From positions 2,496,001 to 2,560,000 of the forward strand of contig CAXXVS010000002.1 in NCBI GenBank assembly GCA_963674755.2: a stretch of DNA of 64,000 nucleotides, written 5' to 3'. Under the pieces are notes generated by a model. It did no database searches, was not told the DNA's origin, and worked only from the letters and a program-made list of their open reading frames with translations. The translations under genes were made by a program, and so were the position numbers. The DNA comes from Desulfobacterales bacterium. Lineage in GTDB: Bacteria; Desulfobacterota; Desulfobacteria; Desulfobacterales; UBA5852. Positions 1 through 64,000 of this stretch are shown here, piece after piece (within the stretch, counting starts at the first letter, position 1; each line of letters begins with the position of its first letter).

Positions 1-98
1 ACCACCAAACCGGCCTCCCCCAATGGCTGCCGGAATAGCCGGGAATGCCTGGACAATTGTCGAAAACCATCTATTTTAATCTATCGATACCATTCAGA

Positions 99-125
99 GG
101 GATAAAATCAGAACTCGCCGGCGTT
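99..125 (+). promoter_or_regulatory. Possible ECF-type promoter (GGGATAAA-N15-CGTT)
   Basis: Resembles GGAATAAA...CGTT promoters of ECF26-like sigmas; lies upstream of an RBS-bearing ORF and the ECF sigma remnant. Confidence 0.3.
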
Positions 126-174
126 ATCAAGTTAGGAAACCCCAAACCGAAAACTATTTAAACGGGAGGTTGAA

Positions 175-324
175 ATGCCGGATACATCCAATAAACCCCA
201 CAGCGACGCGCCCTGCACGCGGCGTATTTTCTTTCATGTTCTGTTAACGTCCTTTTATGCCCTGGTCCTGGTTGCCCTGCCCTTTGGCTTCCACCACGAC
301 ACAGGCCAATTGCCCGCAACCTGA
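175..324 (+). pseudogene. 49-aa ORF, probable 5' remnant of a membrane/exported protein
   Basis: GGGAGG RBS at 164-169, ATG 175, hydrophobic stretch IFFHVLLTSFYALVLVALPF; runs out of frame into sigma-like sequence near 309. Confidence 0.35.
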
Positions 325-1280
325 CCGGCGACGCCGACAGCGCGGACGACCTGGTTCAAATGGCCTGCGAGCGTGCCCTCCAGCGCCTGCACCAGTACCG
401 CGACAGTACGCGTCTGGACAGCTGGCTCTACCGGATTGTCTACACCCAGTGGATCGACCGGACCCGCCGAAGGCAACGACGCGCATCCCACCAGGAAGCG
501 CTCCGGGAGGTCCAAGATAGCCGCGGGGAAGGTCCCCCCTCACCGGGGCGGCTGATTTCCTTCATGGATGTCAAGAAGGCCCTGGGGCAATTGGCCCAGG
601 AGCATCGGGCGGCAATCCTCCTCGTGGCCGTCGAGGGACATACCTATTCCGAAGCAGCCCGCGTCCTGGGAGTTCCGGTGGCCACCCTTTGGCCGCTGGC
701 CCCGGGCAAAACAGCGCACTACGTCGAGTCGGGAAAATGGCGGGACGAAAACAACCGGGAGCACACCTACGAAGCCCACTGGCAACTGGAAGTGATCGGC
801 CAGGAACGCATCCGCGTCAAGGCGGGTGACTTCGACACATGGAAGATCGTCGGCCGCCGGTTTTCTGCCGGAGACGCCTTTAAGCCTTCCCGCCTGCGCG
901 AAAAACGCATCTTGTACTATGCCCCGGTCGTGGGCTATTACGTGAAGCTGGAAGGCCGTTACCTGGGGCGCCGCCCGGACCGCAGCATCGAATTGCTGGC
1001 CGTCCTGCCACCGGTCGCGGATATGCATCGCGCGGCGCAGGCCGCTTTCCAAACCAGCTTCCAGCAGGCCCTGGAAGAGAAACCCAGCGGGGCCGCCTTG
1101 CAGTGGAACCGCGCGGAACTTGGCCTTTCCGGCACGACAACCCCGACGGCCACCTTCAAACTTGCTTCCGGCGACTACTGCCGCCAGTATGTGCAGCACC
1201 TGAACCGGTCAGGCGAGGAGCAAGTTTTCTTTGGTCTGGCCTGCCGGACGGACGCCGGACAATGGCAAATACCGCGCTGA
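309..1280 (+). pseudogene. Chimeric ORF: truncated ECF sigma-70 factor fused in frame to a surface-antigen/lipoprotein-like C-terminal region
   Basis: Sigma region 2 (IARNLTGDADSADDLVQMACERAL...LDSWLYRI) starts upstream of the first ATG (360); region 4 (EHRAAILLVAVEGHTYSEAARVLGVPVAT) breaks off before the SRLxRAR helix; C-terminus CRQYVQ...GLACRTDAGQWQ resembles 17-kDa surface antigen domains. Confidence 0.6.
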
Positions 1281-1478
1281 TGAAACGCTTCCCCCTGATG
1301 ATCACGCCGGCGCAATGACGGCGTGGCGTTCCGCTCCGATGGCCGCGACGATTAGTTTCGGCACAGGATTGTCCGCGGCCGCCATCGACGCGGCCGGATC
1401 GATGGCAGCGATCACCATTTCATTCGGAAGTGTGAGACTGCGAGATTAGCGCTTCCTACCTGCAATTAATCCGGATTC

Positions 1479-1501
1479 TGGACAGTGGCACGCAATCTGG
1501 A
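1479..1501 (+). repeat. 23-bp direct repeat, copy 1 (TGGACAGTGGCACGCAATCTGGA)
   Basis: 22/23 identical to 3466-3488; located at the GC-to-AT transition. Confidence 0.8.
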
Positions 1502-1816
1502 ATATCGGGAAGCGCTCAGAGCTTGTGATTTTCTTATCAATATTAACTAATCGCAACTTAGGTTTTTTATAACCACCCAATTTAAATCCAAGAAAATCTT
1601 GACAAATTCGAATATCATTTAGTACCCATAGCTTGGGTTTATACTCCTCTAATAGCTTTCAGTTCTCACCCCCTCCTCTCTATCCGTGACCGAAGTTTTC
1701 TTTCAATTGATCTCATTCCGCAAAAACCTACTCATCTAGTTTCCATTTCCTCTGCTTCCATTCAAAATAACAATTACATCCACTAACAGAATCTCTGAAG
1801 GAATATGGAGGTCAGT

Positions 1817-3325
1817 ATGGGAGACTTTGCAGAATACGAACAATATGACGGTGTGGGTTTGGCCACTTTGATTCGGAACGATGAAATTAAGGCTGTTGAC
1901 GTATGTGAAGAAGCAATTCGCCGAGCAGAAGCGCTAAACCCCAAGATCAACGCTATTATTACGCCCTTGTATGATTATGCCAGAAAGGCATTAGGGGTGC
2001 TGCCGGTAGATGGTTCGTTCTCTGGTGTTCCATTTTTGCTGAAAGACGCCCACCACGCATTGAAAGGGGAAACTTTAAGTTATGGAAGCGCCTTATTGAA
2101 ACAGAATGTCGCCGATATCGATGCGGAAATCGTACGCCGCTTCAAGCAATGTGGTTTAGTGATTTTAGGGAAAACCAATACACCGGAATTTAAAATTGGC
2201 TATGTCACTGAACCTAAAGCATTTGGAATAACAAGGAACCCATGGAATCCGGAATTTACGCCTGGCGGTTCCAGCGGGGGATCGGCTGCAGCCGTAGCTG
2301 CTCGCATAGTTCCCCTATCATCAGGTACAGATGAAGGTGGTTCGATTCGTGTGCCCGCATCCTGTTGCGGTCTATTTGGTCTCAAACCAAGCAGAGGCCG
2401 TAATCCTGTTGGCCCGGATTTCGACTTGGAATGGGATGGCGTATCAACCAGCCACGTGATCACGCGATCGGTTCGTGATTCTGCCGCAATACTGGACGCA
2501 GTTTCTGGATATGAATTTGGCGCTCCCTTTTGGTCTCCACCCCACCATCGACCATTCATCGATGAGGTAAGCACAGAGCCGGAGCCCCTCACCATTGGGT
2601 TTCACACACGTTCTGCCTTCGGTAGAGAGGTCCACGCGGAATGCAAGGAGGCCGTTAGACAGACGTGTAGGTTATTAAATGAACTTGGGCATCAGGTCGA
2701 AGAAATCGAACTCGCTTACAAAGAAGAGGAAATGGCTTTGGATTGGTTCATCGTCATGCTTGGAAATTTTGCGGCCCATGTCGAAAAATTGATTTCGGTC
2801 TATGGTAGGAATGCTGTCAAACACAATTTGGAAGAAAGAAGTTATGCATCTTACCGAATAGGATCGAACTTGAAGGCGGTGGACGTTATCAATGCCAAGC
2901 GTAAATGGCGAACTTACGGGTACATTATGGGGCAAACCTTGCAGAAATATGACCTTATACTCACACCGACGATTGGAGAACCGCCGATTCCTGTAGGTTC
3001 TGTAGGTCCGAGCAAATCAGATCAACGGGCCATGAAACTTCTCAGTTCGATGGTTGGTAAAATCATGACGGCCAATAGAAAGGTGATTTTTTCAATTATA
3101 GAAGATATTATTCAAAAACTTATGGTAACTCAGCTACCCTTTACTTTAATTGCCAATATTACGGGACAGCCAGCAATGTCCGTCCCCTTGTATTGGACGG
3201 AAAATGGGCTTCCTTGCGGTGTTCAGTTTCTTGCCCGGATTGGTGACGAAGCGGCCCTGCTGAGGATGGCTGGCCAATTGGAAAAGGCGAAGCCCTGGGC
3301 AGATAAAAAACCTCGGAATCTATGA
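1817..3325 (+). CDS. Amidase-signature family amidase
   Basis: [50 protein letters not shown] motifs; GGAGG RBS before ATG 1817. Confidence 0.93.
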   Translation: MGDFAEYEQYDGVGLATLIRNDEIKAVDVCEEAIRRAEALNPKINAIITPLYDYARKALGVLPVDGSFSGVPFLLKDAHHALKGETLSYGSALLKQNVADIDAEIVRRFKQCGLVILGKTNTPEFKIGYVTEPKAFGITRNPWNPEFTPGGSSGGSAAAVAARIVPLSSGTDEGGSIRVPASCCGLFGLKPSRGRNPVGPDFDLEWDGVSTSHVITRSVRDSAAILDAVSGYEFGAPFWSPPHHRPFIDEVSTEPEPLTIGFHTRSAFGREVHAECKEAVRQTCRLLNELGHQVEEIELAYKEEEMALDWFIVMLGNFAAHVEKLISVYGRNAVKHNLEERSYASYRIGSNLKAVDVINAKRKWRTYGYIMGQTLQKYDLILTPTIGEPPIPVGSVGPSKSDQRAMKLLSSMVGKIMTANRKVIFSIIEDIIQKLMVTQLPFTLIANITGQPAMSVPLYWTENGLPCGVQFLARIGDEAALLRMAGQLEKAKPWADKKPRNL

Positions 3326-3465
3326 AAATCAAGTCGCTGAATGTTTGAAAGAGACTATCCAAATAAAAGCCTGATCATAGGATAGCCCTGCCTTGATCTC
3401 AATCCTCCGTACTATCAGTTTGGTATCAAATGCCTATCTGGATGTAGGACTCAGCCCAAGCCGGT

Positions 3466-3488
3466 TGGACAGTGGCACGTAATCTGGA
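3466..3488 (+). repeat. 23-bp direct repeat, copy 2 (TGGACAGTGGCACGTAATCTGGA)
   Basis: 22/23 identical to 1479-1501. Confidence 0.8.
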
Positions 3489-3910
3489 TTTTTGGCTGGT
3501 TCAATTTCGGTGGGTTTATCTCAATATATCGGTAGTTGGTTGATCTTTGGTTTAATGGCCAGGTATGACTACCCGCTACTGCTCCCCAATCCCGCTGCTG
3601 CTCCCCAATAATGATTGACTAAATATCACCGATTTGATTACAAGCTTTATTGGATAGATTCTGAACCATCACTCCATCTGACTTGGAGCGGCTCTCTATC
3701 GCTGAATCGAGTCCTTCTTCCGTCCTCTCCTTCCATTCTCTGGTTGATCCGCTTGCTGAGTACTAAGGGTAAAACTTCAACCATGTGGGTATACCTATGG
3801 CTGATGAAGGCGCTTAGCGTCAGTGTTGGGCGGCGGTTCCAAATAACTACTAGTAGACGACAGCAAGTGAAAACAAATTACCAAAAATATATGTTTTAAG
3901 AGAGTGTAAA

Positions 3911-5284
3911 ATGCATATTTATAACAATTTTGTTAGCCGTATACATAGACCGCCCAATAATTTGAAAGACAGGTATTATAAATCGTGGGTTTTAGGAAAT
4001 TATGCTACAATAATGGGTGGATTATTTCACTTGATGTTTATTTTTATTTTTACAATTTTTGATGTTTTGCCACTGGCATTACTGAATATATTAAGTTCTA
4101 TAATTTGAGCATTTGCGGTTTATTTTAACCTCAAAGGTTTCATGAAAACAAGCTTTGTATTCGCCAACTTCGAAATTGTTATGCATGCGTATATTTGTAC
4201 CATTTTCATTGGTTGGAATACTGGCTTTCATTACCATATATTGGTGATGACTTCCTTTATCTTTCTAACGCCCTGGACAATTGGGCCCAGAATAGTAGCA
4301 TTTTCAATAAACATAATATTATACAGCCTCCTCAATTATTTCTTCCGAAACTTTTCTCCTATATTTGTTATAAATCCGACACTCTCGTATGTTTTCAATT
4401 ATTCTAATATTGTTTTTTTTGGTTTTATTCTTTCGTATTTTTCATACCATTACCAAACTATTGTGGATGAAACAGAGTTTAAATTAGAATTGGAGCACCA
4501 AAAAACAAATGAGGCTTTAGCGGAGCGAAATGGGATATTATCACTATTAAATGAAGAGCTTACAGAAGCTGAAGATTACGTTAGAAGTCTTCTGCCAAAT
4601 CCAATTGCTGAAGGTTCGGTTAAAACAGAGTGGCGATTTATACCTTCTGCGTCTTTAGGTGGTGATGCTTTCGGTTATCATTGGATCGATTCAGATAATT
4701 TTGCATTATACCTGATAGATGTTTCAGGACACGGTGTCGGAGCTGTATTGCTTTCTGTATCCGTTATGAATGCTATCCGTTCGCAGTCATTGCCTGAAAT
4801 CGATTTTAGGGATTGCAAACAGGTATTGGAATCATTAAACGAAAAGTACCCAAGTGAAGATAATAATGATATGTTTTTTACCATATGGTACGGCGTTTAC
4901 AAAAAAAGTACCGGATATTTGACCTATGCAAGTGGAGGCCATCCGCCAGCTATCTTACTAAGATACAACACTAGAAATGATTCCGAAGCAAAATTGCTGA
5001 AAACGCCAAATTATGTAATTGGAGGCATAAAAGATGCCACGTACGAAAAAAGAAAATTATCTGTTGGCAAGCATGCAAAATTGTATGTTTTCTCCGATGG
5101 GGTTTATGAAGTTAAAAAACAAGATGGTTCTATGTGGCGTTTTAAGGAATTTACAGACTTTATGATTAAGATCCAGACTGACGGTCAATCAATACTCGAT
5201 CGATTACACCGATATGCTATAGATCTAAAACACTCAGAAAGTTTTGAAGATGATTTCACAATCCTTGAGGTTACATTCACTTAA
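3911..5284 (+). pseudogene. Membrane-anchored PP2C/SpoIIE (RsbU-like) phosphatase interrupted by in-frame TGA at 4106-4108
   Basis: ORFs 3911-4108 and 4142-5284 share a frame and are separated only by one TGA; TM helices on both sides; LGGD, DVSGHG, FSDGVYE, DDFT motifs. Confidence 0.8.
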
Positions 5285-5477
5285 AAGAATGCTAACAATA
5301 TTTTGTCTAATTGTGATGTCAAAATTTGACTGTTGTATACCGGTATTAAGCTATTTAATCAAAAAGTTTTGGGTCCTCCAACTTGTTTGTAAAATTACCA
5401 GAGTGCAGTTATCTGCTATGGCTTCGCACTAGTCAGAGCTCTGAATCCTTGAGAGAGACGATACAAATCCATACCTC

Positions 5478-5505
5478 GCTGGGCAAGCCCCGAGGCTTGC
5501 CCAGC
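5478..5505. repeat. Perfect 12-bp stem-loop (GCTGGGCAAGCC-CCGA-GGCTTGCCCAGC), REP-like or IS200-end-like
   Basis: Perfect inverted repeat without a U-tract. Confidence 0.6.
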
Positions 5506-5684
5506 AGAGACACAGTTCATCAGAGGTGACAACTACCCTGACACAGGGGGCCTTTTCAATATTCCGCGCCACTTTATTAAGGATTGCTCATTGAGGTATT
5601 ACAAATGGACTAAATTTTGAGGCAAAACGAAGGGGTGGATTATGAATGTACTCTTTACATCACAGATGGTCGGCAATGTAGAAA

Positions 5685-6247
5685 GTGAAGGCTCCGACCG
5701 CCTAAAGGCGGTGGCTTCAAACGTGGTCGACTGAAGTCGACTCACGAGTCCACGGTGAAGTCGTCATCGCGGGCTCGCTCAGTGTGGGTTTGCTTTTCGA
5801 TATAGTCAGCTATGACCTCATCGGTGACATTACCCGATGATGCTGCAAAATAGCCGCGAGCCCACAGATGACGACCCCAACATTGTCTGGCTAAAATACG
5901 GCTTTCGCTTAACAACCGCCTTGACGTTTTTCCTTTGATGCGTTTCATCACCTGGCTTACCGAATGATACGGCGGTACGGAAACAAACAGATGGACGTGG
6001 TCCTTGGAAACATGCCCCTTGATGATCTCTATATCCATCGCCTTGCAGATCTCACGGATCAGCTCCCGCAACCGCGTCCCCACTCCTTCACTGAGCATCG
6101 GCTTGCGATATTTCGTGATCCATACCAAATGATACTTGATGTCATAAACCGAATGCGAGGTCTTGCGGTAATTCTTCATAATATCGCAAGCCTACTAAAG
6201 TCTTCGCCTAAAGGCGAGGGATTTTCTCCCATTCCCCGAGGGGGACA
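5685..6247 (-). mobile_element. IS200/IS605-family element (tnpA only), 563 bp
   Basis: Subterminal hairpins (CGCC-TAAA-GGCG) at both ends; on the minus strand it follows TTAA and ends in TTCAC; no target duplication. Confidence 0.9.
5742..6179 (-). CDS. tnpA: IS200/IS605 Y1 (HUH) transposase
   Basis: YHLVWITKYRK, DHVHLF (HUH), KGKTSR, LWARGYF, catalytic YIEKQ. Confidence 0.95.
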   Translation of the reverse strand: MKNYRKTSHSVYDIKYHLVWITKYRKPMLSEGVGTRLRELIREICKAMDIEIIKGHVSKDHVHLFVSVPPYHSVSQVMKRIKGKTSRRLLSESRILARQCWGRHLWARGYFAASSGNVTDEVIADYIEKQTHTERARDDDFTVDS

Positions 6248-7436
6248 TTAAAAACCGGTTTGTTCATTCTGCTACATATGAAGGAATGGCAGGTCCTGAC
6301 GGTAGCGTCACAAAAAATCTGCTAAAACGCTACCATCAGCTGGCTCAGGGGGAGGTCGGTTTGATAATTCCAGGATTTATGTATGTCCATCCTCTCGGTC
6401 GGGCCTATAATGCCCCCATGGGCATTCACTCGGACAATATGATTGAAGGGCTGGCCAGTCTGGTAAAAGCAGTCCACGAATTTGATTCCAAAATTTTTTT
6501 CCAGATCAACCATGCCGGCCAGCAGACCCGTCCTGAAGATATCGGTCAGACGCCTTTGGCACCGAGCAACTCAGTCAGGGATCCGAGCTATTTTTTCAAA
6601 CCCAGGCAGATGGATGAAACCGAGATTAGAGACGCGGCAAAAGCATTTGCAGATGCTGCAGAAAGGGCTGTAAAGGCAGGGGCCGACGGGATACAAGTAC
6701 ATTGTGCCCATTGCTATCTGATCAATCAGTTTCTATCGCCTTTCTTTAACCGCAGACAGGACAAGTGGGGCGGATCGTCAGAAAACAGGTTTAGCTTCCT
6801 GAAACAAGTGATCCAATCCATACAGGATAGAGTGCCGGATGATTTCTGCATAACCGTCAAGCTAAATACCAATGATTTCACCCCCAAGCCAGGAATAACC
6901 CCTGAACTCGCCGTTGAATACGCCGGAATGCTCAAAGACCTGGGCGTTGACATGATCGAAGTAAGCTGCGGTTCATCCATATTCTCCTACATGAACATGT
7001 GCCGCGGGGATGTTCCGGTTAAAGAGCTGGTTCAGAGCATGCCGCTTTGGAAAAAGCCGCTTGCCTGGTTTATGATACAGAGTCTGAAAGGAAAGTATGA
7101 TCTTGATGAAGGATATAATATGGCCGCGGCAAGATCAATCCGGCCAATGATAGGAGATATCCCACTTGCTTTAGTGGGGGGCATGCGCACCCTGGACAAA
7201 ATGTCGCAGGCCGTCACAGACCAGGATGCGGATCTGATCTCCATGTCTCGTCCCTTTATCCGGGAGCCGTTTATCGTCAAAAAATTTAAAGAAAGTAAAA
7301 AAGGTAAGGTTTCATGTGTGTCTTGTAACCGTTGCCTGGCAGCCATTCCCAACGGTTTTCCAGTCCATTGCTATAATAAGGGTTTTCCAAGAAAAGCCTG
7401 AAAAAAATGGGTTACGGGAATTTGATACTTAAACCT

Positions 7437-7505
7437 ATTGGGATAGGGAGACGCCGCACTTCCACCCACTCCCCGCAGCATATGGGTCCGTAATGCGCTC
7501 TTCGG
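7437..7505 (-). mobile_element. Degenerate group II intron 3' end (DV/DVI remnant, class C-like)
   Basis: Minus strand GAAGAGCGCATTACGGACCCATATGCTGCGG...GGCGTCTCCCTATCCCAAT resembles ...TACGGACCCGTACGCACGG...CCCTATCCCGAT; no RT ORF. Confidence 0.5.
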
Positions 7506-7946
7506 CTTATCGATATAAGATTGATGGTGAGCCAATTCGGCTTGCTGAGCAATGTCCGGATAAGTTTCGATTTTTTCGAAATGGATAATATTTTCATCCA
7601 CTGCATTCAGGGGATTGCATTCAAGTGCGCTCCATGCACCTTCTAATGCAATCGTTCGCCTGACTAAAAATTATCCCTTCAAAGTTTTCTGCCATCGAAA
7701 ACTGGCTAAATTCAGATCCGTAACGCGTATTTTGAAAATATTGGAATAGTGTGAACCTGCGCTATCACCAACTTGTCCGTAAAACACCCTGAATTGTGCT
7801 AGCTGCTATTAACAGAAAGCCCTCAATGTAGTTCTGAAATTTGAGATAGCTAAAAAATATGTAAACCTTGGGAGATTCATAGGATGCTTTGATAACGAAT
7901 TGTCAACGGATGCAAATTCCCCTCCCGATCAGGATTCTATGGGCGT

Positions 7947-8279
7947 TTAGCTTTCGATATCCCGTTTGAGCCGTTCAAATTCTTCTTTTGAAATCTCGCC
8001 TTTGGCGTAACGGGTTTTCAGAATATCCAGAGGCGTTTCACGATGACTCCCGAAAGATCCCCCGGCCCCGACATTCCGATTGTAAATGAGATAGACGACG
8101 ACAGCGATCACGATGATAATGATCAACCACATAACCCCTCCTCCATAACCGCCATAGCCCATCATGTTGCCCCAGCCCCCCATGGCGCCGCCCATCGGCT
8201 GCGGGGTGCACCCGAGAAAGGCGAGCGGCAGCAATATCCATGTCACAAGAATCCGAAGTGTTCGCTTCATTCTCATCAT
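7947..8279 (-). CDS. SHOCT-domain membrane protein with Met/Gly-rich linker
   Basis: Lipobox-like FLGC, MMGYGG, TM helix, PLDILKTRYAKGEISKEEFERLK. Confidence 0.85.
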   Translation of the reverse strand: MMRMKRTLRILVTWILLPLAFLGCTPQPMGGAMGGWGNMMGYGGYGGGVMWLIIIIVIAVVVYLIYNRNVGAGGSFGSHRETPLDILKTRYAKGEISKEEFERLKRDIES

Positions 8280-8298
8280 GATGCCCCTATGGTCCCCC

Positions 8299-8781
8299 CT
8301 ATCCGCAGCACGATCCATGCAACGGTATGGTCGATCTGTCCGATGGCGTCACGATCGCGGTGATGGTAGGGGTCATCCGGATGCGCAATCGCCGGCTGCG
8401 TCCGATGCAGACCGCCGTCCCGAAGCCCAGACCCAGCCCCGCCAGCCCTCCCAGAACCGACGCACCGTTGCCCCAGCCTGCGGTGCCGCCCAGCCATAGT
8501 CCGCCCACCGCGCCCAGGATCAAGGTTGCGATGGGCAGCAGGTACATGATGGCCGCCCCTTTGAAGAGCGTGGCCGGGGGAATGCTGATCCTGACCACAT
8601 CCCCCACACCGGCATTGACCGGGTTGCTGACCTCACTTTCCAGCTTGCTGCTCGCTGTCAGACAGCCATGGCAATGGCCGGGTCCGGAATGGCAGCCGCC
8701 GCAGGCACTGTTGCGGTCGGTCACCACCCGCGCCATGCCGTTCGATTCATTGTTGACGACGATTCCGATCTGCTCACCCAT
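8299..8781 (-). CDS. RseC/MucC family membrane protein
   Basis: SACGGC...CHGC, VGDVV, YLLP and two TM helices. Confidence 0.85.
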   Translation of the reverse strand: MGEQIGIVVNNESNGMARVVTDRNSACGGCHSGPGHCHGCLTASSKLESEVSNPVNAGVGDVVRISIPPATLFKGAAIMYLLPIATLILGAVGGLWLGGTAGWGNGASVLGGLAGLGLGFGTAVCIGRSRRLRIRMTPTITAIVTPSDRSTIPLHGSCCG

Positions 8782-8793
8782 GTTGCACCTCGC

Positions 8794-9141
8794 TCAGGAG
8801 ACAATCAGTTTGCCATCCATCCAGAAATGTCCCCAGCCGCAGAAGTGCGTGCACTTGAAGGTGAATTCGCCCTTTTTGTCGGCTACGAATTCGATTCGTA
8901 CGGTCTTGCCGGGAGGCAAATCCTTATCGATGTTGAAGGCGGACAGCCCGAAGCCATGTTCCGTGTCGATCGCCGTCACCTCCAGCACGACCGTGTCGCC
9001 CAAGTTCACGTTGATGGTTTCAGGGGTAAAATGATACTTTTCGGCGGTCATTTTGATGACCCTGGTTTCCGCGGCCGAAGCGCCCGCCGTATAGCCCAGA
9101 ACCACGAGAAAGACGCTTGCCAAGCCGATCCATTTTTTCAT
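8794..9141 (-). CDS. Exported cupredoxin with CuA-type motif
   Basis: Signal peptide; D-T-E-H-G-F...C-THF-C-GWG-H-FW-M (CxxxCxxxHxxM). Confidence 0.88.
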   Translation of the reverse strand: MKKWIGLASVFLVVLGYTAGASAAETRVIKMTAEKYHFTPETINVNLGDTVVLEVTAIDTEHGFGLSAFNIDKDLPPGKTVRIEFVADKKGEFTFKCTHFCGWGHFWMDGKLIVS

Positions 9142-9276
9142 AGCAGCACCTCGCTTTTCTTCTCCTTTGCGGTCGCCGTCATTGCGGACGGGGATCGTTC
9201 CCCAAAGCTGTTGCAACGATGCAACCTACAGGGACGTAAACGGGTTCTTCCCTTCCATAGATCCTGGCATGCCCCT

Positions 9277-9687
9277 CTACCAGGCGTTCGCATAAGGCGC
9301 GTTTGGATAACGTCCGGCCTCTTCCTGTTGCAGCAAATCGAACCCGTATTCTGCATGGGCCAATTCCGCCCGCAATTTCCCGATGTCGTGATGCAGCCGT
9401 TCGACCTTGGTTACGTCGGGGATGGGGCGGTTCAGTTCCTGATCGAGGGCGACCTGCCGGGCCTTGATGGCCTGGTGCAGACAGCGGTATTCCTGATCGT
9501 ACTGTTGGCGCTCATGCGCTTTCTGGGCGAGGGTTTCCAGCGGCAACGGGGCGTCATTGCGCCATTGGCCCTGGTCGTTCATTTTATGATCGTTCAGGTA
9601 GCCTCCGCCGCCCAGCCCGCCGGCCCAGGCGGCGGGTGTCATCAACAATAGGGTTGCGCTTAAAGCGACCATCCATATTCTTTTCAT
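9277..9687 (-). CDS. Exported ZraP/Spy/CpxP-like helical protein (paralog 3)
   Basis: Signal peptide ...AAWA; LDQELNRPIPDVTKVERLHHDIGKLRAEL helical hairpin; ends in W like the other paralogs. Confidence 0.65.
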   Translation of the reverse strand: MKRIWMVALSATLLLMTPAAWAGGLGGGGYLNDHKMNDQGQWRNDAPLPLETLAQKAHERQQYDQEYRCLHQAIKARQVALDQELNRPIPDVTKVERLHHDIGKLRAELAHAEYGFDLLQQEEAGRYPNAPYANAW

Positions 9688-9797
9688 GAGGATTCTCCCT
9701 GGCTGTTTTCTTGTTCGGACACTTAGCCCCATCTTCGCGGCGCACCCGCGGTCTTGCCTTCGGGGGGCGCCCCTTTTCCTTCCAAGCTTGCCTGTCG

Positions 9798-12239
9798 TTA
9801 CTTTATCCGGGCCCGATACAGCCGCAGGCTGTTGCTCACCACCGAAATGCTGCTCATGGCCATGGCCAGGGCCGCCAGGATGGGGTGCAGATGGCGCAGG
9901 ATCTCGGGCAATCCGCTGAAAGGCGCCAGTACGCCTGCCGCTATGGGGATCAGGACCACATTGTAGACAAAGGCCAAAAAGAGGTTTTCGCGCACCGTGC
10001 GCATGGTCCGGCGGCTGATGGCGATGGTGCGCGGAATGCCGTTGAGGCTGCCGCTGGACAGGATCACGTCGGCGGTCTCGATGGCCACGTCCGTGCCGGT
10101 GCCGATGGCCAGGCCCACATCGGCCTGGGCCAGGGCCGGGGCATCGTTGATGCCGTCGCCCACCATCCCCACGATTTTGCCTTCTTCCTGGATCGCTTTG
10201 ACCTTGGCTGACTTTTCTTCCGGCCGCACTTCGGCGAAGATATCCTCGATGCCCACCTGGGCGGCGATGGTATGGGCGGTCTGAGGATTGTCGCCGGTCA
10301 GCATGATGACCTGCAGGCCCTGGTGCTGCAAAGCGGCAATAGCTTCGGCCGACTCTGATTTCACGGCATCGGCCACCGTCAGCAGGCCCGCCGTCTGATC
10401 GTCGCGGGTGACCACCATGACGGTCTTGCCCTCTTCCTGCAGCCTTGTGATATCACCGGCGGCATCCTCCAGGACGGCGTTGTTGAACCACTTGGGCTTG
10501 CCCACCCGCAGGGCTTGGCCGCTCACCCGGCCTTCCACTCCGAATCCGCCATGGGCTCTGAAATCTTCCAGTTTGCCCAACAGCAGGCCACGCTCCCGGG
10601 CTTCACGAACGATCGCCTTGCCCAAAGGATGTTCGGAGCCCTGCTCCACGGAAGCGGCCAGCACGAGCAATTCGTCTTCCGTAATACCGGCCCCGGGCCG
10701 GGGCACCAGGTCGGCCACGGCGGGTTTGCCTTCGGTGATGGTGCCGGTCTTGTCCAGCACGATGCTGTCCAGTTCGGTGGCTTTCTCCAGGGCGGCCGCC
10801 TGTTTGAACAGGATGCCCTTCTCGGCGCCCTTGCCGGTGCCGGCCATGATTGCCGTGGGTGTGGCCAGCCCGAGGGCACAGGGACAGGCGATGACCAGCA
10901 CGGCCACCAGGCGGATCATGGCAGGCACGAATTGGCCGCCGATCGCCCACCAGATGCCGAAGGTGACGAGCGCGATCAGGATCACCCCCGGCACAAAGAC
11001 GGCCGCCACACGGTCGGCCAGGGCCTGGATGGGGGCCTTGCTGCCCTGGGCTTCCTGCACCAGGCGGATGATCTGGGCCAGGGCGGTCTCGTGCCCCACC
11101 CGGGTGGCGCGGAACTTCAGCAGCCCTTCGCCGTTGATGGTGCCGCCGATCACCGTATCGCCGGTCGTCTTGTCCACCGGCAGGGGTTCGCCGCTGAGCA
11201 TGGCCTCGTCCACCGCCGAGCGGCCTTCGATCACCTGGCCGTCCACCGGGATGCGTTCGCCCGGCCGCACCACCACCACCATCTCCTTGGCGACCCGCGA
11301 CAGGGCGATCTCCTTTTCTTCCGTTCCATCGAGAATGACGGCGGTCTTGGGCTGTAAGCCGATCAGTTTGCGAATGGCGCTGCCGGTCTTGCCCTTGGTG
11401 CGGGCCTCCAGCAGCTTGCCCAGTTTGATCAGGGTGATGATCACGGCCGAGGTTTCGAAGTAGACATGGGTTCCCAGGGCGGGCAGGAAGAGCACGGTCA
11501 GGGAGTAGAAGTAGGCCACCGAAGAGCCCAGGGCGATCAGGACATCCATGTTGGCGCTCTTGTTGCGCAGACTTTTCAAACCGCCCACGTAATAGTCCCA
11601 GCCGGTGTAGAACTGGACCGGCGTGGCCAGGGCCAGGAAAAGCCAGTTCATCCAGACCGCATGGCTCCAAGTACCGATGATGCTGAAATCCCGCAGCATG
11701 CTCAACACGAAAAGGGGCGCCGCGAAAATCACGCCCACGATGAACTTGCGGGTCTGGTCTTTGATTTCGGCGCTCCGCGCTTGCAGCTCGGCATCTTCGG
11801 CATCCCCGCTCTCGTCCGGTGCGATGGCGCCGTAGCCCGCTTTCTCGATGGCGGCCACGATGGCGTCGATGGTCACCACGTCGGGCAGGTAATCCACGGC
11901 CGCCCGCTCGCTGGCAAAATTCACCGCGGCCTTCACCACCCCGTCCACCTTCTTATCGAGGACACGCGCGATGGTGGCAGCACAGTTGGCGCAGCTCATG
12001 CCGGTAATGGGCAATTCCACATGGGTGGCCGGCACTTTATAGCCCGAGCGCTGGATGCTCGCGACCAAATCCGCGACGGTCAAGGCCTCGGTGTCAAAAC
12101 GCACCTGGGCCTGTTCGGAGGCGAAATTGACCGAGGCCTCCTCGATGCCGTCCAGCTTTTTAAAACCACGCTCGATATTGGCGGCACAGTTGGCGCAGCT
12201 CATACCGGTAATGGGCAGGGTAACGGTCTCCTCACTCAC
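9798..12239 (-). CDS. copA: Cu(I)-translocating P1B-1 ATPase
   Basis: Two GMSCANC metal-binding domains, [22 protein letters not shown] and MxxSS. Confidence 0.95.
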
Positions 12240-12282
12240 GGCCGTCTCCTTTCAGCATTGTCGGGTGAAGCGGTGGGGAATT

Positions 12283-12471
12283 TCAGACCTTTTCCGTCCG
12301 CGTTTCTTTTTCTTCCGTGGACCGGGCCCCCCCATTGTCCGACGGTTCGTGCAAAGCCTTCGGATGGGGTGCCCACCCCTTGCCGTGACCGTCCTTGTCC
12401 GGCATGTGACGATCCACCAGGTTTCTAAGGTAAGTCTGCAAATCGGTATTGGCCAACGGATTCATGGTCAT
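12283..12471 (-). CDS. Small hypothetical protein, first ORF after sigma54 promoter
   Basis: AAAGGAG RBS; lies between promoter 12501-12516 and copA. Confidence 0.5.
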   Translation of the reverse strand: MTMNPLANTDLQTYLRNLVDRHMPDKDGHGKGWAPHPKALHEPSDNGGARSTEEKETRTEKV

Positions 12472-12500
12472 CTCCTTTCCCCATGTTGCAGCGTAAATAG

Positions 12501-12516
12501 AGCAATCCGTGTGCCA
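12501..12516 (-). promoter_or_regulatory. Sigma54 promoter for copA operon
   Basis: Minus strand TGGCACACGGATTGCT (GG-N10-GC), AT-rich tract upstream. Confidence 0.85.
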
Positions 12517-12582
12517 GCCAGCATAAAAATAGTTTTTTACTTTAATTTCTATAGGTTAAGATTTTTTTGGGAGAATGACGCT

Positions 12583-12642
12583 CGGGTAATTTCGTTACAG
12601 CGCTTGGGGGAAGAAAACGAGGGACTGTGTAATGATTACCCA
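12583..12642. promoter_or_regulatory. Paired putative enhancer (UAS) sites
   Basis: GGGTAATTTCGTTACAG and TGTGTAATGATTACCCA; a related pair occurs at 15028-15088. Confidence 0.5.
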
Positions 12643-12727
12643 TTCCGTCTCAATCCGGCACGGAAGGGACGCCCGGCGGAAAGGGATGCGACCGCGCCTG
12701 GTGCACCACCGGCCGCATCCCTTCATT

Positions 12728-12973
12728 CTAGTGGCATGTCATGGGTTTGCCTCCGGTGGCCTTTTCCATGCGGGCCAAGTAGCGCCGCCAGAACCCCTTG
12801 CGCTTGGGCTTGGTGTAGCGCTCCGGGTTGGCGAGAAAGGCGTCGCGGCACCCTTCCGCACAAAAAAAAACGTTGATGCCCTCATGGCAGATTTCCGCGG
12901 TGGCGGTCGACGGGTCGACTTCCATGCCGCAGACCGGATCGATCATTCTGGTTGTGGATCTATGGGTGTTCAT
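12728..12973 (-). CDS. YHS-domain protein
   Basis: DPVCGMEV...FFCAEGCRDAFLANPERY. Confidence 0.88.
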   Translation of the reverse strand: MNTHRSTTRMIDPVCGMEVDPSTATAEICHEGINVFFCAEGCRDAFLANPERYTKPKRKGFWRRYLARMEKATGGKPMTCH

Positions 12974-13341
12974 TGTTCCCTCCCCCCTTGTTCCAGGTCG
13001 CGTCGCATGGCATCGTAGCGCTCCTTGTCGATCTCACCCCGGGCGTAGCGTTTCTGGAGAATTTCAAGCGCGCTTTCGGCGCGCGGAGCTCCTTGGCCGT
13101 CCCCGCTGCCGGTAAAAAGCGCCGCGATCAACAGGACCAGCGCAACGATGACCACCACCCAGAAAAGCAACATCAGGATCCCGAAACCGGCACCGCCGCC
13201 GATCATCATGCCTTGGGGCATCTGCCAGTAGCCGGTGGCCCATACGCTGTAGCGGTGGTTGAACAGGAACCAGATCGCCCCGGCCACAAGGGCGGCCGAT
13301 ATGCCGATGCTCAGATAAGTGCTTTTTTTATGATCCATCAC
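12970..13341 (-). CDS. SHOCT-domain membrane protein
   Basis: Two TM helices, MPQGMMIGG, ALEILQKRYARGEIDKERY. Confidence 0.85.
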   Translation of the reverse strand: MMDHKKSTYLSIGISAALVAGAIWFLFNHRYSVWATGYWQMPQGMMIGGGAGFGILMLLFWVVVIVALVLLIAALFTGSGDGQGAPRAESALEILQKRYARGEIDKERYDAMRRDLEQGGREQ

Positions 13342-13451
13342 GGTGGGTTCTCCCTGCTCCAAAGCCTGATTTTGGCAGGCCGGCTATCTGCTTAGATTGT
13401 ATGGTCCGGGGCCGTTGGCCAGGCGGCCCCGGACGAGCGGTCGATTGCGAT

Positions 13452-14153
13452 TTACCAACCGTAGTCGCCGCGGAATCCGCCGGCATACGCCCGGTCGTGG
13501 TCCGAATCGGGCCGGGCCTTGTGAAGGGCCAGATCGTATTTAACCGAATATCGATCGAACTTGGCCTGCAACGAGGCCAATTCCTTTCGCAGCACTTTGA
13601 TCCTGTGCCGATTGGGAATCACCCGGTCCTTTTCGCGCTGGATGGCATGGCGGGTCTCGGCCATCTTTTCCTGCAGTCCGCGGGTCTGATGGTAGAACTT
13701 CGCCCGGGCCTTTTCCAGTCGGCGATATTCGCTCCGGGACAGATTGTGGTGGACCAGCCCATAGCTGTCATAGTCCGGCCCCATCATATCGTCATGGTGA
13801 TTCCAGCCGTCATGGTGGTTCCAGCCGTCGTGATGGCGCCAGTCGTCATGGTGGTGCCAGTCGTGGTCCATCATGGGACCGCCATGGTCGTAATACCCCA
13901 TCATGGGACCGCCGTCCCCCCCGCCGTAATCCCGTATATGGCCGCCGTAGTGCCAGTCGTGATCCGCCATGTGACCGCCGTAGCCGTCATCGAAATTACC
14001 CATCATGGGACCGCCGTCGTAATTCCACACATGGCCGCTGTCGTCGTCGCGGTCGCCCCGTTGCCCCCAGTCACCATGCGCCAGGGCGATACCGGACCCC
14101 GTGAAAACCAGCAGAACCGCCAGAATGAAGGCACTGCGCAATTGCCGTTTCAT
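13452..14153 (-). CDS. Exported ZraP/Spy-like protein with His/Asp/Trp- and GGPMMG-rich repeats (paralog 2)
   Basis: Signal peptide ...ALA-HG; DHDWHHHDDWRHHDGWNHHDGWNHHDD; NLSRSEY...KFYHQTRGL; ends YGW. Confidence 0.8.
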   Translation of the reverse strand: MKRQLRSAFILAVLLVFTGSGIALAHGDWGQRGDRDDDSGHVWNYDGGPMMGNFDDGYGGHMADHDWHYGGHIRDYGGGDGGPMMGYYDHGGPMMDHDWHHHDDWRHHDGWNHHDGWNHHDDMMGPDYDSYGLVHHNLSRSEYRRLEKARAKFYHQTRGLQEKMAETRHAIQREKDRVIPNRHRIKVLRKELASLQAKFDRYSVKYDLALHKARPDSDHDRAYAGGFRGDYGW

Positions 14154-14302
14154 ATCGTTTCTCCTTTGCTGGTTTGCGATCCATCGTCGTGCTTCCCTTC
14201 ATATCTGGATTCCGATTTCTGCAAACCCGCTTTATGTTTGTATCTCGTATTACGGTCCGGGACCGTTGCGAAGTCGGCCTCGGACGAGCGGCAGGTTGCG
14301 GA

Positions 14303-14860
14303 CTACCAGCCGTAGCCACCGCGGTATCCGTATCCGTTTCCGTAAGCCGGACCAGGGGTCGCATCGGGCGCGATCTTCCGGACAGCCAGATGATAGTTCA
14401 GCGCGTCCTTATCGTACTGCGCTCGCAAGGCGGACAAATCCTTCTGGAGGGCTTCGAGCTTGGTCCGGTCGGGGTTCGGCTGGCTCAATTGTTCCTGGAT
14501 GGCATATTGTTTTTGATCCATTTTTTGCCGCAGATCCTGGGTCTGATCGTAGAATTTCTGCCGGGCGTTATCCAGCTGGTTGTATTGATCCTGGGACAAG
14601 TTGCCATAAGCCGGTCCATAGCCCGGCCCCATCATGGGACCGTAGCCGGGCCCCATCATCGGGCCGTAGCCGCCGCCATAGCCGTAGCCCATCATGGGAC
14701 CACCATAGCCGCCCCCATAGCCCATCATGGGACCGCCATAGCCGCCACCGTAGCCCATCATGCCGCCGTATCCGCCATGGGCCCATACAACGCCGGCACC
14801 GGCGAGAATAAATATGGCACTGATAATAAGCGTGTTGCGTATCTGTGTTCTGTTCATCAT
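14303..14860 (-). CDS. Exported ZraP/Spy-like protein with GYGGPMMG repeats (paralog 1)
   Basis: Signal peptide ...VWA-HG; five MMG units; NLSQDQY...FYDQTQDLRQ...NPDRTKLEALQKDLSALRAQ; ends YGW. Confidence 0.85.
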   Translation of the reverse strand: MMNRTQIRNTLIISAIFILAGAGVVWAHGGYGGMMGYGGGYGGPMMGYGGGYGGPMMGYGYGGGYGPMMGPGYGPMMGPGYGPAYGNLSQDQYNQLDNARQKFYDQTQDLRQKMDQKQYAIQEQLSQPNPDRTKLEALQKDLSALRAQYDKDALNYHLAVRKIAPDATPGPAYGNGYGYRGGYGW

Positions 14861-14911
14861 TCGATCTCCTTGTATAAGGGTACTGGCTAAAGGTCGTTTC
14901 TTCGAAGATAT

Positions 14912-14927
14912 GGCAAAGCCCGTGCCA
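14912..14927 (-). promoter_or_regulatory. Sigma54 promoter for zraP-like operon
   Basis: Minus strand TGGCACGGGCTTTGCC. Confidence 0.85.
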
Positions 14928-15027
14928 TTGTTAGCGACGACGTCGCATTATTTTTTTAACCTTTTGTTATTTTTATATTATTTAGCTTACGTAGGGCTGT
15001 GCAGGGCGCCTTGTCGGCCTGACGCCC

Positions 15028-15088
15028 TGGGTAGAAGTGACACGCTTGAGGGGAATATTGCGGGAACCGCCTGTAACCTATTTACACA
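15028..15088. promoter_or_regulatory. Paired putative enhancer (UAS) sites
   Basis: TGGGTAGAAGTGACAC and CTGTAACCTATTTACACA, related to 12583-12642. Confidence 0.5.
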
Positions 15089-15119
15089 GGATGGCTTGGC
15101 CGGCCGGGATCGACGGGAT

Positions 15120-16499
15120 TTAAGCCAAATCATAGGCCTTCAACTTGTTGTGCAGGGTTTTGCGGGAGATGCCCAGCCGCCGCGCGGTCTCGCTCTTGTT
15201 GCCCTCCGTGGCGGCCAGGGTGGCCATGATGGCGTCCTTCTCCAGATCTTCCAGCGTGCGGTTGCCGTCCGTGGCAGGCGGGGCGGCAACCTCCGCCGGG
15301 ACATGACCCGGATGCTGGCGGACGATCCGCAGCGGCAGATGTTTATCGGTGAGATGTTCGCCGGAGACCAGGATCACCGCCCGTTCGATGGCATTTTCAA
15401 GCTCGCGGACATTACCCGGCCAGCCGTATTTGAGCAGCATGTCCATGGCCAGGGGGGCGAAGCCTTTGACCGTCTTGCGGTTGCGGCGGGCGTAGTGGTT
15501 GAGGAAGTGCTGGGCCAGCAGGGGGATGTCTTCCTGCCGGTCGCGCAGGGGCGGGATGGTCAGGTGCACGACGTTGAGCCGATAGAAGAGATCTTCACGA
15601 AAGCGCCCGTCGGTCACGTCCTTTTCAAGATCGCGGTTGGTGGCGGCCACCACCCGCACGTCCACCGGCAGAACGGCTTCACTGCCCACGCGCTGGATTT
15701 CTTTTTCCTGGAGGACCCGCAGGAGCTTGGCCTGCATGCGGGGGGAGGTCTCCCCGATCTCGTCCAGGAAAATCGTCCCGCTGTCGGCCTGTTTGAAGCG
15801 GCCTTCGCGCCGGCGGTCGGCCCCGGTGAAGGCCCCCTTTTCGTGTCCGAAAAGCTCGGACTCCAGCAGACTCTCGGCCAGGGCCGCACAATTGACGGTG
15901 ACCAGCGGGCCTTCGCGGCGGGGGCTGTTGTCATGCAGCGAGCGTGCGATCAGCTCCTTGCCGGTGCCGCTCTCCCCCGATATCAGCACGGTGGCTTCGG
16001 AAGGCGCCACCATGGCCAGCATGTCCATCAATGCCTTCATGGAAGCGCTCTTGCCGATGATGTCCGGCCGATCGAAATCTTCCTGCAGACGTGCTTTGAG
16101 ATCGTCGTTTTCCGCTTTGAGGCCGGCATGCTCGCAGGCCCGCTCGATACTGAGTTTCAGGACATCAAAATCAAAGGGTTTGATTAAATAATCGTAGGCC
16201 CCGCCCTTGAGGGCCTCCACGGCCGATTCCACGGAAGAATAGGCGGTCATGACGATGATCGGGATGGCGGGGTTGTAGCCTTTGATATGGTCCAGGGCCT
16301 CGATGCCGCTCATGGTCGTCATGCGCACGTCCATCAGGATCAGGTCCACCGGCAGGGCTTTGACCCGCTCCACGGCCTCCCGGCCGTCCGTGGCGGTTTC
16401 CACCTGATAGCCCCAGCTGCGGATAACGGTGGCCAGCGAAATCAGGTGGCCGGGGTCGTCGTCCACGATCATGATCCGGGTTGTCTTGGCGGCCGTCAT
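15120..16499 (-). CDS. Sigma54-dependent response regulator (ZraR/NtrC-like; REC-AAA+-Fis HTH)
   Basis: VDDD/MDVRM, GESGTGKE, GAFTGA, WPGNVRELEN, HTH; ATG 16499 overlaps kinase stop (ATGA). Confidence 0.95.
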   Translation of the reverse strand: MTAAKTTRIMIVDDDPGHLISLATVIRSWGYQVETATDGREAVERVKALPVDLILMDVRMTTMSGIEALDHIKGYNPAIPIIVMTAYSSVESAVEALKGGAYDYLIKPFDFDVLKLSIERACEHAGLKAENDDLKARLQEDFDRPDIIGKSASMKALMDMLAMVAPSEATVLISGESGTGKELIARSLHDNSPRREGPLVTVNCAALAESLLESELFGHEKGAFTGADRRREGRFKQADSGTIFLDEIGETSPRMQAKLLRVLQEKEIQRVGSEAVLPVDVRVVAATNRDLEKDVTDGRFREDLFYRLNVVHLTIPPLRDRQEDIPLLAQHFLNHYARRNRKTVKGFAPLAMDMLLKYGWPGNVRELENAIERAVILVSGEHLTDKHLPLRIVRQHPGHVPAEVAAPPATDGNRTLEDLEKDAIMATLAATEGNKSETARRLGISRKTLHNKLKAYDLA

Positions 16500-18301
16500 G
16501 GGGTCTTTTCCTCCGGGTGGCAGGGCAGGCGCAGGGTGAAACGGCTGCCCCGCCCCAGGGTGCTGTCCACCGTCAGCCGGCCCCCGTGGGCCTCGACGAT
16601 CTTGTGCACGATGGCCAGGCCCAGCCCGGTGCCCTTGGGTTTGGTGGTGAAATAAGGATCGAAGATCTGCTCGCGCTGCTCCGGTGCAATGCCCGGACCG
16701 GTATCGGCCACCTCGATGTCCAGGTAGCGGCCGCGGTTGCTCCGGCAGCACACCGTCAGGGTCCCGCCGTTTTCCATGGCCTCGATGGCATTCAAATGGA
16801 GATTGAGCAGACACTGGGCGAAGCGGTCGGGGTCGACCCGGACCGGACAGAGGGCGTCGTCGATCCGGGTTTCGATGCGAATCGCGCGGTCGGCGGCATC
16901 CTGGCGGACCAGCTGCAGGGAGCGCGCGATCAGAAAGGGGATGTCGGCCTCTTGGGGCTTCAAATCCGTGGGACGCGCAAACTCCAACAATTCGGTGATG
17001 GCCCGGTTGAGGCGGTCCACTTCCTGGGTCATCACATCGGCGGCTTCCCGCCCCGCGCTGCCTGTGGCGAACTGCCCCGCGAAGAAAGTGGCCAGGGCCT
17101 TGATGGAACTCAGCGGATTGCGGATCTCGTGGGCCACCCCGGCGGCCAGACCGCCGATGGCGGCCAGCTTCTCCTGCCGACGCACTTCGTCCTGCAGGCG
17201 GCGCACCTCGCCGAGATCGCGCAGGATGAGCACCTGGCCCACATAATCGCCATCCGCATTGACGATGCGCACCGCACTGAGGCTGATCGGGACTTCGTGC
17301 CCCCCCGGCGTTTTACAGGCCATCTCTTGTTCCAGAATCGTTTTACCCCGCTCCAGGGCCTCCCGCAGTCCGCACAGGCTTTGGGGCAGGGTCTCATCGG
17401 CGATCCGGCCCCGCAGGCGGTCCAGATTCAATCCGGTGATGCGCGCCGCCGCTGCATTGTAAAAGGCGATCTGCCCCGCCGGATCGGTGGCGATCAGCCC
17501 CACCGGCAGATGGGCCACGATTTCGTCGGCATAGGCCGTGGTGTCCTGCAGATTTTTCTGGGCCACCCGATAATTCTGCATCCAGGACAGGGAGACCAGT
17601 CCGCCGAAGCCCAGGACCAGAAGCACTGCCGAAAGCACCACCGTATTGAGGATATCGCCGCGGATGGCCGCCTCGAAGGGGGAAACATCCAGGCCGGCCA
17701 CGATGAGCAGCTGATTGAGGGGCTGGAACCAATCCTCCCGGCCATTCGGCAGGGGGCCGTGCTGGGGTCGCATGGCCGCCGGGTGGCTCCCGTCCGGTTC
17801 CAGAATGTTGTCCCAGGGCCGGAAAGGGCGATGCACCTCGAAAACAAGCTGCCCCTTGGCTCCCTCCACCAGCTCCCAGTCTTCATCCTGTTCAGGGCCC
17901 AGATGCCGCAGGGGCCGTCCTTCGTCCCGGAAAGGCTTCCCGATAAGCGCCTTATCGCTGTCGGCCACGACCCGGCCGTTGCGGTCCACCACGGCCATAA
18001 ACAGCACGTCCGGCAGACGCGCCGTTTCTTCCAGCAGGCGCTGCACTTCCTGCCCGTGCCAGCGCATGCCGGTCATGCCGGTGCGCGCTCCGGCCTCCAC
18101 GGCCTGGATCAGGGCCGCCCCTCTGGTTTTAAGGACCAGGGCCATATAGCGCTTTTCACGGTTGGTATTGGCGATGGCCAATACCATGACCACCACCAGC
18201 AAAATGGCGGTCGAGCCCAAGATAATCCAGGGAGAGGTCTGCAGCCCGGGCGAGGGTTTCCTTCTCAGTCGAACGGTCATACGCCGTATCCTTGAAAACA
18301 C
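16496..18301 (-). CDS. ZraS-like sensor histidine kinase with PAS domain
   Basis: Two TM helices, PAS, AHEIRNPL, DTGPGI, GTGLGL. Confidence 0.93.
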   Translation of the reverse strand: MFSRIRRMTVRLRRKPSPGLQTSPWIILGSTAILLVVVMVLAIANTNREKRYMALVLKTRGAALIQAVEAGARTGMTGMRWHGQEVQRLLEETARLPDVLFMAVVDRNGRVVADSDKALIGKPFRDEGRPLRHLGPEQDEDWELVEGAKGQLVFEVHRPFRPWDNILEPDGSHPAAMRPQHGPLPNGREDWFQPLNQLLIVAGLDVSPFEAAIRGDILNTVVLSAVLLVLGFGGLVSLSWMQNYRVAQKNLQDTTAYADEIVAHLPVGLIATDPAGQIAFYNAAAARITGLNLDRLRGRIADETLPQSLCGLREALERGKTILEQEMACKTPGGHEVPISLSAVRIVNADGDYVGQVLILRDLGEVRRLQDEVRRQEKLAAIGGLAAGVAHEIRNPLSSIKALATFFAGQFATGSAGREAADVMTQEVDRLNRAITELLEFARPTDLKPQEADIPFLIARSLQLVRQDAADRAIRIETRIDDALCPVRVDPDRFAQCLLNLHLNAIEAMENGGTLTVCCRSNRGRYLDIEVADTGPGIAPEQREQIFDPYFTTKPKGTGLGLAIVHKIVEAHGGRLTVDSTLGRGSRFTLRLPCHPEEKTP

Positions 18302-18603
18302 CGTCCTGTAGCCATCTCTATAAAGTATCTATATCTGACGGAATGTAAACATAGCGGCCCCGCCGGGACGGCGCGCCCGGGGTCGGAGCAGCATTTTCCG
18401 CACGATTCAGGCAGGCACGGCCCGCCTCCGTTTTTTGGGGAGGGAAGGATCATGCGGGACCGGGCTTTCCCGGTGGGGCTCCTTGGAGAAGTGTCAAAGC
18501 ACGCCGGATGCTGACAGGCACATCCCGGCACCTCCCGGACCTTGCGGATTCCGGACACCCGGCATGCTTTGACGGGGCAGATGGTGGGCCCAGAGGCGTG
18601 ATC

Positions 18604-18900
18604 TCAGCAGGAAAGATCGCTCAAGGCATAATCCGGCTGGTCGGTCGGGCCGTCCGGATGGGCCGCGGTGCGATAAAGCAGGCCATCGGCGCCGATTTCG
18701 TAATCCGGCAACGAACCCGCCCCCAGGGGGTGATGGGGGCAGCGGTAGATCTTCCCGTCGGCCCGCAGCTCATAATCGGGGTTCTCCGACCACCCGCGGG
18801 GATGGTCGACGGTCGGGAAGAGCCGGCCTTCGTCAAGGAGATAATCCGGTTCCGTCGATCCGCCCAGATGATGGGTCGCCGTTCTGAAAAGTTTGTACAT
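18604..18900 (-). CDS. 98-aa hypothetical protein of four 23-24-aa repeats (LYRTxxHPxGxxxxPDY)
   Basis: AAAGGAGG RBS before ATG 18900; internal repeats visible in the translation. Confidence 0.75.
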   Translation of the reverse strand: MYKLFRTATHHLGGSTEPDYLLDEGRLFPTVDHPRGWSENPDYELRADGKIYRCPHHPLGAGSLPDYEIGADGLLYRTAAHPDGPTDQPDYALSDLSC

Positions 18901-19034
18901 GGGGCATCCTCCTTTAAAGGGTAGCAATGCCCGCCGGAAGCGGTCGCCGGATGTGGTGGAAGCGGGGAGGGACAACCCCTGCCAGGACTTCCCTCCCCGC
19001 TTCCACCGGGGTGCGGCATCAACCGGAACACCAT

Positions 19035-19071
19035 AAAAAAAGCCCTTCAAACCTCTACGGTTTGAAGGGCT
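19035..19071 (-). terminator. Intrinsic terminator (riboswitch expression platform)
   Basis: AGCCCTTCAAACC-GTAGA-GGTTTGAAGGGCT followed by TTTTTT on minus strand. Confidence 0.88.
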
Positions 19072-19177
19072 GCACCCATCTAGCTTGACCCTTGTTCAAT
19101 CCGACCGGCCGGGCCTTCCGTTGTTCAACCGAAAGTCCTCCACCGATCGCATTGTCAACCGTCTTCCCGCGGTAGTT

Positions 19178-19345
19178 GTCAAGGCAGGTCTTCTGACTCC
19201 CGGGTCGTTCTACTCTCCAGGCCTTCCCGTTCGATGGCAATCGAACAGTGGCACGTGGGCGGATTTCGTCACCGGTTACAGCGGCGGGACCGTTCCCGAT
19301 TTGCACGGGATTCCCTATTAAGCCTTGCGGCACCTTGGGGATAGT
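19178..19345 (-). ncRNA. Cobalamin (B12) riboswitch
   Basis: Minus strand AGGTGC...AATAGGGAATCCCGTGCAAATCGGGAACGGTCCCGCCGCTGTAA...GCCACTG...GGGAAGG...B12 box GAGTCAGAAGACCTGCC; TTGACA at 19368-19373 upstream. Confidence 0.95.
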
Positions 19346-19411
19346 TTTAGAGGAGACCGGGAGACAATGTCAAGCTCAAATACAGGGATATCGCTTTGGA
19401 TGGCCAACGCC

Positions 19412-19828
19412 TTATCGTGGGCCGTTGGCGTTAAAGAAAGTGCCGAAAGCGGCATCGGTCTTGCCGATATGCGCCACCAGCCAGTTCTTGAGAAAACGCA
19501 GCAGATCTTCTTTAAGCAAGGCCCCGCTCCTTTGGTAGGTGGCGATGTAATAGGCGATCTGGGTGACAAAGGCCTGGTGTTCTTCGCGGTGGGAGTCGAG
19601 TTCCGGGTAGCCGTGATCGATCATCATCTCTTCTTCGGCATCGAAATGATCCCCGATATAGTTGGTCAGGGCACCAAGAATCTCGGTCATCTCGTCCCCG
19701 GAGGTCCCCCGGTCCTGGATTTGGATGAGCTGGTTCACGATCGCGACCAGCCGCTGGTGCTGGGTATCGATCTCCGGAATATGAAGCGCCAAACGGTCAT
19801 CCCAGACAATAGGATCCATGTCCGTCAT
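19412..19828 (-). CDS. Bacteriohemerythrin
   Basis: IDTQHQRL, HFDAEE, HREEH, WLVAHI..D. Confidence 0.93.
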   Translation of the reverse strand: MTDMDPIVWDDRLALHIPEIDTQHQRLVAIVNQLIQIQDRGTSGDEMTEILGALTNYIGDHFDAEEEMMIDHGYPELDSHREEHQAFVTQIAYYIATYQRSGALLKEDLLRFLKNWLVAHIGKTDAAFGTFFNANGPR

Positions 19829-21642
19829 TCCTCGATAGAAACGATTTTGGCCACGATCAAGGTCATATCATCGGTCCGCCTGGTGCCACAAGCATGGGCG
19901 GCCGACGCATCGAACAGCGCTCCGAGGATGGCCTCGGCCGGCTGATCGCGACGCTCGCGCAGGATGTCGCGCACCTTGGCTTTCCCGAGCATGCGTCCCC
20001 CGCAGTCCATCGTCTCCCAGACGCCGTCCGTTCCGAGCAGAATAATATCCCCGGGCTGCAGCCCGGACGTTTGCTGCGTCCGATAGATCCACGCGGGATC
20101 GACCCCCAGGGCCATCCCCGGGCCGCCCAGATCGTCGAAGCGATCCTGGCCGCGTCGGTAAAGCATGCCCGGATCGTGCCCCGCCCGGACCCACCGGAGC
20201 TCACTATGGGCCCTGTCGACCAGCAGGGCCAGCAGGGTCATAAAGCGTCCCGAATCCCCCACATCCAAGGCAATCTGGCGATTGACATCGGAGACCACAC
20301 GTCCGATATCATCGCGGCCGTCATAGCGCTGGCGCAAGCCCGCCCTGACCGAACTCATGAGCAGGGCCGAGGGGATGCCGTGCCCGGCCACGTCGCCGAT
20401 GACCAGCTGCAGCGCATCCCCGTCGGTCAGGTAGTCGAAATAATCACCACCGGTCTCCTCGCAGTATTCACTGCGGCCGGCCACATCCAATCCCGGAAAA
20501 GCAGGCGCCCGGGCCGGGAGCAGGTTTTGCTGCACCTCTTTGGCCAAATCCAGGGACTGCAGGAGATGGGCCCGTTCCTTGAGTTGGGCGGCCATGGTGT
20601 TGAAGTTGTGGGTCAGGGCCCCAATTTCATCCTCGCTGCGCTCCGGCAGGGCCAGGTCGAATCGGCCGCGGGCAATATCCCCGGCGGCGACGGAGAGCTG
20701 GTTGACCGATTGGGCCACCTGACCGGCCACGCGGCGGATGAGCAGCAGAATGACCAGCACGAAACCACCCAGCGTCAGGAAATAGTATTTGCGGAAACGA
20801 AGGATGGGGCTGAGAATCTCTTCGCCGGGGGCCAAAACGACGATATACCACGGGGCTTCTTCGAGCCGGCAGAAGCCGCTGATCTCACGCGGCGGATGCC
20901 CTTGGCCCCGCAGTGTACCGGAATCGGTTTTCTGCATAGCGGCCAGGGTTTCCTCTTCCACCGGATCCCCCGTTCCGCCCAGTTGTTTGCGCCCACCGCC
21001 CGCCATGCTGACAAAAATCTGGCCGGCGCGGTCGGTCAGGAACGTTTTCTGGCTATGCCACCAACGGGCAAAGGGCATGTCCTGGAGAAGATAATCGAAA
21101 TCCAGAACCACCTCGATCTCGACATCGGCCGACGGCTTGTCGCTCACGGCGCGTGTTATGAGGGACACCGTACGATCATCCGTATCCGGGTTGTAATGCG
21201 GTTCAGTGATGGTAAACTCCCGTCCGCGCCCCATCGGCCCGGAGGCACGCCCCAGCCCGGCGTTCATCCGGCCCATGCCGCCGCCGGCCCCATGGGTATC
21301 CCGGCCGGTGGCGGCGGACACGCGCTGACCGTTGCGGTAGACCGCCATCACCCCCGGGTGGTCGGCGAGTTCCTTGAGGATGTCGATCCCCCCGGCCGGC
21401 GGACGCTGGTCGTTCTCCATCAATTTCAAATACAGGTTGACCCGTTCCTTGGGCCGCGCCAGCCGCAGGTCCACATGGTGGGCGGCCAGCCGCAGCCTGA
21501 GGATGGCGGCCTCCTCCCATTGGGTAATAATGGCATTGCGGCCGTAGACAAATCCCACGGCCCCCATAACGCAAAGGAGGAGCGCCACGGGAAGGAGCAT
21601 AGAGACTACGAAGCGCTGCTGCAGGGTTTTAATTTTCAGCAT
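19825..21642 (-). CDS. Membrane sensor with HAMP and SpoIIE/PP2C phosphatase domains
   Basis: TM helices, DEIGAL..FN.M HAMP, GGDYFD, GDVAGHG, TDGVWE, DDMT. Confidence 0.9.
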   Translation of the reverse strand: MLKIKTLQQRFVVSMLLPVALLLCVMGAVGFVYGRNAIITQWEEAAILRLRLAAHHVDLRLARPKERVNLYLKLMENDQRPPAGGIDILKELADHPGVMAVYRNGQRVSAATGRDTHGAGGGMGRMNAGLGRASGPMGRGREFTITEPHYNPDTDDRTVSLITRAVSDKPSADVEIEVVLDFDYLLQDMPFARWWHSQKTFLTDRAGQIFVSMAGGGRKQLGGTGDPVEEETLAAMQKTDSGTLRGQGHPPREISGFCRLEEAPWYIVVLAPGEEILSPILRFRKYYFLTLGGFVLVILLLIRRVAGQVAQSVNQLSVAAGDIARGRFDLALPERSEDEIGALTHNFNTMAAQLKERAHLLQSLDLAKEVQQNLLPARAPAFPGLDVAGRSEYCEETGGDYFDYLTDGDALQLVIGDVAGHGIPSALLMSSVRAGLRQRYDGRDDIGRVVSDVNRQIALDVGDSGRFMTLLALLVDRAHSELRWVRAGHDPGMLYRRGQDRFDDLGGPGMALGVDPAWIYRTQQTSGLQPGDIILLGTDGVWETMDCGGRMLGKAKVRDILRERRDQPAEAILGALFDASAAHACGTRRTDDMTLIVAKIVSIEE

Positions 21643-22011
21643 GGGCGCGCGCCAACCTTATCATCTGCGGATCATGGCCCCGGTTCGGAAAGCGCCTGAT
21701 GGCAGCAGGGCGGCTTGCCCTGGGTGATTTTGGCCACCCGGTAACGAAATCTCTGGCCTGGTAGACTTTGATGCCGATGCCCACGAAAAGACCTCCCGCC
21801 TTGGGGAACCGATCATTGGGTAGCAGCCCCCATGATCGTCAATGGCGGCGAGCTTGTCAAGACGCGTCCAGTCCGGGTTTTGATCTTTCGGTATCGCGGG
21901 GCGTTCAGGTCTCGCTATCGACCTCCGGATAGAGCCGGGCCATGCAGTCGGGGCAAACCCCGTGGGTAAACTGGGCTTCCGATTGTTCGGCGATGTAAGC
22001 TTCGAGCGGAT

Positions 22012-25000
22012 TTATTCCTTTTGATCAAGGACTTCCCGCACCATTTGCAGCATTTCCGGAAGATGGAAGGGTTTGGCGATAAACCCGCGCGCACCTTTTT
22101 CAAGCGTCTCCCGGACGGTACCTCTGGGGGAATAGCCGCTGGCGACGATGACCCGGGGGGGCTTGTCGTGCGCCATCAGCTGGGTCAGGCAATTGGCCCC
22201 ACCCATGCCGGGCATGTTCAGGTCCAGGATCACCAGACCGATCTCCGCCCCCCGGCGCGCATGAATCTCGAGACCTTCCTCGCCGCTGGCCGCCTCCAGG
22301 ACCGTGTAGCCGAAGCGCCCGAGCAGATCGCGACCCAGCCGGCGGACCACGGCGTCGTCATCGACGATCAGGATGGTTTCCCCCCCGCCGACCAATTCCG
22401 CTTGCGGGGCCGAGGTCTCCTGATCTATCACTGCCAGCCCGGCCACCGGGAAGTAGATTGTGAATATCGTCCCCTGCCCCTTCGCGCTCGTGCAGGTAAC
22501 CGCCCCCCCATGGCTCGTGACGATGCCATATACCGTGGCCAACCCCAGGCCGGTGCCTGAACCGGTTTCACGGGTGGTAAAAAAGGGCTCGAAAATATGC
22601 TGCCGGGTTTTTTCGTCCATCCCGGCGCCGGTATCGCTGATGGTCAATTGAACGAATTCACCGGGCGAAACCGCCAGGCGACGGCCGTCTTCATCTTCCA
22701 AGCGGACCTTGGCCGTCTCGAAAACCAGCCGCCCGCCATCCGGCATGGCATGGCCGGCGTTGATGCCGATGTTCATGATCACCTGCTCCAACTGGACCTT
22801 ATCGACCCGGATGATGGGCAGATTATGCCGAAGGCGGGTTTCGATCTGAATCATCTTGGGCAGGGTACGCTCCAGGAGGCGGCAGGTTTCCCGGATTTCG
22901 CGATTGAGGTTCAGGGGCACGGGATTGCTTTCGATCTTGCGGCTGAACGTCAGTAGTTGGCGCGTCAGTTCCTCGGCATGACGCGCGGCTTGTCGGATGG
23001 TGGCCAACATTTCCCTGTCCTGCCTAGGTCGGGCCTCGTCCATCAGCAAAAGTTGGGTAAATCCCGATATGGCCTGCAAACTGTTGTTGAAATCATGAGC
23101 GATACCGCCCGCCAGCGTGCCCACAGCCTCCATTTTCTGGGATTGCAGCAGCTGGGCTTCCAGTCGTTTCTGGGAAGTGATGTCCCTCAGGAATACGATG
23201 ATGGCCGGCTGGTCCTCCCACTCGATCCGGACGGCATTGACTTCGACCCACTTTACATCGCCGTCCCGGGTCATCAGCCGGATGCTGTAGCTTTGGGGCA
23301 GCTCTTCCCCGGCTAAGCACCCCATGTGCCTGGCGATGACAAGCGCCCGGTCGTCGGCGTGGACCATCTCGGCAAAGTCCTGCTCCAGCAAATCCTTTTC
23401 GTCATACCCCAGAAATACCTGGGCCGTTCGGTTGGCAAAACGCAGCTGCATATCCTGAATCACCAGGATGGCATCGTGGGCGTTTTCCACCACCTGCCGG
23501 TATTTTTCCTCCGAACGGCGCAGCACCTCTTCGGCCTCCTTACGCTCGGTGATGTCCCGCCCCTCCGGAATCAGCATGACCACGCGGCCATCGGGGTCAT
23601 TGACCGGCTTGAGGGAAAAATCGATGTAATGCCGGCTATCGTTCCGGGCGATATGGACGGTTTCGAAACGGCAGAATTCACCGCCGGCGGCCCGCCGAAC
23701 AACATCTTTTATCCGCGCCGCACTCGCGGCGTCGTGCGGCCAGAAGGGCGCCTCCCATAACGGACGGCCGACGATATCGGCCGCGCACAGACCGAAAAAG
23801 TCCAACGCCGTCTGGTTGGCCTCCTGAACGACGCCGTCGGGATCCAGAACACCGGTCAACTGAAAGGTCTGATTGAAAATGGCCTGGAACTTGAGGCGGC
23901 TTTCCTGCAGGACAGCCTCGGTTTGTCGGCGCTCCTCGATTTCGGCCACCAGATCCCGATGGTAGGTTTGCAGTCGCGCCATGAAATCATTAAACATGCC
24001 GCCCAGACGGCCGATTTCGTCACCCCCGGTGACCGGCACCCGGGCTTCGTAGTCGCCGTTCCGCCCGCGTGCGATCATCGCCATGAGATCTTTGAGCGGA
24101 CTGGTAATGCTGGTACTGATCCACAGGGTCAGAACGATGCAAAGGCAAACGGCCGCTAGGATAAAAACGAATAGGATATCGCGTGCCTGCTCGACCGGGG
24201 CATAGATCACATCGATATAGTCGGTGGCCCCCACGATCCAGCCGTACTCGGGGATCGAACCATAATAGACCAGTCTTTCGCGGGCCTGTGCCTTCCCGGG
24301 ATCATGCCTGGTGTAGGTCAGACGGCCGGACTTCTCCGCCAGCATGTGTTCGAAAACCGCCCGGGGCATTTCCATCTCAAAAACAGATCCGCCGTCGAGC
24401 CGCGGATGGATGACCGCTTGACCGGTTCGGTCGGCGACAAACACATAACCGCTGGGGCTTGGCTTAAAGGACAGCACGCTGCTGCGGAGGTCCTGCATGG
24501 GCAGCAGGGACTTGAACTCGTCCCGATAGGCCGAAACGGAAATGATCCAGTCAAAGGGCTCGAAATAGACCATATAAAGCACCTTGGCGCGCGCCACCGG
24601 TTCTCCCGGGTTGCGCCATTCGTATTCGATATACCCTTCTTTGCGGCGGATCTGTTCGGCGGACAGCGGATATTGGGAAAGATCCTTCCCTTCCATGTCG
24701 GCTTTGGGATGGACCACGGCCACGGCCCGGCTGTCAATACAGAAAATATAACCGGTTTGACCGATCACCTGGGCCATCAGCACACGTCGAATCCGTCGAC
24801 GGGCTTCCGCCATGGTCATCTCGCCGGCCAGGGCCTGGTGGTAGAGCAACGCGGCAATCCGGCGATTGTATTCGGCGATGGATTTGAGGTGGGTCTTGAT
24901 GGCGGTCGTGGCGTTGGTTTCCACCAGATTGGCAATGGAATCGGTGGCCTGTTGAAAATCGGACTCGATATGGGAGCGGATAATGGCCCGCGTCAGGTAA

Positions 25001-25128
25001 ATCGCACCCAAACCGCCGATCACGAGCATCGGGATTAAAAGCCCGATATAAACGACGAGCAGCTTGCCGCGTATCTGCATATTCCCAAAGACGGAGAATC
25101 CGCCCATTGCTGACGTTCCCTGTGTCAT
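22012..25128 (-). CDS. Hybrid histidine kinase (Cache-HAMP-PAS-PAS-HisKA-HATPase-REC)
   Basis: GYIEYEW Cache, GIAHDFNN, GTGLGLA, C-terminal receiver LDLNMP. Confidence 0.93.
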   Translation of the reverse strand: MTQGTSAMGGFSVFGNMQIRGKLLVVYIGLLIPMLVIGGLGAIYLTRAIIRSHIESDFQQATDSIANLVETNATTAIKTHLKSIAEYNRRIAALLYHQALAGEMTMAEARRRIRRVLMAQVIGQTGYIFCIDSRAVAVVHPKADMEGKDLSQYPLSAEQIRRKEGYIEYEWRNPGEPVARAKVLYMVYFEPFDWIISVSAYRDEFKSLLPMQDLRSSVLSFKPSPSGYVFVADRTGQAVIHPRLDGGSVFEMEMPRAVFEHMLAEKSGRLTYTRHDPGKAQARERLVYYGSIPEYGWIVGATDYIDVIYAPVEQARDILFVFILAAVCLCIVLTLWISTSITSPLKDLMAMIARGRNGDYEARVPVTGGDEIGRLGGMFNDFMARLQTYHRDLVAEIEERRQTEAVLQESRLKFQAIFNQTFQLTGVLDPDGVVQEANQTALDFFGLCAADIVGRPLWEAPFWPHDAASAARIKDVVRRAAGGEFCRFETVHIARNDSRHYIDFSLKPVNDPDGRVVMLIPEGRDITERKEAEEVLRRSEEKYRQVVENAHDAILVIQDMQLRFANRTAQVFLGYDEKDLLEQDFAEMVHADDRALVIARHMGCLAGEELPQSYSIRLMTRDGDVKWVEVNAVRIEWEDQPAIIVFLRDITSQKRLEAQLLQSQKMEAVGTLAGGIAHDFNNSLQAISGFTQLLLMDEARPRQDREMLATIRQAARHAEELTRQLLTFSRKIESNPVPLNLNREIRETCRLLERTLPKMIQIETRLRHNLPIIRVDKVQLEQVIMNIGINAGHAMPDGGRLVFETAKVRLEDEDGRRLAVSPGEFVQLTISDTGAGMDEKTRQHIFEPFFTTRETGSGTGLGLATVYGIVTSHGGAVTCTSAKGQGTIFTIYFPVAGLAVIDQETSAPQAELVGGGETILIVDDDAVVRRLGRDLLGRFGYTVLEAASGEEGLEIHARRGAEIGLVILDLNMPGMGGANCLTQLMAHDKPPRVIVASGYSPRGTVRETLEKGARGFIAKPFHLPEMLQMVREVLDQKE

Positions 25129-25241
25129 ATCTACCCTGGCGCCAGACCAATTGGTGGCATGTGCCGATCCATCTTAAAATGCCCCCGGGAAAGGGCAGTC
25201 GTAGCCGTCACTATGGGATATCGGGATTCCACCTTGGAACT

Positions 25242-26071
25242 TTAGCGGACAATACCGAGGCGGACCTCGCCCCCTTCCCGCAATCCTTGCGCAACATCGA
25301 TCAGGCCACACTCAATGGGCTTGGGGGCCGCCTGCGGATCGATCAGTTCAGTCCACTTCATGCGCCCCTCGATGTCGCCCCGGGTGTAGCCCACCAGATC
25401 GGCAAACCCCTGATTGGCCATCGAAAGGGTCGTATCCTGCTCGCTGAGCACCGCACCGGTGCCGGTGTTGTCGAAAACGGCCCGGTAGCGCTGCTCACTG
25501 AGTCGCAGGGCGTCCTCCACCCGCTGTTTGTCTTTCAGCTGTGTCTGTACCTCTTGCGGAGGATAATCTCATGCTGCCGGTGTTCGGAGATATCCCGCGA
25601 GACACTGACCACACAGGCCTCCCTGCCGATCTCCACCTGGCGGCCGGAAATTTCGAAGGGCTGCGAGCGGCCGTCTTTGATGGTGATATGCGCTTGGAAG
25701 CCGCGTACTTCGCCGTTCTCCCGCAAAAGGTTGACATACTGCCGACGATCTTCCTTATCCGCCCAAAGGTTGATGTCGAGAACCGTCCGGCCCACGACTT
25801 CTTCCCGACGATAGCCCGAAGTCTGTGTGAAGGAGTCGCTGATATCCAGGATCAAGCCGTCCTTCAGACGAGAAATTATCAGGTTGTCCGGACTTGAGAT
25901 GAGGGCGGCCGCCAGAACATGTGAATCTTGCAAATGGGCACTGGCGCTCGACGCCTGCACCCTGAGGCGTTCTTCCAAGTCGGCAATGCGAGCGTCAGTT
26001 CCTCGTAGCTGGGACGACGGGCCATGGGAATTCCTCGCGCCGTGCAAATGGCTTGATGGCAGGCATTTCAA
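25242..26071 (-). pseudogene. Frameshifted, truncated multi-PAS sensor
   Basis: PAS in 25535-26071; second PAS linker (QEVQTQLKDKQRVEDALRLSEQRYRAVFDN) in another frame; no output domain. Confidence 0.7.
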
Positions 26072-26312
26072 CGCTTGGGCGGAAAAACAAGAACCCTTTT
26101 TGCATGTACATCTCCGGATCGGTGCTGAATCCGGTCCGAAGCAGGGTGTCCCCTCACTTCAAAGAGGTGTGGCATATCGATGCCGACCTTAAAAAATTGT
26201 ATCATTTTTAATAACTTAAAATGTTAAGCGCTTCTGCAAAGAAATTCGAGGCCCGCGCGCGGCTAAAAACCTTCATAAGGAGGATTTCCCTCGGCTTTCA
26301 GGCGAATTGGGA

Positions 26313-26341
26313 TTGACACGCTTTCCGCTCCTGATTAAGAA
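26313..26341 (+). promoter_or_regulatory. Putative sigma70 promoter
   Basis: TTGACA-N17-TAAGAA upstream of acyl-CoA ligase. Confidence 0.45.
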
Positions 26342-26534
26342 AATGTGGCATCCGGCCGGACAGCCGCCTGTTCTGCAATTTCCATCACGACGGCGCACCG
26401 CTCAAACACCAGCCGCGATCCGATAAATCGGTCTTAAAAGGCGCCTTGCCCTGCGCCTTAAACCCATTTGCATCCGTTCCGACATCCGGTGCGTGAGTTA
26501 TTTCAATCTCAGCCTTAGGCGAGGAGGATTGCGC

Positions 26535-28283
26535 ATGCATGTCAACACCTGGCCCACCGACTGCTGGCCCGAAGACGTACCGCGCAATATCACCGGATAC
26601 AGCAAACCACTCTTTTCCATCCTCGATGAGACCGCCGCCGAATATGGCGATCAGGTCTACACCATCTTCAGCGGGGCCACCCGAACCTTCGGTCAGGTGC
26701 AGGAGACCGCCAACCGCGTGGCCAATTTCCTGATTGACCGCGGCATCCGCAAGGGCGACCGGGTGGCCATCTTTCTTCCCAATCTGGCGCACTACCCGAT
26801 GGTTTATTTCGGAATCCTCAAGGCCGGGGCCGTGTGCGTCACCTGCAACCCCCTTTACACGGCCGGGGAGCTCAACTACCAGCTCAAGGATGCCGGCGCC
26901 AAAGCCCTCTTCTGCATGGATCACCCCCAGTTCTACCCCGTCACGGTGGCGGCTGTTCAGGACACGGATATCGAGACCGTGGTCATCTGCAGCGTCAAAT
27001 CCATCCTCCCGACGCTGAAAGGCTTCATCGGCGGCCTGCTCGGCAAAATTCCCAAAGCCGGCCGCTATACCGCCGGCCATCTATTCTTCGACCAGATTAT
27101 AAAGCAGGCCCGACCCCGGGCACCGGTCATCGAGATCGATCCCGAAAGGGATTTGGCGGTAATCATCTACACCGGCGGCACCACCGGCGTTCCCAAGGGG
27201 GCCGCCCTTACCCACGCCAACCTCGTCTTCGATGTCATGGCATTGGATCAATGGGTTCGCATCCCGCAGAAGCCGGGAGGCCGGCCGGAGCAATTGCGTC
27301 GAGGCGGTTTTCACTGCTTCTTAGGCGTTCTTCCGATGTACCACAGCTTCGGAATGACAATCATAATGCTCTGGTCCTGCCTTATTGCCAGCCGTCTGGT
27401 GTGCATTCCGGATCCCCGAGCCGGCAACCCACCTTTTACCGAAGTTCTCAAGGCGGTGGAAGACAACAAAGCCACTATACTGTCAGCCGTACCAACTATC
27501 TTCGTAGCCTTCAACAACCATCCCCTGCTGGATAAGTTCGACCTGTCCTCCATCATGGGCTGCGGCTCCGGCGGCGCCCCCATGCCGGTGGAGGTGGCCA
27601 AGACCTTCGAGGAAAAAACCGGTTCGGTGATCTTTGAGTGCTATGGGTTGAGTGAAACCGCGCCGCTGGCCACCGGCAATCCCACCGACAAGCATTCGCG
27701 GCGTTTCGGTACGGTCGGATTTCCCATCTCCAATACGGATGTTAAAATCATGGATCTCGCCACCGGAACCGAAGAGCTGCCCCGCGGGAAGGATGGCGAG
27801 ATCGCTATCAGCGGCCCCCAGGTGATGCAGGGCTACTGGAACAAACCCGAAGAGAACGTCGCTGTATTCCGCGATGTCCGAGGCCGACGCTATTTTCTTA
27901 CGGGAGATATCGGCCATGTGGACGAGGACGGCTACATCGTCATCACGGACCGTAAAAAGGACATGATCATCGTGGGGGGGTTCAACTGCTATCCGCGCGA
28001 AGTCGAGGAGGTCTTGTATACCCATCCCAAGGTCGCCCTGGCGGCCGTGGTGGGTGTGCCTGATCTCAAAAGCGGCGAGGCCGTTAAGGCCTTTATCCAG
28101 CTGGTACCCGGTGCGAGCGCCACGGAAGAAGAGATCATCGGCTACTGCCGGGAGCACCTGGCCGGTTACAAGCGCCCCCGCCGTGTCGAATTCCGTGAGG
28201 CCCTGCCCACATCGGTGATCGGCAAGGTTTTGCGGCGTGTTTTGCGGGACGAAGAGCACGAAAAAGCGCAAAAGGAGACGTAA
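26535..28283 (+). CDS. Long-chain fatty acid--CoA ligase
   Basis: YTGGTTGVPKG, YGLSET, TGDIG, GKVLRR; GAGGAGG RBS. Confidence 0.93.
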   Translation: MHVNTWPTDCWPEDVPRNITGYSKPLFSILDETAAEYGDQVYTIFSGATRTFGQVQETANRVANFLIDRGIRKGDRVAIFLPNLAHYPMVYFGILKAGAVCVTCNPLYTAGELNYQLKDAGAKALFCMDHPQFYPVTVAAVQDTDIETVVICSVKSILPTLKGFIGGLLGKIPKAGRYTAGHLFFDQIIKQARPRAPVIEIDPERDLAVIIYTGGTTGVPKGAALTHANLVFDVMALDQWVRIPQKPGGRPEQLRRGGFHCFLGVLPMYHSFGMTIIMLWSCLIASRLVCIPDPRAGNPPFTEVLKAVEDNKATILSAVPTIFVAFNNHPLLDKFDLSSIMGCGSGGAPMPVEVAKTFEEKTGSVIFECYGLSETAPLATGNPTDKHSRRFGTVGFPISNTDVKIMDLATGTEELPRGKDGEIAISGPQVMQGYWNKPEENVAVFRDVRGRRYFLTGDIGHVDEDGYIVITDRKKDMIIVGGFNCYPREVEEVLYTHPKVALAAVVGVPDLKSGEAVKAFIQLVPGASATEEEIIGYCREHLAGYKRPRRVEFREALPTSVIGKVLRRVLRDEEHEKAQKET

Positions 28284-29710
28284 TGACCGATTTCAGTGAG
28301 TTGACCCGCCTGGATGCCATTGCCCAGGCCGAACGGGTGCGGAGAAAAGACATTCAGGCGATCGAGCTGGTGGATGCCGCCATCGAACGCATCGAGGCCG
28401 TCAATCCCAAGCTCAACGCCGTCGTGACGAAGATGTTCGACCAGGCGCGGGAAGCCGCCCGGAGGCCTTTGCCGGAAGGGCCTTTTACCGGCGTGCCGTT
28501 TCTCCTGAAGGACATCCTCGGCATGTGCAAAGGTGTCCCCATGACCGTTGGGTCCAAGCTCCTGCGCGATCTCGTCCCCGACCACGACAGCGAACTGGTA
28601 AACCGCTTGCGGCAGGCCGGTTTGATTTTCGTGGGCAAGACCAATGTACCGGAATTCGGTACTCTGCCCACAACGGAATCCCAATTGTTCGGCCCCTGCC
28701 GCAACCCCTGGGATACCACCCGCAGCACCGGGGGCTCCAGCGGGGGCTCGGCCGCGGCCGTGGCTTCGGGGATGGTCCCCATGGCGCACGCCAACGACGG
28801 GGGCGGGTCGATTCGGATACCGGCGTCCTGCTGCGGTCTCTTCGGTCTGAAACCGACCCGGGCCCGCAATCCTTTGGGGCCTGATTTCGGAGAAGGCTGG
28901 GGCGGACTGATGGCCGAGCATGCCCTGACCCGATCCGTACGCGACAGTGCCGCCCTGCTGGACGCCACGGCCGGCCCCGAGCTTGGCGATCCTTACTGGG
29001 CGCCCCCGGCCAAACGTCCCTTTTCAAGGGAAGTCGGCGCCGATCCGGGCGTCCTGCGCATCGCCCATGCGATTTCTCCGGATTTTCCGGTTCACGCGGA
29101 TTGCCGCCGGGCGGCGGAAGAAGCGATGGCCCTGTGCCGCGACCTGGGCCACCATATCGAGGAATTGCCCCTGGCGCTCGATGTCCCTTTCGAGCACTTT
29201 GCATCCTGTGTGCGGGTCGTCATTGCCGCGGGAACGGCCTCAGTCCTCAAAATGCTGGGCGCCGGCCCGGGCCAGGTGGAGCCCATGACCTGGGCCCTGT
29301 ATGAGATGGCCCGAAACATCGACGGAGCAGACTACGTCCTGGCGCTGGAACAGCTCCAGCGCAGCTCCCGCACGATTGCGGGCTGGTTTAAGCATTATGA
29401 TGTACTGCTGGCCCCGACCGTCCCGGAACCGCCGCCGTTGCTGGGCTCCTTCGATCCGGCACCGGAAAATCCCCTCCAGGGGTTCGACCGGGCCGGACAC
29501 TATGTTCACCTGAACCCCCTCGCCAACGTCACCGGCCAGCCGGCCATGTCCGTGCCGTTGTTCTGGAATGAGGCGGAGCTGCCCATCGGCGTCCACTTCA
29601 TGGGCCGCTTCGGCGATGAGGCCACCCTGTTTCGCCTGGCCGCGCAACTGGAAGCCGCCCAACCCTGGGCACACCGGACACCGCCCATCCATGCCGCCGC
29701 TGGCGACTGA
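28283..29710 (+). CDS. Amidase-signature family amidase
   Basis: [37 protein letters not shown] overlap with ligase. Confidence 0.93.
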
Positions 29711-29763
29711 CACACCGAACGGCGGTTAGCCCCTCGGGAGAGCCAACCGCCGCAGTCCGCATA

Positions 29764-30882
29764 TCAAGACGTGTGTTCCAGCAGAATCCGCAGCATCCGC
29801 CGCAGGGGTTCGGCCGCCCCCCACAGGAGCTGGTCCCCCACGGAAAAGGCGGTCAGATATTCCGGCCCGATCGTCAGCTTGCGCAACCGGCCCACCGGCA
29901 CCGTGAGCGTGCCGGTCACCTTGGCCGGCGTCAATTCCCGCAGGGTGATGTCCTTCTCGTTGGGGATCACCGCAACCCAATCGTTGTGTCCGGCGATCAA
30001 GGCCTCGATGTCATCCAGGGGCAGGTCGCGCCGCAACTTGATGGTGAAGGCCTGGCTGTGGCAGCGCATGGCGCCGATGCGAACGCATTGGCCGTCGATG
30101 GGTACGGGGTTGCCCTGGCGGCCCAGGATCTTGTTGGTTTCGGCATAGCCCTTCCACTCCTCCCGGGTCTGACCGTTTTCCATGGGGCGGTCGATCCAGG
30201 GGATCAGGCTGGCCGCCAACGGGGCGCCGAACTGGGCCACCGGGAAATCCCCGCTACGCAGGGTGTCGGTGACCCGCTGATCCAGGGCTTTGATGGCGGA
30301 AGCCGGATCGTTCAGCAGGGCCTCCGCTTCACTCCCGATGGTGTGCATCTGGGCCACCAGTTCGCGCATGTTGTTGGCCCCGGCGCCGGAAGCCGCCTGG
30401 TAGGTCATGGAGGTCAGCCATTCCACAAGGTCCTTCGCGAACAGGCCGCCTAAGGCCATGAGCATCAGGGATACGGTGCAGTTGCCGCCGATAAAATCTT
30501 TGACGCCCTCGGTCAGGGCCTTGTCGATGACCTGCCGGTTGACCGGATCGAGCACGATCACGCTGGCGGGATCCATCCGCAGGGTCGAAGCGGCATCGAT
30601 CCAGTAGCCCGGCCAGCCGTTTTGCCGCAGTGCCGGATGGGTCTTCTCGGTATAGCCACCGCCCTGGCAGGACACGATGATCTCCATCTGCGCCAGACGC
30701 GCCAGATCGAAGGCATCTTCCACCAAAGGCACGTCCCGGCCGATGTCAGGCCCCTTCTGCCCCGCCTGGGAAGTTGAAAAGAAATAGGGATCGTAACCGC
30801 TGAAATCGTCTTCCGCCTGCATACGATCCATGAGGACCGAGCCGACCATTCCCCGCCATCCGATAAAGCCGACACGTTTCAT
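29764..30882 (-). CDS. asd: Aspartate-semialdehyde dehydrogenase
   Basis: [39 protein letters not shown]. Confidence 0.97.
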
Positions 30883-30928
30883 CTTCTGCACTCCTTTTTC
30901 TGGGTAAATGAAAAACAGGGCGCCAAAT

Positions 30929-30970
30929 GAAAAAGCCTCTCTGAACCCCGGTGCCGGTTCAGAAAGGCTT
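30929..30970 (-). terminator. Attenuator terminator upstream of asd
   Basis: AAGCCTTTCTGAACC-GGCACCGG-GGTTCAGAGAGGCTT then TTTCATTT on minus strand. Confidence 0.88.
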
Positions 30971-30991
30971 ACATTGCTTTGGATTCAATTC

Positions 30992-31096
30992 CTAGCGCCG
31001 CTTCCCGAACCAACCCCTTCCCGGGCGGGTCATTATGGTGGCGCCCCGCTTGGTGCCGGTGTGTGTTTTGGTTTTGGTCAGGTGGAGCGTCGGCAT
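30992..31096 (-). CDS. Putative asd leader peptide (34 aa, Thr/Lys-rich)
   Basis: MPTLHLTKTKTHTGTKRGATIMTRPGRGWFGKRR*; AAAGG 5 nt upstream; 3' part contains the antiterminator strand. Confidence 0.75.
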   Translation of the reverse strand: MPTLHLTKTKTHTGTKRGATIMTRPGRGWFGKRR

Positions 31097-31269
31097 TGAA
31101 CCTTTGATCCTGTCAATACGCTTTCGCGCTTTTAAATTAGCGGTACTTTCCTGTATCTAGCCCGAAAAGTCAACCATCCAAATCGGGTTGTCCGGCGGAC
31201 CTTGTTCTCCCCAGGTGCGCGGCGCCATTTGCGGTCGTGATCGGGCATATGGCACACCAATTAGGATGA

Positions 31270-31674
31270 CTATGCTTTGGGCGCCACCAGCCCTCTGACA
31301 TCCGTAATTTTAAACCGGACGGCGGCTACGATGGCGTTGGCGGAGCGGTCGCCGGCCACTTCCCGGATGTTTTTCCGGAACGAATCCAGCAGTTCACCGT
31401 AGCGCTCAAAGGAATCCAGTTCCAGGTAAAGCCGGGCCCCCTTCCATTCCGTCGGGGATTCGCCGGGCTCGATCACGATGAAACTGGCCTTGGGATTTTC
31501 CTGCAGATTTTGGAAGGACCGGTTGTCGCCGATGGCCATGATCACGGTGTCCTCGTCGATCATGCGCGGCGAGCCGAAAACGGCGGCGTCGACATTGCCG
31601 TCTTTGTCGGCCGTGGCCAGCGCACCAATGCGGGTCTTCTTGTTGAACATCCTCATCACCTGTTTTCGATCCAT
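31270..31674 (-). CDS. Pyridoxamine 5'-phosphate oxidase-like FMN-binding protein
   Basis: LATADKDG, SFQNLQENPKA, KGARLYL. Confidence 0.85.
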   Translation of the reverse strand: MDRKQVMRMFNKKTRIGALATADKDGNVDAAVFGSPRMIDEDTVIMAIGDNRSFQNLQENPKASFIVIEPGESPTEWKGARLYLELDSFERYGELLDSFRKNIREVAGDRSANAIVAAVRFKITDVRGLVAPKA

Positions 31675-32167
31675 GTCGTCTCCTTATGGTTTTGGGCCGC
31701 GTATACACAGACACTATCGCCAATGTTTCCGATCCATCCGGAAGTCAATGAACCTTGTTAATCAGTGGCCGTCCCGAAATGGTAGATTTTAGTTCCTGTC
31801 AAGGCCCGAACGCGTTTTCCCGCTTTGCGGGACTTCCCATCCGATTGATTCCCAGCGGTGGGTGTCAACCGGCGGAATAGTTCACTGTTTCGAGGATTGA
31901 CAACAAGCGAGACGCGGCCAGGGGCCGAAAGATGCCATTTCGGGCTGGACACTGATAGGGTAATACCGAACCTCGCCGGCGCAACGGGTGTCACGGGCGG
32001 TTCCAACCGCAATCGGCTGAGGGGAGGACTGAACTGGGACTTTCACCATAGTGGGGCGCTTCCGCCGGGCGACCGGGCGGTGGCTTTCAGTTTTTCGGGT
32101 CATGCCGGAGACAACGCTACACGGTGGGATTTCTGGCGCCCCCCCTGAGATGGCATAGGAAGCCTGG

Positions 32168-32551
32168 TTATATCGTCGGCCGGATATAGTCGACGGCGAC
32201 ACCAAAGCGCAGTCGGTTCGCCTTCTCCAGAGATTCGCAGCGGGTAACCCGGGCCGTAACCATACTGATGAAACTTGCCAGTTGGTGATCTTCAGGACGG
32301 TTTTCGGTCGCACAGGCGAAATCGGCGACCACATCGCATTCGCCATCGCCCCACAAAGGGGCGGCGGCCCCGCAGGCTAGCGGAAGAATGACGATGCAGC
32401 TGCCGGGGCTGAGCTTGCGGGTAGAAAAGAAAAACATCCCGCTGCGGCTGAAGTTGCGGACGATGCCGATATAGTTTTCGTTCTTGTTCAGCTGCGAGAA
32501 GGTTATCGCGTTGTTTGTCGTGAAGCGGGGTTCTCTGCGTTTATCGCTCAT
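32168..32551 (-). CDS. PilZ-domain protein
   Basis: DKRREPR and NFSRSG c-di-GMP-binding motifs, FGVAV. Confidence 0.8.
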   Translation of the reverse strand: MSDKRREPRFTTNNAITFSQLNKNENYIGIVRNFSRSGMFFFSTRKLSPGSCIVILPLACGAAAPLWGDGECDVVADFACATENRPEDHQLASFISMVTARVTRCESLEKANRLRFGVAVDYIRPTI

Positions 32552-32980
32552 TTCGTTTGTCACGCCGGCACCCTCCAGTGTTCTCCGACACCGATCCTGA
32601 CCCGAATCGACGGTGGGGCTTAAACCACATCCATGGGCAGCACCTAACATCCGCTACCGCCTAGGTTACCCCACCCGGCCTGCGCCGTCTTCAAGGTTTT
32701 GGTTTACGCGCAGCAGCGGCTATCAAAAGGCATTCGGAGACTGGCGGGGAGTCCTCAGCGGTCGAAGCTGCAATAGCATGGGCCGAGGATCGTTGAGGTC
32801 ATGGCCGCATCCAGGCGAAGCGATGCTGCTCTTGGTGCGCTGAACTGTTACAAAATGAGGGCTCTCAGGGCTGATGTCAAGAATCAGGAGGCACGAAACA
32901 AGCCCGATGACAGGTTTTGTCAGGCTCTCCCCACCGTCGGGCCGACAGCACCCGGCGGCATCGCGCAAAGGGCCCCAATG

Positions 32981-33841
32981 CTACTGGCTGAAAAAGCGGT
33001 AGATAGCAGCAAAATCCTCTTCCCCCAGGCCGTGCTGTTCAGCAAGGGCGTAGATCTCTTTGACGCTGTTCAGGGCCGGCAGCGCGACATTACATTCGTA
33101 GGCCGTCCGGGCGGCCAGATGGAGGTCTTTGCGCATCCAGCGCAACGGGAAATGGGCTTTGAAATCATTCCGCTCGATGAGGCCTTGTTTCAGCTGCAGA
33201 AAAGGAGCCGCCACCGGGGAACTGAGGATCGTTTCGGCGATGGTGGCTTTGGCAAACCCCAGGGCTTCGCCGAGCACCAGCGCTTCGCTGTAAGCGGCCA
33301 TGGCGCTGCCCAGCATGAGGTTGACCAGCATCTTCATGGCCGCCCCCTGCCCCGCTTCCCCCATGGGTAAAATCGCCTTGCCCATGCAGGCCAAAAGGGG
33401 ACGGGCTTCTTCCAGATCTTCGGCCTTACCGCCCACGAAGAAAACCAGCTCGCCGTTTTCAGCCGGTCCTTTGGTGCCAGCCACCGGGGCGTCCAGGTGG
33501 CGCACCCCGCTGTCAGCGGCCACGCCCGCCATCCAGCGTGCAAAACCGGGATCCACCGTGGAACAGTCGACCCACAGGGCGCCTTGCGGCAGAGCACCTA
33601 AAAATCCATTTTCCGCGACCGCCAGATTCTGCACCACCTCGGGGGTAGGCAGCATGGTAAACAGCACGTCCACCCGGCTTGCCAGATCGCTCGGGGTCGC
33701 TGCCCACTTCGCCCCCCGGGCCAGCAGATCTTCGGCCTTGGACGCGGTGCGGTTGTGAATCGTCAGGTCGTATCCGCCGTCCAGGAGATTGCGGGCCATA
33801 CGGCTGCCCATAATGCCCAAACCGATGAAACCGGTTCGCAT
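32981..33841 (-). CDS. 3-hydroxyisobutyrate dehydrogenase-like NAD(P)-dependent oxidoreductase
   Basis: GFIGLGIMG, DAPVAG, KMLVN, KDL. Confidence 0.92.
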   Translation of the reverse strand: MRTGFIGLGIMGSRMARNLLDGGYDLTIHNRTASKAEDLLARGAKWAATPSDLASRVDVLFTMLPTPEVVQNLAVAENGFLGALPQGALWVDCSTVDPGFARWMAGVAADSGVRHLDAPVAGTKGPAENGELVFFVGGKAEDLEEARPLLACMGKAILPMGEAGQGAAMKMLVNLMLGSAMAAYSEALVLGEALGFAKATIAETILSSPVAAPFLQLKQGLIERNDFKAHFPLRWMRKDLHLAARTAYECNVALPALNSVKEIYALAEQHGLGEEDFAAIYRFFSQ

Positions 33842-33889
33842 GGATCCTCCTTTAGCTGTTCCATTGCATTGGGTGTTCGCAATTCGCCC

Positions 33890-34873
33890 TCATCGGGCCG
33901 GCGGCGCCATGAATTCGGGGCCCACCGGGTCCGGAATCGTCTCCGCCAGAATCGCATCCACCGCGCTCTTGAAGGCCCCGTCGATCTGCCAGCCCACAAT
34001 ATCCTCGATGGGATCCATCTGCTCCGGACGGCGTCCGCCCCAAATGGCGATCGCAGCCCCCATGTCGAGTACCCAGCGCACGGCAGCGGCCAACAGTGTT
34101 CGCTGATAACGCTCCCGGGCGAGCTGTTCGATGCGGCTAGCCGCCGTAAGATAGTGGTCGAAGCGCGGGGCCTGGAACTTGGGATCATAGTTGCGCAGAT
34201 CGTCGCCGGAAAAATCGCGGTCGGACGTCATCTTGCCGGAGAGCAGTCCCCGGCAGAGAGCCCCGTAGGTCATGAGCGCAATGCTGTTCCTTTTGCAATA
34301 GGGCAAAATGTTATCCTCGATGTCGCGCTCAAATATATTGTAAGGCGGTTGGCACAGGTGCAGGTCGACGGCCTGACGAAAGACATCCATCTGGTCCGGC
34401 GAAAAATTGCTCACACCGCAGGCCCTGATCTTGCCTTGTTTCTTCAGGCGCTCCATGACGCCTGCCGTATCCTCAAAGGGGACTTTCGGATCGGGCCAGT
34501 GGATGAAATAGATATCGATGACATCGGTCTGCAGACGCTTGAGGGAGGCCTCCACCTCTTCGCCGATGCGCGCGGGCAACGAATTGCGCGAGACCTTGCC
34601 GTCCTGCCATGCCAGTCCGGCCTTGGTGGAGATATGGATCTGCGTCCGCCGGCCGTACTGCTTGACGGCCCGCCCGACGATTTCCTCGGAACGTCCGAAC
34701 CCGTAAACCGGGGCCGTGTCGATCAGGTTCACGCCCTTGTCGAGGGCCGCGTGGATCGTGTCGATGGACATCTTCTCATCCGTACCGCCCCACATCCAGC
34801 CTCCGATGGCCCAGGTCCCCAAAGCGATGCGGGACACCTCCAAATCCGTCCCCGGGATGGTCACCATTTCCAT
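33890..34873 (-). CDS. Aldo/keto reductase
   Basis: LGTWAIGG, DTAPVYG, IYFIHWPD, GVSNFS. Confidence 0.95.
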   Translation of the reverse strand: MEMVTIPGTDLEVSRIALGTWAIGGWMWGGTDEKMSIDTIHAALDKGVNLIDTAPVYGFGRSEEIVGRAVKQYGRRTQIHISTKAGLAWQDGKVSRNSLPARIGEEVEASLKRLQTDVIDIYFIHWPDPKVPFEDTAGVMERLKKQGKIRACGVSNFSPDQMDVFRQAVDLHLCQPPYNIFERDIEDNILPYCKRNSIALMTYGALCRGLLSGKMTSDRDFSGDDLRNYDPKFQAPRFDHYLTAASRIEQLARERYQRTLLAAAVRWVLDMGAAIAIWGGRRPEQMDPIEDIVGWQIDGAFKSAVDAILAETIPDPVGPEFMAPPAR

Positions 34874-35131
34874 TTGAAAAACTCCTTTCGTCTAACCGGC
34901 GCTGGCGCAAAACCGCTATGCGTTATGATGCCCACTAAACAGCTATCTTTTTGTTCCGATGAATAGAAGGCAGCGGCTGGTGGTTGTAAATGGGGTTGAT
35001 GCCGTATTTATGACAGGCGCCCCCCCTTCCAATACGCACCCTTCACAAACCGCCTGCCAGGTATAAAAAGGAAAAAGTCGCTGCCAAAGGGCGCTCACTT
35101 GGTGGTGACGAAATAAATGATCGATCGCCTG

Positions 35132-35668
35132 TCATGGTCGAGCCGGAAATGGCACAATGGGTCCTAGATCATCTGGTGTTGTTGGGGTGCGCTGCTCATA
35201 GGGACACATTTCGCCTTTCGCCAGGCATCCTTCGGCTTGCTGCCCAAAAAAGCCCGAGCCAATGACCAATGTGGGAAGCGGCTCCAGGCCGATTTCAGGT
35301 CGACACTGATTAAACGTTTTCAGCAGGGGAAGCATTGAACTTCCACGATCAATGGCATTGCAAACAAGCCGCTCGGAATCACCAATCCCCATGTAGATGT
35401 TTAAAAGATAGGCGACCGCCTCATTACCCGCATCGGAGCGATCGCGCAGGATGGCGTTAAACCATTTGTTGACCTTAGGCGTATACCGGGATTCAGCACG
35501 CCAAAGACCGTCCTCAGTGTACTGCTCGCGCACCTGCTTGATCCGCAGTTCCATAAAGGGCCTTACGATCCAGTAGGCCTGGTGAGACAGGGCTGGGGGT
35601 TTGCAATCCTCCGCCTGGACGGCGCCTCCCACTAGCATAAAGGCCAGCAGCAAGAAAACGGTACGCAT
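35132..35668 (-). CDS. Exported hypothetical protein
   Basis: AGGAG RBS, signal peptide ...AVQA. Confidence 0.6.
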   Translation of the reverse strand: MRTVFLLLAFMLVGGAVQAEDCKPPALSHQAYWIVRPFMELRIKQVREQYTEDGLWRAESRYTPKVNKWFNAILRDRSDAGNEAVAYLLNIYMGIGDSERLVCNAIDRGSSMLPLLKTFNQCRPEIGLEPLPTLVIGSGFFGQQAEGCLAKGEMCPYEQRTPTTPDDLGPIVPFPARP

Positions 35669-35691
35669 GGTTTATCTCCTGAAGGTCGTCG

Positions 35692-36141
35692 TCAGCTTGG
35701 CGCGGTATCGTCTTTGAATCGCAACGCACCACTGGCCGTAAAGGCAAACATCGGCCCCCAGGCCACTTCCCAGTAGGTGCCGTCCGGATCGGCAAAGTAA
35801 CCGCTGAAGCCGCCCCATCCGGTGTTCTGGGGGGGCTTCACGATACGCCCCCCGGCCGATCCCACCCGCTCCATGATCGCCCGGACCTCATCCCGGCTGC
35901 GGGCGTTGTGAGCCAGCGTGATGCCGCCGAAACCGCCGCGGCTGACCGTGAGGTCGGGTGCGATATCCTGGGCAAGATCCTTTAGCGGATAGAGGGCAAG
36001 CCAGGTTCCCGGCAGTTCGATAAAAGTGACACCGTCATAGGATGTGTTGGGGGGCGTATCCAGAACGGTTTCATAAAATGCGGTGGCCCGGCCCAAATCG
36101 GCCACGCCGAGGGTTACCATGCTGAGCCTTGGGATTTTCAT
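35692..36141 (-). CDS. VOC/glyoxalase family protein
   Basis: VTLGVADL, ITLAHN, WGGFSGYFADPDG. Confidence 0.92.
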   Translation of the reverse strand: MKIPRLSMVTLGVADLGRATAFYETVLDTPPNTSYDGVTFIELPGTWLALYPLKDLAQDIAPDLTVSRGGFGGITLAHNARSRDEVRAIMERVGSAGGRIVKPPQNTGWGGFSGYFADPDGTYWEVAWGPMFAFTASGALRFKDDTAPS

Positions 36142-36199
36142 GATCTCTCCTTGGCCGAAGCCATGAACACGCAGGTACGATACTCCGGGTGCGCTTCGT

Positions 36200-37657
36200 T
36201 CAGTTGAGGTTATGGATGATGTCTCCTATCGTTTTAACCCCCGCCTCCAATGCGTCACTCCAGGGAAAGCCGCAGGACAACCGGATGCAATGGCGGTAGC
36301 GGCGGGTGGTGGAACACATGATGCCCGGCATGATGGCGATGCGCTGCTCACGGGCCTGATGGAACACGTCCAAGGCATCGATCTTGTTGGCCAGTTCGAT
36401 CCACAGGGTAACGCCGCCTTTGGGGGAAGTCATCTTCGTCCCCTCCGGGAAATAGCGGGCCACCGCCAGGGCGAGATTGGCGGCCTGGGTCTTGAGGGCC
36501 GGACGGAGTCGACGGAGGTGGCGCTCGAAGGCGCCATCTTTTAAATAGGCGGCCATCACAAGCTGGTTCAGGGTCGGGGAGGCGATGGAAAGATTCAACT
36601 TGAGCCGCCGCACCTTGTCCCGGTAGCGGCCCGGGATGGTCCAGCCCAACCGCAACCCCGGGGCCAGGGTCTTGGAAAAGGAAGAACAGTAGAGCACCTC
36701 CCCCGTACGGTCATAGGCCTTGAGCGGTGTGGGGCGCGTTTCCTCGAAAAAAAGCTCCCCGTGGATATCGTCTTCGATGATCGGAATACCACGCTCCCCG
36801 AACATCGTGACCAGACGCTTCTTATGCGCGTCCGGCATCACACAGCCCAGGGGATTGTGAAAATTCGGCACGAGAATGCATGCGGCAACCGGGTTTTCAC
36901 GGACCGCGCGCTCCAGGGCCTCCAGATCGATGCCCTTCTGGGGATCGGTGGGCACTTCCAGGGCCAACATGTTCAAATCTTCGATCAGCTGGAGAAACCA
37001 GGGATAGGTGGGCGATTCGACCACGATGGTATCCCCCGGACGGGCGGCCGCCTGGAGGCACAGCCCCACGGCCTCGATGCAGCCGTTGGTGATCACCAGA
37101 TCGTCGATGTCGTTCACCGGGCCGATATGCAGGCTCCGCTTGGCAATCTGCTCCCGCAGGCCCGGATTGCCGTATGGATTTTCATAGGTCGCAAGGCCGG
37201 TGGTCAACTGCCGGGCGGTCAGGGCGCGCAGGCTGCGGGACAAGGCCTTGACCGGCAGGAGCGCCGGAGCGGTCAGCGTGCCGCCGAGCTGCAGAAACGA
37301 TGGATCGCTCATGGCCTCCACGATGGAACTGGCCAGTGTGCTGACGGTCACTTTTTTGGGAACCGCCCGGTAGCGCTGCCAGTCCGGCGCCTTAAGAATC
37401 CTTTCCTTGCGGGGACGGACGAAATAGCCCGATTTCTGGCGCGGGGTCACCAGGCCGCGCTTTTCAAGCTCGATAAAGGCCTGGTAGACCGTGGTGATGC
37501 TCAATCCGGTCCTCCGATGAAGGCGGCGGATGGACGGCAGTTTTTCACCGGCCCGGTAGACCCCGGTGGTGATATTGCTTTCAAGTTCATCCGCCAGGCG
37601 GATGTAGCGAAACCCTTCTTTAACGGCCGTCTGCGAACCCAATGAAAGTTCCCGCAT
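36200..37657 (-). CDS. MocR/GntR-family regulator (HTH + PLP aminotransferase domain)
   Basis: KLPSIR...TVYQAF HTH; EDDIH, SFSKTLAPGLRLGW. Confidence 0.93.
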   Translation of the reverse strand: MRELSLGSQTAVKEGFRYIRLADELESNITTGVYRAGEKLPSIRRLHRRTGLSITTVYQAFIELEKRGLVTPRQKSGYFVRPRKERILKAPDWQRYRAVPKKVTVSTLASSIVEAMSDPSFLQLGGTLTAPALLPVKALSRSLRALTARQLTTGLATYENPYGNPGLREQIAKRSLHIGPVNDIDDLVITNGCIEAVGLCLQAAARPGDTIVVESPTYPWFLQLIEDLNMLALEVPTDPQKGIDLEALERAVRENPVAACILVPNFHNPLGCVMPDAHKKRLVTMFGERGIPIIEDDIHGELFFEETRPTPLKAYDRTGEVLYCSSFSKTLAPGLRLGWTIPGRYRDKVRRLKLNLSIASPTLNQLVMAAYLKDGAFERHLRRLRPALKTQAANLALAVARYFPEGTKMTSPKGGVTLWIELANKIDALDVFHQAREQRIAIMPGIMCSTTRRYRHCIRLSCGFPWSDALEAGVKTIGDIIHNLN

Positions 37658-37801
37658 CTGTTATGGTCGTAAAATTTATTTTCTGTATCTGTTATTACTT
37701 AGCAGATGTGGTACCCCTCGGCAACCGGTTTTCGTTGGTTGGAAGATGTTGAGCGCCGTCTGGGTCTTGCGCGGGCAGCACCGCTTCGATAGCCTGTCCC
37801 C

Positions 37802-38584
37802 ATGCGCCTGCCGAAGAAAGATAAATTTCCCATGCAAGTTGCTGTTGACCATCGCCCAAGCCACCTGCACGAAACCGCCGCGCTTCAGTTGCGCCGCGGC
37901 TTCATTGCCAATCTGCCGGTGGCGGCCAGCGTTGCCGCCTACGGGAGTGTGCTGGGGGTGCTGGCCGCCCAGAAGGGTATCGGCTGGTCCACACTGCTGC
38001 TGATGAACCTTTCCGTCTTTGCCGGTTCGGCCCAGTTCGTGATGGTGGACATGTGGGCCCCGCCGCTGCCCGTGGTCGAAATGATTATGGCCGTTCTGAT
38101 CATCAATATGCGCTACCTGCTGATCGGGGCCTCCCTGCACCCGCTTTTCCAAGGCAAAACCCTGCGGCACAAAATGGCCATGATGCACCTGGTGGCCGAC
38201 GAGAACTGGGCGGTGACCATGGCCGCCCACCGCAGCGGCATTGCCACGACGGCTTTTCTCTTCGGCGGAGGCCTCTGTGTGCTCTCGGCCTGGTGCGCCG
38301 GCACCATGCTGGGACACCGGCTCGGCGCCGTGGTGCAGAACCCCGAGGCCTATGCCCTGGACTTCGCTTTCGTGGCCGTATTTACGGCCCTGACGGTGAG
38401 CCTGTGGCGTGGACGGCAGGACGTCCTGCCCTGGCTGGTGGCCGCTGTGGTAGCGGTCGGTGTGGAAAAACTTCTGCCCGGCAAGTGGTACATCCTGGCC
38501 GGCGGCATCGCCGGCGCCCTGGTGCCGGTGTTGCGCCCATACGGCGGCCAATGGCGAAAGGGAAAACGTGATGGTCTGGGATAA
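37802..38584 (+). CDS. AzlC-family amino acid exporter permease
   Basis: FAGSAQF, INMRYLL, DENWA. Confidence 0.9.
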   Translation: MRLPKKDKFPMQVAVDHRPSHLHETAALQLRRGFIANLPVAASVAAYGSVLGVLAAQKGIGWSTLLLMNLSVFAGSAQFVMVDMWAPPLPVVEMIMAVLIINMRYLLIGASLHPLFQGKTLRHKMAMMHLVADENWAVTMAAHRSGIATTAFLFGGGLCVLSAWCAGTMLGHRLGAVVQNPEAYALDFAFVAVFTALTVSLWRGRQDVLPWLVAAVVAVGVEKLLPGKWYILAGGIAGALVPVLRPYGGQWRKGKRDGLG

Positions 38585-38885
38585 CATGGATATGGCGGCG
38601 ATTACGGCCGTTCTGGGGGCGGCGGCCGCCACCTATGGACTGCGCCTGGGCGGCCTGCTGCTCTCCGAGCGGCTGCCCCAAAACGGCGGATTCCGGCGCT
38701 TCATGGAAGCCCTGCCCGGCACCATCCTGCTCTCCCTCGTAGCGCCCGGCATTCTGGCGGCGGGACCTTGGGGTGCTGTGGCGGCCGCCAGTACGGCCGT
38801 GTGCACCTGGAAGACCCGCAACGTCTTCCTGTCGATGATTGTCGGGGTGGTCATCGTGGCCGCCACCCGCCGACTGGGTCTGTGA
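38571..38885 (+). CDS. AzlD-family membrane protein
   Basis: TYGLRLGG, LPGTILLSLVAP; overlaps azlC-like stop. Confidence 0.85.
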   Translation: MVWDNMDMAAITAVLGAAAATYGLRLGGLLLSERLPQNGGFRRFMEALPGTILLSLVAPGILAAGPWGAVAAASTAVCTWKTRNVFLSMIVGVVIVAATRRLGL

Positions 38886-39098
38886 CCAACTCGATTCAAG
38901 ACCTGTCTGTCAGACACTCAGTTTGTACCCCACGCCATAGATGGTCCGGATGACCTCTTTGCCGGGAAGCCGCGCCGCGATTTTTTTGCGCAAATTTTTC
39001 ATATAGTTACCTGTCTGTCGGCTGCGGTTTAGGTCCTTCCTTAAAATCATTGACCGCCATTTGCAATCGTCATTCCGTCATTCCTGACAAATCCCAGA

Positions 39099-39120
39099 TT
39101 TCCTCCACAATTTCTCCACA
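39099..39120 (+). promoter_or_regulatory. 11-bp-period direct repeat (TTCCTCCACA/TTTCTCCACA), candidate OmpR/BaeR-type operator
   Basis: Tandem repeat about 220 bp upstream of the efflux operon. Confidence 0.4.
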
Positions 39121-39343
39121 TTCAAGGCTAAATCATCTCATGCGCAGCAAAAAACTGGCGAAAAGGGCATTTTTCATGTCGTCCATTTCCCGACATCCAA
39201 CGTCACACACAATAGATAAACCGTCTTGCAGATCGGTTTGGTGAAGGCAGCGATAATGCAACTTTTTTCAGGCAAGGATGTCGCCGGCGACCGGGGCATC
39301 ATTTCAGCACATCGAGATCGATAGCGAGGAGAGACGCCTCATC

Positions 39344-40789
39344 GTGACACGCATATTCCCCATCATTGGCCTGCTCGGGCTCCTCGTTTTTCAGGCGGGG
39401 TGTGCCGCGGTAGGTCCGGATTACATCAGGCCGCAGATGTCCCTGCCCGATCAGTGGCACGGTATTTCCGCTCCGGGATCGCCCCCTGGCGACCGTTTGT
39501 TGCCGGACTGGTGGGAAACCCTGAATGCCCCGGTTCTAACGGATTTGATCGATCAGGCGGCCGCCGCCAATCTGGATGTCCGCCAGGCTGCTTCACGGGT
39601 GCGTCAAGCCCGTTTGCAGCGCCGGCAAACCCAGGCCGCGCTGTACCCGACCGTGGATGCCACCGGCAGCGCCCGCAAAAGCGGCGCCCATGCCAATGAC
39701 GGGACCTATTCGGATAGTGAACTCTACGCCGCGGGGTTCGATGCCGGCTGGGAGCTGGATGTCTTCGGCGGTGTGCGGCGCGCGGTGGAGGCCTCCCAGG
39801 CCGACGTCGAGGCTAACGTCGAAAATCTCCGGGATGTCCAGGTGACCCTGCTGGCGGAAGTGGCCGTCAACTATGCCGATGTGCGCACTTATCAGGCACG
39901 CCTGGCCGTAGCCGAGCGCAATCTGGCGATCCAGGAAGAGACCTGGCAGCTGCTGGATGCCCTTTCCCGGGCGGGCGCGGGCGATGAACTGGCCGTCACC
40001 CAGGCCCGTTACAACCTGGAAAGCACGCGCGCGAAGATTCCCGATTTGAAGGTCGGGTTGGAAGCGGCCCTGAACCGGCTGGCCGTGCTGACCGGAAAGG
40101 CGCCGGGTTCGCTGCACAGTGGCTTGGAAGAGATCCAGCCGATTCCCCGGGTATCCGTCGCGATGGCTGTCGGCATCCCGGCCGATGTCGTGCGCCAGCG
40201 GCCGGACATCCGCCAGGCCGAGCGCGAACTGGCCGCCCAGACCGCCCGCGTCGGCGAAGCGACAGCCGAACTCTACCCCAAGTTCACCCTGAGCGGCTCC
40301 ATCGGGCTGGAATCCCTCTCGCTGGGCGACCTGTTCTCTTCCGGAAGTTCGCTGTGGTCCATCGGGCCCTCGGTCAGCTGGCCGGTCTTCGACGCCGGGG
40401 CGATTCGCAGCCATATCGGTGTGCAGGACGAACTCCGGCAACAGGCCCTGTTCACCTATGAAGCCGTGATCCTCTCCGCGCTCGAAGAAGTCGAAAACGC
40501 CCTGACCGCTTACGCCCAGGACCAGCATAAAATCGCGTCCCTGCAAGCCGCCGCCGAGGCCGCCCGCCAGGCCGCCCAGCTGGCCGGCCAACAATACATC
40601 GCCGGTCTGACCGGCTTCAGCGACGTGCTGGACGCCCAGCGCTCGTTGCTCTCCTTCGAGGACCAGATGACGGAAAGTCAAGGGGCGATTTTCGCGGATT
40701 TCGTCCGGCTTTACAAAGCACTAGGGGGCGGTTGGCAATCCTTGGAGCAAACGCCTTTAACGACGGCGCCCGCAAAGAACAAAGGATAA
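39344..40789 (+). CDS. Efflux outer membrane lipoprotein (TolC/NodT family)
   Basis: AGC lipobox, WELDVFG, RPDIRQAE, LYKALGGGW. Confidence 0.93.
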   Translation: MTRIFPIIGLLGLLVFQAGCAAVGPDYIRPQMSLPDQWHGISAPGSPPGDRLLPDWWETLNAPVLTDLIDQAAAANLDVRQAASRVRQARLQRRQTQAALYPTVDATGSARKSGAHANDGTYSDSELYAAGFDAGWELDVFGGVRRAVEASQADVEANVENLRDVQVTLLAEVAVNYADVRTYQARLAVAERNLAIQEETWQLLDALSRAGAGDELAVTQARYNLESTRAKIPDLKVGLEAALNRLAVLTGKAPGSLHSGLEEIQPIPRVSVAMAVGIPADVVRQRPDIRQAERELAAQTARVGEATAELYPKFTLSGSIGLESLSLGDLFSSGSSLWSIGPSVSWPVFDAGAIRSHIGVQDELRQQALFTYEAVILSALEEVENALTAYAQDQHKIASLQAAAEAARQAAQLAGQQYIAGLTGFSDVLDAQRSLLSFEDQMTESQGAIFADFVRLYKALGGGWQSLEQTPLTTAPAKNKG

Positions 40790-40794
40790 TCGAC

Positions 40795-42081
40795 ATGTTG
40801 GACCCGAATACGAGCTCCGTGGAAAAGATCCTGGCCGACAAGGCGACGGCTTCCGGCCGCCGGCGACGGTGGCTCTGGATCACCGGCATCGGCCTTGTGG
40901 CGGTGATGGCAGCGTTGGCCGCCCTGTTTGGTACGCGGCAACCAAACGGCGCCTCCCGCTTCCAGACCCAGGCGGTGCAGCAGGGCGACCTGGCCATCAC
41001 CGTCACGGCCACGGGCAACCTGGAAGCCACCAACCAGGTCGAGGTGGGCAGCGAGTTGTCCGGCATCATTACCCGAATGACCGCGGACTATAACGATACG
41101 GTAAAAGCCCGCCAGCCGCTGGCCTATCTGAACGACGTCAAATACAAAGCCGCCGTCATGAAATCCAAGGCCGAAGTGGCCTCGGCCCAAGCCCAGTACC
41201 AGGAAGCGCTGGCCACCCGCGAAGCCAATCAAAAACAGGTGCAGCGCTACCGCAAGGCCCGGGAATTGACCAAGGGCAAACTGCCCTCATTGAACGATCT
41301 GGAACAGGCCGAGGCCGAGCTAAAAAAGTCGACGGCCGCGGTAACGGCCGCGGCCGCCGCCATCGAGATGGCCAAAGCATCCCTGCAATCCAACGAGGCC
41401 GATCTCGAAAAAACCATCATCTATGCCCCCATCAGCGGCATCGTCCTCAGCCGGAATGTGGAACCCGGACAAACCGTGGCGGCATCCCTGGAAGCACCCG
41501 TGCTCTATGTCCTGGCCGAAGATCTGCGCCGCATGGAACTCCAGGTGGATGTGGATGAAGCCGATGTGGGCCAGGTCCGGGAAGGTCAGACCGCCACGTT
41601 TACCGTGGATGCCTACCCGGACCAGACCTTCGAGGCCCACATTACCCAGGTGCGTTACGGGGCCGAAACCACCGACGGTGTGGTAACTTACAAGGCCGTG
41701 CTGAGTGTGGAAAATCCCGATCTTCTGCTGCGGCCCGGCATGACGGCCACGGCCGACATCACAGTGTTGAAAATCGAAGATGCCCTGCTCGTGCCCAACG
41801 CGGCCTTACGCTTCACCCCGTCGGTGCCCTCTGCCGAAACGAATGCCAAACGCGGCCTGTTGGATTCCCTGCTGCCACATCCGCCCCGGCGCACCAAATC
41901 CAAAAAGATAGGCGGGCCGGATGCGGCCAACGCTTCACAGGTCTGGGTTCTGCAGGAAGGGCGGCCGCAACCGGTCCGGGTCGAAAAAAGGGCCACGGAC
42001 GGCGCCTTGACAGCGGTTCGATCAAAAGATTTGAAGGTCGGTATGGATCTGATTGTCAATGCCCTTACCACGAGCAACTGA
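40795..42081 (+). CDS. MacA-like periplasmic adaptor
   Basis: ATGNLE, VEVGSELSG, IYAPISG, VDEAD, LRPGMTA. Confidence 0.92.
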   Translation: MLDPNTSSVEKILADKATASGRRRRWLWITGIGLVAVMAALAALFGTRQPNGASRFQTQAVQQGDLAITVTATGNLEATNQVEVGSELSGIITRMTADYNDTVKARQPLAYLNDVKYKAAVMKSKAEVASAQAQYQEALATREANQKQVQRYRKARELTKGKLPSLNDLEQAEAELKKSTAAVTAAAAAIEMAKASLQSNEADLEKTIIYAPISGIVLSRNVEPGQTVAASLEAPVLYVLAEDLRRMELQVDVDEADVGQVREGQTATFTVDAYPDQTFEAHITQVRYGAETTDGVVTYKAVLSVENPDLLLRPGMTATADITVLKIEDALLVPNAALRFTPSVPSAETNAKRGLLDSLLPHPPRRTKSKKIGGPDAANASQVWVLQEGRPQPVRVEKRATDGALTAVRSKDLKVGMDLIVNALTTSN

Positions 42082-42091
42082 GTCGTTGAAA

Positions 42092-42805
42092 ATGTCACCG
42101 GTACCGAAGAAATTATTGATCGAATTCCGCAAGATCGCCAAGGTTTATGGGAGCGGTGTCGCGTCCATGCGGGCCCTGGATGGTATCGATTTGCAGGTCG
42201 GCGACGGCGAGTTTGTCGCCATGATGGGACCCAGCGGCTCCGGAAAATCCACTTGCCTCAACATACTGGGCTGCCTCGACACCCCCACCGAAGGGACTTA
42301 CCGCTTCGACGGGGTGCCGGTGGAGCACCTGGCCCGGGACCAGCGGGCGCTGCTGCGCCGCCACTTTTTGGGCTTCGTTTTCCAGGGGTTCAATCTCCTG
42401 AACCGCACCTCGGCCCTTGAAAACGTCGAATTGCCCCTCATTTATCGCAAAATCCCCGCCAAGGTCCGCCGCGCGAAGGCCCTGGCAGCCTTACGGGCCG
42501 TGGGGTTGGAAAACCGGGCGCACCATGCACCGGGCGAGTTGTCCGGCGGCCAGCAGCAGCGGGTGGCCATCGCCAGGGCCATCGTGGGGCAACCACGGGT
42601 GTTGCTGGCCGACGAGCCCACCGGCAATCTGGATTCCGTGCGCAGCCACGAGATTGCCGAGATGCTGCGGGAATTCAACCGACGGCAGGGCATCACCATC
42701 GTCATGGTAACCCACGAAGCTGAAATGGCCGCCTATGCCGACCGCCAAATTCACTTCCAGGACGGTATGATCAGGTCGGATAGTCGCAATGGAGGAACCT
42801 CCTGA
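42092..42805 (+). CDS. ABC transporter ATP-binding subunit (MacB-like)
   Basis: GPSGSGKST, LSGGQQQRVAIARA, DEPTGNLD. Confidence 0.95.
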   Translation: MSPVPKKLLIEFRKIAKVYGSGVASMRALDGIDLQVGDGEFVAMMGPSGSGKSTCLNILGCLDTPTEGTYRFDGVPVEHLARDQRALLRRHFLGFVFQGFNLLNRTSALENVELPLIYRKIPAKVRRAKALAALRAVGLENRAHHAPGELSGGQQQRVAIARAIVGQPRVLLADEPTGNLDSVRSHEIAEMLREFNRRQGITIVMVTHEAEMAAYADRQIHFQDGMIRSDSRNGGTS

Positions 42806-44016
42806 TGCTCTGGGAAACATTTTTGCTCGCCCAACGAACGATCCGGCGCAACGTGCTGCGCTCCTTCCTGACGATTTTGGGCATTGTCATCGGCGTGGCC
42901 GCCGTGATCACCATGGTCACCCTGGGCAGCGGGGCCACGGCCAAGGTCACCAGCGACATCTCCTCCCTGGGCAGCAACATGCTCCATGTCCGTCCCGGCC
43001 AGGGGATGCGGGGACCGGGCGGTGCCCGCACCAGCGCGGACGCCTTCACGGTGGAAGACGCCACCGCCATCGCCAACAACATTGCCGGGCTCAAGGCCGT
43101 CGCGCCGACGGCCTCCGCGGCCAGTCAAGCCATTCACGGCAGTGCCAACTGGGCCACCTCCGTGACCGGCGCCACCAATGCCTATCTGGATGCCCAGGGA
43201 TGGCAGCTGGACCAGGGGCGTATCTTCGCCGTGAACGAATTAAAAGCCGGCAAAGCGGTCTGTCTGGTGGGGCAGACCGTCCGAAGGGAACTCTTCGGCA
43301 ATACCCCTGCCTTCGGCCAGTCCCTGCGTCTGGGGAAACTGGCCTTCAAGGTCATCGGCACTCTCAAGGCCAAAGGCCAGTCCACCTTCGGCACGGACCA
43401 GGATGACATCGTCATCGTTCCGCTGCGCACGCTGCAACGCCGCATCAAGGGCAATACCGACGTCCAGGCCATCCTGGTCGCGGTGGCCGACGGCGTCTCC
43501 ACCAGCGCCGTTCAGCGCGAGATCGAACAGTTGATGCGTGAGCGGCGCGGCATCAAGGCGGATCAGGATGATGATTTCCATGTGCGCGACATGAAGGAAA
43601 TCATCGACACCCTCACCGGAACCACCACCGTCCTGACAGCCCTGCTCAGCGCGGTAGCCGGCGTCAGCCTCCTGGTGGGCGGCATCGGTATCATGAATAT
43701 TATGCTGGTCTCCGTAACCGAACGCACCCGTGAAATCGGCACCCGGCTGGCCATCGGCGCTCTGGAGAGCGAAGTCCTGCTGCAGTTTCTGGTGGAATCG
43801 GTCGTTCTCTCCACATTCGGCGGTTTGGTCGGTATCGTTCTGGGTATCGGTGCCGCCGGGTCGGCCGCCCACCTGATTGGTGTGCCCTTTGTCTTCAAGC
43901 CCGGCATCGTCGTGGCAGCCTTTCTTTTTTCAGGCGCCGTTGGCGTTGTTTTCGGATACGTACCGGCCCGCAAAGCGGCGCAGTTAGATCCGATTGTCGC
44001 CTTGCGGTATGAATAA
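42805..44016 (+). CDS. ABC transporter permease (MacB/FtsX)
   Basis: RSFLTILGIVIG, GGIGIMNIMLVSVTERTREIG. Confidence 0.95.
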   Translation: MLWETFLLAQRTIRRNVLRSFLTILGIVIGVAAVITMVTLGSGATAKVTSDISSLGSNMLHVRPGQGMRGPGGARTSADAFTVEDATAIANNIAGLKAVAPTASAASQAIHGSANWATSVTGATNAYLDAQGWQLDQGRIFAVNELKAGKAVCLVGQTVRRELFGNTPAFGQSLRLGKLAFKVIGTLKAKGQSTFGTDQDDIVIVPLRTLQRRIKGNTDVQAILVAVADGVSTSAVQREIEQLMRERRGIKADQDDDFHVRDMKEIIDTLTGTTTVLTALLSAVAGVSLLVGGIGIMNIMLVSVTERTREIGTRLAIGALESEVLLQFLVESVVLSTFGGLVGIVLGIGAAGSAAHLIGVPFVFKPGIVVAAFLFSGAVGVVFGYVPARKAAQLDPIVALRYE

Positions 44017-44135
44017 AAGGTTATAGGAGCAACTCGCCATTCGCGTTGCCCATTGAGGAATACTTCCTTTTTTATGGGCTTGACCGGCGGACCACCCTGT
44101 TCGGGTATAAGCCCGCCGGTCGAAGAAAGCCCTTA

Positions 44136-46016
44136 TCAGCCCGAAAACGTTTCATCCCCGTCAAAAGGGATGACCTGCTCCGGGGCGAAACCCGACCTGG
44201 TTTTAGGGCGGGATGATGGTGCTGAGGCCATCGCATCGGGTATGGCCCCCTTCTTTAGCGCTTCCCCGTGCCCCTCCACCATCGCGACCAGATCACTCAC
44301 CAGGTCCTGCATCTGTTCGGCCTGGGCCCGCATCTCTTCCGATGCGGAAGAGGACTCTTCGGCGTTGGCGGCGTTGCTTTGAACCACTTTGTCCATCTCG
44401 GTAACGGCCTTGTTGATCTGTTCCACACCTTGGGCCTGCTCGCTCGAAGCACTGGCGATTTCACCCAGGAGATCCGTCACCTTGGCGGTGGACGACGCAA
44501 TTTGGGCAAACGCCTGGTTGGTTTCGCCGACCAGCGATGACCCTTCCGCGATGCGCCCGGCCGTACCCTCGATCAGGGCCGCTGTATCCCGGGCCGCATC
44601 GGCCGCCCGCAAGGCGAGATTGCGGACCTCGTCAGCCACGACGGCAAACCCGGCCCCCGCCTCACCGGCACGGGCCGCTTCAACCGCCGCATTCAACGCC
44701 AGCAAGTTGGTCTGAAAAGAGATCTCGTCGATCGTTTTAACGATTTTCTGGGTTTCGTCACTGGATCGGGAAATTTCCGCCATGGCGTCGGTCAGGGCCT
44801 GCATGGAGCCATTCGACTTTTCGACAATGGCTTTCGCGCTTTGCATCAACTGGTTGGCCTGGCCGGCATTTTGGGCATTCTGATTCGTCATGGCCGCCAT
44901 TTCTTCCAGGGAGGCTGATGTCTCTTCGATGGAGGCCGCCTGTTCCGTGGCCCCGGAAGCCAGTGTCTGGCTCGCCGATGAAATCTGCACGGTCGCTGTC
45001 GCCACGCTTTTGGCACCGCTGTCCAACCTGCCGGTCAGCTGCTGAAGCGTCCTGGAGGTCTTCGAGATAACCATAAAGAGGACCGCCGCGATGATCAGCA
45101 CGGTGGCGCCGCCCAAGCCGGAGGTCATCAGCTTGGTTTGGGAGTTGATATCCCGGCTGAAATCCTTGATGGTGGCTGCAACGGTTTGTACGGCGGCATT
45201 GTTCTGGGCCGCCACCTGGCCGAAATGGTCCTTCATCTCGCCCACCACGGCTTTCGCCTCTCCATCGATCACGGCACTGACGCTGCGGGTATTGGCGTCC
45301 ACCATCCTCTCAAAACGACCGGATATGTCGGCGATGCGCTGCCGGGCAGCCGCTTTGCTCACGCATATGACGACTTTGCCAAAATGCTTACCTTCAATCT
45401 GAATCTGCCTCTCAACCCGCAGGACAGCCGGATCATCCTGCGAAGCGCTGAGAATCTTATCGAGCTTCTTGGTGCCGCTGCCCGTCTTCAAAAACCGCTG
45501 GATATCGGGGTCCTTGCGATCGATATAGCGGGTAAGGGGCTTGCCGTCCGGCTTCAAAAACAGGGCATAGACCACATCCGGGTTCTGGTTGGCGGCCTTG
45601 GCAAAGTTGATCAAGTCGATGAAATTGTTCGCCAGTATGGCGGCCGGGGCCACCTGGGCCAGAAGATCCGTCATCGAGTCGGCGTTGTTTTTAAGCATGT
45701 CTTCGAAGGATTGCCCCAGCACGGTCTTTTCCACCTCCAGCGCCGATCGCGATTCCTGGGATAGCGTTGCGGCGCTGGTTGTGGACATGTCGGATAGGCG
45801 GGTCTCGACCTCCCCGGAAAGCGCGCTGAAACTGTTTTGCGCACTCGCATCGGCCTTATTGACAGCCGTAACGATGGTGTCGCTGAGTTTGTCGAGCTGC
45901 TTTTGTTGCAGCACAATGAGAACCGTAGACAACAACAGCATACAAACGACAAGCACCGCCATGGTGGGAATGAGGAGACGCTGCCGAAGGCCGCCTGAAA
46001 TTAGCTTGTGTATCAT
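44136..46016 (-). CDS. Methyl-accepting chemotaxis protein
   Basis: [34 protein letters not shown]; two TM helices. Confidence 0.95.
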
Positions 46017-46168
46017 AACTCTTTGCTCCGCATAAATGGAATCGAATGGATCATGTTACGTCGGTCCGCCCTGATAAAGAAATAACCTGTTCGATCGGCG
46101 CAGAAGGCCCGCATATGGCCGCCGTTCTTCTTCCTACGGCCATGTGCGGAAAGCGGTGGCCACCAGGA

Positions 46169-47065
46169 TCACTTGGCAGCATAGGCGCCGACCCGGAGAG
46201 TTTTTTGCAACGCCTCCACCGGCCCGTAATCCAGTGCATCGATCCAGCCGACCACTTTGGCACTCTTGGCCGCGGCATCGTCGGATGTCATCTGCTTAAG
46301 GGCTGCGACCACCTCTTGGGCGACCTGTGGGTCGGTATTTTTGGTTTTGGCCAGCGGCCACTCGGGATAAAGCGTTGTACTGCAAACAAAGGGGAAATCA
46401 CTGTAGGAGACCTTGTGAACGATCTTGAATTCCTCCATATCCACAAGGCCCTCGGCGGCCATGCGCTCCAGGGTATCGGTACGCACGGTGCCGCAGTCCA
46501 CCACCCCGTTCTGGATCGCGAGAACGACATTGTCGTGTTTGCCGGCAAACTCCACCGAGGCGCATTCCTGAAAGGGATCGATGCCGGCATCCACGAACTC
46601 CTTGTAGGCCATTTGCCAGCCTCCGAAGGAGCTTTTCTTGACCGCCATAAAACGCTTGCCCTTGACGTCGGCCAGGGTGTTGATGGCGTCATTGTCCGCC
46701 AGCGTCAAAACAACACCGCCAAACGATTTCAAGGGCTGGCCCTGTCGCGAATTGATCATCGTGGCGATGGCCGATGCGCCGAATCGGACCTTGGCGGTGA
46801 CAAACATGGATGAATTCACCAGAAAGAAATCCACATCGCCGTTGGCGAGGGCCGAGTTTACCGCGTCGAAATCCAGGGGAACGATTTCAAAGGTTTTCCC
46901 GGCAACCTTTTGATTGAGATAATCAGCGGTCGCTTTCCACTGTGCCATGGCCTTGACCGGTCCCCGTTTGGCCAAAACGCCGATCTTGTATTGGTCTCCC
47001 GCGAATCCGCCGGTAGCCATCGTCAACACGAATGCGATTGCAATCACAATAATTCTTTTCATCAT
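46169..47065 (-). CDS. PhnD/phosphonate-type periplasmic substrate-binding protein
   Basis: Signal peptide; SSFGGWQ, HDNVVLAI, VRTDTLERM, TLYPEWP. Confidence 0.85.
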   Translation of the reverse strand: MMKRIIVIAIAFVLTMATGGFAGDQYKIGVLAKRGPVKAMAQWKATADYLNQKVAGKTFEIVPLDFDAVNSALANGDVDFFLVNSSMFVTAKVRFGASAIATMINSRQGQPLKSFGGVVLTLADNDAINTLADVKGKRFMAVKKSSFGGWQMAYKEFVDAGIDPFQECASVEFAGKHDNVVLAIQNGVVDCGTVRTDTLERMAAEGLVDMEEFKIVHKVSYSDFPFVCSTTLYPEWPLAKTKNTDPQVAQEVVAALKQMTSDDAAAKSAKVVGWIDALDYGPVEALQKTLRVGAYAAK

Positions 47066-47267
47066 TAATCTCCTTCAATTGGAATTTGGGAAACATCGGA
47101 TAGATGCACCCGGGTCATGACACTACAGACGGTTTCGGAAAACGATCGCGATCGGAGCCGGCTTATCTCGTGTAGGATGGCGGACATCAGCGCGCCAACA
47201 AACGAGTCATGGGGGATAACGCCGATAGCGAACGTTTGATAAATCCCACCGCTAAGATGCTGAGGGT

Positions 47268-47294
47268 TTATCGGTGTCGGGAAAATTTTCTTTA
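47268..47294 (-). promoter_or_regulatory. Sigma28 (FliA) promoter
   Basis: Minus strand TAAA-N15-ACCGATAA upstream of binding protein + MCP. Confidence 0.7.
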
Positions 47295-47397
47295 GGGATT
47301 TTGCTTCACGGTCATCTGGGGAGGGTTGAGCGGCGGAACGGTATTTACTTGCCGGGGCGACACGGCGTTTTCAATTTGGCGTCAAATTCCAGCACAT

Positions 47398-47609
47398 TAG
47401 AAGTCATCTCAAAATCAGGATTTTGGTTTTAGATCAAGGCGGACACGCGTTTTATCCCGCAGAGCGGGACTTCCCATCTGATTGATTCTACAGCGGTGGG
47501 TGCCCGCAGGAATTCATTGGTATTTCGAGGACATAAGAGGAGCGTCCAACGCCGATACTTGTCAGCCTTTGGCTGATCGGGCTAAAAGACTTTTTAGAGA
47601 TCGCTTCTA
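47398..47609. mobile_element. MITE-like element, 212 bp
   Basis: Imperfect terminal IRs TAGAAGTCATCTCAAAA / revcomp TAGAAGCGATCTCTAAA; non-coding; internal hairpins. Confidence 0.65.
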
Positions 47610-47671
47610 TATAAAACGGAACCTCTGGACAAAGGACCGCAAAAGGTCGTGCCCCGCATCAGACCGCCTCT

Positions 47672-48148
47672 TTAGGAGGCCAGGATCTTTGCAATCATTT
47701 CGTCACGCTCGCGATCGGAGATGTAAGGCATCGTTTTTATGCGAAGGATCTCATCTTCACGCCCCCTTTTTCTGGCAGCGGCCGCTTCGGCGCGGATGAG
47801 GAGGTAGTCCAAATCACACGGTTTGATCAGAAAATCGGCCGCCCCCAATTTCATGGCCGCGATGGCGGAAGGCACCGTTGCATGACCGGTCAGCATGATA
47901 ACCTCCACCAGGGGGTAGCGCTTCTTAATCGCTTGCACCACTTCAAAACCGTCGCTGCCGGGCATCCGGACGTCGAGAACCACGACGTCAATCGTGTCTT
48001 TTTTTTCCAACAGCATCAGCGCTTCAGTGCCGGAAAAGGCGCAGTCCGCCCGGAATCCCCTTTGGTCCAATCGTGTCGCCAGCGTTTCGATAAACAGCCG
48101 TTCATCATCGACAAGCAGAAAATGGATGGGCATCATCGCGGTCTCCAC
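47672..48148 (-). CDS. Single-domain response regulator
   Basis: LVDDE, LDVRMP, LTGH, FLIKP. Confidence 0.9.
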   Translation of the reverse strand: METAMMPIHFLLVDDERLFIETLATRLDQRGFRADCAFSGTEALMLLEKKDTIDVVVLDVRMPGSDGFEVVQAIKKRYPLVEVIMLTGHATVPSAIAAMKLGAADFLIKPCDLDYLLIRAEAAAARKRGREDEILRIKTMPYISDRERDEMIAKILAS

Positions 48149-48177
48149 TGGCCTTGATATCCATGTCGGCGATCCGG

Positions 48178-49146
48178 TTATGACGTGACGAAGGTAAGTT
48201 CCGGCAACGACCGGGCGGCGGCCAAACCCATTTCATAGCCCTCCCTGAGTTTGGCGGAATCCGTGGTCATACGGCCGACCGCAAAATCGCGGGGTGGCGC
48301 GACAACCCGGATACGGCACCCCGCGGGCGGATTTTCAACAAAGTCGATGGATTGGTTGTATCGTTCGGCACGGCTGATCATGGCTTCCGCCAGCCGAGGG
48401 GTTTTCGCCAGCAGGCGTCGTAAAAACCAGGGCGAGCGCGGTGGCTGTTTCCGGTAGCCATTGGGGCGGGAGAGGATCACGGTAATATCCCGCGCGCCCA
48501 TGCGGTGCGCCTTTACAACCGGTATCGAGTCGGCCACGCCGCCGTCCGTCATGGGCTCTCCGTCGATCATCGTGAAATTGCGGTATACGATGGGGACGGA
48601 GCAGGACGCTTTGAGCAGTTGTTCCAGGTTTTCCGGCGTGGCCCTGATGTAGGCCGCCTGGCCATCGGCGACCTTGGTGGTCACGACGTAGAGCGGAATC
48701 GGTTGTGCGGCAAACGCTTCGAGGTCGAGCCGGATTTCCCGGATCGTAATATCCCAGAGCCAATCGAGATCGAGCCAGTGTCCCCCGCGAAGGAAACGCT
48801 TGAAAGAGATGAATTGCGGCCGGCAGGAGTAGTCCGTGATGACTTTATGGTTGCGGCCCCGTTGATGAGACAGCCAGGCCGCCAGGTTGGTGGACCCGGC
48901 GGAAACCCCAAGGCAAACATCGAAGGGCCGGTAGCCCTGGTCGCTGAAACCGTCCAGAACGCCCGTTGCAAAAATGCCGCGCATCCCGCCGCCCTCGACG
49001 ACCAGGGCACGCTTTGTCGCATGATCGGTTGGTGTCTGATCCATTTTTTCTATCTTTTTATGCGTTAACCCGCCCACTTCGTCATGAATCATAGATAGGG
49101 CTTTTTTATGGCTGCGGGAAAGTCTCTTCCAGGTTCCCAATTTCAT
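48178..49146 (-). CDS. Patatin-like phospholipase family protein (start may be 49044)
   Basis: EGGGMRG, GVSAG, DGG. Confidence 0.9.
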   Translation of the reverse strand: MKLGTWKRLSRSHKKALSMIHDEVGGLTHKKIEKMDQTPTDHATKRALVVEGGGMRGIFATGVLDGFSDQGYRPFDVCLGVSAGSTNLAAWLSHQRGRNHKVITDYSCRPQFISFKRFLRGGHWLDLDWLWDITIREIRLDLEAFAAQPIPLYVVTTKVADGQAAYIRATPENLEQLLKASCSVPIVYRNFTMIDGEPMTDGGVADSIPVVKAHRMGARDITVILSRPNGYRKQPPRSPWFLRRLLAKTPRLAEAMISRAERYNQSIDFVENPPAGCRIRVVAPPRDFAVGRMTTDSAKLREGYEMGLAAARSLPELTFVTS

Positions 49147-50114
49147 GATCGAAACACGATCAGGGCAGCATACTTTCTCATGATATTGTTGTTCAAATCC
49201 TGGAAAGCCTTGTAGATCCAGGGGTGCAAAGTATGCGTATCGGCTATGATGAAAGTTGTGGGCGCCAGGCCGATTTCATCCAGAAAAAATACAAACGCCT
49301 CGAGCATGCCATTCTGGTGTTCTCCTACGACACAGACATTCAGCATGCTCTCTTTTAGAAAGGCGTCCGCCTGGCTGCGAAGGTTGTAAAAAAGCCAATT
49401 CTCCTCGTTCGCGCAGTGCAGCGCGCCAAATAAGATAACATGGCGTTCCCCGGGAATAAAGGCCCTCCAGAAGTTGGCGGCAATGGCGCGATCGCGCGCA
49501 CCCGATTGCCCGGATTGTCTCTTTTCATGTTGCGCGGTTTCTTCGATTCCGCAAATTCTAATAGACGGATTCCTGGCTTTGGCGGCCCTCATAATCCCCA
49601 GGCCATCGACCCCCAGCAAAGGGAAATAGGGCCGTCCGGCATTCAGGCGCCTGTGGATACGGTTCAATGTCTCAGCGGTCGCCTCTAACATGAGGGTGTC
49701 GACGCTGTATCCAGCGAAAAAGGCTTGGGCCAGAAAAGCGCGGGTTGCCTCTTCATGAAGCTCGCCGAGACAGATCACCTGGTATGGAGAATGGTCTACC
49801 TCGTTCAGCCACGGTTCCAAGGAACGCATGCGGGTCGTCAGATTTTCCTCGATCGCTTCTCTTTTGGTTGGCGCTAGCTGAAAAAAGCGTTTCACCGTTG
49901 CTTCGGCCCGGGCATGATAAAAAGCATGGCTAACCCCTGCGGTATTCTCAACCTTTGCAGGCGGTTGCGGAAACTCGGTTTTGATCCAGTTGTACGCGGT
50001 CATTAAAAGCAGGATAATGACATATCCGCTTAGGATGGCCAAAATCACACGGGCCAATGGGGAGTGCATCGCGGGTGCTCCGCTGGTTGGGGAAATCTCT
50101 TCCACATCCGGCAC
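49143..50114 (-). CDS. Membrane-anchored hypothetical protein, possibly ChaN/TIKI/EreA-like fold
   Basis: N-terminal TM; LGELH, LMLE, FGALH motifs. Confidence 0.55.
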   Translation of the reverse strand: MPDVEEISPTSGAPAMHSPLARVILAILSGYVIILLLMTAYNWIKTEFPQPPAKVENTAGVSHAFYHARAEATVKRFFQLAPTKREAIEENLTTRMRSLEPWLNEVDHSPYQVICLGELHEEATRAFLAQAFFAGYSVDTLMLEATAETLNRIHRRLNAGRPYFPLLGVDGLGIMRAAKARNPSIRICGIEETAQHEKRQSGQSGARDRAIAANFWRAFIPGERHVILFGALHCANEENWLFYNLRSQADAFLKESMLNVCVVGEHQNGMLEAFVFFLDEIGLAPTTFIIADTHTLHPWIYKAFQDLNNNIMRKYAALIVFRS

Positions 50115-51238
50115 TAGCGTGTTAAATCGGCAAGGGCCCTTTCCACTTCCTGGTTGACCAGCTCGCCGTCTCCGCCCCTCATCGCGCGGAGTGCGGATTC
50201 GGCCTCCCGGCCTCCGATCCTGCCGAGTGCCCAGGCCGCCATCCCTCTTACGCGTTCGTCGCTGTTTTCTTTCATGGCCCGGATCAGATCCGGGACATAT
50301 CGGCGATCACGGCTGTTGCCCATCACCCGGGAGGTGTTCATCTTCCAGCGCCAGATATCCTCATATGACATATAGAACATATGAGGCCAGATCTTGGTTT
50401 CGAAGTAGACTTTGTCCATGTGGAGCAGCGAAGGCAAGTCGAAATACGGCGCCTTGGCCACCACCTTTTCGTTTAAGGGCCTTTCCTGTGCCAGCCAGGG
50501 CTGATTGCGCGGGCAGACATTCTGGCAGCGGTCGCAGCCGTAGACATACATGCCCATGGGTTCTCGGAGCTCGAGGGGGGTCAGGCCATCTCCAAAATAG
50601 GAGAGAAAGGAGACGCATTTGCGGGGATCGATCCGGCCGTTGCCTTTCAAGGCCCGGGTGGGACAGGCTGCAATACAGGCGTTGCGGCACCAGTCCGGGC
50701 AGCCGTTCTCGATAGTCGGTATCCCGGGTTCGAAAGCCTTGTCGATAACCACCGCGATGGGAAGCGTCCATGAACCCTCCCGGGCCACGGTGTTGGAGTA
50801 GAAGAGGCAGTTTTTCCCGAAAGTTCCCATGCCCGCACGGGCCGCGGCCACACGGTGCGGCAGATTGAAGGGTACCTTGGAATTGATGCCGTGATCGCGC
50901 AGGAATCCCCTGAACGCCTTGATGCGCTGATAGAGGCCGTCGTGGGTCACTCGGTCGTCATCCAGGTAGCAGCGACCGAAGTGCCCCTCCATCGATCGGG
51001 GATAGGCTTGGCGGAAATAGACCTCCATGAGGACAATGATGGTTTGGGCCTCCGGCATGATGGCCCTGGGGTCTGTGCCATTGAGGAGTTCCAGTCCGAC
51101 GGCTTCGGCCCAGGCGTATTCCGCGCGCATTTCAAGCAGCCGTTCCCTGTGCGCCGTAAAAGGTTCGGCCGTCGTAAAGCCGACATCTTCGAACCCCAAT
51201 TCCCGGCCCCGCGCGACAACGGTTTCTCTGGTGAGCAT
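50114..51238 (-). CDS. Epoxyqueuosine reductase (QueG)-like 4Fe-4S protein with HEAT repeat
   Basis: AARAGMGTFGKN, CxxxCxxxCxxxCP, GCDRCQNVCP, AAWALGRIG. Confidence 0.8.
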   Translation of the reverse strand: MLTRETVVARGRELGFEDVGFTTAEPFTAHRERLLEMRAEYAWAEAVGLELLNGTDPRAIMPEAQTIIVLMEVYFRQAYPRSMEGHFGRCYLDDDRVTHDGLYQRIKAFRGFLRDHGINSKVPFNLPHRVAAARAGMGTFGKNCLFYSNTVAREGSWTLPIAVVIDKAFEPGIPTIENGCPDWCRNACIAACPTRALKGNGRIDPRKCVSFLSYFGDGLTPLELREPMGMYVYGCDRCQNVCPRNQPWLAQERPLNEKVVAKAPYFDLPSLLHMDKVYFETKIWPHMFYMSYEDIWRWKMNTSRVMGNSRDRRYVPDLIRAMKENSDERVRGMAAWALGRIGGREAESALRAMRGGDGELVNQEVERALADLTR

Positions 51239-51437
51239 GGCCTCTCCTTGCTACCCGTGCAGATACGGATCCATGTGTTGCCGGTGATGGCAGACGATAT
51301 GTACAACTTTGGAGAAAAATTTGCAAAGATGGACCTGCGGCACCAGGCGGCTGGCGGTGTTTCATGCTTTGTGATAAATTTGTTCACTGGCCCGGAACGA
51401 CGGGATCTGACATTGTTAGGAAATTCGGCGCGGAACA

Positions 51438-51920
51438 ATGCCAAGGGGCGGATGTCCACCTGTTGTTGCTTCGCGCGTCCGCAGGTTGGTTAAAAGGCAA
51501 ACCAGCGTGGGATCCATAGACGCCATTACCGACAAGGCCCAAAATCTCACCATTGTCACGGGGACCGGCCCGTTGACGGCGGATGAGCTTATCGACTGGG
51601 TTCAGCAGTATTATGCCGGCGAAGTTACCCGCTTTATCCTGTGGGATTTGACCAAAGCGACCCTCTCGGCCATTTCGTTTGAAGAGGTGGAGGCACATGC
51701 CAAATCCTTCAACCGGTTGACAGGGCCGCGCCAGGGCGGCCGGTCGGCGTTTGTTTTCGACTCAGACCTGGAGTACGGATTGGGCCGGATGTATCAAGCC
51801 CTGTCTGAAATTGAAAACGTCCCCATTGAATTTCAAACCTTCCGGGATATCGACGAAGCCCGCCAATGGCTGGGATTGGATGATGCCGGGACGGCCCTTG
51901 CCGGGGCCGATGAGGCTTAA
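51438..51920 (+). CDS. Hypothetical STAS/SpoIIAA-like protein (start uncertain)
   Basis: LWDL, AFVFDSDLEYGLGRMY, FRDIDEARQWL. Confidence 0.7.
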   Translation: MPRGGCPPVVASRVRRLVKRQTSVGSIDAITDKAQNLTIVTGTGPLTADELIDWVQQYYAGEVTRFILWDLTKATLSAISFEEVEAHAKSFNRLTGPRQGGRSAFVFDSDLEYGLGRMYQALSEIENVPIEFQTFRDIDEARQWLGLDDAGTALAGADEA

Positions 51921-52006
51921 GGATCCGGCTGATCGCAAGGCCGCCATCCCATCGGCCGCGGAAGCATCCCTGCCTGAGTGTCTGCATGCCCCCGTCGCAA
52001 GGCGCC

Positions 52007-52438
52007 TCATTGGGGAGCGGCCGGGCGCCAGACCTCGTCATCCGGGGTTACATGCAGGGTGAGTCCTGTCCTGCTGCGGATGCGCACCGGGCTCCCCTGC
52101 TCAATGGGCGGCCCGTCCCCGGCGCGCACCGCTTTCCAGCGCTCGCCGCGCACCTGGACGTAGCCGGAAGGATTCAACCTGCTTTTGGCGATGCCCAACT
52201 CACCGATCATGCTGCCGGCGGCACCCGGCGCGTCCTGATCGTAAGCCCGCCAGACGAAGGGAAACAGCACCGCATCTTTTATGATCCAGCCGCAAACAAG
52301 ACCCCAGAAGAGCCCATCGGGCATCATCCACCACTGCCGGACGACCAGGAGCGCAAGCACCACTACTGCCAGCTCGATCAGTTGCAGTGCGACATAACGC
52401 ACGTAGACCGATGGTTTTATGATGCCTTTGGGATGCAT
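52007..52438 (-). CDS. NfeD-family membrane protein
   Basis: Two TM helices; GYVQVRGERWKA, GLTLHV. Confidence 0.85.
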   Translation of the reverse strand: MHPKGIIKPSVYVRYVALQLIELAVVVLALLVVRQWWMMPDGLFWGLVCGWIIKDAVLFPFVWRAYDQDAPGAAGSMIGELGIAKSRLNPSGYVQVRGERWKAVRAGDGPPIEQGSPVRIRSRTGLTLHVTPDDEVWRPAAPQ

Positions 52439-52469
52439 CGTGCGATCCGACGGGCAGAGCCCCCGTGCC

Positions 52470-52913
52470 TCACGGCTTTGGCTTCTTGCCCTTTTCCTTG
52501 CCCTGGTGCTTGGCGTTGTCGCCGCCGTTCTCACCGTAGAGATCCTGATGCTGTTTCAAGGCGTGAAATTCTTTTGAGCCGGGCTTGATGCCGAGACTCT
52601 TGGCCAGCACCCCCCAGCCCTGGCCCTTATGATCATCGTAGCGTTCGACCACGCGCCCGATGGGCTGACCGGCGATCTCACCCAGCCGGAAAAGCATATA
52701 GGCCTCGGCCGGACTCGGAACATGGGCCAATACGGCATCGATTTCCAAATACCCTATTTTGAAACGCGCCTCCATCCTGGCCCGAAAGTCCATGGGGTTG
52801 GCCTCGGCGCGAGTGTTAACGTCCCGCATCCAGCCGAAATCCCCTGATGCCAAGACGGCCGCGCCAACCAAAATGACGGCCAGCACCATACTAAATCGTA
52901 AAATAAGCTTCAT
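52470..52913 (-). CDS. Exported hypothetical protein
   Basis: Signal peptide; GWGVLAKSLGIKPGSKEFHALK; Lys-rich tail. Confidence 0.75.
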   Translation of the reverse strand: MKLILRFSMVLAVILVGAAVLASGDFGWMRDVNTRAEANPMDFRARMEARFKIGYLEIDAVLAHVPSPAEAYMLFRLGEIAGQPIGRVVERYDDHKGQGWGVLAKSLGIKPGSKEFHALKQHQDLYGENGGDNAKHQGKEKGKKPKP

Positions 52914-53034
52914 GGTCCGCATCCTTTCCGTATTTCAGCTATCGATAGGAAACACTCAGGACCTGTTTTTCATCGGCCGCACTTTGTATAGCCTGGGGAA
53001 CCCAAATTATCAAATGCGGGGCCTATTTAGATCA

Positions 53035-53904
53035 CTAAAAATTCTCCCTGATTCTTAGAAAGGAAGGGAATCGTGGTATACCCGACGCATAAAAACCGTA
53101 ATATTTGAACGTGATAAGTGATCCGACAGGAGGCGGATTTTCTCTTACGGCATCGGAAAACCCGGTACCGATCTTGAACTCAATAGTTTTATCCGGCAAA
53201 GCCACCAGCAAGGCCCCCATTCGGCCCGCGTTCCTGCCCTTCCCTGGAAGCTGCGCGATCACCACGGCTTCCATATCGTCGTAGCTTTTGACCTTCAGGA
53301 TGTCCCGGCTGCGCCCGGGGGAATAGGGGGATCCGCGTCTTCTGAGGATGATGCCCTCTCCACCGAGCTTTTCGATGCGATGAAGCTCACTGTCCAAATA
53401 CTTCTGATTTACCACCGGCCGGTGTTCGATGACAAACGCATATGCGGAAGGATGTTCGTCAAACCACTTGGCGGCTTGGCTCAATCGCGTTTCAAATCCA
53501 CCGGGGGCTTCGGGGGCATCGAATATGGCGAACTGCAATTCCAGCCACCCGTCGTGCGACCCTTGTTGCTTGACGATACCGATGGTCTTTTCAAAGGTGT
53601 TGCGTCCCCCCCAGAGTTCCCCTTCAACCGGAAAATCCGGGAAATTGCGGGTAAACGCCGCAGGCGGATCGAAGGGGTTTCCACTCTTGGATAAGAGCCG
53701 ATGGCCGTCCCAATAGCCCCTCACTCCGTCAAGTTTCTCGCTCATCAGCCAGTCGGAAAAATTAATGTGGCCGTCGTATACAAGCGGCAGCATGACATCC
53801 GAAGCATGTATATATGATCCCGGAAAAACCGTCAGGATAACAATCAGAAGAACCATATACTTCGAAATGGTGCCATCACGAAACGCTTCCTCATTGATGA
53901 TCAT
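53035..53904 (-). CDS. Minimal ATP-dependent DNA ligase (Lig E type) with N-terminal hydrophobic segment
   Basis: SEKLDGVRGYWDG, GELW, FD, GEG, LKVK, IGTGF, PRFP. Confidence 0.9.
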   Translation of the reverse strand: MIINEEAFRDGTISKYMVLLIVILTVFPGSYIHASDVMLPLVYDGHINFSDWLMSEKLDGVRGYWDGHRLLSKSGNPFDPPAAFTRNFPDFPVEGELWGGRNTFEKTIGIVKQQGSHDGWLELQFAIFDAPEAPGGFETRLSQAAKWFDEHPSAYAFVIEHRPVVNQKYLDSELHRIEKLGGEGIILRRRGSPYSPGRSRDILKVKSYDDMEAVVIAQLPGKGRNAGRMGALLVALPDKTIEFKIGTGFSDAVRENPPPVGSLITFKYYGFYASGIPRFPSFLRIRENF

Positions 53905-53991
53905 TTTTTATGCTTTCATGGTTTGTTCGGACTGGATGGAATTCACCTTTCAGAAGATCAAATGCTGCTAACGCTAATGGAAAAGCTCCGC

Positions 53992-55002
53992 TCAAAAAGT
54001 ATTCTGGGACCCGGTTCGCTCGGCGGGCGTTATATCCTTCGGGAGCGCGGCCGCCCCTAAATCCGGCGTCCGCGACGGCGGCAGGAAGGTCGACATTTCG
54101 ATGCCCATGGGCTCGGACGGCGCGGTCTCGTCTTTGCCGGCACTCTTGGGGGGCAGGATGGTCTCGATAGCCACCCGGTAGACCCGGGCCAGATGATGGG
54201 CCACTTCCGTCATGGGCAGGCCGGCCTCCACGGCGGCCAGATAGGCGTCTACGGCCCCATTGGGATCGCCCCGGCGCTCATGGAGCTGCCCCAGGACCAC
54301 CAGGGCCTCCTGGCGCTCCCGGCCAGTCGCTTCGTTGGCCGCGCCGTCGATCAGCGCCGCCGCCAGGTCGTCATCCGTCTGACCGAAGAAGAGCAGGTAG
54401 CCCGCAAAGAGCCGGTAGCGCACACTTCCTGTCAGCGGATCGGCCGTCTCGGCCATCTTTTGGCGCATCTCGCCCAAACGGCCCGGCGTGATGCCCATGG
54501 TATCGTTGGCCAGCAGCCGGAGGGGAATATCTTCTTCCAGGATGGCCTCCACCTCCGCCCGTCGATCCGCCATGACCAAAGGGTAGAGCTGATTCAGGCT
54601 TACCCCGGCCGCCTTGAGCGGCGCGCGTTCCTTGTGGACCTGGGCCACCATGATGAAGGGCTGCAGGTCTGCCTCCAGCTCCGGGTCCGCTGCAATGGCT
54701 TGCCGGTAATGCGATAGCGCTCCGGGATAGTCTTCCTGGATTAAGGATATGTTACCCAGGGCGGCGTGGGCCGGTCCGTAATCCGGGTCCATTGCGATGA
54801 CCGCTTCGAAGCCCTCTCCGGCCCCCGCATAGTCGCCCTCTTTGTAGAGCTTGCAGGCCCCCTGGTAGCGATGCAGGGTCTCTTTGCGGTAGAGTTCGGT
54901 TCGCAGACCGCTGCAGGACCAAAGGAGTGCAAGAAGAAAAATCACCAAAACTAAGAATCCAATGGTGCGGATCGGTGTCCCTATCAGTATTCTGTTTTCC
55001 AT
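53992..55002 (-). CDS. TPR-containing lipoprotein
   Basis: LWSC lipobox-like; TPR helices (AHAALGNI...ALSHYRQAIAADP). Confidence 0.8.
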   Translation of the reverse strand: MENRILIGTPIRTIGFLVLVIFLLALLWSCSGLRTELYRKETLHRYQGACKLYKEGDYAGAGEGFEAVIAMDPDYGPAHAALGNISLIQEDYPGALSHYRQAIAADPELEADLQPFIMVAQVHKERAPLKAAGVSLNQLYPLVMADRRAEVEAILEEDIPLRLLANDTMGITPGRLGEMRQKMAETADPLTGSVRYRLFAGYLLFFGQTDDDLAAALIDGAANEATGRERQEALVVLGQLHERRGDPNGAVDAYLAAVEAGLPMTEVAHHLARVYRVAIETILPPKSAGKDETAPSEPMGIEMSTFLPPSRTPDLGAAALPKDITPAERTGSQNTF

Positions 55003-55020
55003 TCCTCATTACCTCTGTTT

Positions 55021-56814
55021 TTAAAACCGCAGTCCCATGCCCACTTCCACCTGCTTTTCAAACTCGAACGCTGCGCGGTTACCCAGCGACGCATAGGTCA
55101 CCACCTGGTAACGGTGCAGAAATTCCCGGCGATATTCCACCCGCCCGAAAGCGTTAAAGCCGCTGTCCTCGGCGTTCTCACTGTAACGGCCCTGGAGCTG
55201 CACCCCCCAGCGCCGGTTGTCCCAGTCCAGGCGCAGATTGGTTTCCTCATAGGGGGAGAGCGTGGAGGCGTCGATGCTGCGTCGGATCCATTCCAGCGCC
55301 ACCCGGGCGGTCTGCTCCTCCCGCCGGTAAGCTGTGTCCAAGGTAAAACGCCAGGTGCCGCTGGCCTCCGCATCGACGCGGTTCACCTGCAAACTGGACG
55401 TCCACCAGGGGTTCCATTGGTGGGTGGCCGTCCCCAGGAAAGTGTTGCTGGTGCCGAATTCATTCTCCTGGCCGTACCAGTTGAGAAAAAAGGTGTCCCG
55501 CTCGCCGGCGGCAAAACGCAGGGAGGCATCCATTTCACGCAGGGTTTCATCGTCGCTGTGGCGGTTGAGATCAAAAAACTGCATGGTGAAGATGGGGTTT
55601 TTAAAGTAGCGCCAGGTGCTGGGGAGAACGACGTCGGCACCGGCCTCAATACCCCTGGCATCCGTGGTGACCCCGTGCAGCGGGTCGGCAAAATCGGCGA
55701 AAAAGTTCTCCCCCAGGTCGATGTAGCCGCCTGTCAACCGCAGCCGCCCCTGATCGAAGGCCGCCAGGGCCGTATAGCCGTTGTCAGTGCCCTTCACAGT
55801 GTCCTCGGTGTGAGCATATTCCACGGACAACGTTAAAGGCTCGATAATGGGCACCAGCAGGTCGGCGGCCATGGCCTGGTTGCGGTAGCGGTCCTCGCCG
55901 CCGTCGGCCAGCCGGGCCTCCTGGTGGGTGAAACCCGCCCCCCAGCGCCAGCCGCCGTCCTCCCCGAAACGCAAACGGGCCGCCGCCCCGGAGGCCTCCG
56001 TGTCCACATCCCCCTCGGTGGTGAAGGCCAGCCCCGTAGCCTGCCAGGCCCCCAACGCCTGGTCCGCCCGGAAGCCGAACTTCTTGCGTGCGCTTTTATA
56101 ATCGCTGAAGAGTTTGATGGGGTCTTCAAAGTCCCCCAGGCTGTCCCGGAACACCCCCTTGATCCGGCCCTCGGCCCAACGCTGCTCCACAAAGGCCTGG
56201 CTGGCGTCATAGTTGGTGTCCCCGCCGGGATAGGTGTCGATGGCGTCCAGGACGCCGTCCGCCCGGCGGGTGTCGTCGGCATAGGAAAGCCGGGTGCGCA
56301 CCCGCACCTGTCCTGAATCTTCATGGTTTTCCCCGTCATGACGCCAGAAGGAAGACACCGCGCCGCTGATCTTATAGCGGTGCTCTTCCGGCGGGAGAAG
56401 TTCCGGTACAGGGCCGCCTGGCGCGGCCGGCATCGCGGCGATGCGGGCCGCCACCACGCTGCGGCCAATCGTGCCGTCCTTGAAACGCGCCTCGAAGACC
56501 AGCTGGTAGTTGCCCTCGGGCAGCCGGTCGCCATTGGCATCCCGGCCGTTCCATTCAAAGATGTGGTCTCCCGCCAAAAGTTCGATAAAACGCTCTTGGA
56601 GGACCACCTGTCCCCGGAAGTCACGGATACGCACCGCCACCTCTTCGGCATCCTTGCGCAGCTCGTAGGGCACGACAAGCGGCCCCTTGTCCGGGTCGAA
56701 GATGCCTGCATCGTTCAACGGGATATTCAGGTTCTGTTGCGCTGTCGATGGGCGAGGGAAAACCATCAGCGAGACGAAAAGAAGTGTTGCGCAGATGAAC
56801 CGGGATCGAACCAT
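55021..56814 (-). CDS. Exported protein with N-terminal FlgD-type Ig domain and probable outer-membrane beta-barrel
   Basis: ATG 56814 overlaps upstream TGA; signal peptide; FEWNGRDANGDRLPEGNY; amphipathic strands; C-terminal VGMGLRF. Confidence 0.75.
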   Translation of the reverse strand: MVRSRFICATLLFVSLMVFPRPSTAQQNLNIPLNDAGIFDPDKGPLVVPYELRKDAEEVAVRIRDFRGQVVLQERFIELLAGDHIFEWNGRDANGDRLPEGNYQLVFEARFKDGTIGRSVVAARIAAMPAAPGGPVPELLPPEEHRYKISGAVSSFWRHDGENHEDSGQVRVRTRLSYADDTRRADGVLDAIDTYPGGDTNYDASQAFVEQRWAEGRIKGVFRDSLGDFEDPIKLFSDYKSARKKFGFRADQALGAWQATGLAFTTEGDVDTEASGAAARLRFGEDGGWRWGAGFTHQEARLADGGEDRYRNQAMAADLLVPIIEPLTLSVEYAHTEDTVKGTDNGYTALAAFDQGRLRLTGGYIDLGENFFADFADPLHGVTTDARGIEAGADVVLPSTWRYFKNPIFTMQFFDLNRHSDDETLREMDASLRFAAGERDTFFLNWYGQENEFGTSNTFLGTATHQWNPWWTSSLQVNRVDAEASGTWRFTLDTAYRREEQTARVALEWIRRSIDASTLSPYEETNLRLDWDNRRWGVQLQGRYSENAEDSGFNAFGRVEYRREFLHRYQVVTYASLGNRAAFEFEKQVEVGMGLRF

Positions 56815-59800
56815 CAGGAGCAACCCCTTACAGTGATGGCGATGGTATCGATTGCTTGAACCCCTTCGGTGGTGGTGATGGTGGCCTTGATCTCGTAGAA
56901 TCCCCCAGGCCAATATGAGCCATCCCCGCAATTCACCCTGAAGTTGGAGCCGTCGATGACGGTGACCGGGCAGGTGAGTCCGGCCCAGGGCGCATCCACG
57001 GTAATGTCGCCCAGCGTTCCGCTGCCGGTACTGTAGGTCCCCGTCACCGTCAAGTTGTTGCACTGGTCCAAATTTCCCTGGGACGGCGACGTAATGGTGA
57101 TGGCGGGCGGCGTAAAGGAAACCGTGCGGAAGATGTATCCCGCCGCCGATCCTCTTGCGCCGTTGCTGTCCGCTCCGCTCACCTCGATGGTGTTGGCGCC
57201 GTCCGCCAGTGTCACCGTGGCTTCGAAACGGCCGCCATCCCGGTTGAAGGCCACGGGCCCCTGAAGCACGCCGTTGACGCGGATCTCCATCCAGTCGATG
57301 AACTCGGCCTCGCTTGCAACGATGCCCTGCACGCGGACGCTGCCGGCCGTGGTGGTGGGGGGCATGCGGTCCAGGGTAATCGTCAGACCCGCATCGATGG
57401 GAATGGATGGCTGGTAAATCGGCAGCTTCAGGGGCAAAACAAATTCTTCCCCCGGCCCGCAATCGAGGGTGAGGTCCAAATAGGCTTCATAGGGATCGCT
57501 GATGGTCTTCTCCAGGATGTCCCTGCCGATGTCGAGGTCAAATCCTTTCATGGGAACCACGGTGCTGCCGGGCACCATAAGGCCGTAATCCACACTTGCG
57601 GTTTCCACCCGGATGTCGGTGTCCTCGGACGTCAGGCGGCCGATACAGGCCAGATCATCATCGGTGTCGTTGTGCAGGGTGATGAAAAGCCGCACCAGCT
57701 CGCCGGGATTGGCCTGCCCGTCGCCGTTTTGATGCTCGAGCTCCATCAGCGTCAGATTTTCAATAAAAAGGTCCTGGCCGCCGCTCTGATAGGCTGTGGT
57801 GATCTCGGCAGCCCTCGTGAAGCGCAGGCTGTCGCGGGCCTGGTTGCCGTGGCTGTCCGTGGCCGTGATTTCAGCCCGATGGGGACCATCGGACAACTCC
57901 AGGGGACCGTCCACCGCAAAGTAGCCGCTGGCCGGATCGAAGTAGAAATGGGATGGATCCAGGGGCTGACCGTCGATGATCAATGACAGACCGCCGATGT
58001 CCAGATCGCCCCCCATATCGATGATCATGGCGGTCAGGGCCGGCCCGCCGATTTGCCGCACCGCATCGGGCATCACCTTGAAGTCGTAGATGTAGGGGGC
58101 CAGCTTAAAATCGAAAGCCGCCGTTGTTTCGGCCCAGAGGCCTGTGGCGTCCGTGGCCCGGAAACGGGCCAGGTGCGGACCTTCCCCCACCCCGGCCGCA
58201 TAACCGGCTTTGTAGTCGAACCGGCTGCGCCAGTCAGCGTCGGGCCTATTGGAGTAGAGGGTAAGGGGCTGGAGCACCTGCTCATCCAGCCACAAGGTGG
58301 TTTTCTCGGGAACAATCCGGGAGTCGTCCCTGGCCTCGCCCGTCATGAAGGCGGAAGCATTCACGCCATTGCGGGTCGTCGACTGATTGGACGCCTGGGT
58401 TTCGGCCGTCAGGCTTACGTCAGGGGGATCACGCGGTATGACAACGTCGATATCGACAAAGCTGCGGTTGCCCGCCTTGTCCCTCGCGTAAATCCGGAAT
58501 GAAAAAAACTCTCCCTTGGGGGGTGGCGTGAACTTGCTGGTGAGAATGCCGTTTTGAAAAGTGAAATCCGGTTGGCGGCCTGCGTTGCTGCTCCGGTAGT
58601 CCCAGTGAGCGATGCTGTTGGCGGAATCGCTGCTGACGTTCATATCGATCTCAAGCTCGGACAGGGGCATGCCGTGATCGTGGATGGAAGCCTTCAGAAC
58701 CTGTGTTCCCGCATCGAACGAGGGCCGGATGACCGGCGCCAGGATGTCGCGCTCCTCGGCATGGCATTGTGTTATGACCCCTCGTCCCAGTGAGAGCCCG
58801 CATGTAAAACCCGCATTGCGCATGGGGATGTTGCGGTTGCCGGCCCGGGCCATGACGATGTAATAAAATGGTCGGCCTTTGTTTGTATTTTGCGTGCCCG
58901 TCATGGCAAGGGAGGTGCCCCCCGCCCCCCCTCCGGATGGCAGGGCCATGGGCTCATAAAGCCGCTTGTCGTAGCTCTCTCCCACGATCTCCACATACAG
59001 GGGCAACTGCTTCGAGACCGCCTTGGCACTTTCTTTGATGTTCGCGGGATCCAGGGAGCGCAGCTGGACCAGAACCAGGGATTCCGGGCTGCTGTTGAGC
59101 GGCACGAATTGACCGTTGCGGTAATAGCCCCAGGTCATGACGTCCTGGCAAATTTTCACGATGGCTTTACCCTCACCGGTCGTTCCTATGATCTGATCTA
59201 CACCCTTTGTATTCGGGCTGTAGCTGTAAGTCTTGTGTACCGTTGCCTCCGTGCTCTCCTGGGTATCCTCTTGCGGTTCGGCCTCTCCGAATACCTGGCA
59301 GCTATCCGTCGTGGTCTGTTTGGCCAGATCCGTCACGCTCAAACTCGCGGTCTGCACGGAAACCGGTGTGAAGGGCAACTCGGCGGTAAGTTCTCCCGTC
59401 TGGGAATCGAACTCCGCATCCAGACGCATACCGGAAAGCCAGAGGGCGATGGAAAGATCCTCCGGAGGGGTCCCCTCATCCTCAATCCTGGCATTTAGGG
59501 TGTTGGCCTCTCGGTCGTAACGGAAGCTCTCGATCTCCGGCGGATCCAGGCAGACCACGACATCGCCTTCGGTTGTCATGGTGCGGCTGGTGGCGCCCGC
59601 ACCGCCCGTGAGGTCCCAAAATTGGGCGTTTTTGTGGGCAGCGGCGATTTTGTAATGCACCGTTCCCTCCCGGGCCGGCCCCTGGGCCACGCAGGCCTCC
59701 CCCTGGCGCTCGAACCAGTATTTTCTTCCTAGAAACGCGAACCAGGAAGCACCCGTGTCCATCATTTCGATGGGGGCGGCCCACACTTGAGCGATAAGCT

Positions 59801-61226
59801 GATCGCCTTCCTGTTCCACCCGCAGGTTGAACGGTTCGGCGGCGGTTTCTAAATAAACCGGGATGGAAATGGTCTCGTAGGTATAGATAAACGCGTCTTC
59901 CGCTATGTGATAATAGGTGTTGTCTTCAATATCGTAGACGTCCTTTTGCTGCTGGGCTTCACAATAATCGACCTTCGACGGGTCGATACGGCAGGATACG
60001 GGGACCGTTACCAGGAGGGCGTCGATCTGGTCGCCCATGGCGGCGGGATTGACCTGATGGATCGTGAACGATACGCGGCTGTCCTTGAAATCGCTGTCTT
60101 CCAATTTGTGAGCGATGATATTGCCGGATGTGCTTTGAATCTCGATGCGATCACTGACAGCCTTTTGAAAAAAGGCGTTCATGGTGACCACTTCGGATTC
60201 CGTTTCCTTGTCGATCGCCTCCCATTGACGCATGAGTTCGCGTACTTTTTCGGGATAAGAATAGTTCTTGCCGTAGCAGCCGCGGGTAAACACATCGAGC
60301 TGCCTGTCACTTCCCACGGTCAGGGCCATGGCGCTGAAAGCGGGCTGCACAAGGAATTCCATCTCCGTTTCGATATAGGTCTCCCGCCCCTTGCATTTAT
60401 AAATTTCGAAAACCGGGGACACGAGACTCCGGATGGTGAATGTTTCGCTGGCCTGTGCCACGTTACCGGCCCGATCCTGCAGGGATACCGAAACGGTGAA
60501 ACTTGAATCGTGCGCGGCGGCGCCGTCGGGAAAGGCCACGAAAACCGTCAGACTGAGCTCGTTCGCATCGAAAGAGAAAATCCTGTCTTGAAGCGATGCG
60601 CCGCTGACCACCACGTTCAGGGCGCACTCCACCGGGTCGATGGACACGCCCGAACCTTCCTCCGGGTCGGTGATCCGAAAGCGGACCGCTCCGGCGGTGC
60701 GGGGGAAGATATCCCCCTCGGGTTCCACCCGCTCGATGAGGGGGGGCTTGGAATCCACGAAAATGAGCAGTTCTTTACGGTCCTTCTGGCTGCCCTCGCG
60801 GGTAAGGGTCTTGACCGCACCCCGGTGCCGGCCGTCGGCCAGGCCCGGTAGCTTGCCGCTCAAGTCCATTTGTCCGCCCTGCCCGGGCGCAAGTTGAATT
60901 GCAATCGCGTTGTCGTTGGCCGTGGCCTCCACCAGAGAGGGATCATCGGGAACGGCGCCGGGGGTCTGATCGGGGACCAGCGTCGCCGCCACCGCATCCC
61001 GGCCGGAGTTGACATAGACCACTTGGTCGCTAGGGGGATCCGCGGCCCAAAGCCCATGGGGACAGGCGCAGCCAACGGCTAAACCAAGCAGCAGTGCCAT
61101 CCTGAGCCTGGCGGCTGTCCATCGCAACCGGGCTATGGCACGGCAAACGGAACTGAAAACGCCGGATGCTATGGCCGGCAAGAAACATCTGCGGACACTT
61201 TGCGGGAATCGTCGATACGGGGTCAT
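56814..61226 (-). CDS. Large exported multi-Ig-like (Big) domain protein, 1470 aa
   Basis: Signal-like N-terminus; repeated DxxPPxI...DxAGN / GxHxxxxxATD / LADGANTI modules; NGDGQANPGE module. Confidence 0.8.
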   Translation of the reverse strand: MTPYRRFPQSVRRCFLPAIASGVFSSVCRAIARLRWTAARLRMALLLGLAVGCACPHGLWAADPPSDQVVYVNSGRDAVAATLVPDQTPGAVPDDPSLVEATANDNAIAIQLAPGQGGQMDLSGKLPGLADGRHRGAVKTLTREGSQKDRKELLIFVDSKPPLIERVEPEGDIFPRTAGAVRFRITDPEEGSGVSIDPVECALNVVVSGASLQDRIFSFDANELSLTVFVAFPDGAAAHDSSFTVSVSLQDRAGNVAQASETFTIRSLVSPVFEIYKCKGRETYIETEMEFLVQPAFSAMALTVGSDRQLDVFTRGCYGKNYSYPEKVRELMRQWEAIDKETESEVVTMNAFFQKAVSDRIEIQSTSGNIIAHKLEDSDFKDSRVSFTIHQVNPAAMGDQIDALLVTVPVSCRIDPSKVDYCEAQQQKDVYDIEDNTYYHIAEDAFIYTYETISIPVYLETAAEPFNLRVEQEGDQLIAQVWAAPIEMMDTGASWFAFLGRKYWFERQGEACVAQGPAREGTVHYKIAAAHKNAQFWDLTGGAGATSRTMTTEGDVVVCLDPPEIESFRYDREANTLNARIEDEGTPPEDLSIALWLSGMRLDAEFDSQTGELTAELPFTPVSVQTASLSVTDLAKQTTTDSCQVFGEAEPQEDTQESTEATVHKTYSYSPNTKGVDQIIGTTGEGKAIVKICQDVMTWGYYRNGQFVPLNSSPESLVLVQLRSLDPANIKESAKAVSKQLPLYVEIVGESYDKRLYEPMALPSGGGAGGTSLAMTGTQNTNKGRPFYYIVMARAGNRNIPMRNAGFTCGLSLGRGVITQCHAEERDILAPVIRPSFDAGTQVLKASIHDHGMPLSELEIDMNVSSDSANSIAHWDYRSSNAGRQPDFTFQNGILTSKFTPPPKGEFFSFRIYARDKAGNRSFVDIDVVIPRDPPDVSLTAETQASNQSTTRNGVNASAFMTGEARDDSRIVPEKTTLWLDEQVLQPLTLYSNRPDADWRSRFDYKAGYAAGVGEGPHLARFRATDATGLWAETTAAFDFKLAPYIYDFKVMPDAVRQIGGPALTAMIIDMGGDLDIGGLSLIIDGQPLDPSHFYFDPASGYFAVDGPLELSDGPHRAEITATDSHGNQARDSLRFTRAAEITTAYQSGGQDLFIENLTLMELEHQNGDGQANPGELVRLFITLHNDTDDDLACIGRLTSEDTDIRVETASVDYGLMVPGSTVVPMKGFDLDIGRDILEKTISDPYEAYLDLTLDCGPGEEFVLPLKLPIYQPSIPIDAGLTITLDRMPPTTTAGSVRVQGIVASEAEFIDWMEIRVNGVLQGPVAFNRDGGRFEATVTLADGANTIEVSGADSNGARGSAAGYIFRTVSFTPPAITITSPSQGNLDQCNNLTVTGTYSTGSGTLGDITVDAPWAGLTCPVTVIDGSNFRVNCGDGSYWPGGFYEIKATITTTEGVQAIDTIAITVRGCS

Positions 61227-61428
61227 AGGCTCGGCATTCGATAAGGTTGAGACCCCTTAGGGGGTCAGACAGGATAAACCGGGTGGCGCCATTGCATGGC
61301 GCACGTCCCCGGCGCGCCCCTGGTGATGGGTGCCCCTGTCACCTGGTGCGCATGATGAAGTGGTCTTGAAGGCGCGTCAGCGTAATGGCCGGACAGCCGT
61401 CCTTCGATCCGATAACGACTCTGTCCAT

Positions 61429-61444
61429 GGCAAAATGAGTGCCA
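61429..61444 (-). promoter_or_regulatory. Sigma54 promoter for Ig/barrel/TPR operon
   Basis: Minus strand TGGCACTCATTTTGCC. Confidence 0.75.
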
Positions 61445-61906
61445 ACTCCCCCTACGCAGAATGATTAACGGGACGCATGGGTCCCCGTGGACGAGGCATA
61501 GATGGCGGTCGACTCCGGGGAACCAAAGGCAGGTTAGCGTGGAAAATCAGAACCATATTTTGACGGTGGGGTGTTCAAGTTTATCCCTCCAAGGGGAATC
61601 GCGGCATGATCAAAAAAAAGTTTTCTGCCCGACAGCTTGCTTTCCGCAAACCGTGGCAAGGTTGTTCAGGCTGGCTGTCCGCCCTGTAAGATGGGCGGCC
61701 TGCCTTGCAAAATGGGCACCGGTGGCAGGCAAAATCGTGTTCGCGGGCCGGCCGTCTCGCCATCCGAGAACTTGTCCACAGCCGTCACCTAACGGATGAT
61801 CTTGCAGAAACATATCTGGTAGGCACGATAAAACCGCCCCGAAAGCGATGACGATAAAAAGCTCAAGATATCGGCAGCAATAACCGATAAGATTTCCAAG
61901 TCTGTT

Positions 61907-62335
61907 ATGTCAGCCCTTTTGAGGAGGTCCACAACGAAACGCATGAAAGTCGATGTAACGGTAATCGCAGAGTTTCCGGAAGGTATGTCCCATGAGGTCA
62001 TCGCCAAGCTGGCCAAAGCCACCCGACATCCCGCTGCTTCCCAAAAAACCACAGTAAGCTGTGACGGCCTCAAATGCCTTCCAGGCCGCCCACCCCGCCG
62101 CCGTGTGGCCTGGGAAACGGACGGCATCGATTTCAAACATGCCATCCCGGATGAGGTCTTTCATGCCCGCATTCAGGCCGCAGCCAAATATGGCATTAAA
62201 CTGCAACGCACGATCCGCAGGGGGGAGAACGACGAAACCGACAGCCCCGGAAGGGGCCAGAACGTCTTTTGGACTTGGGGCGAGGGTGATCTCATGGAAC
62301 TTGCTCCGCCGCCGCTGCCGAACACCGCCCCCTAA
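61907..62335 (+). CDS. Hypothetical protein (start possibly 61943)
   Basis: GAGGAGG upstream of ATG 61943; no recognised motif. Confidence 0.45.
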   Translation: MSALLRRSTTKRMKVDVTVIAEFPEGMSHEVIAKLAKATRHPAASQKTTVSCDGLKCLPGRPPRRRVAWETDGIDFKHAIPDEVFHARIQAAAKYGIKLQRTIRRGENDETDSPGRGQNVFWTWGEGDLMELAPPPLPNTAP

Positions 62336-62703
62336 GATTCTGAAACGCGCGACGTGATCGCCCCATGGCGTCGCCCCTCTCATTTTGATCGTGCCGGCAG
62401 CGGGTTGGCCACCGCCAAGGACATCGAGGGGGAAGACGACATCACCGAGCGCAAAGCCCTGCTAGGCACAATCGGCTGCGAGCGATCAGGGCAAGCGCCA
62501 CCCCTTATACCCCCACGCCGACCTCTATCGCCATACCGCGGGGAATGCTCCCCAACCTCTTTTCGGGCTCCCGCCGCAACCACCCCCAAACGCCCCGAAT
62601 CACGAAAATTACGGTTCCCAAATGCACTGTAACATGCTAAGATATATCTCATAAAAAATTTACGGCACTCTCTTCCGAAACCATTCTTAATTGAATTGAA
62701 ACG

Positions 62704-64000
62704 ATGCGCCCCATGTCCAATGCCGTGAAGAAGTCTTTCGGCTGGGGGTTACCGGTTATGCTGGCCATCGGCTGGCTGGTCGCTGCCCTGCCGGCGATGG
62801 CGGCCGAAGCGCCCCGGCGGTATATCAGCCTTGTCAGGGAATTGGACGCACCCACGGCCCGGGCCAAGGTGGAAGCCCTGCAGCCCTTCCTGGCATCCGA
62901 TATCTATTTACCGGAAATCGATATCCAGCATCCGGACGACGGCGCCCTGTTCCCGCCGAACATGGCCGCCCCCCATATTTTCTGGAACGATCCCTTCCTG
63001 CTTTCCGACACCTGGCTCGTTGTCATGGAGGCCCGCAACGGTGCACGAGTATGCTGCTTTACCGACCGGCCGCGCTGGGTGCCGGATCGGTCCACCTGGG
63101 CATGGCTCCGGCAGCAGGCCGGCCACGACCCGACGGGGTTAACCGTTATCGGCTTGGCCCGATCCACCGACCTGCACCCGGTAACCCGCACCCACATCAC
63201 ATTTACGATATCACCGGACCCCTTCGACGGCCTCATCTTCTTCAAACAGACGCGGCTTCCTTTTTTGCGGGCCCGGGAACATCCGGAACAGGCCCGCTGG
63301 GTGCTGGCCGACATCGCCGACGATGGGCCGCCGCAAATCGTCCTGGAAGGGGTCGGCACCTGCGCCCATTGCCACACGTTCTCGCCGGACGGCCATATGT
63401 TCGGAATCGATATTGATCGTAACGGCGACAAGGGGGGCTTTCTGCTGGCCCCAACCGCCCCCCGGATGCAGCTTGGTACTGCGCACTATCTCTCCTGGAA
63501 CAGTTACCGCCCGCAGGACGGCCGCTCCAGCATGGGGCTGTTCACCAAAATATCACCCTGCGGGCGCTACCTGATCAGCACGGTCAAGGAAACATCACTG
63601 TTTGCCATGTTGCCGGATCTCGCCTTTTCACAGCTTTTTTTCCCGCTGGAGGGCCGTCTGGCCGTTTATGATCAGGCGGCCGGCCGATTCTGGGTGCTGC
63701 CGGGCGGTGACCTAAACGATGCGGTGCAAACCTGCCCGGAGTGGAGTCCGGACGGGAAGACGATCATGTTTGCCAGGGCCCCTGTGAACGCTGCCCTGGC
63801 CAAGCAGATGCAGGCTAAAAAATTTCTGGAACCGGCCAGGGGGGAAACCATCGCCGATCTCAACCGGCGCTATCGCATCCGGTTCGACCTCTACACCTTG
63901 CCGTTCAACAACGGACGCGGGGGCACCCCCCGGCGGTTGGAGGGCGCCAGCAGCAACGGCCGCAGCAATTTCTTCCCGCGCTACTCTCCCGACGGGCAAT
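62704..64000 (+). CDS. Exported TolB-like (PD40 repeat) protein with CxxCH motif, truncated by window end
   Basis: Open frame to window end; signal peptide; TCAHCHTFSPDG, PEWSPDG, FPRYSPDG. Confidence 0.8.
   Translation, partial: MRPMSNAVKKSFGWGLPVMLAIGWLVAALPAMAAEAPRRYISLVRELDAPTARAKVEALQPFLASDIYLPEIDIQHPDDGALFPPNMAAPHIFWNDPFLLSDTWLVVMEARNGARVCCFTDRPRWVPDRSTWAWLRQQAGHDPTGLTVIGLARSTDLHPVTRTHITFTISPDPFDGLIFFKQTRLPFLRAREHPEQARWVLADIADDGPPQIVLEGVGTCAHCHTFSPDGHMFGIDIDRNGDKGGFLLAPTAPRMQLGTAHYLSWNSYRPQDGRSSMGLFTKISPCGRYLISTVKETSLFAMLPDLAFSQLFFPLEGRLAVYDQAAGRFWVLPGGDLNDAVQTCPEWSPDGKTIMFARAPVNAALAKQMQAKKFLEPARGETIADLNRRYRIRFDLYTLPFNNGRGGTPRRLEGASSNGRSNFFPRYSPDGQ

Follow-up and report, generated by a model that had tools for sequence, protein, structure and literature searches.

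Locus and leader features

The window (the whole 64,000-nucleotide stretch of Desulfobacterales DNA that was analysed) carries on its minus strand the gene asd, which scored 588 bits against TIGR01745 in a profile search (cut-off 403) and is the single match of its kind in a 6.7-Mb, 97%-complete genome. The gene starts at 30882, and a convergent amidase gene comes next after it (ORF map and profile search); upstream, a pyridoxamine 5'-phosphate oxidase-like (PNPOx-like) small protein (PF01243) is encoded at 31270-31674, also on the minus strand. The parts of the leader between the two genes, and asd itself, are as follows.

31145..31173, minus strand: predicted sigma70-type promoter, with -35 TTGACT (31173-31168), a 17-nt spacer and -10-like GAAAGT (31150-31145)
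31101..31111, minus strand: weak Shine-Dalgarno-like sequence of the leader, AGGA (31111-31108) and AAGG (31104-31101)
30992..31096, minus strand: leader ORF, 34 codons plus TAG (translated sequence)
31075..31089, minus strand: segment 1 (codons 3-8), predicted anti-antiterminator strand, pairing with 31012-30996 (consensus fold)
31067..31069, minus strand: conserved Lys10 codon, predicted unpaired (alignment and consensus fold)
31021..31059, minus strand: inner hairpin of the leader (codons 13-26; core GCGGG:CCCGC; consensus fold)
31049..31051, minus strand: conserved Lys16 codon, AA unpaired and G paired by prediction (alignment and consensus fold)
31001..31014, minus strand: segment 2 (codons 28-32), 5' strand of the predicted antiterminator, pairing with 30966-30953
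30953..30966, minus strand: segment 3, terminator 5' arm and start of the loop, antiterminator partner (pairing)
30930..30970, minus strand: intrinsic terminator, 15 bp, 8-nt loop, U-tract (terminator scan, -25.5 kcal/mol)
29764..30882, minus strand: asd, gamma-type aspartate-semialdehyde dehydrogenase, the putatively regulated gene (TIGR01745)

The ORF at 31096-30992, unlisted among the program-made ORFs, translates exactly as the first-pass annotation had given it, with eight Thr (codons 3, 7, 9, 11, 13, 15, 20 and 23), four Lys (codons 8, 10, 16 and 32), one Ile and two Met, the start Met counted. The peptide had no match in Pfam or NCBIfam, and an Rfam scan of positions 30500-31800 gave no match at E ≤ 5. 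The terminator with U-tract that the same annotation placed after the ORF was recovered as a hairpin at 30970-30933 with a tail of five T (30934-30930), the first two of which are paired at the stem base, followed by CATTT; the gap from terminator to asd is 48 nt.

Transcription probably starts near 31138, some 40 nt 5' of the leader AUG. The -10-like GAAAGT matches the consensus at only 3/6 positions, and a consensus promoter scan at the leader called no promoter. A second box, TTGACA at 31116-31111, was rejected as a downstream promoter, having no -10 at 17 nt and not being conserved. The Shine-Dalgarno-like site gave -4.3 kcal/mol against an anti-SD motif; across the 22 leaders described below, the site is strong in two (-7.8 and -8.9) and weaker than -1, that is nearly absent, in eight. 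In two contig-level RNA runs (11% and 5% of words, mostly other organisms), codons 1-19 were not covered.

Conservation of the leader among relatives

Three sets of loci were compared. For the first, 41 genomes were searched with the Asd protein, which yielded 22 gamma-type asd loci picked by protein alone; leader ORF, stop position and terminator occur together in 8 of these (this genome included), and 14 are without them. Each of the 8 leaders found in this way has its terminator 21-22 nt past the stop, and the distance from the end of the -10 to the leader stop is 151-154 nt in 7/8, the seven being the loci where the pattern matched. The second set was collected with the terminator pattern and comprised 12 metagenome matches and 6 genome-contig matches, the latter assigned to Desulfobacteraceae, Desulfobacterales or delta proteobacterium. 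Every one of these matches has the leader ORF, and asd was read downstream in 9/12 metagenome matches, with no downstream gene read for the other three. Duplicate removal left a close set of 17 distinct leaders, including 9 new metagenome copies, for which conservation of the terminator is circular, since they were found by its pattern, and conservation of the ORF is not.

An RNA model built from the 17 close leaders and run on 151 genomes of the order matched eight of them: this genome, a congener, three intact and one truncated asd leader in other families, one dapA leader, and one match (L056, E 0.002) that was left uncounted, its downstream gene not being clear. The model contributed one further leader-bearing genome. 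The third set consisted of the 30 asd loci nearest to this one among 401 genomes and added 21 loci, namely four intact leaders (two of them new), one truncated leader and 16 loci without a leader. In total, we obtained 22 distinct intact leaders, with a gamma-type asd next wherever the downstream gene was read. A quick tree of 46 Asd proteins placed all 17 leader-bearing rows inside one 22-row group (SH-aLRT 93) together with five leaderless rows, a pattern which fits, and does not prove, a single origin of the leader followed by losses.

A TTGAC/TTGAT box stands 61-85 nt before the leader start in 22/22 leaders; among the 17 closest, 15 have it at 75-78 nt. In leaderless relatives, such a box lies directly before asd. 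A transcription start downstream of 30929, which the first-pass annotation had named as an objection to its own reading, is at odds with a promoter-like site upstream of the leader at conserved spacing; another of its objections, that the leader ORF might lack conservation, is answered by the 22 intact leaders.

One locus (L087/L054, genome G077) carries, ~60-200 nt 5' of asd, a truncated leader that keeps the promoter-like site, antiterminator and terminator and lacks the 5' half of the ORF, with the start and most Thr/Lys codons; such a leader would be constitutive by prediction, or else is an assembly error. The asd leaders of family f36 (L081, L082 and L084) have 26-30 codons, with the stop shifted three codons upstream. 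Six loci (L004, L021, L007, L031, L032 and L034) have ~130-220 nt inserted between terminator and asd start; the insertions in L004 and L021 are a long palindromic repeat-like element, and similar elements lie on G000:C2 upstream of hom (L061) and of the homocysteine-biosynthesis (HcyBio) gene (L073). Four congeners of the window's genome (L008, L010, L011 and L012) have a separate asd clade at 73-76% identity and without a leader, so the genus holds two asd lineages. The asd match is in three pieces in different frames in L021 (G003) and L022 (G017), through frameshifts or assembly errors, and L093 has an asd with an in-frame TGA. At L086, a promoter-like site similar to that of the leaders is found right before asd. 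The gene 5' of the leader is, in most relatives, not the PNPOx-like gene found here.

Coding signal in the leader ORF

The 17 close leaders align over the 105-nt ORF without a gap; 15 have ATG at codon 1 and two have it at codon 3, and all 17 end in TAG. Indels among leader loci fall in the spacer and the loop, and none in the 17 ORFs. Internal stops occur in 0/17 in the leader frame, versus 17/17 and 8/17 in the other two frames. The Thr columns (codons 7, 9, 11, 13, 15, 19 and 23) showed 15 silent and 14 replacement changes, compared with 14 silent and 61 replacement changes in the non-Thr, non-Lys columns of codons 2-25, a comparison in which the Thr/Lys columns were chosen after inspection of the alignment, codon 3 was omitted and the related leaders are not independent. 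This difference suggests that it is the codons that count, rather than the peptide they encode.

A genome-wide scan for short ORFs before a hairpin and U-run was noisy, with hundreds of chance matches among the matches listed, and many of its ORFs had equal or better single-residue enrichment. We accordingly regard composition alone as weak evidence, and take conservation as decisive for the leader appearing to be more than chance. The same noisy scan contained a short Thr/Ser-rich ORF at G000:C1 112413 (minus strand), which precedes a U-run hairpin of very high predicted stability (-34.7 kcal/mol).

Amino acids probably read by the leader

We counted codons in a sensing zone that extends from codon 2 to the ninth codon before the stop, which gave 509 codons over the 22 leaders. 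The zone holds 164 Thr (32.2%), 53 Lys (10.4%), 33 Met (6.5%) and 18 Ile (3.5%), against a background in this genome's long ORFs of 4.9, 3.9, 2.5 and 5.8%, respectively. From these sequences Thr would be the main signal of the asd leader and Lys is likely the second.

For Lys, AAR codons outnumber AAY in frame by 53 to 4, with AAR at 14 and 3 in the other frames; the ten divergent leaders have 26 AAR versus 4 AAY, and the Lys count of 26 compares with 5.1 in shuffles of the non-Thr codons. These results argue that Lys is not a matter of A-richness. This genome's leader taken alone has Lys at 3/24 zone codons (p=0.063). The zone contains at least one Lys in 22/22 leaders, with a median of three, and two positions stand out in the close set. 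Codon 10 is Lys in 16/17 (AAG in 10, AAA in 6, with AGG in the remaining one), with two silent changes and one replacement change on the tree, and is absent from pairs of mean probability above 0.2 in the consensus fold. Codon 16 is Lys in 15/17, always AAG, and is also found in two other families. Neighbouring non-Thr columns underwent 4-6 residue changes versus 1-2 in the Lys columns. The fourth Lys of this genome's leader lies inside the antiterminator strand, so it could not promote read-through.

Part of the Lys signal could nevertheless be RNA pairing, since Thr-Lys codons (ACCAA) complement the antiterminator strand (UUGGU), and this leads to the reading in which a thrL-like device that senses Thr only was moved to asd, its Lys codons being kept for RNA reasons or too few to matter. 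We consider that reading unlikely, while noting what speaks for it: Thr exceeds Lys 3:1 in the zone, family f36 (three genomes) manages with a single zone Lys, the G of Lys16 is paired, and the one Lys10 replacement, to AGG, would keep pairing in an alternative register. That register involves codon 9 and has a mean probability of 0.21, with a compensatory-looking change in L037. A Thr-only device does not readily account for Lys10 and the AA of Lys16 being unpaired in the consensus folds, for the AAR excess over AAY, for a zone Lys in every leader or for the slower change of the Lys columns, nor for the existence within the same order of Lys-only leaders before dapA (described below).

The first-pass annotation had seen all four end products of the aspartate pathway in the leader, on the strength of a T-I-M-T block. 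That block is not conserved: Ile at codon 21 occurs in 1/17 leaders and is private to this genome, and zone Ile is below background and absent from 10/22 leaders. Of its proposal that Thr and Lys are sensed together with Ile and Met, the Thr part is supported, Lys is a likely second signal, the Ile part is not supported, and the Met part is doubtful. A leader reading all four would be very unlikely in our assessment, even with A-starting zone codons divided 268 to 16 between Thr/Lys/Met/Ile and Asn/Ser/Arg, Met above its background, column 8 alternating between K, I, T and M in 16/17, one to three Ile in the f36 leaders, and both the HcyBio family (PF01837) and threonine deaminase (ilvA) encoded in this genome. 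Citramalate synthase (cimA) is encoded as well, and with it Ile can be made by a pathway that bypasses Thr; this genome's leader probably does not read Ile. Among the zone Met, 10/33 are at codon 3 and are likely alternative starts. Met22, found in 14/17, exchanges with GTG, as fits pairing (its UG is paired in the predicted hairpin), and sits where stalls least favour antitermination; it may add a weak third input, and ATG/GTG there, which fits the pairing, may also be a second start. The PF01837 family, which we take to make homocysteine from the product of Asd, lends weak support to Met sensing. The f36 leaders, rich in Thr, Ile and Met, may represent a possible retuning towards these three amino acids.

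Two other candidates were rejected. Sensing of Arg or Trp was set aside, as these codons sit in helices and Arg17 and Arg24 change together in a compensatory manner. The t6A tRNA modification is common to all ANN codons; its sensing was rejected with Asn, AGY-Ser and AGR-Arg rare in the zone (4, 4 and 8 of 509).

Taken with these counts, our favoured assignment, which we hold to be fairly probable, is an attenuator that reads Thr and Lys, with or without a weak Met input.

Predicted RNA switch and mechanism

Consensus folding of the close leaders gave three mutually exclusive states: codons 3-8 paired with codons 29-34 around the inner hairpin, codons 28-32 paired with the terminator 5' arm, and the terminator. 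The first of these, an anti-antiterminator, was absent from the first-pass annotation. The second agrees with the annotated antiterminator of 14 consecutive pairs (31014-31001 with 30966-30953), which consist of six G-C, four A-U and four G-U, one G-U fewer than the five annotated. Only a core of 11-12 pairs is conserved; two of the three outermost pairs hold in just 2-3/17 sequences.

Covariation differed between the helices. The leader hairpin is 88% paired with eight double-change cells, a value reached by 1/500 shuffles; the core helix of the inner hairpin is 98.8% paired, and one compensatory change from G-C to C-G alters both Arg17 and Arg24, which indicates that these Arg codons are kept at the RNA level. 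The third base of codon 5 is C or U in 17/17, although the residue varies. The antiterminator showed no double change in the 17 close leaders and did not beat shuffles there; in 11 divergent leaders, its 11-bp core is 91% paired with three double-change pairs, and shuffles were as high in 2/500 (pairing) and 3/500 (covariation), both of which are measures that relatedness can inflate. The family of L052 uses a different, upstream antiterminator strand (-17 kcal/mol, p 0.033). The alignment that the first-pass annotation proposed thus bore out conserved Thr, Lys10 and Lys16 with modest covariation, and gave neither an Ile/Met block nor a 2:3 double change among the close leaders.

We modelled the ribosome as an unpaired mask on a transcript ended at the terminator loop. 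The mean antiterminator probability was 0.46 without a ribosome, 0.67-0.85 for stalls at codons 2-13 and 0.50-0.61 for stalls at codons 14-23; it is 0 from codon 26 on by construction of the mask. With the full terminator transcribed, equilibrium folding of this genome's leader gave a terminator probability of 1.00 wherever the ribosome was placed, which leaves only a kinetic switch. Folding of the alternative structures therefore favoured the annotated scheme in that the antiterminator rises with early stalls, and departed from it in that the terminator wins at equilibrium once complete. The three exclusive helices would fit trp/thr attenuator logic, with covariation that is modest.

The scheme that these predictions suggest is as follows. 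RNA polymerase would start ~40 nt before the leader AUG, with a ribosome following. With ample charged tRNA-Thr and tRNA-Lys, translation would proceed to codon 26 or further, the ribosome would mask codons 28-32, and transcription would end at the hairpin 48 nt upstream of asd. On a leader free of ribosomes, codons 3-8 would compete for the strand of codons 28-32, and termination would be favoured. A stall on the Thr/Lys run (codons 7-16) would cover segment 1, in which case codons 28-32 would capture the terminator 5' arm ahead of synthesis of the 3' arm, and transcription would continue into asd. The promoter-like site, leader ORF, Thr/Lys enrichment, terminator and three-helix complementarity are conserved across the compared sequences; that the leader is transcribed and translated, that ribosomes stall on it and that asd is thereby regulated is what we infer. 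We hold it very probable, as far as comparative sequence analysis reaches, that the asd leader would act as a classical ribosome-coupled transcription attenuator of the trp/thr type; the thrL-like logic claimed in the first-pass annotation agrees with the conserved ORF, the terminator and the predicted exclusive helices.

The same features could in principle belong to a structured cis-acting RNA, a ligand- or protein-controlled terminator switch in which the ORF is a by-product or is coupled to general translation speed. A long hairpin spans the ORF (-33.5 kcal/mol), the C-terminal codons are conserved at the RNA level and the Shine-Dalgarno sequence is weak in many copies; there is also a precedent, as B. 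subtilis lysC, for which a Lys-rich leader had earlier been suggested, reportedly proved to carry an L-box riboswitch instead. We nevertheless judge this highly improbable: the start ATG, the stop and an indel-free frame persist, silent changes cluster in the Thr columns, the ORF ends exactly over the antiterminator strand, and no Rfam family reached its gathering score in 14 related loci or matched in the stretch around the leader. That the hairpin merely terminates an upstream gene, with the asd promoter below it and the peptide a chance ORF or a free small protein, is hardly credible, for although the PNPOx-like gene (31674-31270) is on the same strand and a scan found no other minus-strand terminator in 30700-31700, the upstream genes vary among relatives whose promoter-like site, ORF and terminator remain linked, just 48 nt separate terminator and asd here, the box directly before asd belongs to leaderless relatives, and the peptide, without a Pfam/NCBIfam match, changes freely.

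Candidate leaders upstream of dapA, and searches at other pathway genes

A weak match of the RNA model, L055, lies before a dapA (TIGR00674, above cut-off) whose clade is present in 7/401 genomes of the class and absent from this genome. All seven dapA genes of the clade (L074 and L098-L103; for example L055:1472-1637) have an upstream ATG ORF of 25-36 codons and a strong terminator. The zone of these leaders contains 34 Lys and 2 Thr among 143 codons. Their predicted antiterminator beat shuffles (p<0.05) in 2/7, so we treat them as candidate lysine-only attenuators; being Lys-rich and Thr-poor, in comparison with the Thr/Lys leaders of asd, they suggest that codon content tracks the pathway branch. 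All seven are matched by the asd RNA model at E 1e-5 to 0.19, with the terminator probably contributing most of the signal.

The model gave no match in 11 leaderless asd loci or in 8 other pathway loci searched. In 400 nt upstream of both aspartokinases, two hom matches, cimA, ilvA and HcyBio, no comparable leader was found by eye (with the start misplaced for one hom match) or with the RNA model, and the region upstream of this genome's own dapA (L076, below the tblastn cut-off) gave no RNA-model match. The lysine riboswitch model RF00168 had no covariance-model match in this 97%-complete genome, in a search whose control matched in 4/14, and none in the 14 related loci. It is about an even call whether one uncatalogued Desulfobacterales attenuator design, retuned by codon content, senses Lys through the ribosome, as Thr plus Lys at asd and Lys only at dapA, in place of the lysine riboswitch.

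Comparison with known systems

Regulation by lysine is generally attributed to the L-box riboswitch or to regulatory proteins. The L-box (RF00168), like the asd leader, acts by premature termination in control of Lys-pathway genes; unlike the asd leader, it binds free lysine and has no leader ORF. Among the delta-proteobacteria then studied, Rodionov 2004 reported no L-box (PMC545781), and a Thr+Lys leader, if true, would fill a gap in this class. T-box leaders and the asd RNA motif RF01732 gave no match in 30500-31800 (E ≤ 5) or in the 14 related loci. The latter motif is from Lactobacillales (PMC2864571), and the same source cites 'attenuator-like sequences' at Streptococcus mutans asd (Cardineau and Curtiss 1987); these share with the present leader the name of the target gene and the proposal of an attenuator, and differ in that the leader here does not match the RF01732 model.

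Among the matches listed in our literature search, no asd or lysine leader-peptide attenuator was described for Desulfobacterales, though the surveys of Vitreschak 2004 and Lopatovskaya 2010 could mention one. The novelty that the first-pass annotation saw in a Lys leader would hold for this lineage, and is reduced by a Thr/Lys leader peptide proposed in Sinorhizobium meliloti: SEP5 (Hadjeras et al. 2023, PMC10117765), a small ORF, shown to be translated by Ribo-seq and Western blot, whose codons include six for Thr and three for Lys and which lies in the 5' UTR of what is described as an 'aspartate dehydrogenase-encoding gene'. The likeness, a Thr/Lys-rich small ORF in a 5' UTR, is one of description; the SEP5 cluster is near the 3' end, whereas that of the asd leader is mid-ORF, and the passages on SEP5 give no RNA switch or regulation test.

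The Corynebacterium ilvB uORF attenuator (Narunsky et al., PMC11109978), identified by comparative genomics, likewise combines enrichment in codons for several end products with a terminator and antiterminator; unlike the asd leader, it reads Ile/Leu/Val, precedes ilvB and belongs to another phylum, and lysine, asd and dapA are absent from the main text of that report. Further literature for comparison was PMC4833913, PMC1885841, PMC10043782 and PMC12612679.

Several features of classical attenuators are found at asd: a conserved short 5' leader ORF, end-product codons upstream of the antiterminator strand, an intrinsic terminator before the gene and, in predicted structures, exclusive 1:2, 2:3 and 3:4 helices placed for selection by the ribosome. 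The locus is nevertheless distinct from the Rfam Thr_leader (RF00506, gathering score 55 bits), with no match even at E ≤ 1; the best match in the genome, at 27.3 bits, lies elsewhere. Nor does it have the Thr and Ile control codons before thrA(BC) that mark thrL, Ile being at or below background and the gene being asd. On comparative sequence evidence, we conclude that the asd leader is real and very probably a leader-peptide attenuator, one that is uncatalogued and combines Thr with Lys codons. Since the Lys, Thr and Met routes part after the step that asd encodes, a Thr+Lys leader, if true, would be a two-input branch-point sensor, and the 22 natural variants, the one copy without its 5' half and the leaderless sister genes form a ready series for the question of Lys-codon attenuation.

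The E. coli thr leader thrL is a 21-aa leader under Thr control (PMC7041290), with Thr/Ile specificity (Lynn 1987, as cited in PMC7041290). It shares with the asd leader a short ORF rich in Thr, alternative helices and an intrinsic terminator ahead of a gene of the aspartate pathway; the asd leader differs in having 34 codons rather than 21, Lys rather than Ile as the second amino acid, and a monocistronic asd rather than thrABC, in Desulfobacterales. In 2013, the leader-peptide attenuators of Rfam were those for His, Leu, Thr and Trp, and Ile/Val and Phe types were also known (PMC3766115). The mechanism predicted for asd would thus be textbook and the Lys input its unusual, candidate part; if Lys is indeed read through the ribosome, lysine would join the amino acids read by classical attenuators.
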